DNA of 64,000 nt from an uncultured Rivularia sp. (GCA_963665115.1 OY762007.1:2176001-2240000); one strand, 5' to 3'. Counted from the stretch's first letter, positions 1-64,000 are shown. The notes: a model not told the origin generated them from the letters alone. Made by a program: numbers and translations.

Positions 1-2
1 AT

Positions 3-857
3 GGTGTTCCAGTAATTGTTACTGGTTTACTAGATTCCATGAATAGTTGGGATTTGGATTTTCTACGTGAAAAGTTAGGAAATCAGGAATTTCCAGTTCG
101 TTTTAACGGATGGGAAAGATATAAAAAAGATAAAAAGGCGTGGAACAATATTGGTAGCGGTGTTGAGTCGCGCACTCTTTCTTTTAATGAATACGCCGAT
201 TTACTATCATCCAAAGAAGCCCACAAAAATGATATTTATCTTGGCAGATGCGCTTTAAAAAAAACACCACTTGCCGATACACCAGCACTTACAGAAGCTG
301 ATGCCAAACTTGGTTTAAAAATGCCAGGTACCAGCCCTAACCTGTGGGTATGCCCCGGAAGTCATATAACTCCTTTGCATTACGATCCCCTCGATGGTAC
401 CTTGATACAGATTCATGGTGAAAAGCGACTTCTACTATTTCCGCCATCTCAAACCTATAATCTTTATCCACTATCATTATTTAATTATTTACGGCATGGT
501 TTAAAGCTGCGAGCTAATTACTCTCAGGTATATCCTGAAAAACCAGATTTAGAAAAATTTCCGAAATTCGAGAAAGCACTTGCTCATCGTTACGAAGTGA
601 TTCTCAAACAAGGTGAAATTCTATTTATTCCTGCGGGATGGTGGCATGAAGTAACTTCTTTGGGTGATGGAGTTGTCTGCTCAATTAATCGTTTTTGGCA
701 CGTTTTACCTTTAACAAGAGCAGCAACTTCCTGGAATAAATGGCGCTTACATCTTGGCGCTTTGATGACTGCACCTCATATTACAAAAACTTGGATAGCT
801 GCCATATTTAGTAAAGATAGAGAACAAAAGATACGTCATTTAGTGCAAAGACTGTGA
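3..857 (+). CDS. JmjC/cupin-like (Cupin_8) 2OG-Fe(II) dioxygenase, 5' end outside the window
   Basis: Frame is open from base 3 (GVPVIVTGLLDSM...). Contains the TPLHYD (HxD) and GEILFIPAGWWHEV motifs of JmjC hydroxylases. Confidence 0.85.
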   Translation, partial: GVPVIVTGLLDSMNSWDLDFLREKLGNQEFPVRFNGWERYKKDKKAWNNIGSGVESRTLSFNEYADLLSSKEAHKNDIYLGRCALKKTPLADTPALTEADAKLGLKMPGTSPNLWVCPGSHITPLHYDPLDGTLIQIHGEKRLLLFPPSQTYNLYPLSLFNYLRHGLKLRANYSQVYPEKPDLEKFPKFEKALAHRYEVILKQGEILFIPAGWWHEVTSLGDGVVCSINRFWHVLPLTRAATSWNKWRLHLGALMTAPHITKTWIAAIFSKDREQKIRHLVQRL

Positions 858-993
858 GGATTTTGGATTTGAGATTTTGGATTAAAAATTGTAGAGACGT
901 AGCACTGCTACGTCTTTATAGGAGTGAGGAGTTAGGAATGAGTAGCAAGTAGCAAGTAGCAAGTAATAAGTAATAAGTAATAAGTAATAAGTA
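858..993. repeat. Composite intergenic repeat: GATTTTG heptamers, a GTAGAGACG palindrome and (AGTAGCA)3(AGTAATA)4 STRR tracts
   Basis: Read directly from sequence; a similar composite lies at 22757-22863. Confidence 0.8.
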
Positions 994-1104
994 TTAAGGA
1001 GTTAAGAGTTTTAAATTACTCTTTATCTCCCCGTCTCGCCATCTCCTCATCTCCCCCTCTCTTTCCCATTCCTTCCAACAATTAAAATTTTATAGATTTC
1101 AAAT

Positions 1105-1866
1105 ATGCAAAACTTATCAAAGATAGTCGTTAAGCAATTAGAAAAATTACTAACCAAAGATGGTTGGTTGGAAAGGTTAATCGCGAAAAACTCTTTGGTT
1201 GGCGATTCTGTTTTTTTTGAAAATGAACAGTTTCCTTGGAGCAAAGATTTAGAAGCTAACTGGATGGTGATTCGCAAAGAATTGGATGGGGTGCTGGAAA
1301 GAGTAGACGAGTTACCTAATTTTCAGGATATTTCTAAGCGTCAATCGCGGATTGCCAACGATAATCGCTGGAAAACCTACTTTTTCTATGCATTCGGGTT
1401 TAAAGCTACTAAAAACTGCGAAAGATGTCCCGAAACTACTAAGTTAATCGAACAAATACCGGGAATGAAAGTAGCATTTTTCTCGATTCTTGCTCCCGGT
1501 AAACATATCCCCAAACATCGCGGTAAGCTCAAGACTATGATTCGCTACCATTTGGGTTTAATTGTTCCACAGCCCAAAGAAAATTGTAAAATTCAAGTAG
1601 CTGATGAAATTAAATATTGGGAAGAAGGTAAAAGTTTAATTTTCGACGATACTTTTTACCATGAAGTTTGGAATGATACGGATGGCTACCGTGTAGTTTT
1701 ATTCTTAGATATTGCTCGCCCTTTAAAATTTCCACTTTCTTTTATTAGTTCGTTAGCTAATAAATTTATTACTGCAACTCCCATAGTTAAAGATGCTAAA
1801 GCTAGTCATAAAGCTTGGGAAGATAAGTTTGAAGCTGAGAATAAATCCAAGGAATTGGTTTCTTAG
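1105..1866 (+). CDS. Aspartyl/asparaginyl beta-hydroxylase family 2OG-Fe(II) dioxygenase (LpxO/OlsC-like)
   Basis: Motifs FFSILAPGKHIPKHRG, RYHLGL, FDDTFYHEVWN and RVVLFLD. Confidence 0.88.
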   Translation: MQNLSKIVVKQLEKLLTKDGWLERLIAKNSLVGDSVFFENEQFPWSKDLEANWMVIRKELDGVLERVDELPNFQDISKRQSRIANDNRWKTYFFYAFGFKATKNCERCPETTKLIEQIPGMKVAFFSILAPGKHIPKHRGKLKTMIRYHLGLIVPQPKENCKIQVADEIKYWEEGKSLIFDDTFYHEVWNDTDGYRVVLFLDIARPLKFPLSFISSLANKFITATPIVKDAKASHKAWEDKFEAENKSKELVS

Positions 1867-1921
1867 TTCGTAGTAGCGCTTTAGCGCCTCTTATCGGATG
1901 CGCTGAAGCGCTACTACGAAC
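1866..1921. repeat. GTAG-type REP-like inverted pair between convergent genes; possible bidirectional terminator
   Basis: gttcgtagtagcgcttt...aagcgctactacgaac inverted repeat; related copies at 6161-6219 and 14886-14933. Confidence 0.7.
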
Positions 1922-1927
1922 CTTTTT

Positions 1928-3184
1928 TCATCTACGAGCAAACCGTTTTCTTTTACGAAATAATCTTGATAAACTAAACCATAAAATTATTCCAACGGTT
2001 GATAATGCTAGTAAAAGTTGCCATAACGGTTTTGGTAGCATTAAATCGTATATTAAATCGTCAAATATATTTTTTTCAATAGCGGCTGTATTGGGATTAA
2101 TAACTCCAACATCTCCGACTATATCCATTTTCGTTTTTAACGCTAAACTTCTTTCTTGAACTTTTTTCAAAAGCTTTTGGCTTCTGTCTCCCTTTAAGAA
2201 AAAAGGCTGTGCTAAATCTTGATTTTCCCCAGCTACTGGCAGGATTTCAATACTATTAATTTGCTTAGAAGTTAAAATAAATTTGGCTAAAAAATTATCT
2301 GTCCAAAACGGATGATTGTGACCGAAAATAAAATTACCCAAGCAGTAAATTATAGGTTTATTTTTATAAATTTCTATCCCTTGCGGAAAATGGGGATGGT
2401 GCCCAAGAATAATGTCAGCACCAGAATCTATGGATTTATGCGCTAAACTGCGAACCCAAAATGGTGGCTTTTTACTGTCATTGAGTCCCCAGTGAAAAGA
2501 TAATATTACATAATCCACTTTCTGTCGTAATTTTTGAATATCTTCTCGAATTAACGATAAATCTGTAGGCATTACACCAGCACGATTCGGCTTTGCATAA
2601 CTCGAATCGCCGGAATTTTCTGACATTGTATAAGCAAGAAAACCCAAACGAATACCATTTTTTTCGCTAATAAATGGCAGTCGTGCTGAAGCCAAATCTT
2701 TACCGCTACCAACAGCAGGTAAATTAACTTGAGATAAACTGGTTAAAGTATCTTTTAATCCTGCAACTCCAGCATCAAGAGCGTGATTGTTAGCAGTAGA
2801 AACCACATCAACGCCAGCCCATTTTAATCCTGCGGCAAAAGCAGTTGGTGCTAAAAAAGCACCTTTTCTCTTAGCAGTATCCGATAAGGGAGCTTCTAAA
2901 TTAACAAAAGCAATATCGGCATCTTCTAGTACAGGCTTTATCTTTTGAAATGGATAACGCGCTTCTTCCTGTTTTGATGCAAAATCTAAATCGTATCGAA
3001 TAATTTGCCGGTGAAATAAACTTTCCTTTGACATCCTCGACCATTCTACATCCCCACCAGCGAGCAAAGTTACCTGAGATTGTGGTTGTGCGATCGCAGT
3101 TTGTGCGGGGAAGCCGAATGCAATTGCTAAATACCCGATAAATATTATTCTCGCGCACGAAGCTATTTTGAAAAGCTTATTCAT
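1928..3184 (-). CDS. CapA/PGA_cap family metallophosphoesterase with signal peptide and C-terminal TM anchor
   Basis: Motifs AGGD, NLEAP, ANNHALD, SFHWG, GHHPH and YCLGNF; hydrophobic N- and C-termini. Confidence 0.88.
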   Translation of the reverse strand: MNKLFKIASCARIIFIGYLAIAFGFPAQTAIAQPQSQVTLLAGGDVEWSRMSKESLFHRQIIRYDLDFASKQEEARYPFQKIKPVLEDADIAFVNLEAPLSDTAKRKGAFLAPTAFAAGLKWAGVDVVSTANNHALDAGVAGLKDTLTSLSQVNLPAVGSGKDLASARLPFISEKNGIRLGFLAYTMSENSGDSSYAKPNRAGVMPTDLSLIREDIQKLRQKVDYVILSFHWGLNDSKKPPFWVRSLAHKSIDSGADIILGHHPHFPQGIEIYKNKPIIYCLGNFIFGHNHPFWTDNFLAKFILTSKQINSIEILPVAGENQDLAQPFFLKGDRSQKLLKKVQERSLALKTKMDIVGDVGVINPNTAAIEKNIFDDLIYDLMLPKPLWQLLLALSTVGIILWFSLSRLFRKRKRFARR

Positions 3185-3307
3185 TGGGGTTAGTAGTCCA
3201 CTAAAGGAACTATATAGGGTTGATAATCAGAAATTTTTTCTTCCCCCTCTCCCCCTCTTCCCCTTCCCCGTCTTCACCTGGCAATTTTGGCTTGGTGAGC
3301 AGCTAGT

Positions 3308-4510
3308 TTACTTATCATATTGTGCTGTTTCAAGTGCTTTACCTTGTTGAATGCTCAAAAACGTAGTTATTAAAGCTACGCCTGCTCCTACAAAAAATAC
3401 CCCAATTCCGGCATATTTCCAAACTGGCCCGAGCAAAATAGGCGAGAAAAATTGTCCTAAATTACTAGCCCCCGTTCCGATAGCTAAAACGCTAGAACGT
3501 ACTTCTCTCGGAGTTGATTTAGATAAAGCATCGTACAAATTAGGCATGACAATACCAAATCCCATGCCGAAAATAATTGCTGTGGGCAGAATCAAATAAA
3601 CTTGTTCTACAAAAGGTATAGTAATCAATGTTACTGCCATTAAGATAAAACCCAAGGCAATAGCTTTAGCGCTTCCCACACGCTTTGCTAATTTGCTGGC
3701 ACCTACGGCAGAAATAACGGCCGCACCAATGGCTCGCGATGCCAAAATTGCTCCATTAAGAACCGTATCGGCTCCGATTGCTTTTTTAAAATGTAGGGGA
3801 GCGTAGACAATAACTACATAAAAGATTGCAGATGACAAGGCTAAAGCTGTAAATAAGGTTAAAGTACTACTAGCTCTCAAGCTTTCAATTAATTTATCTT
3901 TTTGACCTAAATTGATTGATGAAGAACCTTGACGTTTGCGCTTTGGTAATAAAAAGTGGGCAAGTAACGCTGCTGGTAAAGCCAAACCATACATAAAAAA
4001 GGTAAATCGCCAATTGTATTTACCAAGTAAACCACCAAGAAGAGGAAAAATAATGCTGGCGATCGCCAATGCACTGGTTGTGTAACCCAAAACGCGGGTT
4101 CGCTTCTCTCCTTCATACATACTGCTGAGAATGCCGATACTCGCAGCTGCAATTCCCCCGCTGGCAGCCCCTAACAATGCTCGCGATATTAATAAAGGCG
4201 TAAAGCTGTTTGCAAAAGCCCCAGCAGTACCGAAAATTGCGTAGCAAATAAGTGATGGAATTAGCACTTTTACCTTTCCAATACGGTCGGCTAATATACC
4301 AAATATTGGACTAAACAAGAAGATTGTTAGGCAGTGCATACTAACCAGAATTCCCGACCACCGGGGATCGATTAAAAGTTGATCTTTAACCTCCGGCATC
4401 ACTGGTGCTACTAAGCTTCCCGTCATGGTGGTTAAGCTGCCACAAGCAAGTAGTACTAATAATATAGGAATTTGTTTGCGAGTTTCTTGAGTTAGAAACG
4501 AGGTAGACAT
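3308..4510 (-). CDS. MFS transporter
   Basis: About 12 hydrophobic segments; motif A GILADRIGK. Confidence 0.9.
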   Translation of the reverse strand: MSTSFLTQETRKQIPILLVLLACGSLTTMTGSLVAPVMPEVKDQLLIDPRWSGILVSMHCLTIFLFSPIFGILADRIGKVKVLIPSLICYAIFGTAGAFANSFTPLLISRALLGAASGGIAAASIGILSSMYEGEKRTRVLGYTTSALAIASIIFPLLGGLLGKYNWRFTFFMYGLALPAALLAHFLLPKRKRQGSSSINLGQKDKLIESLRASSTLTLFTALALSSAIFYVVIVYAPLHFKKAIGADTVLNGAILASRAIGAAVISAVGASKLAKRVGSAKAIALGFILMAVTLITIPFVEQVYLILPTAIIFGMGFGIVMPNLYDALSKSTPREVRSSVLAIGTGASNLGQFFSPILLGPVWKYAGIGVFFVGAGVALITTFLSIQQGKALETAQYDK

Positions 4511-4779
4511 ATAAATAAAAAAATCCTTAATTTTGTTTGGTATCGAAAAGGTATTAAAACTAACTTCTAAAGATTTCCCCGCTTTCGGTATTCTTTTTTG
4601 ATTAATGGTTATTTGTTTAAAAAGAAGTGAATTAACGATATTAGTGCATTACAAGTAGAATAAACTAATTTATTAACGATGAATAGCTAAATTTGATCGC
4701 AAAATCCCCTCCGATAAAATTGTTGGAGGGGAAATAGTACTTTATATTTTGAATCGTTTTAAGCTTGAAGTGTTCCGCT

Positions 4780-6105
<1,326 letters not shown>

Positions 6106-6160
6106 TTAAAAAGAAGTGAATAAAATATAATTTACTTTGTTCCTTATCTAAGTGTTTGAT

Positions 6161-6219
6161 AGGTTTGTAGCAAGGACTTTAATCCTCGGATTTAGGGCTA
6201 AAGCCCCTACTACGAACCT
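6161..6219. repeat. GTAG-type REP-like inverted pair
   Basis: aggtttgtagcaaggacttta...taaagcccctactacgaacct. Confidence 0.6.
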
Positions 6220-6227
6220 TTTTATCA

Positions 6228-7061
6228 TTACTTCTGCGGAAGCTTGACGTTGGTTGCTAATCCGAGGAATTGCAATAATCTAATCGTCATCCAAGTCATG
6301 TCAATTTCCCACCATTTCAATCCATGACGTGCGGAATATTGAAAAGCATGATGATTATTATGCCAACCTTCACCAAAAGTCAGCAGAGCAACCCACCAAC
6401 AGTTGGTAGAGCGATCGCCTGAATCTTGATTGCGATAGCCGATGGTATGACAAGCACTGTTGACGAACATAGTAGAGTGAATGCCGACAAACAAGCGTAC
6501 AAATGTTCCCCAAACTACAAAAGGCCATCCACCAAGCAAATATAAAATAACTCCTAACGCGACTTGCAGTTCAATATAATAACGATGGCAGAAACGATAA
6601 AATGCATCGTCGGCAATATCTTTTGTCATGCGTGGAAGTTCGGGTTTAGCAGGCACCGTATGCATTAACCAGCCGATGTGACTCCACCAGAAACCTTCAT
6701 TGGGTGTATGAGGATCTCCTTTTTCGTCGGAATGTAAATGATGTACTCGGTGATATCCAACCCAGCCCATCACACCTCCTTGAAGTGCCAAAGTCCCGCA
6801 CAAAATCAAGAAATACTCCAGCCATTTGGGAACTTGTAAGCTGCGATGGGTTGCTAAACGATGAAATCCGAAAGCAATTCCCAAACCAATAGTCATCCAG
6901 TGCAATAACACTGCGACTCCTACAGCAGCCCAGCTAAAGTTTTGGGGTAAAAATGCTAATAAGACTGCTAGATGAAGAATGACAGTAAAAATAATCACCT
7001 TCAATCGGGGAGAAGGTGGATTTAATTGAGGTAAAGAAACTGGAGATAAATTGGTAGTCAT
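6228..7061 (-). CDS. Delta-9-type membrane acyl-lipid desaturase (DesC-like paralog)
   Basis: His boxes HRLATH, HRVHH and HNNHH plus GEGWHNNHH. Start at ATG 7061 preferred because the longer ORF begins in a repeat. Confidence 0.88.
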   Translation of the reverse strand: MTTNLSPVSLPQLNPPSPRLKVIIFTVILHLAVLLAFLPQNFSWAAVGVAVLLHWMTIGLGIAFGFHRLATHRSLQVPKWLEYFLILCGTLALQGGVMGWVGYHRVHHLHSDEKGDPHTPNEGFWWSHIGWLMHTVPAKPELPRMTKDIADDAFYRFCHRYYIELQVALGVILYLLGGWPFVVWGTFVRLFVGIHSTMFVNSACHTIGYRNQDSGDRSTNCWWVALLTFGEGWHNNHHAFQYSARHGLKWWEIDMTWMTIRLLQFLGLATNVKLPQK

Positions 7062-7282
7062 GAATTTTTTTGCCCTACACCTACTTAAAGATAAAAGATA
7101 ATTTTTTGATACATTTAATACTGTGTTCCGTTCATACAGCGCTTTTCGTTTTAGTGCAATAACTTCGGGCAACCTCACCCCCTTCCCCTCTCCTTATTAA
7201 GCGGGAGGCGGGGTGAGGTTAAGTAAATTTCTGTACATACTCTAATGTCGGAACTCGGCATTAAGTAATTCTCAGATATGCT

Positions 7283-8878
7283 CTAAATAACCAAAGATTC
7301 GTTCATCTCAACTTGCTGAGACTTTTCTTTGATATTCGCTGCACGATAATCGGCTATTTGCCCTTCAATTTCATTCTGGACAACTTGACGGTAATCAATA
7401 TGATGCTCTAAAAGAGCGCACATAGTTACGTAAGAGATTAATACACTAGGATTATGCTTAAGTATCCCGAAAAGTTGACTCCAGAATTGGAATCGCGTAT
7501 TTCGTTTAATACCCTGTCGCCAAACAATAATTAATAGTGCTTTTAATTCTATTAACTCTGGCATTTTAAACTCTTTCTTGTAAGGGCGAGGCTGCATTTC
7601 CAGGTAATGGCGATAAACCCTTCCCAAGTATTTCTTTGGTTCGTATAATTCCCAGAAACACTTGACATATTCGGAGGCTAATTCTTCTATGGGACGAGTT
7701 GGAATAAAGTTAGTTAAAGAGGTTGTTTGATTGCCCGTATTGCCTTTTTGGTCAATTTCTAACAAACGCCCTTCTTTTTCTAATCGATGCCATAATGCTG
7801 TATTTGGTAGAGCTTGCAGCAAACCAAACATTGCATTCGGAATTGCAGTCGTCTCCACAAAATCAATAATGCGATCGCCTGCTCCTGCTTTTTCTCCGTC
7901 GAAACCGAGAATAAAGCCAGCCATGACTCGCAAGCCTTTACGATTAATTTTCTGAACGGCTTCTACTAAAGAATCGCGAGTGTTTTGATGCTTTTTCGTT
8001 AATGACAAACTATCCGTATCGGGTGTCTCAATTCCCAAAAATACAGAGCTAAAGTTAGCAGCAATCATTAAATCGAGCAATTCATCGTCTTGTGCTAAAT
8101 CTACTGAAGCTTCTGTTTGCAAGCTAAAGGGATAACCCCGCTCTACCATCCAAGGAATCAGTTCTTTGAGTAGAAGCTTGACATTACGTTTATTGCCGAT
8201 GAAATTATCATCTACCATAAACACCGAATGCCGCCAGCCTAAATCATACAGTGTTTGTAATTCCCCCAGCAGTTGTGCTGGAGACTTTGTACGCGGTTTG
8301 CGTCCGTAAAGTACGATAATGTCGCAAAATTCACACTGATAAGGACAACCACGGGAAAACTGCACCGACATATCGCTGTAAGCGCTTATTTCCAGTAAAT
8401 CGTATCTTGGTATCGGCGTAGTAGTAATATCGGGCTTTTCACCATTTGAGCGGAATATCCCCGAAGTTTCCCCTCTTTGAAGTGCTTCTACAAATAGAGG
8501 TAAAGTTATTTCTCCTTCATCTAGAACCAAAAAATCTACCCCTGCGGCTTGGGCTTCTTGGGGTACGGAAGTTACGTAAGGACCTCCCACCGCGACTAAT
8601 TTGTTACGCCGTTTTGCTTCGCGGATTAAGTGCAGCATATCTGGTTTCTGGACAATCATTCCGGAAACAACGATCAATTCTGCCCATTCCCAATCAGCTT
8701 CGGTTTCAGGAGCAATATTACGGTCAACTAGTCGAAAATCCCAATCTTGAGGTAGAATAGCCGCTACCGTAATCATCCCCAGAGGAGGAACAGTTACTTT
8801 ACATCCAATTAGTTCTATACTTTTGTCGAAAGACCAAAAAGATTTTGGAAACTGAGGATATAGCAGTAAAACTCGCAT
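7283..8878 (-). CDS. Cobalamin-binding radical SAM protein (DUF4070/HpnP-like class B methyltransferase family)
   Basis: N-terminal PPLGMITVAA B12-binding region; SRGCPYQCEFC (CxxxCxxC); VDDNFIGNK. Confidence 0.88.
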   Translation of the reverse strand: MRVLLLYPQFPKSFWSFDKSIELIGCKVTVPPLGMITVAAILPQDWDFRLVDRNIAPETEADWEWAELIVVSGMIVQKPDMLHLIREAKRRNKLVAVGGPYVTSVPQEAQAAGVDFLVLDEGEITLPLFVEALQRGETSGIFRSNGEKPDITTTPIPRYDLLEISAYSDMSVQFSRGCPYQCEFCDIIVLYGRKPRTKSPAQLLGELQTLYDLGWRHSVFMVDDNFIGNKRNVKLLLKELIPWMVERGYPFSLQTEASVDLAQDDELLDLMIAANFSSVFLGIETPDTDSLSLTKKHQNTRDSLVEAVQKINRKGLRVMAGFILGFDGEKAGAGDRIIDFVETTAIPNAMFGLLQALPNTALWHRLEKEGRLLEIDQKGNTGNQTTSLTNFIPTRPIEELASEYVKCFWELYEPKKYLGRVYRHYLEMQPRPYKKEFKMPELIELKALLIIVWRQGIKRNTRFQFWSQLFGILKHNPSVLISYVTMCALLEHHIDYRQVVQNEIEGQIADYRAANIKEKSQQVEMNESLVI

Positions 8879-8977
8879 TTATATAGCAATTTAGAAAAAC
8901 ATTGCCGAAGTGGTTTTGATGGCTGAAATCCGAGAATTGAAGATTTTAATTATCTATATTTTTTACTTTTTTACTAT

Positions 8978-8993
8978 TGTAGTTGTGGATACA
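8978..8993. promoter_or_regulatory. Candidate NtcA/CRP-type site TGTA-N8-TACA
   Basis: TGTAGTTGTGGATACA about 100 bp upstream of the radical SAM start; no canonical -10 box 22 nt downstream. Confidence 0.35.
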
Positions 8994-9931
8994 CTTTTTT
9001 TTGAATTGCGGCACAAACCATAAAAAAATACGTTTATTAGATCGAGAAAACCTTCGTCTAAAATCTTTTGTTTTTGCTAAGTTGATCGATCGTTAATATG
9101 AGGGATTTGTAAATTACTGCGACCTAACTTCTTCTGTATTTGGCAATAAGGTCGCTTTTGGGTAATGATAAGTAAAACAAAAACTGCATCAAGACGCAAG
9201 GAAAAAAATATAAATTTATTGTTATTACAAGATTATTGATGGATTTGTTCCCAGAGATGTTTCCTTAAATTTAATATTACAGTTAGAAACTACTTAACTT
9301 TTGATTGTGTATCAATGTATCTCAGCTTCTCAGTATTGAAACGGTTTTTTTAATAATCTGAGTTTAAGCCTTTTATATTGTGCTTAGAAGTTAAAGTTTA
9401 ATTTATACGATACAATCGGCTATGAAATTTTACCGGGTAAGAGCTAATAAATACATAGACCACATTTATTTATCGAGTTTTATAAAGAAGGCTCATGCAC
9501 AAAAAATCCATATATTTGATGTGCGAGCATAAGATTTATATATCAGAAAAGCAAACAATTTATGGTTTTAGATATTTCAGTAATTAAACGTATCATAAAA
9601 TATAATTATGTTGTAAGCAACACTTTTATCTTGTCAGTGTAAACAATATACAACTAAATAAACAAGAACATAAAAGTGTCATAAGGCACTCGACATTTGC
9701 GAAAAATCGGATAAAACTATGGAAGAAAAGTGACATTTGGGCGATTGAAAACTAAAATGCCTAAGATAATGGTTTTTCGTAGATTTTTGGTTTGTTTTGC
9801 CATAAGTTCTTGCTTAATTACTGAGAACTTTGTAAATTTCTAATAAGATTGTCGGCAAGTCTTCTAGAATGATACGCTAACTTTCTGTCGTAATTGCTCA
9901 TATAGTTAATTACTTATTAGGGAGTATCGTA

Positions 9932-11056
9932 ATGGAAATAGCTCCAATGCTAAGGAGCCAAACCGTTCAAAATCAAGTGCGCGAAGTCGGTATTAATCCA
10001 AATTATTGGTATCCCGCAACTTGGGCTTCGGAACTAAAACCAGGTGATGTAATACCCGTAATGATTTGGAATTCGGCGATCGCACTTTACCGTTCCCAGG
10101 ATGGTCAAGTTCACGCTATGGAAGATGCCTGCCCGCATAAAGGTATAGCTTTACACAAAGGTAAAGTAGCTGGAGAAAACCTTACCTGTCCTTATCACGG
10201 TTGGGAGTTTAACGGTGATGGGGTGTGTACCAACATTCCTTATTTTCCTAAAGACCAAAAATTGCCCTGTGCTTCTTCACGTAGCTATGCGGTGCGAGAA
10301 AAATTTAATTTGATCTGGATTTTTCCGGGAGCGATTGAAGATTCAGAAACAGTCGAATTTCCTTCGATTCCAGAATATGATGACCCAAACTGGCTAGCTA
10401 TTCCCATACCGGGAGAGTTTAAAGCTCATTTCTCCATCTGTAACGAAAACACGATGGACGTGTTCCACGGCTATTTACATGAAAACTTGCAGGGCTGGTT
10501 CGATCCAGAACTAATAAGTTTGAAAGCCTCCGATGCATCGGTATTTGCTATGGGTCGAGTATCTTATCAAGGTTGGATGACCAAGTTTTTCGGATTCAGC
10601 GAACAAGGGAACGAAGTTACTACTCGTACTGTCACAATTAAATATAACTATCCCCATTACCATAGTTCTTTGGAAGGAATGTCTTCCCTTTATTTGATGC
10701 GTCAACCAGTGGGGGCACAATTAACAAAATCTTTTTCCCTATTGTTTATCAAAATTCGCCTTCCTCAATGGTTTGTAAAACCGTTACAAAAACCGATAAC
10801 AAAAATCATTTGGCGGTTTATCTTGAAAAGTTTTCTCGATCAAGACACCGAGATGATTGAAAGCGAACAACAAACCTACCTAGCTAATCCCCAAAGACGT
10901 TATGTAGAAATTAATCCAGCAATCATTGCCCTACAACGGGTAATTGTCGGTCAATATGAAAAATTTGTGCAACAATCTAAAAAACTATCCAATGGCAATA
11001 ATGGTAATCACGCATCTTCGGTTGGTGAAATTAAATCAAATTTAACTTCTACTTAG
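9932..11056 (+). CDS. Rieske non-heme iron oxygenase (alpha-subunit type)
   Basis: CPHKG...CPYHGW Rieske ligands; ENTMDVFHGYLH and LDQD mononuclear iron ligands; upstream GGGAG RBS. Confidence 0.9.
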   Translation: MEIAPMLRSQTVQNQVREVGINPNYWYPATWASELKPGDVIPVMIWNSAIALYRSQDGQVHAMEDACPHKGIALHKGKVAGENLTCPYHGWEFNGDGVCTNIPYFPKDQKLPCASSRSYAVREKFNLIWIFPGAIEDSETVEFPSIPEYDDPNWLAIPIPGEFKAHFSICNENTMDVFHGYLHENLQGWFDPELISLKASDASVFAMGRVSYQGWMTKFFGFSEQGNEVTTRTVTIKYNYPHYHSSLEGMSSLYLMRQPVGAQLTKSFSLLFIKIRLPQWFVKPLQKPITKIIWRFILKSFLDQDTEMIESEQQTYLANPQRRYVEINPAIIALQRVIVGQYEKFVQQSKKLSNGNNGNHASSVGEIKSNLTST

Positions 11057-11176
11057 GAAGGTGGTACATCATCTGATATAACAGATTGGTTAATTGTACA
11101 AAGTAAAAAAGTAAATTTTCAACTGCAAACATATATTAAAAGCCCATAGGCAAATATTAGGTGAGAGGAGTTATTT

Positions 11177-12463
11177 GTGGAAGTTGTTGAAGAGTATATG
11201 CAGGGACTCTATCAAAGTGGTCTCTATCCAGATAAGTTAATTTGCCATGAAAAACATGGAAATGTAGTCGAAGTTGAAGATCCTGCCGATGGCAAGCGAT
11301 ATAAACTATTGACATTCTGCACTAACGATGTATTAGGGTTAGTTCAGTCAGAAGAAGTAAGACAAGCGGCGATTGATGCAATTGTGAAATACGGTACTTC
11401 TAATAGTTCCTGTTCCGTGTTAAGCGGCAGAATTGAGTTGCATCGTCAGTTGGAGCAAGAAATTTCGGCTTTCAAACATTTGCCCCATACTCATCTATTC
11501 CTCAATGCTTGGATGGCAATGCAAGCATTAATAGATGGTTTTTGCCACTTAGCGATTAATCTTCCTGGCTTTCGGAACACCAGAGAAACCTTAATTTTGA
11601 CTGATGTTCTCAACCACGGCTGTATAGTTTCTGCCGTTACCAATGCCAGCAATCGTTCTGGAAAGATGTTTAGTCATAGTCCTGATGTTCGCGTGAAAGC
11701 TTACCGTCATTGCGACGTAAATGACTTAGCGCGAAAATTACGACGCTATGCGAAGCCAAATGACCGAATTTTGGTAGTTTCCGATGCTGTCTTCTCAATG
11801 GATGGGGATATCGCTCCATTGCCAGAGATGCTGGACGTTTTAGAAAACTATCCAGGTAGCGTCATTGTGATGGATGAAGCTCACGCCAGCGGTGCGCTCG
11901 GTCCTAAAGGCGGCGGTATCTACGACCATTTTGGAATTACGCCCCAGCAAGTACTCGATCGGGGAATGGTGCCATTAATTATGACCACCTTCTCTAAATT
12001 TGCAGCTTCCGCAGGTGCAGCAATCAGTTCTCATATGCCAGAAATGATTGACTTGTTGGACGTTTCCCCAACCTCCATCGGTACAATTTCTCTTCCACCT
12101 CCAACAACAGCAGCAGCGTTAGAAAGTATTCGTCAGGTAAGACAAAATCCTGAATTAGTCGAAACCTTGCAAGCCAACGCGAATTACTTGCGATCGCGTT
12201 TAATCGAACATGATTTTGCAGCGATTGGCGAAACTAACGTCATACCAGTACTAATGCCACCCGAACTCAATCCCAAGCAGTTCACCCGTCATTTGATGGA
12301 ACACCACGGTATTTGGGTATCTGCGATTTGGTTTATTGCTAAACCTCGCTTAAGAATTACCGCAAACGCGCTTCATACTAAAGAAGAAATGGATAATTTG
12401 GTTGAAGCAATGGTACAAACGCGAGAGCTTTTATATAAACCTGCGACTGTAGCTACTGCTTAG
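11177..12463 (+). CDS. PLP-dependent alpha-oxoamine synthase (serine palmitoyltransferase-like)
   Basis: Motifs NDVLGL, SDAVFSMDGD, MDEAHASG, TFSK (PLP Lys) and RLRI; GAGGAG RBS before the GTG start. Confidence 0.85.
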   Translation: MEVVEEYMQGLYQSGLYPDKLICHEKHGNVVEVEDPADGKRYKLLTFCTNDVLGLVQSEEVRQAAIDAIVKYGTSNSSCSVLSGRIELHRQLEQEISAFKHLPHTHLFLNAWMAMQALIDGFCHLAINLPGFRNTRETLILTDVLNHGCIVSAVTNASNRSGKMFSHSPDVRVKAYRHCDVNDLARKLRRYAKPNDRILVVSDAVFSMDGDIAPLPEMLDVLENYPGSVIVMDEAHASGALGPKGGGIYDHFGITPQQVLDRGMVPLIMTTFSKFAASAGAAISSHMPEMIDLLDVSPTSIGTISLPPPTTAAALESIRQVRQNPELVETLQANANYLRSRLIEHDFAAIGETNVIPVLMPPELNPKQFTRHLMEHHGIWVSAIWFIAKPRLRITANALHTKEEMDNLVEAMVQTRELLYKPATVATA

Positions 12464-12538
12464 AAATTGAAAAGGGTGGGCATCCCTGCCCCACAATAGT
12501 TGTAAATCTTCTTGATTTGTAAGAATTGTCGAGATTTT

Positions 12539-12571
12539 AGAAACCCGGTTTTTTCAAAAAACCGGGTTTCT
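12539..12571. repeat. Perfect palindromic dispersed repeat AGAAACCCGGTTTTTT-C-AAAAAACCGGGTTTCT
   Basis: Near-identical copy at 16799-16830. Confidence 0.75.
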
Positions 12572-12740
12572 GAATTTTTTGATGGTGCGTTATGCTGCGC
12601 GATGACACACCCTACGTTCTCAAAAGCGCACTTTTTGCTATTTCCTGTTCCCTGTGCCAAACAATTAAAATAAACCAATAAAAATATCATAATTAAAAAT
12701 TTAACTGTAACTTTTTTACATTAAACGCAAAACTTTATTA

Positions 12741-13892
12741 GTGAATATGGTTACTCAAACTCAAAATTTTCAGGTATCACCTGTAACTACAGACGCACAG
12801 AGGGAAATGTTCCTCGATGTGCCTGTTAAAGTATATAAAAATAATCCTAATTGGGTTCCACCAATTCGCAGCAGCATTGCCAAACAATTAGCATCAAACG
12901 AAAATCCTTTTTTGGAATATGGAGAATTTCAGCAGTTTATTGCTATTTCTCAAAAGAATAACGAACCTTTAGGAAGAATTGTCGCTATAGTAAATCGCCG
13001 ATTAATTGAAAGCGAAGGTAAAAATGTCGGTCTTTTTGGTTATTTTGAATGCCTAGAAGACTTTGAGGTTGCTAATAGTCTATTAGAAACAGCTTCCAAG
13101 TGGTTGCGCGATAAAGGGATGAATTTTGTCAGGGGACCAATAAATTTATCTACTCACAATAGCTGTTTATTTTTAGTAGATAAATTTGATCAACCACCAA
13201 TCATGATGACACCTTATAATCCGCCTTATTATCCTGAATTTATGGAAAAGGCTGGTTATTACAAAGGAAATGATGCATATGTTTTCAATTTTCCCTTAGA
13301 TACTGCTTTAGACCCTAAATTTGAAAAAGCTTATCGAATTGCTTGTAAATCTGGAGTAACATTTCGCCCACTCCGCACTAAAGGTGAAGGTTTTGAACAA
13401 GATTGTCGAGATATATATAACCTTGTAGGTAAAGTTTTTACTAAAAATTATAGTTATAGCTACCGTACTGTAGAAGAATTTCTCAGTCAGGCTAAAGATT
13501 TGCAAGATATGGCTGACCCAGATGTATTTCCCATAGCCGAACATGACGGTAAAATGATTGGTGTTTGGATGGGAATACCAGACTATAATATTGTTTTAAA
13601 ACATATTAACGGTAAACTAAATTGGTTAGGAATTATCAAATTCCTTTGGTATCGCCGTCAAATTGACCAAGGGATAGTACCCCTTATTGCTTGTTTGCCT
13701 GAGTATCGCCGCAAAATGGTGCCTTTAGCTCTTGTTTACTTAGGTATGCAAGGAGGAATCCGAAAAGGAAAGCCCTACAAAAGAGCAGAACTCGGTTGGG
13801 TATGGGAAGATAACTCAGCTTCCCGCAAAATGATTGAAGCAGCAGGCGGCAAAATCTACAAGACTTACCGAATTTACGAGAAAGCGTTATGA
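12741..13892 (+). CDS. GNAT-fold N-acyltransferase resembling bacterial ceramide synthase (bCerS)
   Basis: Motifs YxxxPNWVPP, GRIVA, GLFGYFE, WLRDKGM...GP, PPIMMTPYNPPYY and ELGWVWEDN...YKTYRIYEK; directly downstream of the SPT-like gene. Confidence 0.75.
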   Translation: MNMVTQTQNFQVSPVTTDAQREMFLDVPVKVYKNNPNWVPPIRSSIAKQLASNENPFLEYGEFQQFIAISQKNNEPLGRIVAIVNRRLIESEGKNVGLFGYFECLEDFEVANSLLETASKWLRDKGMNFVRGPINLSTHNSCLFLVDKFDQPPIMMTPYNPPYYPEFMEKAGYYKGNDAYVFNFPLDTALDPKFEKAYRIACKSGVTFRPLRTKGEGFEQDCRDIYNLVGKVFTKNYSYSYRTVEEFLSQAKDLQDMADPDVFPIAEHDGKMIGVWMGIPDYNIVLKHINGKLNWLGIIKFLWYRRQIDQGIVPLIACLPEYRRKMVPLALVYLGMQGGIRKGKPYKRAELGWVWEDNSASRKMIEAAGGKIYKTYRIYEKAL

Positions 13893-14860
13893 AAGCTTTA
13901 GTTACAGGTGCCAATGGTTTCACGGGTTCGCACTTAGTAAAAGCGCTACAGCAGCGCGGCGATTCGGTTATTGGACTAGTGCGAAAATCCAGCGATTTAA
14001 CAAGATTAGAAAATACAGGAATACATTTAGTTACGGGAGACATTACCGATCGCAACGCCTTACGTCAAGCGATGCAGGATGTTGACATGGTATTCCATAC
14101 AGCAGCTTTTGTGGAGTTAGGTTTAGTCGATGCCGCAAAAATGGAACGGGTAAACGTCGAAGGAACTCAAGCCGTTTTAGAAGTTGCCAAGGAAATGGGA
14201 ATTTTAAAAATGGTTTATTGCAGCACCATCGGCATTTATGGCGATACCAAAGGTGAAATCATCGATGAAACCTTTGAAAGAACTCAAGAAAACTTCTCCT
14301 CTGCTTACGACAGCACCAAATATGAAGCACAGCAGCTAGTTGACAACTACGCCGTCATCGGTTTTCCCGTAGTTAGCGTTATGCCTTCAGGTATTTTTGG
14401 CCCAGACGATCCGCATTTTGGCCCCGTATTTAAACTATTTTTGCAAGGTAAATTAAAACTCTGGGTAGCTGGCGATCGCATGACAGGGATAGTTCATGTG
14501 GACGATCTTGTAAATGCCATGATATTGGCAGCAGAAAAAGGCGAAAGAGGAGAACATTACATAATTTCTGCTGGTGAAGTTCCCTCCCGCGAAATGTTTG
14601 AAATTATCAGCGAACAGACAGGCATTTCCACACCTACGGAAGTTCCACAACCGATAGTTAGAATTGCAGGTAATATTCTTGACCCGATAGGAAGCTTATT
14701 CTCATGGAATCCACCAATAGGTAAAGAGCGCTTACATTACTTGTACGACCGCTGCGTGCGAGTCGATGCAAAGAAAGCGCGTGAAAAATTAGGTTGGCAA
14801 CCCCGTTCTGTGTCCCAAACATTACAAGAAATTGCTACACACTTACAATCTCAAATTTAA
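13889..14860 (+). CDS. NAD(P)-dependent epimerase/dehydratase family (extended SDR) reductase
   Basis: VTGANGFTG Rossmann motif; YDSTK (YxxxK); ATGA overlap with the upstream gene. Confidence 0.88.
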   Translation: MKALVTGANGFTGSHLVKALQQRGDSVIGLVRKSSDLTRLENTGIHLVTGDITDRNALRQAMQDVDMVFHTAAFVELGLVDAAKMERVNVEGTQAVLEVAKEMGILKMVYCSTIGIYGDTKGEIIDETFERTQENFSSAYDSTKYEAQQLVDNYAVIGFPVVSVMPSGIFGPDDPHFGPVFKLFLQGKLKLWVAGDRMTGIVHVDDLVNAMILAAEKGERGEHYIISAGEVPSREMFEIISEQTGISTPTEVPQPIVRIAGNILDPIGSLFSWNPPIGKERLHYLYDRCVRVDAKKAREKLGWQPRSVSQTLQEIATHLQSQI

Positions 14861-14885
14861 AGATAAAACAAAAATAAGGTTGTTG

Positions 14886-14933
14886 GTAGTTGCGCTTCAG
14901 CGCCTCCGAGAAGAAGCGCTAAAGCGCAACTAC
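14886..14933. repeat. GTAG-type REP-like inverted pair
   Basis: gtagttgcgcttcagcgc...gcgctaaagcgcaactac. Confidence 0.7.
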
Positions 14934-15067
14934 GAACCTGCTAAGTCCTCATTATTGCAACCTATTAAAGATTTTTAACGTCCTCAACAAAGTAGTGTTG
15001 TACGCAATTATCATGTCGATAAATTGTTACGATAAATTACAAGACAGATATTTCTTCAAAAGCTTAT

Positions 15068-15577
15068 ATGAATTCAGTGTTATTTAGTGCTTCGACAGCA
15101 ATAATTTGTTTCCTAATTGCCTTCACACTGGCGAGTTTGGTGGAATACTGGCTGCATCGTTTGATGCACGTTAATCGTAAAATTGGTGAACGTCATCGCG
15201 ATCATCATCGTCGCAACGAAGGACAAGGTGTAGTCTGGGAGTTTCGCGATTATGTTGTTGGTAGCTTAGTCGTCTTGCCATTAATGTTTTTCTTTTCTTG
15301 GAGTGCTGGTTTGGGTTGGTTGCTCGGAAGTTTGAGCTATGCGGCTTTTTCAGCATATGCTCATCAATTACAGCATGAAAATCCAACCAAATGCTTCTGG
15401 ATGAAAATGCCAGTTCATTACGTCCATCATAAATACGGGATGTGGGAGCATAACTTTGGTTTAGCTGTAGACTGGTGGGACCATGTTTTCGGTACTTACA
15501 AACCTGTTGAAGAATGGATCGGTGAAAAAGAAATTGCGCTATCCGAACGCGGTTATTTACAGTTGAAGTGGTGGTAG
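15068..15577 (+). CDS. Fatty acid hydroxylase/sterol desaturase family membrane protein
   Basis: His boxes EYWLHRLMH, HRDHH, HQLQH and HYVHH; NFGL...WWDHVFGT. Confidence 0.88.
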   Translation: MNSVLFSASTAIICFLIAFTLASLVEYWLHRLMHVNRKIGERHRDHHRRNEGQGVVWEFRDYVVGSLVVLPLMFFFSWSAGLGWLLGSLSYAAFSAYAHQLQHENPTKCFWMKMPVHYVHHKYGMWEHNFGLAVDWWDHVFGTYKPVEEWIGEKEIALSERGYLQLKWW

Positions 15578-15578
15578 A

Positions 15579-15810
15579 GTATTTGCGCGGATGGTAAGGT
15601 GTTGAAAAATAAATTGAAAAAATAATTGCTGAATCCCATATTGGATAAGGCTTTGAAGCATTATTTTACCTACAACCATCCGCGCACCTTACCTGGACTG
15701 GATTTCAGCGATTTTGCCCCTTCTCTATTTTGTTTTCCCATGCTACTATTAGGTCATCCGCGCAACCGAACCTTGAAAACCATATACAGACAGTGTTCTG
15801 AAATAGTGCA
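15579..15810 (+). promoter_or_regulatory. CRISPR leader
   Basis: Non-coding region abutting the first intact repeat; carries TGCGCGGATGG (15584) with inverted copies at about 15676 and 15755, resembling cyanobacterial leaders. Confidence 0.7.
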
Positions 15811-16202
15811 GTTGAAATTACCTCTAATCCCTATTAGGGATTGAAACGGGAAATACGCTAATCCATCATTTTTTGACAAAAGTTGAAATTACCTCTAATC
15901 CCTATTAGGGATTGAAACACGTCGTATTGCAAAAACAGATGCGGAAAAAGAATGTTGAAATTACCTCTAATCCCTATTAGGGATTGAAACACAGAAGACA
16001 AGAAAGAAGGTTTGAGAGCTACAGGTTGAAATTACCTCTAATCCCTATTAGGGATTGAAACGCAGAAACGATACTCAAACTATTGGTATTACCAAGTTGA
16101 AATTACCTCTAATCCCTATTAGGGATTGAAACGGAAGAATTGGTAGTTAAGAAGTGATTATTTACGTTGAAATCGCCTCTAATCTCTATTAAGGATTAGA
16201 AA
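15811..16202 (+). CRISPR. CRISPR array with 6 x 37-bp repeats (GTTGAAATTACCTCTAATCCCTATTAGGGATTGAAAC) and 5 spacers of 33-35 bp; type I-D-like repeat
   Basis: Identical repeats at 15811, 15882, 15954, 16025 and 16096; degenerate terminal repeat at 16166; AATCCCTA/TAGGGATT hairpin and ATTGAAAC 3' end; no cas genes in the window. Confidence 0.97.
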
Positions 16203-16397
16203 GTAAACATTTATCATCAAAAATAAAATCTATCTTAAGTACAGTAACCAAACTATAACTTCTGTTAGAGGGATGATTAGATCATTTATAGGTAATCTTG
16301 ATTTGTATTCAGTACAACTAATCTTGCTTTGAAATAGATTGGATTTTTAGATGTGCTGAATCAGTTAAAACTATTGGAAATGAGCTAACAAAGTTTC

Positions 16398-16763
16398 GTG
16401 ATGAAAAATATAATTAAGAGCGCGATCGCTAATATCAGTTTTGCATTTAAACAGCTTCAGGTTAAAAGTTTTTTGGCTGTTGTTTTAGCTGGGTTTTTAG
16501 TGCTAAATACAAGTTTTGCTCTCTCGGATAGGAGTGAAGCTGTTACTAATAAAATTGATAATTTAGTAAATCAAAACGATTCCGATAGACCTAAAACTGT
16601 AGGAGAATGGAATAAGGAAGCTCGTCAAACAGAAGATGCTCCCCTTCAAAGAGTTAAGAGAATTGGTAAAGAATCTGCTGAAGCTATAAAAGATTTTGGT
16701 GAGATGTATGGAGATACTGCTGAAAGAAGTACTCCCGATTTAGATAACAATATGATGAAATGA
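16398..16763 (+). CDS. Small hypothetical protein with N-terminal hydrophobic segment
   Basis: 121-aa ORF with signal-like segment and RPKTVGEW motif, resembling small conserved cyanobacterial proteins. Confidence 0.7.
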   Translation: MMKNIIKSAIANISFAFKQLQVKSFLAVVLAGFLVLNTSFALSDRSEAVTNKIDNLVNQNDSDRPKTVGEWNKEARQTEDAPLQRVKRIGKESAEAIKDFGEMYGDTAERSTPDLDNNMMK

Positions 16764-16888
16764 TTGATTGATATCGCATTATTAGATCGTTCGCGAGCAG
16801 AAGCCCGGTTTTTTCAAAAACCGGGTTTTTCAACATAGATAAATATTTCATTCTGGTTAAAATTACTGTCGCTGAGGTTATGAAATTT

Positions 16889-17884
16889 TCAAGCAGAACA
16901 TTTAACCGGGTTGGAATTTATATCGCTAGTGCAAAAATCTCTCTGCTTCTTCTTCATGCTTCTAATATGACGAATTACAACTGCAAAAGCATTTATTCCT
17001 TGAAGCATTAATAATGTCATCCAACAAAGTGCTTTAATAATGCTAAAAGCTGTAGGGCGAGTTAATCCTTCGTGAATAGCAATCCGCGCTTCATCTAAGA
17101 AACCGTCATATTCTTGTGGTTTTAGGGAATCATGAAAAACCGAGACTTTAAGCCCATGTATTCCGCTCACCATGTATTTTCCCATTCGGATACGTTCTAA
17201 TTGGGCTACTTCAAGATGATATAAGTCGTGATAGTGGATGAAAACACCTTTCATTTGAATATGCTCGTTACCAATTTTGATGGGAATTATGCTAATACAA
17301 CCTAGAGTTTTCTTAAATTGAGTAATTTGAGAACTTTGATTGGTTATATCTATAATATTTTTAAGCAACGCTACCCAAAATTTCTGGTATTGAGACAACC
17401 GCAATTTTATACTTTCTGTTTGTAAAGCAGCACTGTTATTGATTTTAGAGACTGGCTTTACTTTGAGATTTTGCTGTTCGTTAATACCGTTAACCGATTT
17501 GAATACTTCATCCCAAAAGCTAAATAAATAATAAGGAATTTCAAGATTTTTTTGCGGCTGTAACTTCAAACAAGCTTGCAAACGTTTCTGCAAGCTTTGT
17601 TGATGTTTGGATAAAGCATCTGGTGAAAAAGACTGACGACGCTTGTAAATTACAAATGCACGCAACAATAACCATTTCATTCGAGAAGCATAAAGACGAT
17701 TTTCAGCACTACTCGACGATTTTATTTTCCATAATGCATTTTCTAAAGCTATTTGTTGACACCGGGAAAGCTTCGGTTGTTGATTCACTGTGTTTTTGTA
17801 GTTATGTTGTAATACGCGACTGTGGAAAGTTAGATGTCGCGAAGAAATTAAAAAGGATGTATTACTACTACACAATGGATTCAA
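16889..17884 (-). CDS. Hypothetical protein with segments resembling the IS66 transposase C-terminal half
   Basis: Uninterrupted 331-codon ORF in AT-rich DNA; YASRMKWLLLRAFVIYKRR...LQKRLQACLKLQP, YLFSF...NGINEQ and LQGINAF recall IS66 TnpC motifs (recognised by eye). Confidence 0.5.
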   Translation of the reverse strand: MNPLCSSNTSFLISSRHLTFHSRVLQHNYKNTVNQQPKLSRCQQIALENALWKIKSSSSAENRLYASRMKWLLLRAFVIYKRRQSFSPDALSKHQQSLQKRLQACLKLQPQKNLEIPYYLFSFWDEVFKSVNGINEQQNLKVKPVSKINNSAALQTESIKLRLSQYQKFWVALLKNIIDITNQSSQITQFKKTLGCISIIPIKIGNEHIQMKGVFIHYHDLYHLEVAQLERIRMGKYMVSGIHGLKVSVFHDSLKPQEYDGFLDEARIAIHEGLTRPTAFSIIKALCWMTLLMLQGINAFAVVIRHIRSMKKKQRDFCTSDINSNPVKCSA

Positions 17885-17911
17885 TAAATTATGATTTTGC
17901 TGAAAATTTGC

Positions 17912-18817
17912 TTACTTTAATATAAAGTCGGCGATCGCCTTATCTTTATCTACGGGTGTAATGTCGGGAACGCTTAATAAAACCGAACGCTGAGTAAATT
18001 TACTATCTGGTTTATCTTGAACTCGTCTTTGTACTCGATTAGGAATACCGTAACCGTATACAATATGACCTTGCCCTGCTAAGACAACCATTTGATAATC
18101 TTTGTTAGCTTTGATGAACTTGGCGATACCATCCGCCATTGTTTCATCCCACAATACTTGGGCTAGAAAAAAACGATTTGCACTACTACTGTTTCCATGC
18201 CCCGCACTTTGATGTTGTTCAAATGCTTTCAACACCATTTGCCGGTATGCTATGTTATCTAAGCGAATTTCTGTAATCGGCGGTATTAATTGTTTTTCAG
18301 CATCGGTAAGTTTTTCTATGCCCTCTTTGGCAACTTTACGGCTAATTTCGCTAGGAGTGTTTAAAGCTAAAACGGGTATTTGTTTTTCTTTGGCAAAGCG
18401 TAAAATAGGAGCATAAAGTTCCCAATCAAAACCCCAACGATTTTTATATTCGGTTTTTTCAACTAGTTCTGCTTCTGTAATTTTTCCTGCAATATATTGG
18501 TTAATGACTTCTTGAAAGGGGCGTTGAAACATTTCCATCCCGATCGCAATTTTTGGATTATTTTTATATAATTCTTGAATAACTTTTAATTGATTTTGAT
18601 GATCTTTGGTACTGTCGTGAATTTCCCCAAGATATACTACTTGAGCTTTTTTTAGTTCGGGTAATATTTGGTTTAAATTATCAGCGCATTGACTATTGGA
18701 AAATTGTGTAGCGCAGGAATTTATTTTAGGTTGAGCGTAACTTGTACAAGAAAATAGAAAAAATATTCCTACTGATAAAGCAAATAGTTTACTCAAATAA
18801 AGCGGTGAAGGCTGCAT
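17912..18817 (-). CDS. ChaN/PhuW-family (DUF399) putative heme/iron-uptake lipoprotein
   Basis: Motifs VYLGEIHD, IGMEMF, AQVLWDETMA and LAGQGH; lipobox-like LFSC. Confidence 0.85.
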   Translation of the reverse strand: MQPSPLYLSKLFALSVGIFFLFSCTSYAQPKINSCATQFSNSQCADNLNQILPELKKAQVVYLGEIHDSTKDHQNQLKVIQELYKNNPKIAIGMEMFQRPFQEVINQYIAGKITEAELVEKTEYKNRWGFDWELYAPILRFAKEKQIPVLALNTPSEISRKVAKEGIEKLTDAEKQLIPPITEIRLDNIAYRQMVLKAFEQHQSAGHGNSSSANRFFLAQVLWDETMADGIAKFIKANKDYQMVVLAGQGHIVYGYGIPNRVQRRVQDKPDSKFTQRSVLLSVPDITPVDKDKAIADFILK

Positions 18818-18972
18818 ATTTTTGATCTAGTTTAGAATAGCAATTTTATCTTTTAATAAATCGAATACACAAATAGTAGTCGAAATTTAATTTATTTAAA
18901 TTTTTCAAGTCTCTACAAATCTGATTTTTATGAAAAAATAGTTATGGAATTTATTTAAGAGAATAAAAACAA

Positions 18973-19278
18973 ATACCTCAAATTCAACATATGGCTCTTT
19001 TAAAATTTAAGCCAGAAGTCACTACCGATAAAATAGAGTATTTATTCAATCAACTTGCGGAATTAAAACACTTAATTCCAGGTATTACTTATTTTTCTGG
19101 CGGTTGCTATTCTAGTGATGAGGGACTAAATAAGGATTTTAAACATGGCTTTTTGACAACTTTCGAGAGTATAGAAGCACGAGATATTTATTTACCTCAT
19201 TCAGAGCATGAACGAGTCAAAGCAGAAATATTACCTTGTATTGACGATATAATTGTGTTTGATTTTGAAGCCGAATGA
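18973..19278 (+). CDS. Dabb family stress-responsive A/B barrel protein
   Basis: LLKFK...IPGI...HGFLTTFES...YLPHSEH...VFDF. The expected N-terminus (x)PQIQH begins at ATA 18973; the first ATG is 18991. Confidence 0.8.
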   Translation: MPQIQHMALLKFKPEVTTDKIEYLFNQLAELKHLIPGITYFSGGCYSSDEGLNKDFKHGFLTTFESIEARDIYLPHSEHERVKAEILPCIDDIIVFDFEAE

Positions 19279-19297
19279 AGAAAAAGGTCGATCAAAA

Positions 19298-19660
19298 CTA
19301 TTCGTAAACAGTTTCATCTTCTTTACGCCAAGCTGGATCTACAATGCAAATAAATACTAATGGTTCGCTGCCACAACTGTGAATAAATTGCTTTGCATTG
19401 GGAGGAATGTATACGGCATCACCAGGTTCTACAATTTGGATTTCCTCGTCAATATGCATTTCTCCTTTACCAGTGAGAATATAATAAACTTCCGAAGTTT
19501 TTAAAGAATGCGGCTGAGAAGTTTTTCCGACTGGTAATGTTGCATGAGCAAAACTATAGCGCAATTCTAAAGGATGCTTATCTGGGTGAAGCAATTCTCG
19601 TAAAATAGTATTGTCACCCGCGATAAATTCCGGACAATCTAACAGTTTTTTGACGAACAT
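19298..19660 (-). CDS. Cupin domain protein
   Basis: PHSLKTSEVYYILTGKG...GDAVYIPPNAKQ cupin motifs. Confidence 0.85.
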   Translation of the reverse strand: MFVKKLLDCPEFIAGDNTILRELLHPDKHPLELRYSFAHATLPVGKTSQPHSLKTSEVYYILTGKGEMHIDEEIQIVEPGDAVYIPPNAKQFIHSCGSEPLVFICIVDPAWRKEDETVYE

Positions 19661-19758
19661 TAAATGTTAGTGGTTAGTGTTTAGTTGTTAGTTGTTAGTG
19701 GTTAGTGGTTGGTTGTTAACAGAAAGACTATCAACTATCAAATATTAACTATCAAAAT

Positions 19759-20049
19759 CTAATACAACATTGGATTTGTTTTAGGTTGATAATCCATACA
19801 TTCTATTGCTTCTTCAGTATTAGCAATAGAAGGGTTTACTGTGCATTTTAAACGGTAGTTGTCGGTAAAATATTGGCAGCCCGAACATGGAATTTGATGC
19901 ATTTGCTGTACTGTCGCAATTCCATCTCGTGCAGCAGTCCACATACTCCAGCCTACTAAAATAACTAATGCCCAAGCACAGACAAAGCAAATGGGCACTA
20001 AGAAAGGCTGAATCGTATTAACTAAGAAATAAAGTATTTGAAACAGCAT
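19759..20049 (-). CDS. Conserved cyanobacterial small membrane protein with Cys-rich C-terminus
   Basis: TM segment followed by HQIPCSGCQYFT...LKCTVNP...C. Confidence 0.75.
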   Translation of the reverse strand: MLFQILYFLVNTIQPFLVPICFVCAWALVILVGWSMWTAARDGIATVQQMHQIPCSGCQYFTDNYRLKCTVNPSIANTEEAIECMDYQPKTNPMLY

Positions 20050-20053
20050 TTTC

Positions 20054-20095
20054 AGGTTAAAGGTTAAAGGTTAAAGGTTAAAGGTTAAAGGTTAA
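20054..20095. repeat. STRR heptamer tract (AGGTTAA)6
   Basis: Read directly; other heptamer tracts at about 19666-19717, 21200-21265, 22894-22955, 53437-53508, 56581-56640, 59438-59490 and 60357-60392. Confidence 0.9.
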
Positions 20096-20138
20096 TTATC
20101 TATTATTAATGCCTTATGCCCTATTCCCCAATCATTAA

Positions 20139-21122
20139 TTACACACCCGAATGACCGAGTGCTATACCCGCAACTAACATTCCTAAAACTAGAAATGGTT
20201 GGGCACTAGCTTGATATTTTACATCGTTTTCTAAGGGGTCGCGCAGGAAGTACATATCTTGCAACGTGATTTGTGGGATAACTAGCAGAAGTAGTATTGC
20301 AGCGTACAAATTTTGATGCAGGTAAATTAAGTATGCTGCGATCGCAACTTGAAAAATATCAATCATCCCAGCGCAAATCCAAGCTGCTTTTTTAACGCCG
20401 AAGACTACTGGTAAGGATTTCAGCCCGAATTGCTTATCGCCTTCTACGCTCTTAAAGTCGTTGACAATAGCAATTCCTAAGCCTGCCAAACTATATACAA
20501 CGGTGAATACTACTACTTTCCAATTAAGTTCGCCGAACAATGCATGACCAGTACACCAAGGGAAAGCAATGTAGCTTGCACCAAGAGCATAACCGCCCAA
20601 CCAACCATTTTGTTTTAGTTTAAGGGGTGGTGCGGAATAAATATAGGCGATTATTATACCTAACACGGCAATGACTGAAATTGTCGGAAACTCATTTCCC
20701 GCCCATTTATCCAAAGCGATCGCCAAACCCAAACCGGCAATCATTAATACCCAAATTTGCGTAATTACCTGGGGTAAAGGAATCGCACCAGAAGGAATCG
20801 GACGATAGGGTTCGTTGACAGCATCAATTTCGCGATCGTAGTATTCGTTTAAAGTTTGGGTATAACCTGCCAAAATTGGTCCTGCAAGCAACATACAAGC
20901 CGCTGACTTGAGAACATTTTCCAAAGTCCAGGTATAGTTACCTGAAGAAGCGGCACCACAGACAACTCCCCAAATCAAGGGAATCCAAGTAATCGGCTTC
21001 ATTAACTGCAAGCGGATTTTCCATACAGAAGTTTCACCAGATGCTGCACCCTTCATTCCTAGCAACTGTCTGGTTTTAGCACTGCGATCGGCATCTGATT
21101 TTGGTTGAGTTGATTCAGACAT
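20139..21122 (-). CDS. chlG: Chlorophyll synthase
   Basis: Motifs RQLLGMKGA, QLMKPITWIPLIWG, YDREIDAVNEPYRPIPSG and NDFKSVEGD. Confidence 0.97.
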   Translation of the reverse strand: MSESTQPKSDADRSAKTRQLLGMKGAASGETSVWKIRLQLMKPITWIPLIWGVVCGAASSGNYTWTLENVLKSAACMLLAGPILAGYTQTLNEYYDREIDAVNEPYRPIPSGAIPLPQVITQIWVLMIAGLGLAIALDKWAGNEFPTISVIAVLGIIIAYIYSAPPLKLKQNGWLGGYALGASYIAFPWCTGHALFGELNWKVVVFTVVYSLAGLGIAIVNDFKSVEGDKQFGLKSLPVVFGVKKAAWICAGMIDIFQVAIAAYLIYLHQNLYAAILLLLVIPQITLQDMYFLRDPLENDVKYQASAQPFLVLGMLVAGIALGHSGV

Positions 21123-21269
21123 TTTTATATTTTGGGAATTGGGAAGAGAGATGGGGGAGAGGGGGTAGAGGGGGGAGAGGGGGTAGAAATTTAATGATTA
21201 ACTCCCAACTCCTAACTCCTAATTCTTAAATCCTAACCACTAACCACTAATAACTAACAACTAACTCTT

Positions 21270-22370
21270 TCAAAACGAAATTATCAAATATTGGTTTTGA
21301 AATTTCGCACCCGCTACGGGTTTGCCGCTGAGGGCTGGAGGTAGTAATATATTTCTTCTTTGATCTCCCGCTTCTATGGTGACTTCTGGCCCATATTGAG
21401 TTAGTTTGACTTGCTTTTTATCAAAACCTGGCAGAAATAAACGTACCTGACGGGCGTTGACATCAATTTCTATTGGTGTGGGAGCTTGTTGTGTCTGTAC
21501 TGTAAAGTCAGGTAGGGCATCTACTAATGGCTGCCAGTTACCTTCTTTAATATCTGGGATATTAGTTACTTGTAGGGGAGCAAAGTCTTCAGAGACATTT
21601 GAACTACCATCGGGGGAAATAACAATAACGCCACCAATAGTTAAACCCACCTGTTGGGCACTTCCCCAAAGATAACGGCTCGTTACCACCTCGATGGGGT
21701 CAGGAGTTGTTACCAAGAAAGCGCTAAACTGTTGGGGATTGGCGAGAACTTGCTTACCTTTGTCCAAGATATTAGTAGCTACGTTTGTAGGTTGAGCAAA
21801 GTTATCTGCCATCGGGTTGATGTTGAGAAAAGTGGAAATTAACGGTTGGATAAAAGGTGAATCAGAGATTGTCCTTCCCAAATCCGAATTAATAAATAGT
21901 TGCCGGAAACGACGCACGTACCAGCTAATAGATTCGGGCATTCCCAGCATCCGCAAGGTATTTAAATCGCCCGTACCGTTGTAGACAATAGCGTCGTATT
22001 TTCCACTTTCAAAATATTCACGAATAGCATTAAGTGCCAAAGCGCCATCCATCCCAGGTAAGATTGATAACTCTTGCCCGTATACATCTTTGAGAATAGG
22101 TGTTTTGAGATATTGCGCTTCAAGTTTCTTGACTTCTTCCCAATTGCGTTCTAACAATACAGAAGATTGAAACTGCACTGCTTGTAAATTAGCACCAATT
22201 TCTTGAGGATCGGGACCTAAATCGGCACCTAACATAACGGGTAAAACGGGTTCCGCACCACTTGCCAAAAGAACCCGCTTTCCTTGATTCGCAAGGGATT
22301 TAGCAGACGCGATCGCAATTTTAGTTCGAGCCGCACTGCTTTCACCCAAAAAGGTCAATATCTGGGACAT
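21270..22370 (-). CDS. ArsA/Get3-fold protein with degenerate P-loop and C-terminal alpha-crystallin-like domain
   Basis: MSQILTFLG, LSILPGMD, C-terminal VRLFLPGFDKKQVKLTQYGPEVTIEAGDQRRNI; usual neighbour of chlG in cyanobacteria. Confidence 0.85.
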   Translation of the reverse strand: MSQILTFLGESSAARTKIAIASAKSLANQGKRVLLASGAEPVLPVMLGADLGPDPQEIGANLQAVQFQSSVLLERNWEEVKKLEAQYLKTPILKDVYGQELSILPGMDGALALNAIREYFESGKYDAIVYNGTGDLNTLRMLGMPESISWYVRRFRQLFINSDLGRTISDSPFIQPLISTFLNINPMADNFAQPTNVATNILDKGKQVLANPQQFSAFLVTTPDPIEVVTSRYLWGSAQQVGLTIGGVIVISPDGSSNVSEDFAPLQVTNIPDIKEGNWQPLVDALPDFTVQTQQAPTPIEIDVNARQVRLFLPGFDKKQVKLTQYGPEVTIEAGDQRRNILLPPALSGKPVAGAKFQNQYLIISF

Positions 22371-22441
22371 TTTATAACTTCCAATTTCCGCCTAATTAAT
22401 CAACTTCAACTTAACAGCAGATTTCCTTAAGACGCTTCCCT

Positions 22442-22639
22442 CTATTGCACTACTTTTAGTTCATCTTCAAAAAACCAAGTGGCAGAATTGTCATCAAACT
22501 TAACCACGCAGCCAACACCCATACCATCAGTTATTTTAAAATCTTTGATGGTACCGACTTTACCCAACCTACCAGATGTATTTCTGGAAGATAAACGATC
22601 GCGCAAACGAACTACTTTAACTTTTTGTCCTACTTCCAT
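22442..22639 (-). CDS. petP: Cytochrome b6f-associated subunit PetP (DUF2862)
   Basis: MEVGQKVKV.RLRDR...TDG.GVG..V.FDD...TWFFEDEL. Confidence 0.85.
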   Translation of the reverse strand: MEVGQKVKVVRLRDRLSSRNTSGRLGKVGTIKDFKITDGMGVGCVVKFDDNSATWFFEDELKVVQ

Positions 22640-23141
22640 GCCGAATTATAAATGATGAAATAAATGCACTAAACCAAGACTAAGTTTAGCTGAATTAGGT
22701 AATTCTGGGAATTAGGTAATGGGTAATGGGTAATTGGGCATAGGGCATGGGACATTGGGATTTTAGATTTTGGATTCAAAATTGTGTAGAGACGGGGCGC
22801 AGTGCTACGTCTAAAGTTAGGAATTAGTAGCAAGTGGCGAGTAGCAAGTAGCAAGTAGCAAGTTATAAACTAATTTCTTCTTGTATGTTAATTACCAATT
22901 ATCAATTACCAATTACCTACGCCCTATGCCCCATGCCCCATGCCCTATGCCCCATACTCAATTACCATTTCGTTGTATGATTATCTAAAAATTTTGTTGG
23001 GAAAAATGCGTAAAAGTAATTTTTATAACCTCTACTTACAATATATTTCCTGTAGACAGTTGCTTATAAAGAAGAATAATTCAGGTTTTTAACGGTTATT
23101 AATTAAGATTTGACCGCTAATTGCGAATTGATAATTAATGT

Positions 23142-24017
23142 GTGAGGAATGGGAAGTCTATGCGAGCAATGCAAATATTTGCAGGTATTTCGGGTAGGTT
23201 GAGACGAGTTTTACCGATTAGCGATCGGCTTTGGACGAAGTTCGATTTGTTAAGAACTTTGGTTAGACGAGATTTAGAAGCGCGGTATAAAGGCTCTGTA
23301 TTAGGCAATTTGTGGTCTATAGTTAATCCACTCTCGCAACTGCTTATTTACACTTACGTGTTTTCCGTAGTGCTAAAAGTGAAACTGAGTCTTAAGGGAT
23401 TGCCAGCAAATGAAAATGTATCGTTCGGATTATGGCTATTTGCAGGATTGCTTCCTTGGATAGCTTTTAGTACAGGTTTAATTCAATCTGCTGGCTCGGT
23501 AATTGGTCAGCCTAATTTAGTCAAAAAAGTTGTATTTCCTTTAAGCTTATTACCTTTAGTACCGATTTTTTCAGCTTTTATCGAGAGTTCTTTCGGATTG
23601 ATAATGCTAATTTTTTTTGTAGCTTTGTCCTCCGGGACTTTACATACTACACTGGCGTTATTACCTTTAGTTTGGATACCGCAGCTATTACTTACCGCAG
23701 GTTTAGGTTACTTAGCGGCAGGATTAACCGTATTTTTACGGGATATTCCGCAGACGTTAAATGTTATTCTAAATATTTGGTTTTATGTTACGCCGATAGT
23801 TTATCCGATTACATCTATTCCTGAGAGTTGGCGAAACTGGGTGTTGTGGTTGAATCCACTGGCAGCAATTGTAGAGGTTTACCGCGACTTTATTTTAGTG
23901 GGGGAGGTGAAGCACTGGGGAGAGTTGGGATTAGCTTTTATTATATCGGGAATTGTATTTGTTGTCGGTGTATTAACATACAGAAAATTACGTCCGGGTT
24001 TTGCAGATGTTCTTTAG
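23142..24017 (+). CDS. wzm: Polysaccharide ABC exporter permease
   Basis: Motifs LVRRDLEARYKGSVLG, NLVKKVVFP, FLRDI and TPIVYP. Confidence 0.92.
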   Translation: MRNGKSMRAMQIFAGISGRLRRVLPISDRLWTKFDLLRTLVRRDLEARYKGSVLGNLWSIVNPLSQLLIYTYVFSVVLKVKLSLKGLPANENVSFGLWLFAGLLPWIAFSTGLIQSAGSVIGQPNLVKKVVFPLSLLPLVPIFSAFIESSFGLIMLIFFVALSSGTLHTTLALLPLVWIPQLLLTAGLGYLAAGLTVFLRDIPQTLNVILNIWFYVTPIVYPITSIPESWRNWVLWLNPLAAIVEVYRDFILVGEVKHWGELGLAFIISGIVFVVGVLTYRKLRPGFADVL

Positions 24018-24057
24018 TATACATTGTTAGCCGCAGACAATTACAGGGAGACTAAGC

Positions 24058-25131
24058 ATGGTAAAGAAGGCGTTAATTACTGGTATAACTGGACAAGATG
24101 GTTCTTATCTGAGTGAATTATTGTTAGAGAAAGGTTATGAAGTTCATGGTGTTATTCGCCGTACTTCTACTTTTAATACAGATAGAATCGACCATATTTA
24201 TACTGACCCTCATAGCGATAATGCAAGATTATTCCTCCACTATGGCGATTTAACGGATGGTACTACTCTACGTCGTATTTTAGAAACGGTAAAGCCGGAT
24301 GAAATTTACAATTTAGGTGCCCAGTCCCATGTACGTGTAAGTTTTGACTCTCCTGAATATACAGCCGATACTGTGGGGATGGGTACTTTACGCTTATTAG
24401 AAGCCTTGCGAGATTATCAGCAGCGAACTGGGCTTGATGTTCGTTTTTACCAAGCTGGTTCTTCCGAGATGTTTGGTAAAGTGCGGGAAGTTCCTCAATT
24501 GGAAGAAACACCTTTCTATCCTCGTAGCCCTTATGCTTGTGCGAAAGTATTTGCTCATTGGCAGACAGTAAACTACCGCGAGTCTTACGGCTTGTTTGCC
24601 TGTAACGGAATTTTATTTAATCACGAATCACCCCGCCGTGGAGAAACATTTGTTACTCGTAAGATCACCCGTGCTGTTGCTCAGATAGTAGCAGGCAAGC
24701 AGAAGAAGCTGTATATGGGAAACATAGATGCAAAGCGAGACTGGGGATACGCGAAAGATTACGTGAATGCAATGTGGTTAATGTTGCAGCAAGAACAGGC
24801 TGATGATTATGTAATTGCGACAGGAGAAACTCATTCAGTAAAGGAGTTTTTGGATATTGCTTTTAACTATGTCAATCTTAAATGGGAAGATTATGTAGCT
24901 TTTGATGAGCGGTATTTACGTCCAGCAGAAGTTGATTTGTTGGTTGGTGATGCTAGGAAAGCAAAACAACAGCTTGGTTGGAAGCGTACTGTTAGCTTTG
25001 AAGAATTAGTCAAGTTGATGGTAGAAGCAGACTTGCAGGTTTTAGGCTTAGTTTCTCCTAACGGTAATAGTAAATTTGCAGTACTAGATAATGCGACTAT
25101 TCGTAGTACGCCGAAAACTTTGATAGCTTAA
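24058..25131 (+). CDS. gmd: GDP-mannose 4,6-dehydratase
   Basis: Motifs [31 protein letters not shown] and [16 protein letters not shown]. Confidence 0.96.
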
Positions 25132-25200
25132 TTATCAAATTGCCGATTAGGAGCTTTGTTGAGTAGGGAATCCGAGTTGTAATTGTAAATATATGGTGTT

Positions 25201-26505
25201 ATGAGTGAGGAAATTGCAATCTCCCTAAAGAACATTTCTAAATGTTACAAGCGGTATGCTCGTCCCGTAGATCGGCTTAAAGAAATTTTGCTACCCCGAA
25301 AGAGTCAGGCTCAAGAATTTTGGGCTTTAAAAGATATTAATTTAGAGATTCGTAAAGGTGAAACTTTAGGGATTATCGGTCAAAATGGTTCTGGAAAAAG
25401 TACGCTGTTACAAATTGTTGCTGGAACATTGACACCGACGACAGGAGATGTATTTGTTAATGGTCGGATTTCAGCTTTATTAGAATTGGGTAGTGGATTT
25501 AATCCGGAATTTACGGGAAGACAGAATGTATTTTTTAATGGGCGGATATTAGGTTTAAGTAATGAAGAAATTGCGGCTAAGTTTGAGGATATTGCTGCTT
25601 TTGCTGAAATAGGCGAATTCATTGATCGCTCGGTAAAGACTTATTCTAGTGGAATGGTAGTTAGATTAGCATTCGCGGTTATTGCTAATACTGAACCAAG
25701 CATATTAATAGTAGATGAAGCATTAGCTGTTGGAGATGCGAGATTTCAAGCAAGATGCATGAAGCGTATTCGGCAGTTAAAAGAGCAAGGTGTGACAATT
25801 TTATTTGTTTCTCATGATTCTTCCAGCGTCAAAATGCTTTGTAAAACTGCTGTTTTGATGAATAGTGGAAAGATATTAGAAGTCGGTGAACCTAAAGAAG
25901 TAGTAAATCATTATATAGCTTTACTAAGTTCTGACAAACAGAAACAAGACGATCGGGTAGAACAATCTCAAGATTATAGTCAGGAAATCAAAGAGATTGA
26001 AAATCATGATGATTTTGTGCTTGAAAATCAATTACAGAAAAAAAATTATAGACACGGCAATCAATTAGCTGTTATTAATAGCGTTAAAATTACCGATTTA
26101 GATAACAAAAAAATTAGTAAAGTAGAAACAGGAACAACTTTTCAAATTATAGTTTCCTTAGAAGCAAAAGAAGAATTAGAAAAATTAATTGTTGGAATTT
26201 CGCTGAGAAACTTAATGGGTTTGGTGATATATGGTATCAACACTCATTTAATGAATGTTGATTTGCCAGATTTACAAGCCGGACAGCAATTAAAAGTTTG
26301 TTTTCAAATTCCTTGTCATTTGAATAAAGGTATTTATACATTTACAGTCGGTATCCATTCCGAGGAAGGTATTAGCTATGACTGGGTTGATGAATTAGTT
26401 GTATTTGAAGTTATAAATGGTAAATTTTGTGATGGTGTGGTTGATTTAAAATCGACTGTTGAAATTATTGAAGAAACAATTTGTTTAGCTAGTCAAGATA
26501 TTTAG
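25201..26505 (+). CDS. wzt: Polysaccharide ABC exporter ATPase with C-terminal carbohydrate-binding domain (copy 1)
   Basis: GQNGSGKST, YSSGM, DEALAVGD; C-terminal Wzt_C-like beta domain. Confidence 0.92.
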   Translation: MSEEIAISLKNISKCYKRYARPVDRLKEILLPRKSQAQEFWALKDINLEIRKGETLGIIGQNGSGKSTLLQIVAGTLTPTTGDVFVNGRISALLELGSGFNPEFTGRQNVFFNGRILGLSNEEIAAKFEDIAAFAEIGEFIDRSVKTYSSGMVVRLAFAVIANTEPSILIVDEALAVGDARFQARCMKRIRQLKEQGVTILFVSHDSSSVKMLCKTAVLMNSGKILEVGEPKEVVNHYIALLSSDKQKQDDRVEQSQDYSQEIKEIENHDDFVLENQLQKKNYRHGNQLAVINSVKITDLDNKKISKVETGTTFQIIVSLEAKEELEKLIVGISLRNLMGLVIYGINTHLMNVDLPDLQAGQQLKVCFQIPCHLNKGIYTFTVGIHSEEGISYDWVDELVVFEVINGKFCDGVVDLKSTVEIIEETICLASQDI

Positions 26506-26511
26506 GATCTT

Positions 26512-27990
26512 ATGATTGAATCAAATAATCTCCAAATCAATATCGATGAATTAATGCAGAAAATCCGAGAAGAAGTTGCTCGGCGTAATAATCATACTCA
26601 ACAATCTTTATTCGTAAATTCAAATAATGCAGTAAAAATCAACTTTAATTTTAATTACCTTGAGGCATTACTTCGGAATGCAGAAGCTAGAGCCGATGTA
26701 CGAACAAAGTGGCCCGATAAGCTGAATGGCTTTCCTTTTACCTTGAGTGAAAAAATTAAGAAATACTGTTTAAAGATAGTAAATTTTATATTTAAAGACC
26801 AAAGGGAAGTTAACTTAAACCTAGTTAATGCTTTAAAGCAGTCTACGCTGTTGAATCGTCAGTTGGTTACAGAAGTTGAACTTTTGCATTCGCGATTAAA
26901 TGAGCATTTGGGTACTTTTGAGAGTCGCATTAATCACATAGATAGTCAAGTTAAAGTATTAGACAAACGTTTCAATCAAATAGATAGTCAAGTTAAAGTC
27001 TCAGACGAGCGTTTTAATCAACTAGATAACCAAGTCAAAGCCTCAGATAAACACTTTAATCAATTAAATAACCAAGTAAAAGTTTCAGATGAGCGCTTCA
27101 ATCAAGTAGATAGCCAAGCAAAAGCCTTAAATGAGCGTTTGAATTATATCAATAGTAGAGTCCAAGAATTGAATGGAAGTTATCTACAAAATGATAGCTA
27201 TATTAAAAATGACTTAGTACAGCAAAAACGTTTGCTTACAATGTTTTTAGAAGAAGCACGCAAAAGCTTACCAGAGCCTTTTAATCAAGAACAGTTGCAA
27301 AATATTCTTAATGAAGAAAAACATTTATCAGATGCATTATACGTTGCTTTTGAAGACAAATTTCGCGGTAGTCGTGAGGAAATTTTTGATAGATTAAAAG
27401 TGTATCTACCATTAATTGAAGAAGCAAAACTTGGTACATCTGATTCAGCTATTTTAGATGTAGGTTGTGGTAGAGGGGAATGGCTGGAGTTGCTGCGAGA
27501 ATTTGGGTATACAGCCCGAGGTTTAGACATCAATAGGGTCATGATTGAGCAATGTTTGAATAGAGGATTTGAAGTAATTGAATCTGATGTTATTTCTTAT
27601 CTACAGTCTTTAGAAGATAGTAGTTTAGGTGCAATTACGGGCTTTCATATTATTGAACATTTGCCATTTGAAACTCTGATGACGTTGTTTGCTGAAGCTA
27701 TCAGGGTAATTAAACCTGGAGGTTTAATAATTTTTGAAACGCCGAATGCTAGAAATATATTAGTAAGCTCAGGAGATTTTTATAGAGACCCGACACATAA
27801 AACACCTATTCACCCTGACACAGTAGCTTTTCTGGCTGAGTCACAAGGTTTTATTAAAAGTAAATCATATTTTTTTGAAGAAATAGAAGGAAAACTACAT
27901 CTTATTAGTTCATCAAACGTAAAATTTGATGATTTAAATGACTATGTTAAAATTTCTCGCGACATGGTATTAACAGCTCATAAGCCATAA
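26512..27990 (+). CDS. Coiled-coil plus class I SAM methyltransferase (WbdD-like chain terminator candidate)
   Basis: FEDKFRGS, LDVGCGRGEWL and FHIIEHL; six 14-aa repeats in the N-terminal half. Confidence 0.82.
   Translation: MIESNNLQINIDELMQKIREEVARRNNHTQQSLFVNSNNAVKINFNFNYLEALLRNAEARADVRTKWPDKLNGFPFTLSEKIKKYCLKIVNFIFKDQREVNLNLVNALKQSTLLNRQLVTEVELLHSRLNEHLGTFESRINHIDSQVKVLDKRFNQIDSQVKVSDERFNQLDNQVKASDKHFNQLNNQVKVSDERFNQVDSQAKALNERLNYINSRVQELNGSYLQNDSYIKNDLVQQKRLLTMFLEEARKSLPEPFNQEQLQNILNEEKHLSDALYVAFEDKFRGSREEIFDRLKVYLPLIEEAKLGTSDSAILDVGCGRGEWLELLREFGYTARGLDINRVMIEQCLNRGFEVIESDVISYLQSLEDSSLGAITGFHIIEHLPFETLMTLFAEAIRVIKPGGLIIFETPNARNILVSSGDFYRDPTHKTPIHPDTVAFLAESQGFIKSKSYFFEEIEGKLHLISSSNVKFDDLNDYVKISRDMVLTAHKP
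26926..27171 (+). repeat. About six 42-bp coding tandem repeats (RFNQxDxQVKxSDE)
   Basis: Units start at 26926, 26968, 27010, 27052, 27094 and 27136. Confidence 0.85.
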
Positions 27991-28018
27991 ATAAAAATAG
28001 TAGTTATAAGTTTTTAGA

Positions 28019-29068
28019 ATGAGAATAGGAGTTAGCACAGTTCAAGTACCTTTTATACGTGGTGGTGCAGAAATACTAGCAGATGGTTTAGTAAAAGCTT
28101 TTTTAGAGTTAGGTCATCAAGCTGAAGAAATATCTATGCCTTTTCGTTTTGCTCCAGTAACTGAAGTTAAGCGCAGCATGGATGTTTGGGCTAGTGAAAA
28201 CTTTGAATACATGAATGGTCATAATATGGATTTGGTTGTTTGTCTCAAGTTTCCTTCTTTTTACTTGCAGCATCCAAACAAAGTGGCTTGGATTATTCAT
28301 CAGCATCGTGCTGTTTATGACCTTTGGAATACTTCTTTTACTAAAGACTTCTCAACCACAATTGAAGGTAAAAAACTTAGAGAGGAGATTATTAAACGTG
28401 ATACGCAAGCATTCAAAACTTTTCGGAATATTTTTACTATTGGAAAAATAGTTTCAACGCGGCTTCAAAAGTTTAATCAAATTAATTCAAGTACTCTATA
28501 TCATCCACCAAAGTTGGCTAACTATTTATATAATGCTCCGGCAGAGCCTTATATTTTTTTTCCTAGTCGCTTAGAAGAGTTGAAGAGACAATATTTATTA
28601 ATTGAAGCAATGCAGTATGTTGAATCTCCTGTAGTCGCTTTGGTGGCTGGAGATGGAGGACAAAAGGTAGTTTTACAAAATTTAATTGAACAATTAGGTG
28701 TAAATCAACGAGTACGCTTAATAGGAAGCATTTCGGATGCGGAAATGCTAGGTTTCTATGCTCATTGTCTAGGTGTATTTTTTGGCTCTTATTATGAAGA
28801 TTATGGTTATGTAACCTTAGAAGCAATGTTGGCTGCTAAACCAGTAATTACCTGTACTGACTCTGGAGAAGCTGTAGAATTTGTAGTTGACCAAGAAACG
28901 GGTTTTATTGTTACACCAGAACCACAAGCGATCGCCAAAGCAATCGATTATTTATACTTTCATCAGGAACGTGCTTCTGCAATGGGTATTGCAGGACGGG
29001 AAAGATATCACGCATTAGATATTTCGTGGGAGAATGTCGTCAACAATCTTTTACGTAATTGTAATTAA
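28019..29068 (+). CDS. Glycosyltransferase family 4
   Basis: GGAE, SRLEELKR, EDYGYVTLEAM. Confidence 0.9.
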   Translation: MRIGVSTVQVPFIRGGAEILADGLVKAFLELGHQAEEISMPFRFAPVTEVKRSMDVWASENFEYMNGHNMDLVVCLKFPSFYLQHPNKVAWIIHQHRAVYDLWNTSFTKDFSTTIEGKKLREEIIKRDTQAFKTFRNIFTIGKIVSTRLQKFNQINSSTLYHPPKLANYLYNAPAEPYIFFPSRLEELKRQYLLIEAMQYVESPVVALVAGDGGQKVVLQNLIEQLGVNQRVRLIGSISDAEMLGFYAHCLGVFFGSYYEDYGYVTLEAMLAAKPVITCTDSGEAVEFVVDQETGFIVTPEPQAIAKAIDYLYFHQERASAMGIAGRERYHALDISWENVVNNLLRNCN

Positions 29069-29084
29069 TTATTTTAAATAATCT

Positions 29085-29738
29085 GTGCAACTAAAGATTA
29101 TGAACAAGTTAAAGTTTCTTACTTCCAAGATTATTAGCAAGTTATCTACTAGTAGCAAGAAAATTAATAAAGTGGTCTATCAGTCTAACAAGATACAGCA
29201 ATCTACACCAGAAAAGATTGAGTATAAAACCCTAAGTGAATTTGATCATTTACAATATCCACCTAAGCTAAATCTTGGGTGTGGATTTGATATTCGTAAT
29301 GGTTACTTAAATGTTGATTTTCAGGGTTTTCATAACCCGGATTTAGTAGCAGACATAAGAAAACTAGATATGTTACCTTCAGGTTTTTATGAAGAAGTAG
29401 TTGCTCAAGATTGCCTTGAACATTTCCCACGTTGTGATACTGAGCCTGCACTATCTGAATGGTCAAGATTACTTAAGTCAGAAGGTATTTTGAAACTTAG
29501 GGTTCCCAATTTAATTGGTTTGCTAGAGCTTTTTAAATGGGAATCCAAGCAATCTGTCAAAGAGCAAGAAACATTAGTTCAATGTATGTATGGAACACAA
29601 GCGTATAACGGTGATTGGCATTTAACTGGTTTTACAGAAATTTTGTTACAGGATTATTTAGAAAAAGCTGGATTTAACAAAATTAAGTTTGCAAAAAAAG
29701 ATCACTGGTTATTTGACATTACTTGTGAAAAAAAATAA
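29085..29738 (+). CDS. SAM-dependent methyltransferase (type 11-like)
   Basis: KLNLGCG...GYLNVD, CLEHF, LRVPN; true start may be ATG 29100. Confidence 0.82.
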   Translation: MQLKIMNKLKFLTSKIISKLSTSSKKINKVVYQSNKIQQSTPEKIEYKTLSEFDHLQYPPKLNLGCGFDIRNGYLNVDFQGFHNPDLVADIRKLDMLPSGFYEEVVAQDCLEHFPRCDTEPALSEWSRLLKSEGILKLRVPNLIGLLELFKWESKQSVKEQETLVQCMYGTQAYNGDWHLTGFTEILLQDYLEKAGFNKIKFAKKDHWLFDITCEKK

Positions 29739-29753
29739 TTTAATAGAATTAAT

Positions 29754-41654: not shown

Positions 41655-43049
41655 ATGAATGAAGACATCACAATCTCTTTGAAAAAAGTCTCAAAGTGCT
41701 TTCAAAGGTATGCTCATCCGGTAGATAGATTAAAGGAAATTTTATTACCGGGTAATAGTACAACCTCGCAATTTTGGGCGTTACAAGATGTTGATTTAGA
41801 GATAGAAAAAGGACAAACAGTAGGAATTGTTGGGCGCAATGGTTCCGGTAAAAGTACGCTGCTACAAATTATTGCAGGTACTTTAACACCAACCGCTGGG
41901 GAGGTAGTTGTCAAGGGTAGGGTATCGGCACTTTTAGAGTTGGGAAGCGGTTTTAATCCGGAATTTACGGGAACACAAAATGTGTTTTTCAACGCTAGAT
42001 TATTGGGGTTAAATCAACAAGAAATTGAAAATAAATTTGATGATATTGCCGCTTTTGCCGATATCGGTAATTTTATCGAGCAACCCGTAAAAACTTATTC
42101 CAGTGGAATGTTTGTTCGCTTGGCTTTTGCGGTAGCGGTAAATGTTGAGCCGGAAATTTTGATTGTAGATGAAGCTTTGGCTGTAGGTGATATTGTATTT
42201 CAACATCGCTGTATGCGTCGAATGAGAAGCATGATGGATTCTGGTGTAACCACGTTATTTGTCTCTCACGATTCTGGTGCAATTAAAACGCTATGTAATT
42301 CAGCAGTAATGATTGATGGCGGTAAGATTTACGCTTCTGGTACTCCAAACAATGTAATTATCAAATACATGAAGTTGGTGACAGAAAGCGAATTGGGATT
42401 GGTAACATCAGAAAACAATATTGATGATGATTCAAGAAAAATGGTAGTGGGAGCATCTTGCTCCCAATCTAATCAAAAATCCCAATCTAATCAAAAATCC
42501 TTACCTAATCAACAAAGCGATAAAAATAATCTTACAAAGCAATCTTCTTTAGTTGAAAAAACTCGTCGAGGAAATCGTAAAGCCCTAATTGAAAGCGTAA
42601 AGCTATTTCATCAATCCGGAGATGAAGCGGATGAAAGCCCTATTTTTGGATTTAACGAACAAGTAAAACTAATAATTGAAGTCAAGGTTTATCAACAGTT
42701 ACAGGGCTGTATTATCGGATTCTTTGCCTGCGATAAAAACGGAAACGAATTAATTGGTAGTAATACGATTGAAGAAAACCAACCAATTGGTAAATTAGCG
42801 GCAGGAACCAATTTAAAAATTGAATTTACATTTAAATTACCATTACGTCCAAGCTCTTATAGTTTAACGGTAGCTGGTGCGGAAAACTATACGGCGATGA
42901 CGTTTGATTGGATTGATAACGCGATAGTTTTTCAGGTATTGCCGCCAGATACGGGCAAGCGAATTCACGCTCTGGTAGATACACCAATAAATGTCAAGGT
43001 ATTACAGCAAAACTTACCAACAAAAACCAACAAAAGCATAATGCTATGA
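41655..43049 (+). CDS. wzt: Polysaccharide ABC exporter ATPase with C-terminal carbohydrate-binding domain (copy 2)
   Basis: GRNGSGKST, YSSGM, DEALAVGD; Wzt_C-like C-terminus. Confidence 0.92.
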   Translation: MNEDITISLKKVSKCFQRYAHPVDRLKEILLPGNSTTSQFWALQDVDLEIEKGQTVGIVGRNGSGKSTLLQIIAGTLTPTAGEVVVKGRVSALLELGSGFNPEFTGTQNVFFNARLLGLNQQEIENKFDDIAAFADIGNFIEQPVKTYSSGMFVRLAFAVAVNVEPEILIVDEALAVGDIVFQHRCMRRMRSMMDSGVTTLFVSHDSGAIKTLCNSAVMIDGGKIYASGTPNNVIIKYMKLVTESELGLVTSENNIDDDSRKMVVGASCSQSNQKSQSNQKSLPNQQSDKNNLTKQSSLVEKTRRGNRKALIESVKLFHQSGDEADESPIFGFNEQVKLIIEVKVYQQLQGCIIGFFACDKNGNELIGSNTIEENQPIGKLAAGTNLKIEFTFKLPLRPSSYSLTVAGAENYTAMTFDWIDNAIVFQVLPPDTGKRIHALVDTPINVKVLQQNLPTKTNKSIML

Positions 43050-44263
43050 ATGCCGACTGGGAAAAAGATTATCCTTCATTAGTAAATTTGTTAGAAACAG
43101 ATTTGGATAATAACAGCAGCTTAAAGAAAATGCTGTCATTAATAGGAAAAAATCAGCGCGTTATTGATTTTGGCTGTGCTACAGGTTACTTCGCTCGCTT
43201 ACTTACGGATAGAGGTTGTGAGGTAACAGGAGTAGAAGTTAATTCTAAAGCTGCAAAAGTTGCCGAAAATTATTGCGATGAAGTGATTATTGCCGATTTA
43301 GATTTTGTATCTTTAAATGATATTTTATCAGAAAAAGTATCTAAAGAAAAATTTGATGTAGCTATATTTGGCGATATTTTAGAACATCTCCGCAATCCTT
43401 GGAAGGTATTACAAGAAACTCGTAATATATTAAAGCCTCAAGGGTATGTTGTTGCTTCTATTCCTAATATTGCTCATGGAGCGATTAGGCTTGCTTTATT
43501 ACAAGGGAATTTTGAATATAAAACACTTGGAATTTTAGATAATACCCATTTACGATTTTTTACTCGTGAAACAGTCGATAAATTATTTGAAGACTCGGGA
43601 TATTTAATAGACGTGATAGAGCGAACAAAGCTACCTATTTATTCTAATTCCGATTTAATTCCAGCTATTGATAGAAATAGTTTCGACAACAAGATTACTC
43701 ACGAAATCGAGCAAGATGAAGATGCAGATACATTGCAATTCGTTGTGAGAGGATATCCTGTTTCTTTAGAAAATAAATATGCAACTTTACATAAGCAGTA
43801 TTTTGAAGTTGTTGAGCGATTGAATAACTCAGAAACTAAGTTGAATAATTTGCGAATAGAATATCAAAATTCAAAAGTTCAGCTTCAAGCTCAAAATATA
43901 GAATTTGAACAAACTTTAGATAAGTTACAACAGGCTGAAATACTACTGAAAGAAGAAAAAAATAATTTACAGCAAACTCAAATTGAATTTAAAAAAGTCA
44001 AAAATCAACTTGAAGAATATCAACTTCTAATTGAAGAGGCACAAATTCAGTTAAAAGAAAAACAATTACAGTTTGAGCAAGAAAAAAATCGGCTACAGCA
44101 GGTACAGCAGCAATGGGAAGATAATCAAATTCAGCTACAGCAAGCCCACGGTGGATGGGAACATTGTCAGCAAATTATTGAAGCAATGGAAACCAGTAAA
44201 TTTTGGAAGTTACGTGGAGCATGGTTGAAACTTAAGCATTCTCTAGGTTTTAAAGTTGGGTGA
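43046..44263 (+). CDS. SAM methyltransferase with C-terminal Q/E-rich coiled coil
   Basis: IDFGCATG, DILEHL, THLRFFT; ATGA overlap with wzt copy 2. Confidence 0.85.
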   Translation: MNADWEKDYPSLVNLLETDLDNNSSLKKMLSLIGKNQRVIDFGCATGYFARLLTDRGCEVTGVEVNSKAAKVAENYCDEVIIADLDFVSLNDILSEKVSKEKFDVAIFGDILEHLRNPWKVLQETRNILKPQGYVVASIPNIAHGAIRLALLQGNFEYKTLGILDNTHLRFFTRETVDKLFEDSGYLIDVIERTKLPIYSNSDLIPAIDRNSFDNKITHEIEQDEDADTLQFVVRGYPVSLENKYATLHKQYFEVVERLNNSETKLNNLRIEYQNSKVQLQAQNIEFEQTLDKLQQAEILLKEEKNNLQQTQIEFKKVKNQLEEYQLLIEEAQIQLKEKQLQFEQEKNRLQQVQQQWEDNQIQLQQAHGGWEHCQQIIEAMETSKFWKLRGAWLKLKHSLGFKVG

Positions 44264-44267
44264 ATTT

Positions 44268-44475
44268 GTAGTGCGAGCATCTTGCTCGCTAGATAAGTAA
44301 TGTCGTAGTGCGAGCATCTTGCTCGCTGGATAAGTAATGTCGTAGTGCGAGCATCTTGCTCGCTGGATAAGTAATGTCGTAGTGCGAGCATCTTGCTCGC
44401 TGGATAAGTAATGTTGTAGTGCGAGCATCTTGCTCGCTAGATAAGTAATGTTGTAGTGCGAGCATCTTGCTCGCT
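44268..44475. repeat. 37-bp tandem repeat (5 full units plus 1 partial) built on a REP-like hairpin
   Basis: Unit GTAGTGCGAGCATCTTGCTCGCTRGATAAGTAATGTY at 44268, 44305, 44342, 44379, 44416 and 44453. Confidence 0.95.
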
Positions 44476-44602
44476 CGTTATTTATCTAACTAGCAAGATG
44501 CTCTCTTGTTATTCATCTAGCAAACAAGATGTCGTATTAGAGGGCTAAAGCCCTTACTACAAACACATATAGTTTAAAGATTTTAGTTGAGGATGTTAAA
44601 CA

Positions 44603-45823
44603 ATGATTAGTCAGGCAAAGCAATCTCAATTAGTTATAAATCAACAACAATTAAATCATCGTCATTCTCAAATATTAGCCAATCACCAAGAATTAGAAAA
44701 AAAATATTTTCCGCAGGATATATATAATCTAAATAAACCAATTTCTCAACCATTACGAATAAAAAAATCCGATTACACTTTAGAAGAAAAGAGATTATTA
44801 GTTATAGCGCGATCGCAAGCTGCCAATTTGTGTAAAAGCAAAGGATACAACCCTTGGGAATTAAAATATAATCGGGCATACCAAAATTGTAATAATCCCT
44901 GTATAACTGTTGTTATTACACTCTTCAATTATTCTAAATATATTCATGAGTGTTTGAATAGTGTAGCTAATTCAGATATTTATAATTTACCAGGAGATAT
45001 TGAAGTTTTGGTAATTGATGATTGTTCAACTGATAATTCCGCAATTCTTGTGGAAGAATATTTAGAAAAATCAGATTTGCCAATATGTTTGATAAAAAAA
45101 TGGTTTAATACTGGTTTAGCCGAAGCAAGAAATATCGGTTTAGAAACAGCCAATTCACCCTATATATTTATTTTAGACGCTGATAATTGGATTTATCCCC
45201 ACTGTCTATCAGTTCTTTACGAACAAATAAATTCAAATAAATATGCTGCTGTTTATGCACAAATAAGCCAATTTGATAATGATACAAGAAAAGAATTAGG
45301 TAGAATCTCTTCTCACGAATGGGATGTCAACAAATTAGTCAGGCAGCCTTATATTGATGCTATGGCTATGTTTGATAGAGATATATTGCTTCAAGTCGGG
45401 GGATATTCTACAGATTTGATTGAGTATGGTTGGTTTGGATGGGATGACTATGATGTGTGGTTAAAATTAGCTCAAGCTAACTATGTTTGTAAGTTCGTTC
45501 CTCAAGTTCTTAGTGCATATAGAGTTCATTCAACTTCGATGATAAATACTACTAATAAATATGCACTTAACCTTGCTAAATATTTTTGTCAAAAGTTTGC
45601 CGATTTTGTTCAAAAATATCAGACATCGGAGATGATATTCGGTTTTTCTCAAAACGAATTATATCGCGAGCCATTTTACATTCTAGAGAATAATCCACAA
45701 TTGTTACTACAAGAATTACAGCTTGCTCGAAATCAAATTGTAGCTATGGAGTCGAGTAAGTTTTGGGAATTAAGAAATAAATGGCTCAAGCTAAAAAGTT
45801 TTTTAATTAAAATTAAAAACTAA
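44603..45823 (+). CDS. Glycosyltransferase family 2
   Basis: IDDCSTD, GLAEARNIG, ILDADN, WDDYDVW. Confidence 0.88.
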   Translation: MISQAKQSQLVINQQQLNHRHSQILANHQELEKKYFPQDIYNLNKPISQPLRIKKSDYTLEEKRLLVIARSQAANLCKSKGYNPWELKYNRAYQNCNNPCITVVITLFNYSKYIHECLNSVANSDIYNLPGDIEVLVIDDCSTDNSAILVEEYLEKSDLPICLIKKWFNTGLAEARNIGLETANSPYIFILDADNWIYPHCLSVLYEQINSNKYAAVYAQISQFDNDTRKELGRISSHEWDVNKLVRQPYIDAMAMFDRDILLQVGGYSTDLIEYGWFGWDDYDVWLKLAQANYVCKFVPQVLSAYRVHSTSMINTTNKYALNLAKYFCQKFADFVQKYQTSEMIFGFSQNELYREPFYILENNPQLLLQELQLARNQIVAMESSKFWELRNKWLKLKSFLIKIKN

Positions 45824-45830
45824 TTATATT

Positions 45831-46781
45831 GTGACGAAAAGTATGGGATTAAATTTGAATTATAAAGTAGCAGCTTACATTACAGCTTATCAAGATATAG
45901 AAGCACTTAAAAGTACTATTACTGCAATCCAAAAACAGTGTTATCCAATATTGGAAATATTTATTATCGACAATTCGATAAAACAAGTTATTATTGAAAA
46001 TAAAGATGAAAATATTACAGTTGAATTTCACCCCGAAAATATAGGTGTTGATGGCGGATTAAATATAGCTTTAAAATGGGCTATTGAGAAAAAATATGAT
46101 TTCCTTTGGCTTTTCGATCAGGATAGTCAACCAGCAGACGATAGTTTAAAAGTTTTATTAGCTAAATATCAAGAATTATCTGCAAAATATAATATTGGCA
46201 TACTTTCTCCTCAGATACTTGACATTAATACTTCGCAAGAATTCCCTGGATACGTTTTTCAAGATTATAAATTTGTACCAAAAACTGGATATGCTCAAGC
46301 AAAAGATTATTATACCTGTGATGGTGTAATCACTTCAGGCTCTCTTGTCAATTTAAACGCAGCTAAATCTGTTGAACTTCCTAAAGGGAATTTATTTCTG
46401 GATGCAGTGGATTATGCCTACTGTATGAATTTAAAATCCCAAGGTTATGAAATAATTGTAGTCAAAAATATAATTATGCAGCATCGTCTTGGTAATTATT
46501 CTAAAGTTAAAGATAGATTATCCAAGATAGACAACGAAATTTTAACTTTTACTTGTTCTCCATCTCGTTATTACTATGCCTGTCGAAATCATACTTATTT
46601 TGAAACTCGTCACTCAAATAAGCGAATGTTACATTTTTGTATTGTCTATAGATTAAAATGTCTTAGAGATATGATAATTAGGGTTATGCGTTACGAACCC
46701 GACTTAGTTTTTCTCAAAGTATGGGCTTGCACTTTTGGAACTTTTGACGGTTTTATAGGTAGGCTTGGTAAAACTTGGTAA
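45831..46781 (+). CDS. GT2 rhamnosyltransferase-like protein
   Basis: FDQDS, VITSGSL, LFLDAVD, RYYYACRN. Confidence 0.85.
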   Translation: MTKSMGLNLNYKVAAYITAYQDIEALKSTITAIQKQCYPILEIFIIDNSIKQVIIENKDENITVEFHPENIGVDGGLNIALKWAIEKKYDFLWLFDQDSQPADDSLKVLLAKYQELSAKYNIGILSPQILDINTSQEFPGYVFQDYKFVPKTGYAQAKDYYTCDGVITSGSLVNLNAAKSVELPKGNLFLDAVDYAYCMNLKSQGYEIIVVKNIIMQHRLGNYSKVKDRLSKIDNEILTFTCSPSRYYYACRNHTYFETRHSNKRMLHFCIVYRLKCLRDMIIRVMRYEPDLVFLKVWACTFGTFDGFIGRLGKTW

Positions 46782-46874
46782 AGTTATTATTTTTCTAAGC
46801 TAAAAATTACCTGTTAAAATTTTATTCCAAAATGGAAGTAAGATGAAAATTCAGGGATAGTTTATAACAAATCA

Positions 46875-47420
46875 ATGAAAATCATTTTTGCTGAAATTCC
46901 TGATATTCTAATTCTCGAACCACAAATCTTTCAAGATAATCGTGGTTTTTTCTTTGAAGCTTTTAATTTAAAAAAATTTGCCGATAAAACAGGTATTAAT
47001 GTTAACTTCGTTCAAGATAATCATTCTTACTCAAAACGAAGCGTATTGCGGGGTTTACATTACCAAATCGAGCAACCGCAAGGAAAATTAGTACGTGCTG
47101 TTGTTGGTAGTATATTTGACGTAGCAGTAGATATTCGGAAAAGCTCTCCTACTTTCGGTAAATGGGTGGGCTATGAAATCAGCGCTGAAAATAAGCGTCA
47201 AATGTGGGTACCATCAGGTTTTGCTCATGGTTTTGTGGTGCTTTCCGAAGTTGCAGAAGTTCTTTATAAAACTACAGATTATTACGCACCTCGTGGAGAA
47301 CGTACTATCCTTTGGAACGATACCGATTTAAGTATTGATTGGCAAATAAGCGATCGCCCAATTGTTTCTGATAAAGATGCAGCAGGTAAATCTTTTAAAA
47401 TCGCTGAAGTTTTTCCTTGA
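46875..47420 (+). CDS. rfbC: dTDP-4-dehydrorhamnose 3,5-epimerase
   Basis: DNRGFFFE, VQDNHS, LRGLHYQ, GFAHGF. Confidence 0.96.
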   Translation: MKIIFAEIPDILILEPQIFQDNRGFFFEAFNLKKFADKTGINVNFVQDNHSYSKRSVLRGLHYQIEQPQGKLVRAVVGSIFDVAVDIRKSSPTFGKWVGYEISAENKRQMWVPSGFAHGFVVLSEVAEVLYKTTDYYAPRGERTILWNDTDLSIDWQISDRPIVSDKDAAGKSFKIAEVFP

Positions 47421-47523
47421 TGTATTAATCAATTGCAATTAATTCGTTGTGAAATTGAAACCAGTGTAGAGACGTGATATATCATGTCTCTACATTATGT
47501 TAGTAAAATTTCTAATTTTAGGT

Positions 47524-49122
47524 TTAAACTACAGCGCCAAAATCCTGTGTCCAATAAGTGTTGTAGTTTATTTCTCCGGTGTCGTTTGCCAGGTAATGAT
47601 ACCCAATTCCAACTTCTTTATAGTTCGGATTGAGAATATTTTCGCGATGTCCGGGACTATTCATCCATCCTCTGACAACTTCTTCAGCTGTAATGTAGCC
47701 TGCTGCAATGTTTTCCCCTACATAAGATGATTGGTAGCCTGCCGATTTAGTGCGATCGCTAACTCTAGTACCGTTGGAACCTGTATGGCTAAAGAAGTCA
47801 CTTAAAGCCATATCTTCACTATGTACTTGAGCAGATTCGGATAGGTTCATATTTAAAGTTAGAAGCTGCAAACCATGCTGACTGCGATAAGAATTTGTCA
47901 GTGCAACAACTTCTTCAATTAGAGGATTTATAGTCGGAGGTAAGGCAGCAGACTCAGGTGTGGGAGAAGTTGGAGTAGCTGGAACGGGTGAAGATTCATT
48001 CAAAACTATGGTATTAGATTCAGTATCTATCGGAGTTACAGACAGGCTCAAATTATAGTTACTATTAGATTCTTCTATTCCTTGGAAAACCCTAATATAG
48101 TAGGTTCCAGTTTCCAAATTATTAGTGCTTAAGAATTCGTTGATGTTACTATTGCTGGCAGCACGAGAGACGATTTCACCGCTGCCGTTCAACAATTCCA
48201 CATCTACGTCTGCACTTAATCCGTTAATTGTTATTTCGAGATTGCTGTTGGGATTATTCAAACTCAAACTATAAAAATCGTCTGTGTCAGAGTAGCCAAT
48301 AGAGTCTCTAAAAACTATTTCCCCAGAGTTTAAAGCTACTGCACGAGAGCTTTCTAAGCTGTTACCAGCATAGTCGGTTTCAATAAATTCACTGGCATTA
48401 AGTCCGTTACTTAAACCCGTAGTGACGAAGTGTTCGTAAGCATCGCTATAAGTAAAACCCAAGTTGTTTAATTCAGGATTGTTGTCTAAATAGTACTTGA
48501 CATCAAATCCCGGTGCTGATGCTCTGCCTTCATTTAAACCATTGAGTACAAAATGCTCTAAAAGCTGCTTGTTATCTAATGAACTAGCTGCTAAATCGGC
48601 ATGAGCATTTTTATAGAATTGTGCATCAAAAGCAGGTGAAAAAGAATCGCCACTATTCAAACCTTCAATTACCAAATTATCAAATGCCTTTTTATAGCTA
48701 TTACCAAAGGCTTGAGCAACATCAGGATTATCAGCCAAATAATAGTCAACGTTGAAAAATGGTGAAAAGGAATCTCCTGCCGCTATACCCCGATTTTTTA
48801 AATCCTCAAATAGTTCTTCGTAATTTAAATCAGCTAAATTACTATTACTTTCTTGGTAGAAATTTAAGTCAACAAGCGAAGAGAATTTTCGCCCCTGGCT
48901 GACACCATAATTCACTAAATGCTCGTAAGCTTGTCTGTTATTTAAGTCAGCTAGATCGCTATTACTAGCACGATAAAAATCTAAATCAACTAATGATGAA
49001 AATTCCAGACCATTTTCTAAACCGTAATTTTTAAAATGCGACCATGATTGGTTATCGCTTAAGCCATTCAAATCTGAATTAGCCGAGCGATAGAAGTTAG
49101 CATCAAATAAATTGATAGGCAT
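47524..49122 (-). CDS. Protein with N-terminal FDxxFYxxxNxDL repeats, a PPC domain and a C-terminal CAP/SCP domain
   Basis: About 6-7 repeats of FDANFYRSANSDL...EHxxxxG; DTDDFY...GTYYIRV (PPC); GENIAAG...WMNSPGHRENIL (CAP); ATG 49122 preferred as start. Confidence 0.85.
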   Translation of the reverse strand: MPINLFDANFYRSANSDLNGLSDNQSWSHFKNYGLENGLEFSSLVDLDFYRASNSDLADLNNRQAYEHLVNYGVSQGRKFSSLVDLNFYQESNSNLADLNYEELFEDLKNRGIAAGDSFSPFFNVDYYLADNPDVAQAFGNSYKKAFDNLVIEGLNSGDSFSPAFDAQFYKNAHADLAASSLDNKQLLEHFVLNGLNEGRASAPGFDVKYYLDNNPELNNLGFTYSDAYEHFVTTGLSNGLNASEFIETDYAGNSLESSRAVALNSGEIVFRDSIGYSDTDDFYSLSLNNPNSNLEITINGLSADVDVELLNGSGEIVSRAASNSNINEFLSTNNLETGTYYIRVFQGIEESNSNYNLSLSVTPIDTESNTIVLNESSPVPATPTSPTPESAALPPTINPLIEEVVALTNSYRSQHGLQLLTLNMNLSESAQVHSEDMALSDFFSHTGSNGTRVSDRTKSAGYQSSYVGENIAAGYITAEEVVRGWMNSPGHRENILNPNYKEVGIGYHYLANDTGEINYNTYWTQDFGAVV

Positions 49123-50010
49123 AGGTTTATTAGGGAACAACACAAAAAAACATTGCAAACGTTTGCTTTCGTCAGGGTTCCTATACCACGTGGCTAAAAT
49201 CATAAAACCAGAAGTTTTATAATTTTAAGAAAAAATTAAACATTCATTCAACTACGGATTATAGCAAGATTAGCACACTAAATTTTGTCTACTACTATAA
49301 GTAGTATTTCTAAGTAGGTAGGTTATATTTTTGAAAAACAACCTATTTGTAAGCGATTCACAGAATCTTCATAAACATCAATGTAAACAAATACTAAACA
49401 CTTTAACTACATACATAAGTATTTTTTAACATTAATTATTTTTTAACTGTAGAAATTTAAATCATGTTATAAGAAAATACTTTTGTATCTATCTATATAT
49501 TTGTGAGCAAAAATAATTATTCAAGCCTAAAAACTTTACCCAAAGACTTATCTATTTAGCTAAATTAGCTGATAAGAAAATATTATGTGAAAAAAGAAGA
49601 TTCAACAATACAATATTTATAGTATTTAAGATTAATTTGTTATGTAAGTTTAGTGATTATAGGATATGTACTGAAATAAAATTTAAACCGATTGCTGATT
49701 ATAAGTCCTTGAAGCTACATTTAATCTATTATTTAAACTGATAGATAACATTTAAATTATAAAATTATTGAGCAAAAATAATGTGTTTATATTAAAAACA
49801 ATTAATAGTGTTATCCTTATTTTTGACCTGCCAACGATAATACTTAGTTCTTTTTGTCTGGAACATTAAAAATACTAATGTAAACTTTTATTTATCTCCT
49901 TAATTCTCATTGCATAACTATTGATGGGCGATCGCCTTTCAAGATATTATTTTTCTACATGGATAGAATTTGTAGACTAGTTTATAGGCTAGAAATGTGG
50001 GGAGTATTTC

Positions 50011-50903
50011 ATGGTGAGTAAATCAATTTTGCTAATTGGCTGTAATGGTCAAGTAGGTACTCAATTAACAAAAACTCTTCAACCTTACAACAATTTGATA
50101 CCTGTAGCGCGGCCGGTAGTGGAGCTTGCTCAACCTGAAACGATAAAGGACTTAATTAAGCAACATCAACCAGAAACGATCGTTAACGCTGCTGCTTATA
50201 CTTCCGTAGATAAAGCTGAAAGCGAACCCGAATTAGCAAACACAGTTAATGCTATAGCTTCAAAAGTTTTAGCTGAAGAAGCTGAAAAATTGCGGGCTTT
50301 ATTGATTCATATCTCTACTGATTATGTTTTCGATGGTAAAACCAGTTGCCCTTATCAGGAAAACGATCCAACTAACCCTTTAAGCGTTTACGGCAAGACT
50401 AAATTAGCCGCAGAACAAGCTATTCGGTTAAATTGTAGCAACCATATAATTCTGCGTACAGCCTGGGTTTATGGGACAGGAGGTAAAAGCAACTTTGTCA
50501 AAACAATGTTGCGATTAGGAGCAGAAAAGACAGAACTCAAGATAGTCGCCGATCAAATAGGTAGTCCCACCAGGGCAAAAGATATAGCGCAAACTATAGC
50601 CTTACTAATTTCTCAGAATCCTTGTGAAACTGGCACTTACCACTACACAAACAGCGGTGTAGCCAGTTGGTATGACTTTGCTGTTGCCATTTTTGAAGAA
50701 GCAAGATTATTAAACTTTCCTTTGAAGATTGAGCGCGTCATTCCTATTACTACTTCCGAATACCCGACTCCTGCGACTCGTCCCCTAAATATTCAGTTCT
50801 TAATTGCGCCAAAATATCACCGAAGCTGGAATCCTATCCACCTCATTGGCGACAAAGCCTTAGAGAAATGCTTCAAGAACTTCGACAATTAAGTCAATTG
50901 TGA
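50011..50903 (+). CDS. rfbD: dTDP-4-dehydrorhamnose reductase, frameshifted near the C-terminus at C run 50782-50785
   Basis: GCNGQVG, HISTDYVFDG, YGKTK; corrected frame reads RPKYSVLNCAKI...HWRQSLREML to TGA 50903. Confidence 0.9.
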
Positions 50904-50980
50904 ATTATAAAAGCTAAAAGATTTATTAGCTGTGTGTTTTGTACTAACTTGATTCCCTCTCGGCTGAATTCCCAAAATAT

Positions 50981-52057
50981 ATGAAAGCATTAATCCTCTC
51001 TGGCGGTAAAGGTACCCGACTGCGCCCCCTTACTTACACTGGAGCTAAACAACTTGTACCTGTCGCCAACAAACCTATTTTATGGTATGGCATCGAAGAA
51101 ATGGTAGCAGCCGGTATTACTGATATCGGTATCATTATTTCACCAGAGACTGGAGAAGAAGTAAAATCTCAAACCGGAAATGGGGATAAATTTGCAGTCA
51201 ATATCACCTATATTTTACAAGAGCAACCAGCAGGACTTGCTCATGCGGTGAAAGTTGCACAACCTTTCTTAGGAGATTCACCTTTTGTAATGTACTTAGG
51301 TGATAATCTTATTCAACAAGGTGACTTAAGTTATTTTCTCAAACAATTTCAACAGCAACACCACGATGCATTAATACTATTGCGTGCTGTTGATAATCCT
51401 AGTGCGTTCGGAGTCGCTAAAGTCGATGAAAGTGGCAAAGTTTTAGAACTAATTGAAAAACCAAAGCTTCCTCCTTCCAATTTAGCTTTGGTAGGGGTTT
51501 ATTTCTTTTCTGAAATTATTCACCAAGCCATTGCCTGTATTAAACCTTCGGCAAGGGGTGAATTAGAAATTACTGACGCTATTCAATATTTAATTAGTCA
51601 GAAAAAGCAGGTGTTAGCCTGTAAGCTTGAGGGTTGGTGGCTAGATACAGGGAAAAAAGATGATTTATTAGAAGCTAATCGTTTAATTCTTGATACCAGC
51701 TTACAAACATTGATTTCTGGAGAGGTAGATAGCCAAAGTCAAGTAATTGGCAGAGTGCAAATCGGCTCCGACTCAAAAGTCATTAACTGCACGATTCGCG
51801 GCCCCGTAATTATTGGAGATAATTGTCATTTAGAAAATTGTTTTATTGGTCCTTATACCAGCATTGCTGACGAATCAACTTTAGTAGATACCGAGTTAGA
51901 ACACAGTGTAGTTTTGCAAGGTGCTAAGATATCCGGAATTCATCAAAGAATTATTGATAGTTTAATAGGGCAAAGGGCGCAGGTAACACTTGCACCCCGT
52001 CGTCCTAAAGCCTTGCGATTTATGATTGGTGACGACTCTCAAATAGAATTATCATAA
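50981..52057 (+). CDS. rfbA: Glucose-1-phosphate thymidylyltransferase (long form)
   Basis: LSGGKGTRLRPLT...KQLVPVANKP, RGELEITD, WWLDTG; C-terminal hexapeptide repeats. Confidence 0.92.
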   Translation: MKALILSGGKGTRLRPLTYTGAKQLVPVANKPILWYGIEEMVAAGITDIGIIISPETGEEVKSQTGNGDKFAVNITYILQEQPAGLAHAVKVAQPFLGDSPFVMYLGDNLIQQGDLSYFLKQFQQQHHDALILLRAVDNPSAFGVAKVDESGKVLELIEKPKLPPSNLALVGVYFFSEIIHQAIACIKPSARGELEITDAIQYLISQKKQVLACKLEGWWLDTGKKDDLLEANRLILDTSLQTLISGEVDSQSQVIGRVQIGSDSKVINCTIRGPVIIGDNCHLENCFIGPYTSIADESTLVDTELEHSVVLQGAKISGIHQRIIDSLIGQRAQVTLAPRRPKALRFMIGDDSQIELS

Positions 52058-52537
52058 ATTCAAAGGTAATGGGGAACAAAGGAAAAAGACGATATTAGTT
52101 CAAAATAATTTTTAGATAATTTCTAATATTATTTTGACGTAACTTGTGCTGAAAAAATTAAATATATTGCCTGTTAACTATTTCTCGAACGTACCGAAAC
52201 TTTTAACAGTTAAATCAGATTGCTATCAATTTTTTAAATTGTTACTTAAAAACTGTATGTTTTATAACTAATACAATTAAATTATCGTGATATTTTTGCA
52301 TGACAGTTTAAATAGCGCCTAATGAACTTTTGAAAATAAATATGTTCTAGTATTAATAGAATTTATTTGAATATATTAGGTAGCATTATTTATCTAGTCC
52401 GTCAATTTATAGTTCCGAAAACGGTCAAACCTTGAAGTCGTTATCAAATTAATTAGGAAACTGACTGAGATGAATCATCTAAAAATTAGATGCTCTAAGT
52501 TTCTTATCAAATTTAGATAGGTTTGCCTAGTTTTTAA

Positions 52538-53407
52538 GTGATTTATTTTTTAATAGTTAATTATTACTCTACGACTCTTGTCCGTAAACTAATTAGCTCT
52601 ATTCCAGTAAACATAAATGTTGAGTACCAAATAGTTATAGTTAACAACTCCCCAGAAGACTATTCTATTAAAGAACTCAGCGCTCCATCAGTCCTCATTG
52701 TTGATAATCAAAGTAATTTAGGGTTTGGTTGTGCTTGTAATCTAGGGCTTCAGTGGATTTACAAAAGAGATAGACAAGCTACTATTTGGATAATTAATCC
52801 AGATGCTTATTTTAAAGAGATATCTTTAGAGAAGGTAAAAAGTTTTTTTGATTTACATCCAGAAGTTTCTATTCTTGGCACTATTATTCATACACCTACA
52901 AATAAAATTTGGTTTGCTGGTGGTAGCTTTTTATCTCAGACTGGATCAATATCAACACCAGATTTATTAACAAATACAAATGTAGACTATGTTGTATGTG
53001 ATTGGGTTTCAGGTTGTAGCTTAATAGTTAATCTGCTTAATTTTTCTGATTGTCCGCAATTTGATGAAGCTTACTTTCTATATTACGAAGATTTCGATTT
53101 TTGTAGACGCTATGCTAATCAAGGATATTTAATTGCTGTAACTAAAGATTTCGGTGTACTTCATCAGCCTTCATCAATCACAAATAGGTATATTCTTAAA
53201 AAAATTAAACATAGTACCTATAGTTATTTACTAACTTTAGAAAAATATACCAATGATTTAATTTTAACGATTAGATTAATTAGACTCGCTATTAATGCTC
53301 TAGTCTTAATTTTTATTCAACCCAAAGCAGCATTTGGAAAATTTTTCGGACTAATAATGTATGCTCGCCAAGTAGCTAGAAAAACTAAATTGAAGTTATT
53401 AGACTAA
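52538..53407 (+). CDS. GT2 glycosyltransferase (WbbL-like)
   Basis: IVNY, NLGFGCACN, INPD, DWVSGC, FLYYEDFD. Confidence 0.85.
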   Translation: MIYFLIVNYYSTTLVRKLISSIPVNINVEYQIVIVNNSPEDYSIKELSAPSVLIVDNQSNLGFGCACNLGLQWIYKRDRQATIWIINPDAYFKEISLEKVKSFFDLHPEVSILGTIIHTPTNKIWFAGGSFLSQTGSISTPDLLTNTNVDYVVCDWVSGCSLIVNLLNFSDCPQFDEAYFLYYEDFDFCRRYANQGYLIAVTKDFGVLHQPSSITNRYILKKIKHSTYSYLLTLEKYTNDLILTIRLIRLAINALVLIFIQPKAAFGKFFGLIMYARQVARKTKLKLLD

Positions 53408-53522
53408 TAATCAACAATCCTAACTGAATTTCTCATCAGTTGTTAGTTGTTAGTTGTTAGTTGTTAGTTGCAATCCTAACTCCCAACTCCTAACTCCTAA
53501 CTCCTAATTTTGCGATCTAACT

Positions 53523-55292
53523 TTACTGAGTTCCTACCGCACCGGAGTAAACTGTACCCCGCTGTATATCCATAGTCAGAATTGCTCCATCCCTAATCAT
53601 TTTGGTTGCATTTTTAACCCCAACTATTACAGGTACCCCAAGACGCAATCCGATTACGGCAGCATGAGAAGTAAGACTTTCTTCCTCGGTGATAATACCG
53701 CCAGATTTGCGAATTGCTTCGACAAAATCCGCAGTTGTCGTTGGGGCTACTAAAATCTCTCCAGGATTAAAGTTATTTAGGTCGATGCCGCTATGAGCTA
53801 CCCGTGCGCGACCGCTGACAGAACCTTGTCCCAATCCTATTCCTTGCCCGAGTACAGCAGTTACAACTTCAACTTTAATTAAATCGGTAGAACCGGAAAT
53901 TCCTTGAAGAGTACCCGCACTCATGACGACTAGATCGCCTTCGTTTAATAAATTTTTCTCTTGAGCGACGTTGATAGCTGCTTGAAAAGTTTGACCAGTC
54001 GAAGGTAGCTCTAAAACTAATAATGGTTTGACTCCCCATACTAATTGCAGCTGTCTGGCTACGTTTACATGGGGTGTTATTGCCAAAATCGGAGTGCGAG
54101 GACGGAATTTAGAAACGTTACGGGCAGTAGCACCACTCTGAGTAAGTGTCATAATTGCAGCTGCCTCAAGCTGTTGGGAAATTTGACCTACTGCTTGAGA
54201 AATAGCATTAGGAATCGAACGTCTGGGGTCTGGTAATTGATTAGTATTTTTACTTGGGAAATCTTCTTTTTCAATGCGTTCGGCAATTCGGGCCATTGTG
54301 GCTACTGCTTCTACCGGATATTTACCGACTGCCGTTTCGTTAGAAAGCATCACCGCATCCGTACCATCTAGGATTGCGTTGGCTACATCCGATACTTCCG
54401 CCCGAGTTGGACGAGGATTGCTAACCATACTATCTAACATTTGAGTAGCGGTAATGATGGGAATACCCAAACGGTTTGCAGTGGCGATTAAACGCTTTTG
54501 CAGCACGGGGACATCTTCTGCCGGGAGTTCTACGCCTAAATCCCCTCTTGCCACCATTACACCATCACACAAAGCCAGAACAGCTTCCATTTGTTCAATA
54601 GCTTCATGCTTTTCAATTTTGGCTATTACTGGTACTTGTTTTCCCGCGCTAGAAATTAACTCCTTAATTTCCATTACATCTTGTGGATTGCGGACGAAGG
54701 AAAGGGCTACCCAATCGACACCTTGGTCTAAACCGAATACTAAATCCTCGCGGTCTTTATCGGTTAATGCCTTGATAGACAAATAAACGCCGGGGAAATT
54801 AACACCCTTGTTATTAGAAAGCTTACCTTCGACCGTAACGCTACAATGTAAATCGCCTTTTTCTTTGTCTACCTCCACAACCTGCATTTCCACTTTTCCA
54901 TCATCGAGAAGAATATTCGCTCCAACAGGAACTTCCTCTGCCAAATGCTCGTAGGTAATGCAGCTAATTTCTTGAGTACCGACAACTGGACGGTTAGTCA
55001 AAGTGAAGCGATCGCCCTTGGCTAGCACTATCGATCCATTTTCAAATTTACCCAAGCGAATTTTGGGACCCTGCAAATCTTGCAGAATCGCAACTGGTTT
55101 ATTTAGTTCAAATGCTGTTTGCCGAATCAACCGAATATTACGTTGATGATCGGCATGGCTTCCATGTGAAAAATTGAGCCGCAGCGTTGTTGCACCTGCT
55201 TCAATGAGAGCCTTAAGGACTTCAGGGCTGCTCGTAGCAGGTCCAATAGTGGCAACAATTTTTGTCCGGCGTACTGAATCTCTTAGTTCCAT
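53523..55292 (-). CDS. pyk: Pyruvate kinase with C-terminal PEP-utilising mobile domain
   Basis: RRTKIVATIGPA, RLNFSHG, MVARGDLGVE, TSHAAVIG. Confidence 0.97.
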   Translation of the reverse strand: MELRDSVRRTKIVATIGPATSSPEVLKALIEAGATTLRLNFSHGSHADHQRNIRLIRQTAFELNKPVAILQDLQGPKIRLGKFENGSIVLAKGDRFTLTNRPVVGTQEISCITYEHLAEEVPVGANILLDDGKVEMQVVEVDKEKGDLHCSVTVEGKLSNNKGVNFPGVYLSIKALTDKDREDLVFGLDQGVDWVALSFVRNPQDVMEIKELISSAGKQVPVIAKIEKHEAIEQMEAVLALCDGVMVARGDLGVELPAEDVPVLQKRLIATANRLGIPIITATQMLDSMVSNPRPTRAEVSDVANAILDGTDAVMLSNETAVGKYPVEAVATMARIAERIEKEDFPSKNTNQLPDPRRSIPNAISQAVGQISQQLEAAAIMTLTQSGATARNVSKFRPRTPILAITPHVNVARQLQLVWGVKPLLVLELPSTGQTFQAAINVAQEKNLLNEGDLVVMSAGTLQGISGSTDLIKVEVVTAVLGQGIGLGQGSVSGRARVAHSGIDLNNFNPGEILVAPTTTADFVEAIRKSGGIITEEESLTSHAAVIGLRLGVPVIVGVKNATKMIRDGAILTMDIQRGTVYSGAVGTQ

Positions 55293-55638
55293 AGGGGGCT
55301 GCTGTATAGCGCTTCTAGCTAGGGAATAATCGTAGATGAAACTGAAACTTCTGTCTGTGGCTAGAAACGCAATAAATCAGAAATTAAAATTCCTAAACTA
55401 TAAAATTGTCTCATAATATCTCTCCACTTATATATTTTTATTACCGGTCGCTAGCAACTCGTAACTGTTAACTAGTAACCGTTCGCCTTAGAGCCACAAC
55501 CTTTGGGCGAAAACTGGTAGCTGTTGACTGTTGACTGATGCGCGATAAATGCAAAAATAAATGTTGGTACACAAAACTTTATTATTCTGTACTTCTGTGT
55601 CGTATACTCGCAAATATTTGGTAAATAAGGAGTTAACA

Positions 55639-56529
55639 ATGCTGATGTCGGAGGCAAAATCGCCACTGACACTCCCCCCCAAGGAACTTTTGTCCCCACC
55701 CGGTGGTTTCAATCCCACTGTGCAAATGTTTTTGGCCGCGATTGGGATTGTAATTCTATCTGTACTAGGTTATTGGGTTTGGCAATGGCCGCAATGGATA
55801 TGCTTCGGCATGAACGTTATTGCCTTGCATATGTCAGGTACGGTAATTCACGATGCTTGCCACCAGTCTGCTCATCGCAATCGGACAATTAACGCTCTGA
55901 TGGGACACGTTAGTGCGTTGATGCTTGTTTTTGCATTTCCGGTATTTACGAGAGTGCATTTACAACATCATGCGAATGTTAACGATCCAGAAAATGACCC
56001 AGACCATTATGTTTCGACAGGTGGTCCGCTATGGTTAATTGCGGTTCGCTTTTTCTACCATGAGATATTTTTCTTTAAACGCCGTTTGTGGCGCAAAAAT
56101 GAGCTTCTCGAATGGTTTATAAGTCGTCTTATAGTCATAGCTATTGTTATTGTTTCAGTGCATTTTAACTTTCTGGGCTACATTCTCAATTTCTGGTTTG
56201 TACCGTCAGGTATCGTTGGTTTGGCACTAGGCTTGTTTTTCGACTATTTGCCGCATCGTCCCTTCGTGGAACGCAATCGCTGGAAAAATGCTCGGGTTTA
56301 CGCAAGCCCAATTCTTAACGTGTTGATTTTGGGTCAAAATTATCATCTAATTCATCATCTATGGCCTTCAGTAGCTTGGTATAATTATCAACCTACATAC
56401 CGTTTGATGAAGCCGCTTTTGGATGAAAAAGAATGCCATCAATCACTAGGTTTGCTTAGAAAAAAAGACTTTCTGGAATTTATGTATGACCTAGTTTTAG
56501 GAATTCGTTTTCACTCTAAGAAGGAGTAG
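55639..56529 (+). CDS. crtR: Beta-carotene hydroxylase
   Basis: HDACH, RVHLQHH, HLIHH, FFDYLPHRPF; AAGGAG RBS before ATG 55639. Confidence 0.93.
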   Translation: MLMSEAKSPLTLPPKELLSPPGGFNPTVQMFLAAIGIVILSVLGYWVWQWPQWICFGMNVIALHMSGTVIHDACHQSAHRNRTINALMGHVSALMLVFAFPVFTRVHLQHHANVNDPENDPDHYVSTGGPLWLIAVRFFYHEIFFFKRRLWRKNELLEWFISRLIVIAIVIVSVHFNFLGYILNFWFVPSGIVGLALGLFFDYLPHRPFVERNRWKNARVYASPILNVLILGQNYHLIHHLWPSVAWYNYQPTYRLMKPLLDEKECHQSLGLLRKKDFLEFMYDLVLGIRFHSKKE

Positions 56530-56643
56530 AGGAATGGGGAGACAAGGGGACAAGGACAGCCGGGGAGTGGGGGAAGAAAGTTCCCAATTCCCAATTCCCA
56601 ATTCCCAATTCCCATCCCAATTACCAATTACCAATTACCAAAT

Positions 56644-56928
56644 TCAAATGTCGCTAGATATACTTTGAGCCTGTATAATTTCGGTATGAGCATTAAATTG
56701 CAATCTGTTTAAAGATTCTGTGAAAAACACAAAACCTTTATAGGCAGTTGCATATTTATAGATTTTGGTGAAAAATCCCTCTGCTGTTTCAACCACCAGC
56801 GGTTCTTCACTTTTAGAAACAATTGTCATAAAATCTTCCGACTTTACCCGAACTCCAGTTCCTCTGTCAGTGAAGACTCTTCCACCAATAGCTGCTGGTT
56901 GAGTCGCGTCACAACCGTCAAACTTCAT
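56644..56928 (-). CDS. Small hypothetical protein
   Basis: 94-aa ORF between crtR and aroH on the aroH strand. Confidence 0.6.
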   Translation of the reverse strand: MKFDGCDATQPAAIGGRVFTDRGTGVRVKSEDFMTIVSKSEEPLVVETAEGFFTKIYKYATAYKGFVFFTESLNRLQFNAHTEIIQAQSISSDI

Positions 56929-56992
56929 AGTATTTTAAGTATTTTCACATAGAATTGGGTACATTCTACACTTTTGACTCTGTTGTTGACTG

Positions 56993-57379
56993 TCATGCTT
57001 GTAACGGCTGGGGTAAATTCCAGTCAGGACGAAGCTTAGAAGCATTACGTAAATAAATATGGCTTATGGTGGTGGAAGATTTAATGTATGTGTGGATCAA
57101 AATCCGAATGCACTTTTCCAAGCTCCCTGGAACATACATTTGCTGTACATCTATCATCGGAACATTATTCCAATCATCACGATAACGAGCCACAGCAGCC
57201 GGGAAAATAGCATCTAAATCGGATGTTACCGAAAAAGTAACGCTAATCATATCCGTTGGATGCAAGTTATTACGTTTTTCAATTTCGTCTAATATTTCCA
57301 TTACAGCTTCCTGGATTGCTTCAACCGTATTTTCTGAAACGGTTGTTGCTCCACGAATTGCCTGCATTCGCCATTCCAC
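56993..57379 (-). CDS. aroH: Chorismate mutase (AroH class)
   Basis: AIRGATT, DLDAIFPAAVAR, CIRILIH, LRPDW. Confidence 0.93.
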   Translation of the reverse strand: MEWRMQAIRGATTVSENTVEAIQEAVMEILDEIEKRNNLHPTDMISVTFSVTSDLDAIFPAAVARYRDDWNNVPMIDVQQMYVPGSLEKCIRILIHTYIKSSTTISHIYLRNASKLRPDWNLPQPLQA

Positions 57380-57608
57380 TTAAAAATCCTCCTAATCAAA
57401 AACACGAGTCATTAGTTATTATTCATCAACTTTGAGTAAAGAACAATTGAGTGTTAACTAATAACGAATGACTATGTTTTATTTTTTTTTAAATTGGGAG
57501 CATCACAATTTTTGAAATATATTTTGAAATATATATCGTAGTGCGTTAGCGCAGCGAAATTGAAAATTTAGGATGCTACCTTTGCTACGTTTTAATTAGA
57601 TGCTTAAT

Positions 57609-58424
57609 TCAAGGGCGATACAGCCACAGAGGTAAACCAGACGTAGACAACTCAAATTCTAACCAATCAATTTTGCTTAGTCCATTTTTGACTTTGTTAC
57701 CTGGTAAAATCTTGCTGTACCAAGGCTTGGGTTCTTCTAAGGTATAAACTTCGGTTTTTTCTGGATCGAGATTTACCAATTCTGCTGCCCAACGACGAGC
57801 ATCTTCCTCAGTTCCTAATCTATCAACAACCCCTAATTCCACAGCTTGCTCTCCGGTAAAAATTCTGCCGTCAGCGAAGGTTCTAACTGTTTCCGGCGTT
57901 AAATTACGTCCCTCTGCGACTGTTTGCACAAACTGCCGATAACTTGTATCAATCAATTCTTGCAGAATAGTTTCTTCACTATCAGTTAGTTCTCTATCGA
58001 AAGACAAAATGTCTTTATAAGGACCGGATTTTATTACCTTGAAGGAAACACCAATTTTATCTAATAAGCGTTGTAAATTGTTTCCGCGCAAGATCACACC
58101 GATACTACCCGTAATGGTTCCGGGATTAGCCATGATGTGTTCTGCCCCCATACCGATATATACACCCCCGGAAGCAGAAATATTGCCGAAACTAGCGACA
58201 ATTTTCATTTTTTCACGCAAACGCTTGAGGGCACTGTAGATTTCTTGCGAGTCTCCTACGGTACCACCAGGGCTATCAATCCGTAATAGTAAAGCAGGAA
58301 ATTTTTTCTCCTCTACAGTTTTGAGTGCTTCCAAAACCCGTTTGCGAGTACTACCTGCGATCGCGCCATTAATTTCTATCTTGGCAATTTGCTTGCGAAA
58401 CTTTGACTTAAAAGGCCAAACCAT
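57609..58424 (-). CDS. sppA: Signal peptide peptidase SppA (36K type)
   Basis: RIDSPGG, SASGGVY, TGSIGV, KSGPYKD, ADGRIFTG. Confidence 0.93.
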   Translation of the reverse strand: MVWPFKSKFRKQIAKIEINGAIAGSTRKRVLEALKTVEEKKFPALLLRIDSPGGTVGDSQEIYSALKRLREKMKIVASFGNISASGGVYIGMGAEHIMANPGTITGSIGVILRGNNLQRLLDKIGVSFKVIKSGPYKDILSFDRELTDSEETILQELIDTSYRQFVQTVAEGRNLTPETVRTFADGRIFTGEQAVELGVVDRLGTEEDARRWAAELVNLDPEKTEVYTLEEPKPWYSKILPGNKVKNGLSKIDWLEFELSTSGLPLWLYRP

Positions 58425-58850
58425 GAGCAGTAAACAGAACCTTGCGATATTTTTTGCTTAATATTACCTACACACCAACAACGGAAATATAGTATTCCAG
58501 AAGTTGATATCACCCTAACTCCTCACTAATTTAGGACGATTTGTATAAATCTTATTTGAATTAAAACATTAGCTTTAATTTATAAATGCGTAAAGCATCT
58601 GCTGTCAAAAATATAAGCAGAGGCAAAATTACAAGCTAGATTTGATAAATTTTTCTGTCTTGAAATGTATTTTAGTTTTCTTTAAAAAGTTTTCTGCTAA
58701 ACAATTTTCTAAACAATTTTGTTTAACGGTCAAAGGTCTTTTGTTAATTTTCTAATATTCTACAATTAATAAATACCATAGTCTTCAGCTTTAATCTTAC
58801 AGTTTAAGAGACTAAAACCAAAAAAAATCGCACAGCAAAGAATCTAGCAC

Positions 58851-59147
58851 TTAAGAACCTATTCGTAAAATTTGACACCGGTAGTATACATAAGTGTCGA
58901 AAAGCGCTCCAACAAAGCTACAAGTTAAACAAATTACAAACAACCCCTGTAAAGGAGTACCGCTTCCAAAAGTAGCTAAGAAATGAGAAATTTGAGTTGC
59001 GATTATTTCACCCAGAGCTTGTAAACCAGGAAGCAAACTCAAAAGCGATAAAATCAGTAATGCTACCCCAATAAATATCATTGGAGCCACGAAACTCAAA
59101 ATAATCGTTAGAAGCAAAGAGCGAAGAAAGCTTGTAAACATGGTCAT
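58851..59147 (-). CDS. Conserved small membrane protein
   Basis: Hydrophobic ORF with FLATFGSG and VGALFDTY motifs. Confidence 0.7.
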   Translation of the reverse strand: MTMFTSFLRSLLLTIILSFVAPMIFIGVALLILSLLSLLPGLQALGEIIATQISHFLATFGSGTPLQGLFVICLTCSFVGALFDTYVYYRCQILRIGS

Positions 59148-59552
59148 AGGAATTATTCCATGATGATGATTAACAACAGTCGGTGTCTGTCACCTTCTAC
59201 AATAAGCGCAATTATGCTATATCAAACCGCATTTAAAGAATCTTAAGTTTTAATTAAAATATGTTCATATAGTTTGTAGTCTATGTTTACTATTACAAAT
59301 GGCATTCACTCAATCAAATCCACCATATATCAAGGCTTAAGCTCACACTACAATTTTTCTTGTATCGATGCATACAGTTAATAACAGCCTTGATTTATGA
59401 GAGCAATTTTTTACTTAAGTTAATGTAAAGCGCGATTTTAGGAGTTAGGAGTTAGGAGCCAATAACTGATAATTGGTAACTGGTAACTGTTTTTCACCTT
59501 TTGTCGATATCTTTCGCTATTATGACGGCAATTGCAGAATTAATTAAAAATT

Positions 59553-60352
59553 GTGAGCCAAGCAACATCTAAATCCAGTTTGGGAGCATGGAGCCTGCGA
59601 TTGCTGGCGGCTGTGTTCTTGATTGGACAAGTAATAATTCATTTATTTAAAGGTAAAATTCATCGCCGCAATACTTTAGAACAAATGGCTGCTGTGGGGG
59701 CCCTGACTCACTATTTATCGCCTTAGTTACAGCTGTGTTTGTAGGTGCGGTGTTTACTATTCAGGTTGCACGAGAGTTTATTAATTTTGGCGCGGGAAAC
59801 GCTGTAGGAGGAGTATTAGCAGTAGCGCTGACGCGAGAACTTTCTCCCGTACTTACAGCAGTCGTTCTGGCAGGACGAGTTGGTTCGGCATTCGCTGCGG
59901 AAATTGGTACTATGCGAGTAACGGAGCAAATTGACGCTTTGTTGATGTTAAAAACTGACCCAGTAGACTATCTAGTTATTCCTCGCGTGCTTGCTTGCTG
60001 CTTAATGTTGCCGATTTTGACTTTACTATCTTTGGTAACGGGTATGGCGGGAGGTTTATTTATTGCTAAAAATTTGTACAATCTATCGGATACCCAGTTT
60101 CTAGACTCAGCTCGTAATTTTCTAGGAGTTTGGGATATTTTAAGCGCAATGATCAAAGCTCTTTGTTTCGGACTTTTAGTTGCCGTAATTGGCTGTAACT
60201 GGGGTTTAACCACAACAGGAGGAGCAAAAGGCGTAGGTCAATCCACTACCACAGCAGTTGTTACAGCCTTATTAATTATATTTATTGCCAACTTCTTTCT
60301 TTCTTGGATAATGTTTCAAGGTACTGGAGGTGCTTTGTTACAAGGTATTTAG
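59553..60352 (+). CDS. mlaE: MlaE/Ycf63 lipid ABC transporter permease, frameshifted at GGGGG-CCC 59696-59703
   Basis: GTG 59553 frame reads SQATSKSSLGAW...NTLEQMAAVG and continues PDSLFIAL after removing 2 nt; AAEIGTMRVTEQIDAL. Confidence 0.9.
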
Positions 60353-60478
60353 TAATTTGAGTTGAGAGTTAGGAGTTAGGAGTTAGGAGTTACTAATTTA
60401 TAACTGTTCGCTGTTCACTGTTAACCGCTAACTTCTAGAATAAGAACAATGTCTTTTGACAAATATTATTTTTAGATA

Positions 60479-60871
60479 ATGACTACTTCACTTACATCTA
60501 ACTCAACATCTACTGTAGAACTGAAGCCTAGCTACAACATACCTATAGTCTTGATTGTTGCCTCGATTCCCTTGCTGCTGATTGGACAACCCGTAGCTGG
60601 AGGAATAATCGGCTTGTTTGGTTTATTCCTTATGTACCAAGCGGTAACACTACGTTTACAATTTACTGCTACTGATTTAGACCTTTTTAGAGGTGATAAA
60701 TTGCTTCGTCGCTTTCCTTATAGCGAGTGGCTGAATTGGCGTATCTTCTGGAATATAGTTCCAATTTTGTTTTACTTCAAAGAAATTAAAAGCATTCACT
60801 TTTTGCCAATTTTGTTCGATCCTAAAAATCTTAAGGCTTGTTTGGAAGAACGTTGTCCAAGGATCGATTAG
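60479..60871 (+). CDS. DUF3119 family protein
   Basis: LKPSYNIP...RRFPY...ILFYFKE..SIHFLPILFD; usual mlaE-DUF3119-DUF3086-plsY context. Confidence 0.8.
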   Translation: MTTSLTSNSTSTVELKPSYNIPIVLIVASIPLLLIGQPVAGGIIGLFGLFLMYQAVTLRLQFTATDLDLFRGDKLLRRFPYSEWLNWRIFWNIVPILFYFKEIKSIHFLPILFDPKNLKACLEERCPRID

Positions 60872-61136
60872 GGAGTGAGGAGTGGGGAGTGGGGAGTAAA
60901 TTTCTTTTTATTCTTATCGTCATAAATGTGGCTGCTAATTACGTCTATTTTTACTCGCTACTCACTACTCGTAACTCACTACTTGAAGAATTTCCCCATC
61001 TGCCCGATCGGCTGTAATTATTGGTTCACCTCACTGGTAAAATGTGAAATTGATACTTTATATTGGTTCTTATATTGAAATTTGTAAAGTTAGCATTTAT
61101 GAATTCGCCTCATTCTTTTAGGGGCTTAGATTAATT

Positions 61137-62315
61137 ATGAGCCAAGACGAAAATTATAACGAAGAACAATTTCAACTAGGTTCTACAGAAGAAAATTCAT
61201 TAACTTCAGTTACTTCCAATATGGCGAATTCCAGCGAACAGAATACCCCAGAAGATTCGCAAATAAACTCGAAATCAATTGATAACTCTCCGGAATACAA
61301 CCTGGCGGCTCAAAGAGTCGCGCAATTACAACTGACTGAAGAATCTTTAAAACAGGAAATATCCGATTTACAAGCGTCTTACAAAACTCTTCAGTCTGAA
61401 GTCGGTAATACTCAAAAAGCGCTTTCTAAAATGACCCAAGAAGCGCTTTCGGAATTAGAACAACGCAAACAAACTTTATCAATTTCTATTGAACAACTCG
61501 AACGCCGTCAAGAACGCATTCGTAATGAAATGCGAACTACTTTCGCCGGTGCTTCTCAAGAATTAGCAATTCGAGTTCAGGGTTTTAAAGATTATCTAAC
61601 TGGTAGTTTGGTAGATTTAGCAGCAGCTGCCGAACAGTTAGAGCTAGTGCCTCCTACTAAGCTAGAACCTCAAAAATTAGCTGTTCGAGAAGCTGAACCA
61701 GATGATGATTTTGATGACGAATATGAAGACGAGTATGAGGAGCGGGATACTTCGGACTTTAGCCGGGGACAGTTTCAAGATACTACGAAAAAAATTCGGC
61801 AGCTAGTAGATCAATATCGTACTAAACCAGATTACTACGGTCCACCGTGGCAATTACGCCGTACATTTGAACCAGTTCACGCAGAACGAGTTTCTACTTG
61901 GTTTTTCAAGCAAGGAGGAAGAGGTGCTTTAAGAACAATGGGTAGTCGGTTACAAAATACGCTTATTGCTTCAGCAATTGTATCTATACTGCATTCCTTA
62001 TACGGCAATAAAGTTCGTACTTTGGTTTTAGCTAATTCCCCGGAACGTTTGGGAGAATGGCGACGCGGTTTACAAGATTGTTTAGGGATTGGTCGTCCGG
62101 ATTTTGGTCCAGATAGAGGCTTAGCATTATTTGAAACATCTTCAGCCGTCGCGCAAAAAGCAGAGCGTCTGGTAAAAGCTGGTTTACAACCGTTTATTAT
62201 TATCGATGATTCAGAAGAACAAATTAATGTAGGGTTGTTGCAATTTCCATTATGGTTAGCTTTTGCTCCTGACCCCAAGATGATGAGAGACTATTATGAG
62301 GATGAATTTTTCTAA
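61137..62315 (+). CDS. DUF3086 domain protein
   Basis: Coiled coil, FAGASQELAIRVQGFKDYL, PDYYGPPWQLRR, LLQFPLWLAFA. Confidence 0.82.
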   Translation: MSQDENYNEEQFQLGSTEENSLTSVTSNMANSSEQNTPEDSQINSKSIDNSPEYNLAAQRVAQLQLTEESLKQEISDLQASYKTLQSEVGNTQKALSKMTQEALSELEQRKQTLSISIEQLERRQERIRNEMRTTFAGASQELAIRVQGFKDYLTGSLVDLAAAAEQLELVPPTKLEPQKLAVREAEPDDDFDDEYEDEYEERDTSDFSRGQFQDTTKKIRQLVDQYRTKPDYYGPPWQLRRTFEPVHAERVSTWFFKQGGRGALRTMGSRLQNTLIASAIVSILHSLYGNKVRTLVLANSPERLGEWRRGLQDCLGIGRPDFGPDRGLALFETSSAVAQKAERLVKAGLQPFIIIDDSEEQINVGLLQFPLWLAFAPDPKMMRDYYEDEFF

Positions 62316-62435
62316 GAGTTGTTAGTTTCGATAAGTGCTTAGGCAAAATTAATTGTGTATTGTCATTGCGAGGAACGAAGCAATCCCAAAATTTTGAAGC
62401 TTTCAGAATGTAAAATGAATTTTGCACAACTACTT

Positions 62436-62483
62436 AGCGAGCAAGATGCTTAGTTCCGATAGCGAGCAAGATGCTCGCACTAC
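62436..62483 (-). repeat. REP-like element of the 44268 family (one exact inverted core plus a partial copy)
   Basis: 62461-62483 AGCGAGCAAGATGCTCGCACTAC is the reverse complement of the tandem-unit core. Confidence 0.8.
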
Positions 62484-62510
62484 AACCATTAACAGATAAC
62501 TTCTAAAAAT

Positions 62511-63206
62511 ATGGCTATTTGGTTAAGTTTGTGTGGAGCAATTTTAGTCGCAGCTTATCTTTTAGGTTCTACCCCTACAGGCTACACGCTGGTAAAGCTG
62601 TTAAAGGGAATTGATATTACAGAAATTGGTTCTGGTTCGACTGGTGCAACTAATGTCTTAAGAACTTTGGGTAAAGGTCCTGGTGCATTCGTTTTACTGG
62701 TTGACTGTTTGAAAGGTGTTTTGTCAATATTTCTGGTTTATAGGTTGTTTGAACTTGCGTCTAGCAATAATCTGATTCCGGCAACAGTTAACCCCGAATG
62801 GCAACCAATCATGGTAACTTTAGCCGGTTTAGCTGCCATACTCGGACATAGTAAATCAATATTTTTAGGATTTCGTGGCGGTAAATCCGTAGCTACGAGT
62901 TTAGGAATTTTGTTAGCCATGAATTGGCAAATTGGTTTAGCGACATTTGGAGTATTTGCCGTAGTTGTTGCGATATCGCGAATTGTATCTTTGAGTTCTA
63001 TTTGTGGCGCGATCGCAGTTTCTGTTTTCATGGTTTTACTGCATCAACCGCTGCCATATATATTGTTTGGTATTGCTGGTGGCTTTTATGTCATTATCCG
63101 CCATCGTAGCAATATTGAGCGATTACTTGCTGGTACCGAACCAAAGTTGGGACAAAAATCAACGGTAGAAGCGGAAGCAGAGCAGACTGTTAGTTCGACT
63201 GGTTGA
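62511..63206 (+). CDS. plsY: Glycerol-3-phosphate acyltransferase
   Basis: YLLGS.P, GSGSTGATNVLR, GHS..IF..FRGGKSVAT, RHRSNIERL. Confidence 0.95.
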   Translation: MAIWLSLCGAILVAAYLLGSTPTGYTLVKLLKGIDITEIGSGSTGATNVLRTLGKGPGAFVLLVDCLKGVLSIFLVYRLFELASSNNLIPATVNPEWQPIMVTLAGLAAILGHSKSIFLGFRGGKSVATSLGILLAMNWQIGLATFGVFAVVVAISRIVSLSSICGAIAVSVFMVLLHQPLPYILFGIAGGFYVIIRHRSNIERLLAGTEPKLGQKSTVEAEAEQTVSSTG

Positions 63207-63306
63207 ATTATAAGATTTTAATCAGAAATTAATCCCAATGTGAATCAAAAATATGGAGACGTAGCAGTGCTGCGTCTCTACATTTATGGTTAAAATACAT
63301 CGCAAC

Positions 63307-63347
63307 GTAAAGTAAACTTGACTTATAGTAATTTAAACTTTACTATA
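63307..63347 (+). promoter_or_regulatory. Sigma70-type promoter overlapped by palindromic operator candidates
   Basis: TTGACT (63318)-17 nt-TACTAT (63341); palindromes GTAAAG-N4-CTTGAC and TATAGTAA-N8-TTACTATA. Confidence 0.6.
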
Positions 63348-63396
63348 AAAGCATGGTGGTAAAAATAAGCTATGCAAGTATATTAATTTGCAACCA

Positions 63397-64000
63397 ATGG
63401 AAAACCGCCTAAAAATCTTTAGAACACAGCACAATTTTTCGCAAGCAGCATTAGCAGAGCGTTTGGGAGTCAGTCGCCAAACGATTAACGCTTTAGAAAA
63501 GGGTAAATATGACCCCAGTCTGCCGCTGGCAATGAAGATTGCTCAGCTTTTTGATTGTGCAATTGAAACAATATTTTTATTTGAACCAAATTTGCAAGAA
63601 GGTTCAAAAGGAGATTCTATGCTTGATAAATTGACAACTAAAGCAGTACAGGTAATAGCACTCGCTCAAGGAAACTTTACATTTGATAAATGGACTCCTC
63701 AAGCAGTGGAAGTAATTCAGCTAGCTCAACAAGAAGCTCGTCATTTAGGACATAATTTTGTTGGTACGGAGCAGGTTTTGCTGGGATTGATTGCAAAAGA
63801 AAGCGGTATTGCGGCTAAAGTTCTGAAATCTGAGGGTGTAACGCTCGATAAAGCTCGTGTCGAAGTAGAGAAAATTATTGGTAAAGGTTCTAGCTTTTTA
63901 GAAATACAAGTACCGTTTACACCAAGAATGAAGCGAGTTTTTAAATTATCTTTGGAGCAAGCGCATCAAGTTGGACATAACTATATTGATACAGAGCATC
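63397..64000 (+). CDS. XRE/Cro HTH regulator fused to a Clp N-terminal (Clp_N repeat) domain, runs off the window
   Basis: Manual translation: MENRLKIFR...[27 protein letters not shown]...[22 protein letters not shown]...[10 protein letters not shown]...GHNYIDTEH with no stop codon. Confidence 0.88.

Follow-up and report, generated by a model that had tools for sequence, protein, structure and literature searches.

A cyanobacterial gene cluster built around a distinct alpha-oxoamine synthase family and its possible role in ceramide-like lipid synthesis

Five co-oriented genes in a 64,000-nucleotide stretch of DNA from an uncultured Rivularia sp. (the window) belong to a larger cluster, some 13 genes in size, which extends beyond the left end of the window and whose gene set is found together in about one in five of the sampled cyanobacterial genomes. 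The reading we favour, with a probability of about 0.5, is that the product of this cluster is an N-acylated long-chain amino alcohol of ceramide-like type, formed in the three steps of the bacterial ceramide pathway, and that the first of these steps would be carried by an enzyme of a separate family. Gene content, family assignments, the residue pattern and co-inheritance are the observations on which this reading is built; no lipid of this kind linked to these genes was found in the literature searched.

All five open reading frames are intact and lie on the + strand. They encode a Rieske non-heme iron oxygenase (9932..11056; Pfam Rieske and VanA_C, motifs CxH...CxxH and NxxDxxHxxxxH), which would be an accessory tailoring oxygenase, an alpha-oxoamine synthase (AOS; 11177..12463, GTG start, Pfam Aminotran_1_2, DEAH at residues 233-236 and TFSK at 271-274), a GNAT-type N-acyltransferase (12741..13892), an extended SDR that is HpnA/3WJ7-like and predicted to be a 3-keto reductase (13889..14860; Pfam Epimerase, GxxGxxG and YxxxK), and a short membrane His-box enzyme of the fatty-acid hydroxylase/sterol-desaturase family (15068..15577; PF04116, FA_hydroxylase). 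Pfam thus supports the Rieske, AOS, SDR and hydroxylase genes, and the gene set listed by the first-pass annotation was found in full. Its designation of the block as an operon agrees with the co-orientation, with the ATGA overlap at the GNAT-SDR junction (13889-13892) and with the recurrent grouping of the genes, but has to be qualified by the intergenic gaps of 120, 277, -4 and 207 bases and by an 18-pair hairpin between the AOS and GNAT genes (12536..12574, unstranded). The hairpin may act as a terminator or a processing site; it is also the end point of many contigs with unrelated flanks and is probably a dispersed repeat. Among 80 fetched AOS loci with flanks of up to 8 kb, the Rieske gene is present in 60, the GNAT in 51, the SDR in 38 and the hydroxylase in 35, and the four-base overlap recurs in 30 of the 38 loci having both GNAT and SDR; the grouping is therefore not due to chance. 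In 14 of 51 other loci, no more than 30 bases separate the AOS and GNAT genes.

The distribution of these genes was followed in a panel of 80 genomes, 22 AOS-positive and 58 AOS-negative. Full-length GNAT orthologues and SDR orthologues each occur in 22/22 positive and in 0/58 negative genomes. Both accompany the AOS even where the three genes sit apart, for example in genome G017, and a GNAT orthologue is present in eight of nine further genomes without a GNAT at the AOS locus. The hydroxylase orthologue (at least 67%) is found in 21/22 against 0/58 genomes (paralogues at 50-55% occur in 4/58), the Rieske orthologue (E<1e-130) in 16/22 against 0/58 (a 31-38% paralogue is widespread), a GH3 amido-synthetase in 19/22 against 0/58, an FtsX/ABC permease in 21/22 against 4/58, and an MFS transporter, a core partner encoded at 3308..4510 (- strand), in 21/22 against 0/58 and in 39 of the 80 loci. 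The co-occurrence of GNAT, SDR, hydroxylase, MFS, GH3 and Rieske genes with the AOS therefore identifies the block as the core of a larger cluster, which had been overlooked together with its transporters (MFS and FtsX/ABC), its GH3 and its variable tailoring genes. Outside the window, GH3 (L083 13929-15626) lies directly upstream of a JmjC/cupin-8 oxygenase gene (1..857, + strand, with its start some 120 bases beyond the window's left end) and is divergent from an FtsX-type permease and ABC ATPase (L083 10827-12980).

Accessory gene content differs strongly between AOS loci. In the window it comprises an OlsC/LpxO-like acyl 2-hydroxylase of the Asp_Arg_Hydrox family (1105..1866, + strand; 10/80 loci, often directly 3' of GH3 and adjoining it in three panel genomes), a PGA_cap (CapA-like) protein (1928..3184, - strand; family assigned on the orthologue in locus L029; 9/80), a cyclopropane fatty-acyl synthase-like methyltransferase (4780..6084, - strand, Pfam and NCBIfam; 13/80) and a fatty-acid desaturase (6228..7178, - strand, Pfam; 14/80), both in the closest, Rivularia-type loci only, and, divergent from the block, a B12-dependent radical SAM protein with DUF4070 (7283..8878, - strand, Pfam; 21/80), a predicted C-methylase. 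Mpo1-like 2-hydroxy fatty-acid dioxygenases are among the cluster partners in other genomes.

The PLP enzyme had been described as SPT-like, a label that model scores do not bear out. On the NCBIfam SPT models the AOS scores 172, 160 and 112 bits against cut-offs of 640, 500 and 670, whereas E. coli, Sphingomonas and Bacteroides references clear the cut-offs and distant Spt-like references reach 377-487 bits, far above the AOS. Its highest model score is 231 bits on the BioF model TIGR00858 (cut-off 426), and on the Kbl models it reaches 189 against 460 and 156 against 493 bits. The genome's own BioF, encoded elsewhere, passes with 469 bits and even scores 351 on the best SPT model; the cluster enzyme is not the genome's biotin enzyme. 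In all three trees the AOS family forms its own clade (100% support) on a long stem branch outside the SPT clade (95-99%) and apart from BioF, and an AU test in which the family was paired with SPT (p=0.30), Kbl (p=0.42) or BioF (p=0.15) rejects none of these positions.

Fold and catalytic apparatus are those of the superfamily. The stacking His, D-x-x-H, the T-x-S/G-K Schiff-base Lys and the C-terminal Arg are all present, the PLP and catalytic residues N50, H147, D233, H236, T271, K274, T303 and R393 are invariant in 78/78 orthologues, and the predicted structure (mean pLDDT 71.5) has the AOS fold with TM ~0.76-0.80, its top Foldseek matches being ALAS, ThAOS, Kbl and SPT (E 1e-30 to 1e-25). 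At position 304, which corresponds to Ala274 of SmSPT in the partner-subunit pocket, Ile is found in 77/78 orthologues versus Ala in 6/6 SPT references; loop 78-80 most commonly reads S-C-S versus G-S-R in SPT, and the SPT residues Tyr52, Arg80, Gly111 and the aromatic at 302 are likewise changed. Judged by cut-offs, the AOS represents a distinct family that is neither BioF, Kbl, ALAS nor SPT, and its substrate pocket is remodelled. A cysteate acyltransferase was also considered. SulA/CFAT enzymes are marked by a change at the SPT Ala274 position (PMC9304779, PMC13692747), and Ile304, which aligns with their defining Lys (chain 28eh), speaks against this candidate; a cysteate synthase family is not conserved in the AOS loci. 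The sulfonolipid (capnine) enzymes do show that an AOS branch separate from SPT can lead to a ceramide analogue built on a different amino acid (PMC9304779, PMC13692747).

Could the cluster then encode the ordinary serine-based ceramide pathway, in which the AOS would be a rapidly evolving SPT yielding 3-ketosphinganine and the end product a hydroxylated dihydroceramide? We consider this unlikely, even though the best PDB sequence match of the AOS, also by family profile, is the Sphingobacterium SPT (E 1e-39) and Cys at position 79 (73/78 orthologues) is close in size to the SPT Ser. The AU test does not reject the AOS family and SPT as one clade, but it does not reject Kbl or BioF either, and both the low SPT model scores and the replaced pocket residues argue against it. 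A cerebroside with a C17 sphingoid base has been reported from a field sample of Moorea (Moorena) producens (PMC6272925), and Moorena producens PAL carries the AOS, which also counts for the favoured ceramide-like reading; since the sample was collected by hand and the acyl chain is C25, however, the compound possibly stems from another organism. Because Ile in the pocket takes the place of the Ala common to all six SPT references, alanine or glycine would be at least as likely a substrate as serine. Pocket residues are poor substrate predictors, though, as first-shell swaps did not make a cysteate enzyme a serine enzyme (PMC13692747).

The acyltransferase ORF, third in the block, is without Pfam or NCBIfam matches at E<=1e-3 and owes its GNAT label to full-length matches to YghO, 'dATP pyrophosphohydrolase' and GNAT proteins and to its place in ESM Atlas GNAT clusters (0.98-0.99). 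It matches seven bCerS/YghO-family references at 27-34% over full length (E 1e-41 to 1e-69; E. coli YghO 27%, E 1e-45) with 138-213 bits, the references scoring 110-339 bits among themselves. Homologues from E. coli B, Sphingomonas and Roseomonas served as stand-ins for the Caulobacter protein; PMC9386255 gives E. coli B yghO (ECD_02850) as counterpart of the Caulobacter acyltransferase CC_1154. In terms of sequence the GNAT is a full-length member of the bCerS/YghO family, within the spread of the family as first proposed, and it is partnered by an AOS and a reductase in the same genome. As bCerS-family genes also occur without an AOS neighbour (on a Chloroflexota plasmid), family membership is no proof of ceramide synthesis. 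From about residue 180 onward the window's GNAT allele is sharply unlike those of close relatives.

For the SDR, the expected likeness to CerR was not borne out. It scores 125-169 bits with HpnA-type and haloarchaeal SDRs versus 65-97 with four spt-linked SDRs, which reach 101-152 among themselves, and on this measure is nearer to HpnA-type SDRs than to CerR.

Bacterial ceramide synthesis proceeds by Spt, bCerS and CerR, encoded by CCNA_01220/01212/01222 in Caulobacter and within spt-acpR-epi-aasR-yghO in E. coli B. Like this pathway, the cluster has an AOS that is inherited together with a bCerS/YghO-family acyltransferase and with an NAD(P)-dependent reductase; unlike it, the cluster has an AOS outside the SPT clade and below the SPT cut-offs and an SDR unlike CerR, it lacks a dedicated ACP, an acyl-ACP synthetase and LptFG, and it contains conserved GH3, Rieske, MFS, FtsX/ABC and short His-box hydroxylase genes in addition. 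The AOS-GNAT-SDR order without a linked ACP is shared with the actinobacterial operons of Rubrobacter (L088) and Streptomyces (L089), which are Spt-like by context and whose GNATs are the best-scoring references for the cluster GNAT (213 and 189 bits). Their AOS, however, groups with SPT, and on the CFB SPT model it scores 377-444 bits, as opposed to 172. The enzyme logic for an N-acylated amino-alcohol lipid, as first proposed, is thus supported by GNAT family, trio co-inheritance, gene order and the lipid-type nature of the partner enzymes.

We infer the following route. The AOS would condense a small amino acid, possibly alanine or glycine to give a 1-deoxy-type base, with a fatty acyl thioester to a 3-keto long-chain base; as no dedicated ACP is linked, the donor is probably acyl-ACP of general fatty-acid synthesis. 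The GNAT would then attach the N-acyl chain and the coupled SDR, as a non-orthologous stand-in for CerR, would reduce the ketone. Tailoring of the chains may fall to the His-box and Rieske enzymes and to the lineage-specific OlsC-like and JmjC hydroxylases, desaturase and methylases, GH3 may use ATP and a free acid to make another amide, by which it would either reacylate the base or add an amino-acid group, and the MFS and FtsX/ABC transporters may carry the product out of the cytoplasm. The lack of an ACP or acyl ligase noted earlier holds for the block, and 0/40 PP-binding matches fall inside the window; the acyl-adenylating GH3 gene, however, ends only 375 bases to the left of it. More tentatively, about one fifth of cyanobacteria could possess a class of amino-lipids not yet described. 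This would be a ceramide analogue for which a new AOS family uses some amino acid in place of serine, with a second amide or an amino-acid head from GH3, Rieske/His-box oxidation, dedicated export and strain diversification by swapping of acyltransferase alleles. If true, ceramide and GH3 amino-lipid chemistries would be joined in one pathway.

Against the ceramide-like reading stand the tree position of the AOS and its score below that of the genome's BioF on SPT models. Moreover, two exporters, interchangeable tailoring genes, patchy distribution (within the window's family, just one of 32 other genomes has the AOS) and the swapped GNAT allele would suit a secreted metabolite no less than a membrane lipid. 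The cluster might then be a natural-product cluster for an exported small molecule, an N-acyl amino-alcohol or amino-ketone, that serves as signal, surfactant or defence rather than as structural membrane lipid. Unlike in proteobacterial operons, head-group transferase or Lpt-type genes are not conserved in the AOS loci, which agrees with such a product. We nevertheless give it limited credence, as the family to which the GNAT belongs has its characterised member in an enzyme that acylates long-chain bases, the neighbours are fatty-acyl modifiers and no PKS or NRPS family is conserved beside the core. In addition, the core is 68-97% conserved over 13 family codes, and Richelia intracellularis HH01, a small-genome symbiont, retains Rieske-AOS-GNAT-SDR and a GH3.

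A bacterial GH3, OlsH, begins ornithine-lipid synthesis in a planctomycete, using ATP to couple a free fatty acid to ornithine, which gives N-acyl ornithine (PMC12493201). The cluster resembles the OlsH/OlsI pathway of Singulisphaera, at family level, in linking a GH3 acyl-acid amido synthetase to amino-lipid genes; OlsC is the best model for the window's acyl 2-hydroxylase, and two loci have an alpha/beta hydrolase close to GH3 or the AOS. It is quite improbable, though, that GH3 and this hydroxylase make an ornithine-type acyloxyacyl amino-lipid that the AOS-GNAT-SDR trio serves or merely accompanies. The OlsC score is below cut-off (263 against 450 bits), an AOS is unnecessary for ornithine lipids, and, unlike in the OlsH/OlsI pathway, no OlsI-like hydrolase is conserved beside GH3. 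Since GH3 was not found in 3/22 trio-positive genomes and never occurs without the trio (0/58), it depends on the trio and not the reverse.

Still less probable is modification of a sterol or hopanoid by the Rieske, SDR and His-box enzymes. The best NCBIfam models, SdmA for the Rieske protein (228 bits, cut-off 600) and HpnA (201 against 368) and SdmB (150 against 600) for the SDR, as well as the adjacent DUF4070 gene, point in this direction, but every score is under cut-off. The one-contig, 99.9% complete genome has no match to the squalene-hopene cyclase model or the SQHop_cyclase_C domain, which counts against such a role, and triterpene cyclases occur in 11/22 AOS-positive versus 42/58 AOS-negative genomes. 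As regards ceramide systems, the hydroxylase, with four His boxes and two hydrophobic segments, shows no significant match (E 0.08) to the sterol-desaturase gene beside a Roseomonas bCerS gene.

Finally, a second BioF or a Kbl with unrelated neighbours, suggested by the top model score, is hardly credible given the distance of that score from the cut-off, the BioF encoded elsewhere, the second AOS in 22/22 positive genomes and the strict co-inheritance with GNAT and SDR. The SPT-like genes of Nostoc mentioned in the first-pass annotation trace to a study (PMC8895605) whose strain has a single AOS, a BioF, and which is therefore no argument against the cluster.

The cluster around the block is real and conserved and is apparently undescribed; as judged from its proteins, it is a predicted variant of the bacterial ceramide-type pathway that stands outside the SPT and CerR families. 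The five co-oriented genes named in the first-pass annotation are all intact open reading frames on the + strand of a single-contig genome (8.69 Mb, 99.9% complete), namely a Rieske oxygenase (9932-11056; Pfam Rieske), an alpha-oxoamine synthase (AOS; 11177-12463; Pfam aminotransferase class I/II), a GNAT acyltransferase (12741-13892; no Pfam or NCBIfam match), an SDR reductase (13889-14860; Pfam NAD-dependent epimerase) and a His-box hydroxylase (15068-15577; Pfam fatty-acid hydroxylase). Among the 80 best-matching of 295 confirmed stretches, the closest loci belong to Rivularia/Calothrix-type cyanobacteria. We propose, with a probability of about one half, that the cluster encodes a non-canonical version of a ceramide-like pathway, which would open with condensation by the AOS and proceed through N-acylation and then reduction to tailoring and finally export.

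Of 251 genomes sampled evenly across the phylum, 22, the window genome included, carry an AOS orthologue (E<1e-200); all fall within the 111 genomes of the window's class, under 13 family codes, and each also has a second AOS. These positives were set against 58 of the 89 negatives of the class, hand-picked across families, with E-value thresholds chosen per query and, since kin are not independent, no test statistic. In this panel the genes occur together: GNAT and SDR are each present in 22/22 positives and 0/58 negatives (two negatives give weak partial GNAT matches), the hydroxylase in 21/22 and 0/58 at a level of at least 67% (paralogues of 50-55% occur in 4/58), an MFS transporter in 21/22 and 0/58, an FtsX-type permease in 21/22 and 4/58, a GH3 amido-synthetase in 19/22 and 0/58, and both the Rieske gene and an amidohydrolase absent from the window genome in 16/22 and 0/58. 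GNAT was also present in eight of nine further genomes where it does not adjoin the AOS, the one miss being a MAG of unknown completeness. In other families the layout recurs as amidohydrolase-Mpo1-hydroxylase, GH3, MFS, Rieske-AOS-GNAT-SDR and FtsX/ABC, and is complete in genome G225. At two Mastigocoleus loci (L026, L027) AOS, GNAT, SDR and hydroxylase are intact, but the Rieske gene, matched in pieces at 31-43%, looks degraded or frameshifted.

The AOS scores below the cut-off of every family model (score/cut-off in bits: BioF 231/426, Kbl 189/460, ALAS 174/339, SPT 172/640, 160/500 and 112/670), so that the description of the enzyme as SPT-like fails at the level of models. By length alone we take this 427-aa protein to be different from the 571-aa AOS of M. 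producens. This is a close-knit family: the top 80 of the 295 confirmed stretches are 73-97% identical; a handful of relatives follow at 37-62%, and the next proteins lie at about 30-38%. Outside the cyanobacteria, relatives are found at 51% (P0122) and at 37-56% (P0124-P0130), and a metagenome scan for non-cyanobacterial loci gave family loci in 2/80, both cyanobacteria-like. P0122, a Pseudomonadota MAG protein (51%), P0124, P0126, P0127 and P0129 form a set of distant family members at 37-51%. In three trees (FastTree, 159 rows; an IQ-TREE quick tree, 51 rows; a third with AU tests, 28 rows) the AOS clade is separate, fully supported and long-stemmed, and falls in none of the SPT, BioF and Kbl groups. 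The AU tests on 28 rows are compatible with more than one sister group and origin, as they reject a pairing neither with SPT (p=0.30) nor with Kbl (0.42) nor with cyanobacterial BioF (0.15). Model scores and tree topology place the enzyme outside BioF and Kbl and outside SPT as well, with all three pairings unrejected.

The acyltransferase agrees better with the first-pass annotation. GNAT matches YghO/bCerS-family proteins over its full length (46 plasmid records, 44 with coverage of at least 80%), and its 27-34% identity to seven references lies inside that family's own spread, which bears out its bCerS-like assignment; solved structures gave marginal GNAT matches only. According to the available text of PMC9386255, the acyltransferase of Caulobacter has its counterpart in E. 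coli B yghO. The order AOS-GNAT-SDR is also found in Rubrobacter and Streptomyces, and a Chloroflexota GNAT homologue has no adjoining AOS. The SDR, with cofactor and catalytic motifs intact, is nearer to HpnA-type and haloarchaeal SDRs and to PDB 3WJ7 than to the four spt-linked reductases compared (65-97 bits); it is therefore best read as a putative replacement in function and not as an orthologue of CerR, contrary to the earlier CerR-like label.

The window's GNAT is apparently a divergent, recombined allele from about residue 180 onward. It shares 78-83% identity with the orthologues of 15 close Rivularia-type loci, where the AOS proteins are 92-97% identical, and 96% with that of locus L005; at nine positions, all past residue 180 and some shared with Mastigocoleus, it departs from a residue kept in at least 90% of 50 other orthologues. 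The neighbouring JmjC gene is 76% identical to Mastigocoleus versus 58-59% to three Rivularia-type loci. These affinities look like allele exchange, which suggests product variants between strains.

Closest to our reading comes a plain serine ceramide pathway, a possible but clearly less probable alternative on which the AOS pocket bears. The predicted model (mean pLDDT 71.5) folds as an AOS, and no catalytic or PLP residue varies among the 78 full-length orthologues (the 2 shorter of the 80 were excluded), which were compared with 13 references. Position 52 changes from Tyr in the references to Val or Ile in the family, position 80 from Arg (12/13) to Ser, Glu or Pro, position 111 from Gly (11/13) to Ala and position 302 from an aromatic residue to Gly; Trp 112 is fixed in the family, and the loop preceding the C-terminal Arg is shorter. 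Position 304 is Ile in 77/78, Ala in six SPT or SPT-like references, Thr in BioF and ALAS and Asn or Thr in Kbl; in the accessible parts of two papers its equivalent discriminates SulA (Lys) from SPT (Ala) (PMC9304779), and several other changed sites map to the walls of the SmSPT pockets for the amino acid and the acyl chain (PMC10196870). The rebuilt pocket leans toward a substrate other than serine, if weakly, because first-shell swaps left CFAT specificity unchanged (PMC13692747, available portion).

That the cluster makes a small secreted metabolite is about as doubtful as the serine pathway; its MFS and FtsX/ABC genes are to be set beside its full-length bCerS-family acyltransferase. Left of the block, the window holds genes for a B12 radical SAM protein, a desaturase, a cyclopropane synthase-like protein, the MFS transporter, a CapA-like protein, an OlsC-like hydroxylase and the JmjC oxygenase, and GH3 and the FtsX/ABC pair sit just beyond the window edge. 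An ornithine-type lipid led by GH3 is improbable. Enzymes of the GH3 family activate free acids by adenylation, and one from a bacterium yields N-acyl ornithine (PMC12493201, in the part available), but GH3 is found in fewer positives than GNAT. The first reading had seen neither ACP nor acyl-ligase; no linked ACP gene was found, but the GH3 gene outside the window would partly fill the ligase gap. The window genome's second GH3 also lies divergent from an FtsX-type permease gene (L142, G000:C1:4276000-4293000), and with 55-56% (GH3) and 87% (permease) identity to the first pair this suggests a duplicated unit.

Triterpenoid modification is very improbable. The DUF4070 B12 radical SAM protein (7283-8878; a 65% paralogue occurs in the same genome) has what we take to be the architecture of the hopanoid methylase HpnP, but squalene-hopene cyclase runs opposite to the cluster (11/22 positives versus 42/58 negatives) and none was found in the window genome; sterol or hopanoid modification was therefore rejected, and the radical SAM protein must presumably act on another substrate, as no triterpene cyclase was found. 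Least probable of all is a second BioF or Kbl, rejected on the sub-threshold scores and because the other of the genome's two AOS genes passes the BioF cut-off (469 versus 426 bits). Replacement of lipid A was likewise rejected; LpxC is present, hence there is no sign of a lipid replacing LPS.

The Spt-bCerS-CerR pathway is described in PMC11087976, PMC11334938 and PMC9393093 (each available in part). Strict SPT surveys with a cut-off of E<=1e-70 (PMC11334938) probably miss the block's AOS, since its best SPT matches reach only E 1e-39 to 1e-48. As far as its available text goes, PMC8895605 states cyanobacterial sphingolipid production as open, notes two ceramides reported for Scytonema and Moorea that lack a genetic basis, gives M. 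producens a second AOS of 571 aa, and has as sole genetic test Nostoc punctiforme, in which no sphingolipid was found. The first-pass remark on a Nostoc SPT-like gene is right as to the missing lipid, but the gene is BioF, that strain's only AOS (PMC8895605). The Moorea cerebroside came from a hand-collected sample (PMC6272925, accessible part). The open full texts searched yielded no literature on the cluster, though subscription journals or supplements may contain cyanobacterial entries. The cluster offers named genes and strains in which to test for cyanobacterial sphingolipids, with cluster-free genomes as controls. If our non-canonical ceramide-like reading is true, it would give a major group of primary producers a further class of lipid and provide a possible source for some mat and sediment ceramide-type lipids of unknown origin, and the AOS would represent a new family with a rebuilt pocket.

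A promoter scan gave no signal (23 sites versus 19 expected), and an ESM Atlas lookup returned generic names only. Contigs from relatives (mostly 85-95% alike) in the RNA data of two studies, four libraries in all, cover both arms; given possible DNA carry-over, this is no evidence of expression. At L111 (G231) and L125 (G011), loci from different families, the cluster adjoins three genes that are conserved as a set, one of them for a 648-aa protein that is presumably the acyl-ACP synthetase Aas. A long polysaccharide cluster (23142-46781, + strand) with Wzm/Wzt ABC export (two Wzt), GDP-mannose dehydratase and many glycosyl- and methyltransferases shows no conservation next to the lipid genes across the loci compared. 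A short CRISPR-like array (15810-16200) with a period of about 71, 4.6 copies (TRF) and a degenerate last repeat immediately follows the hydroxylase gene; none of the genes adjoining the array was recognised as cas-like.
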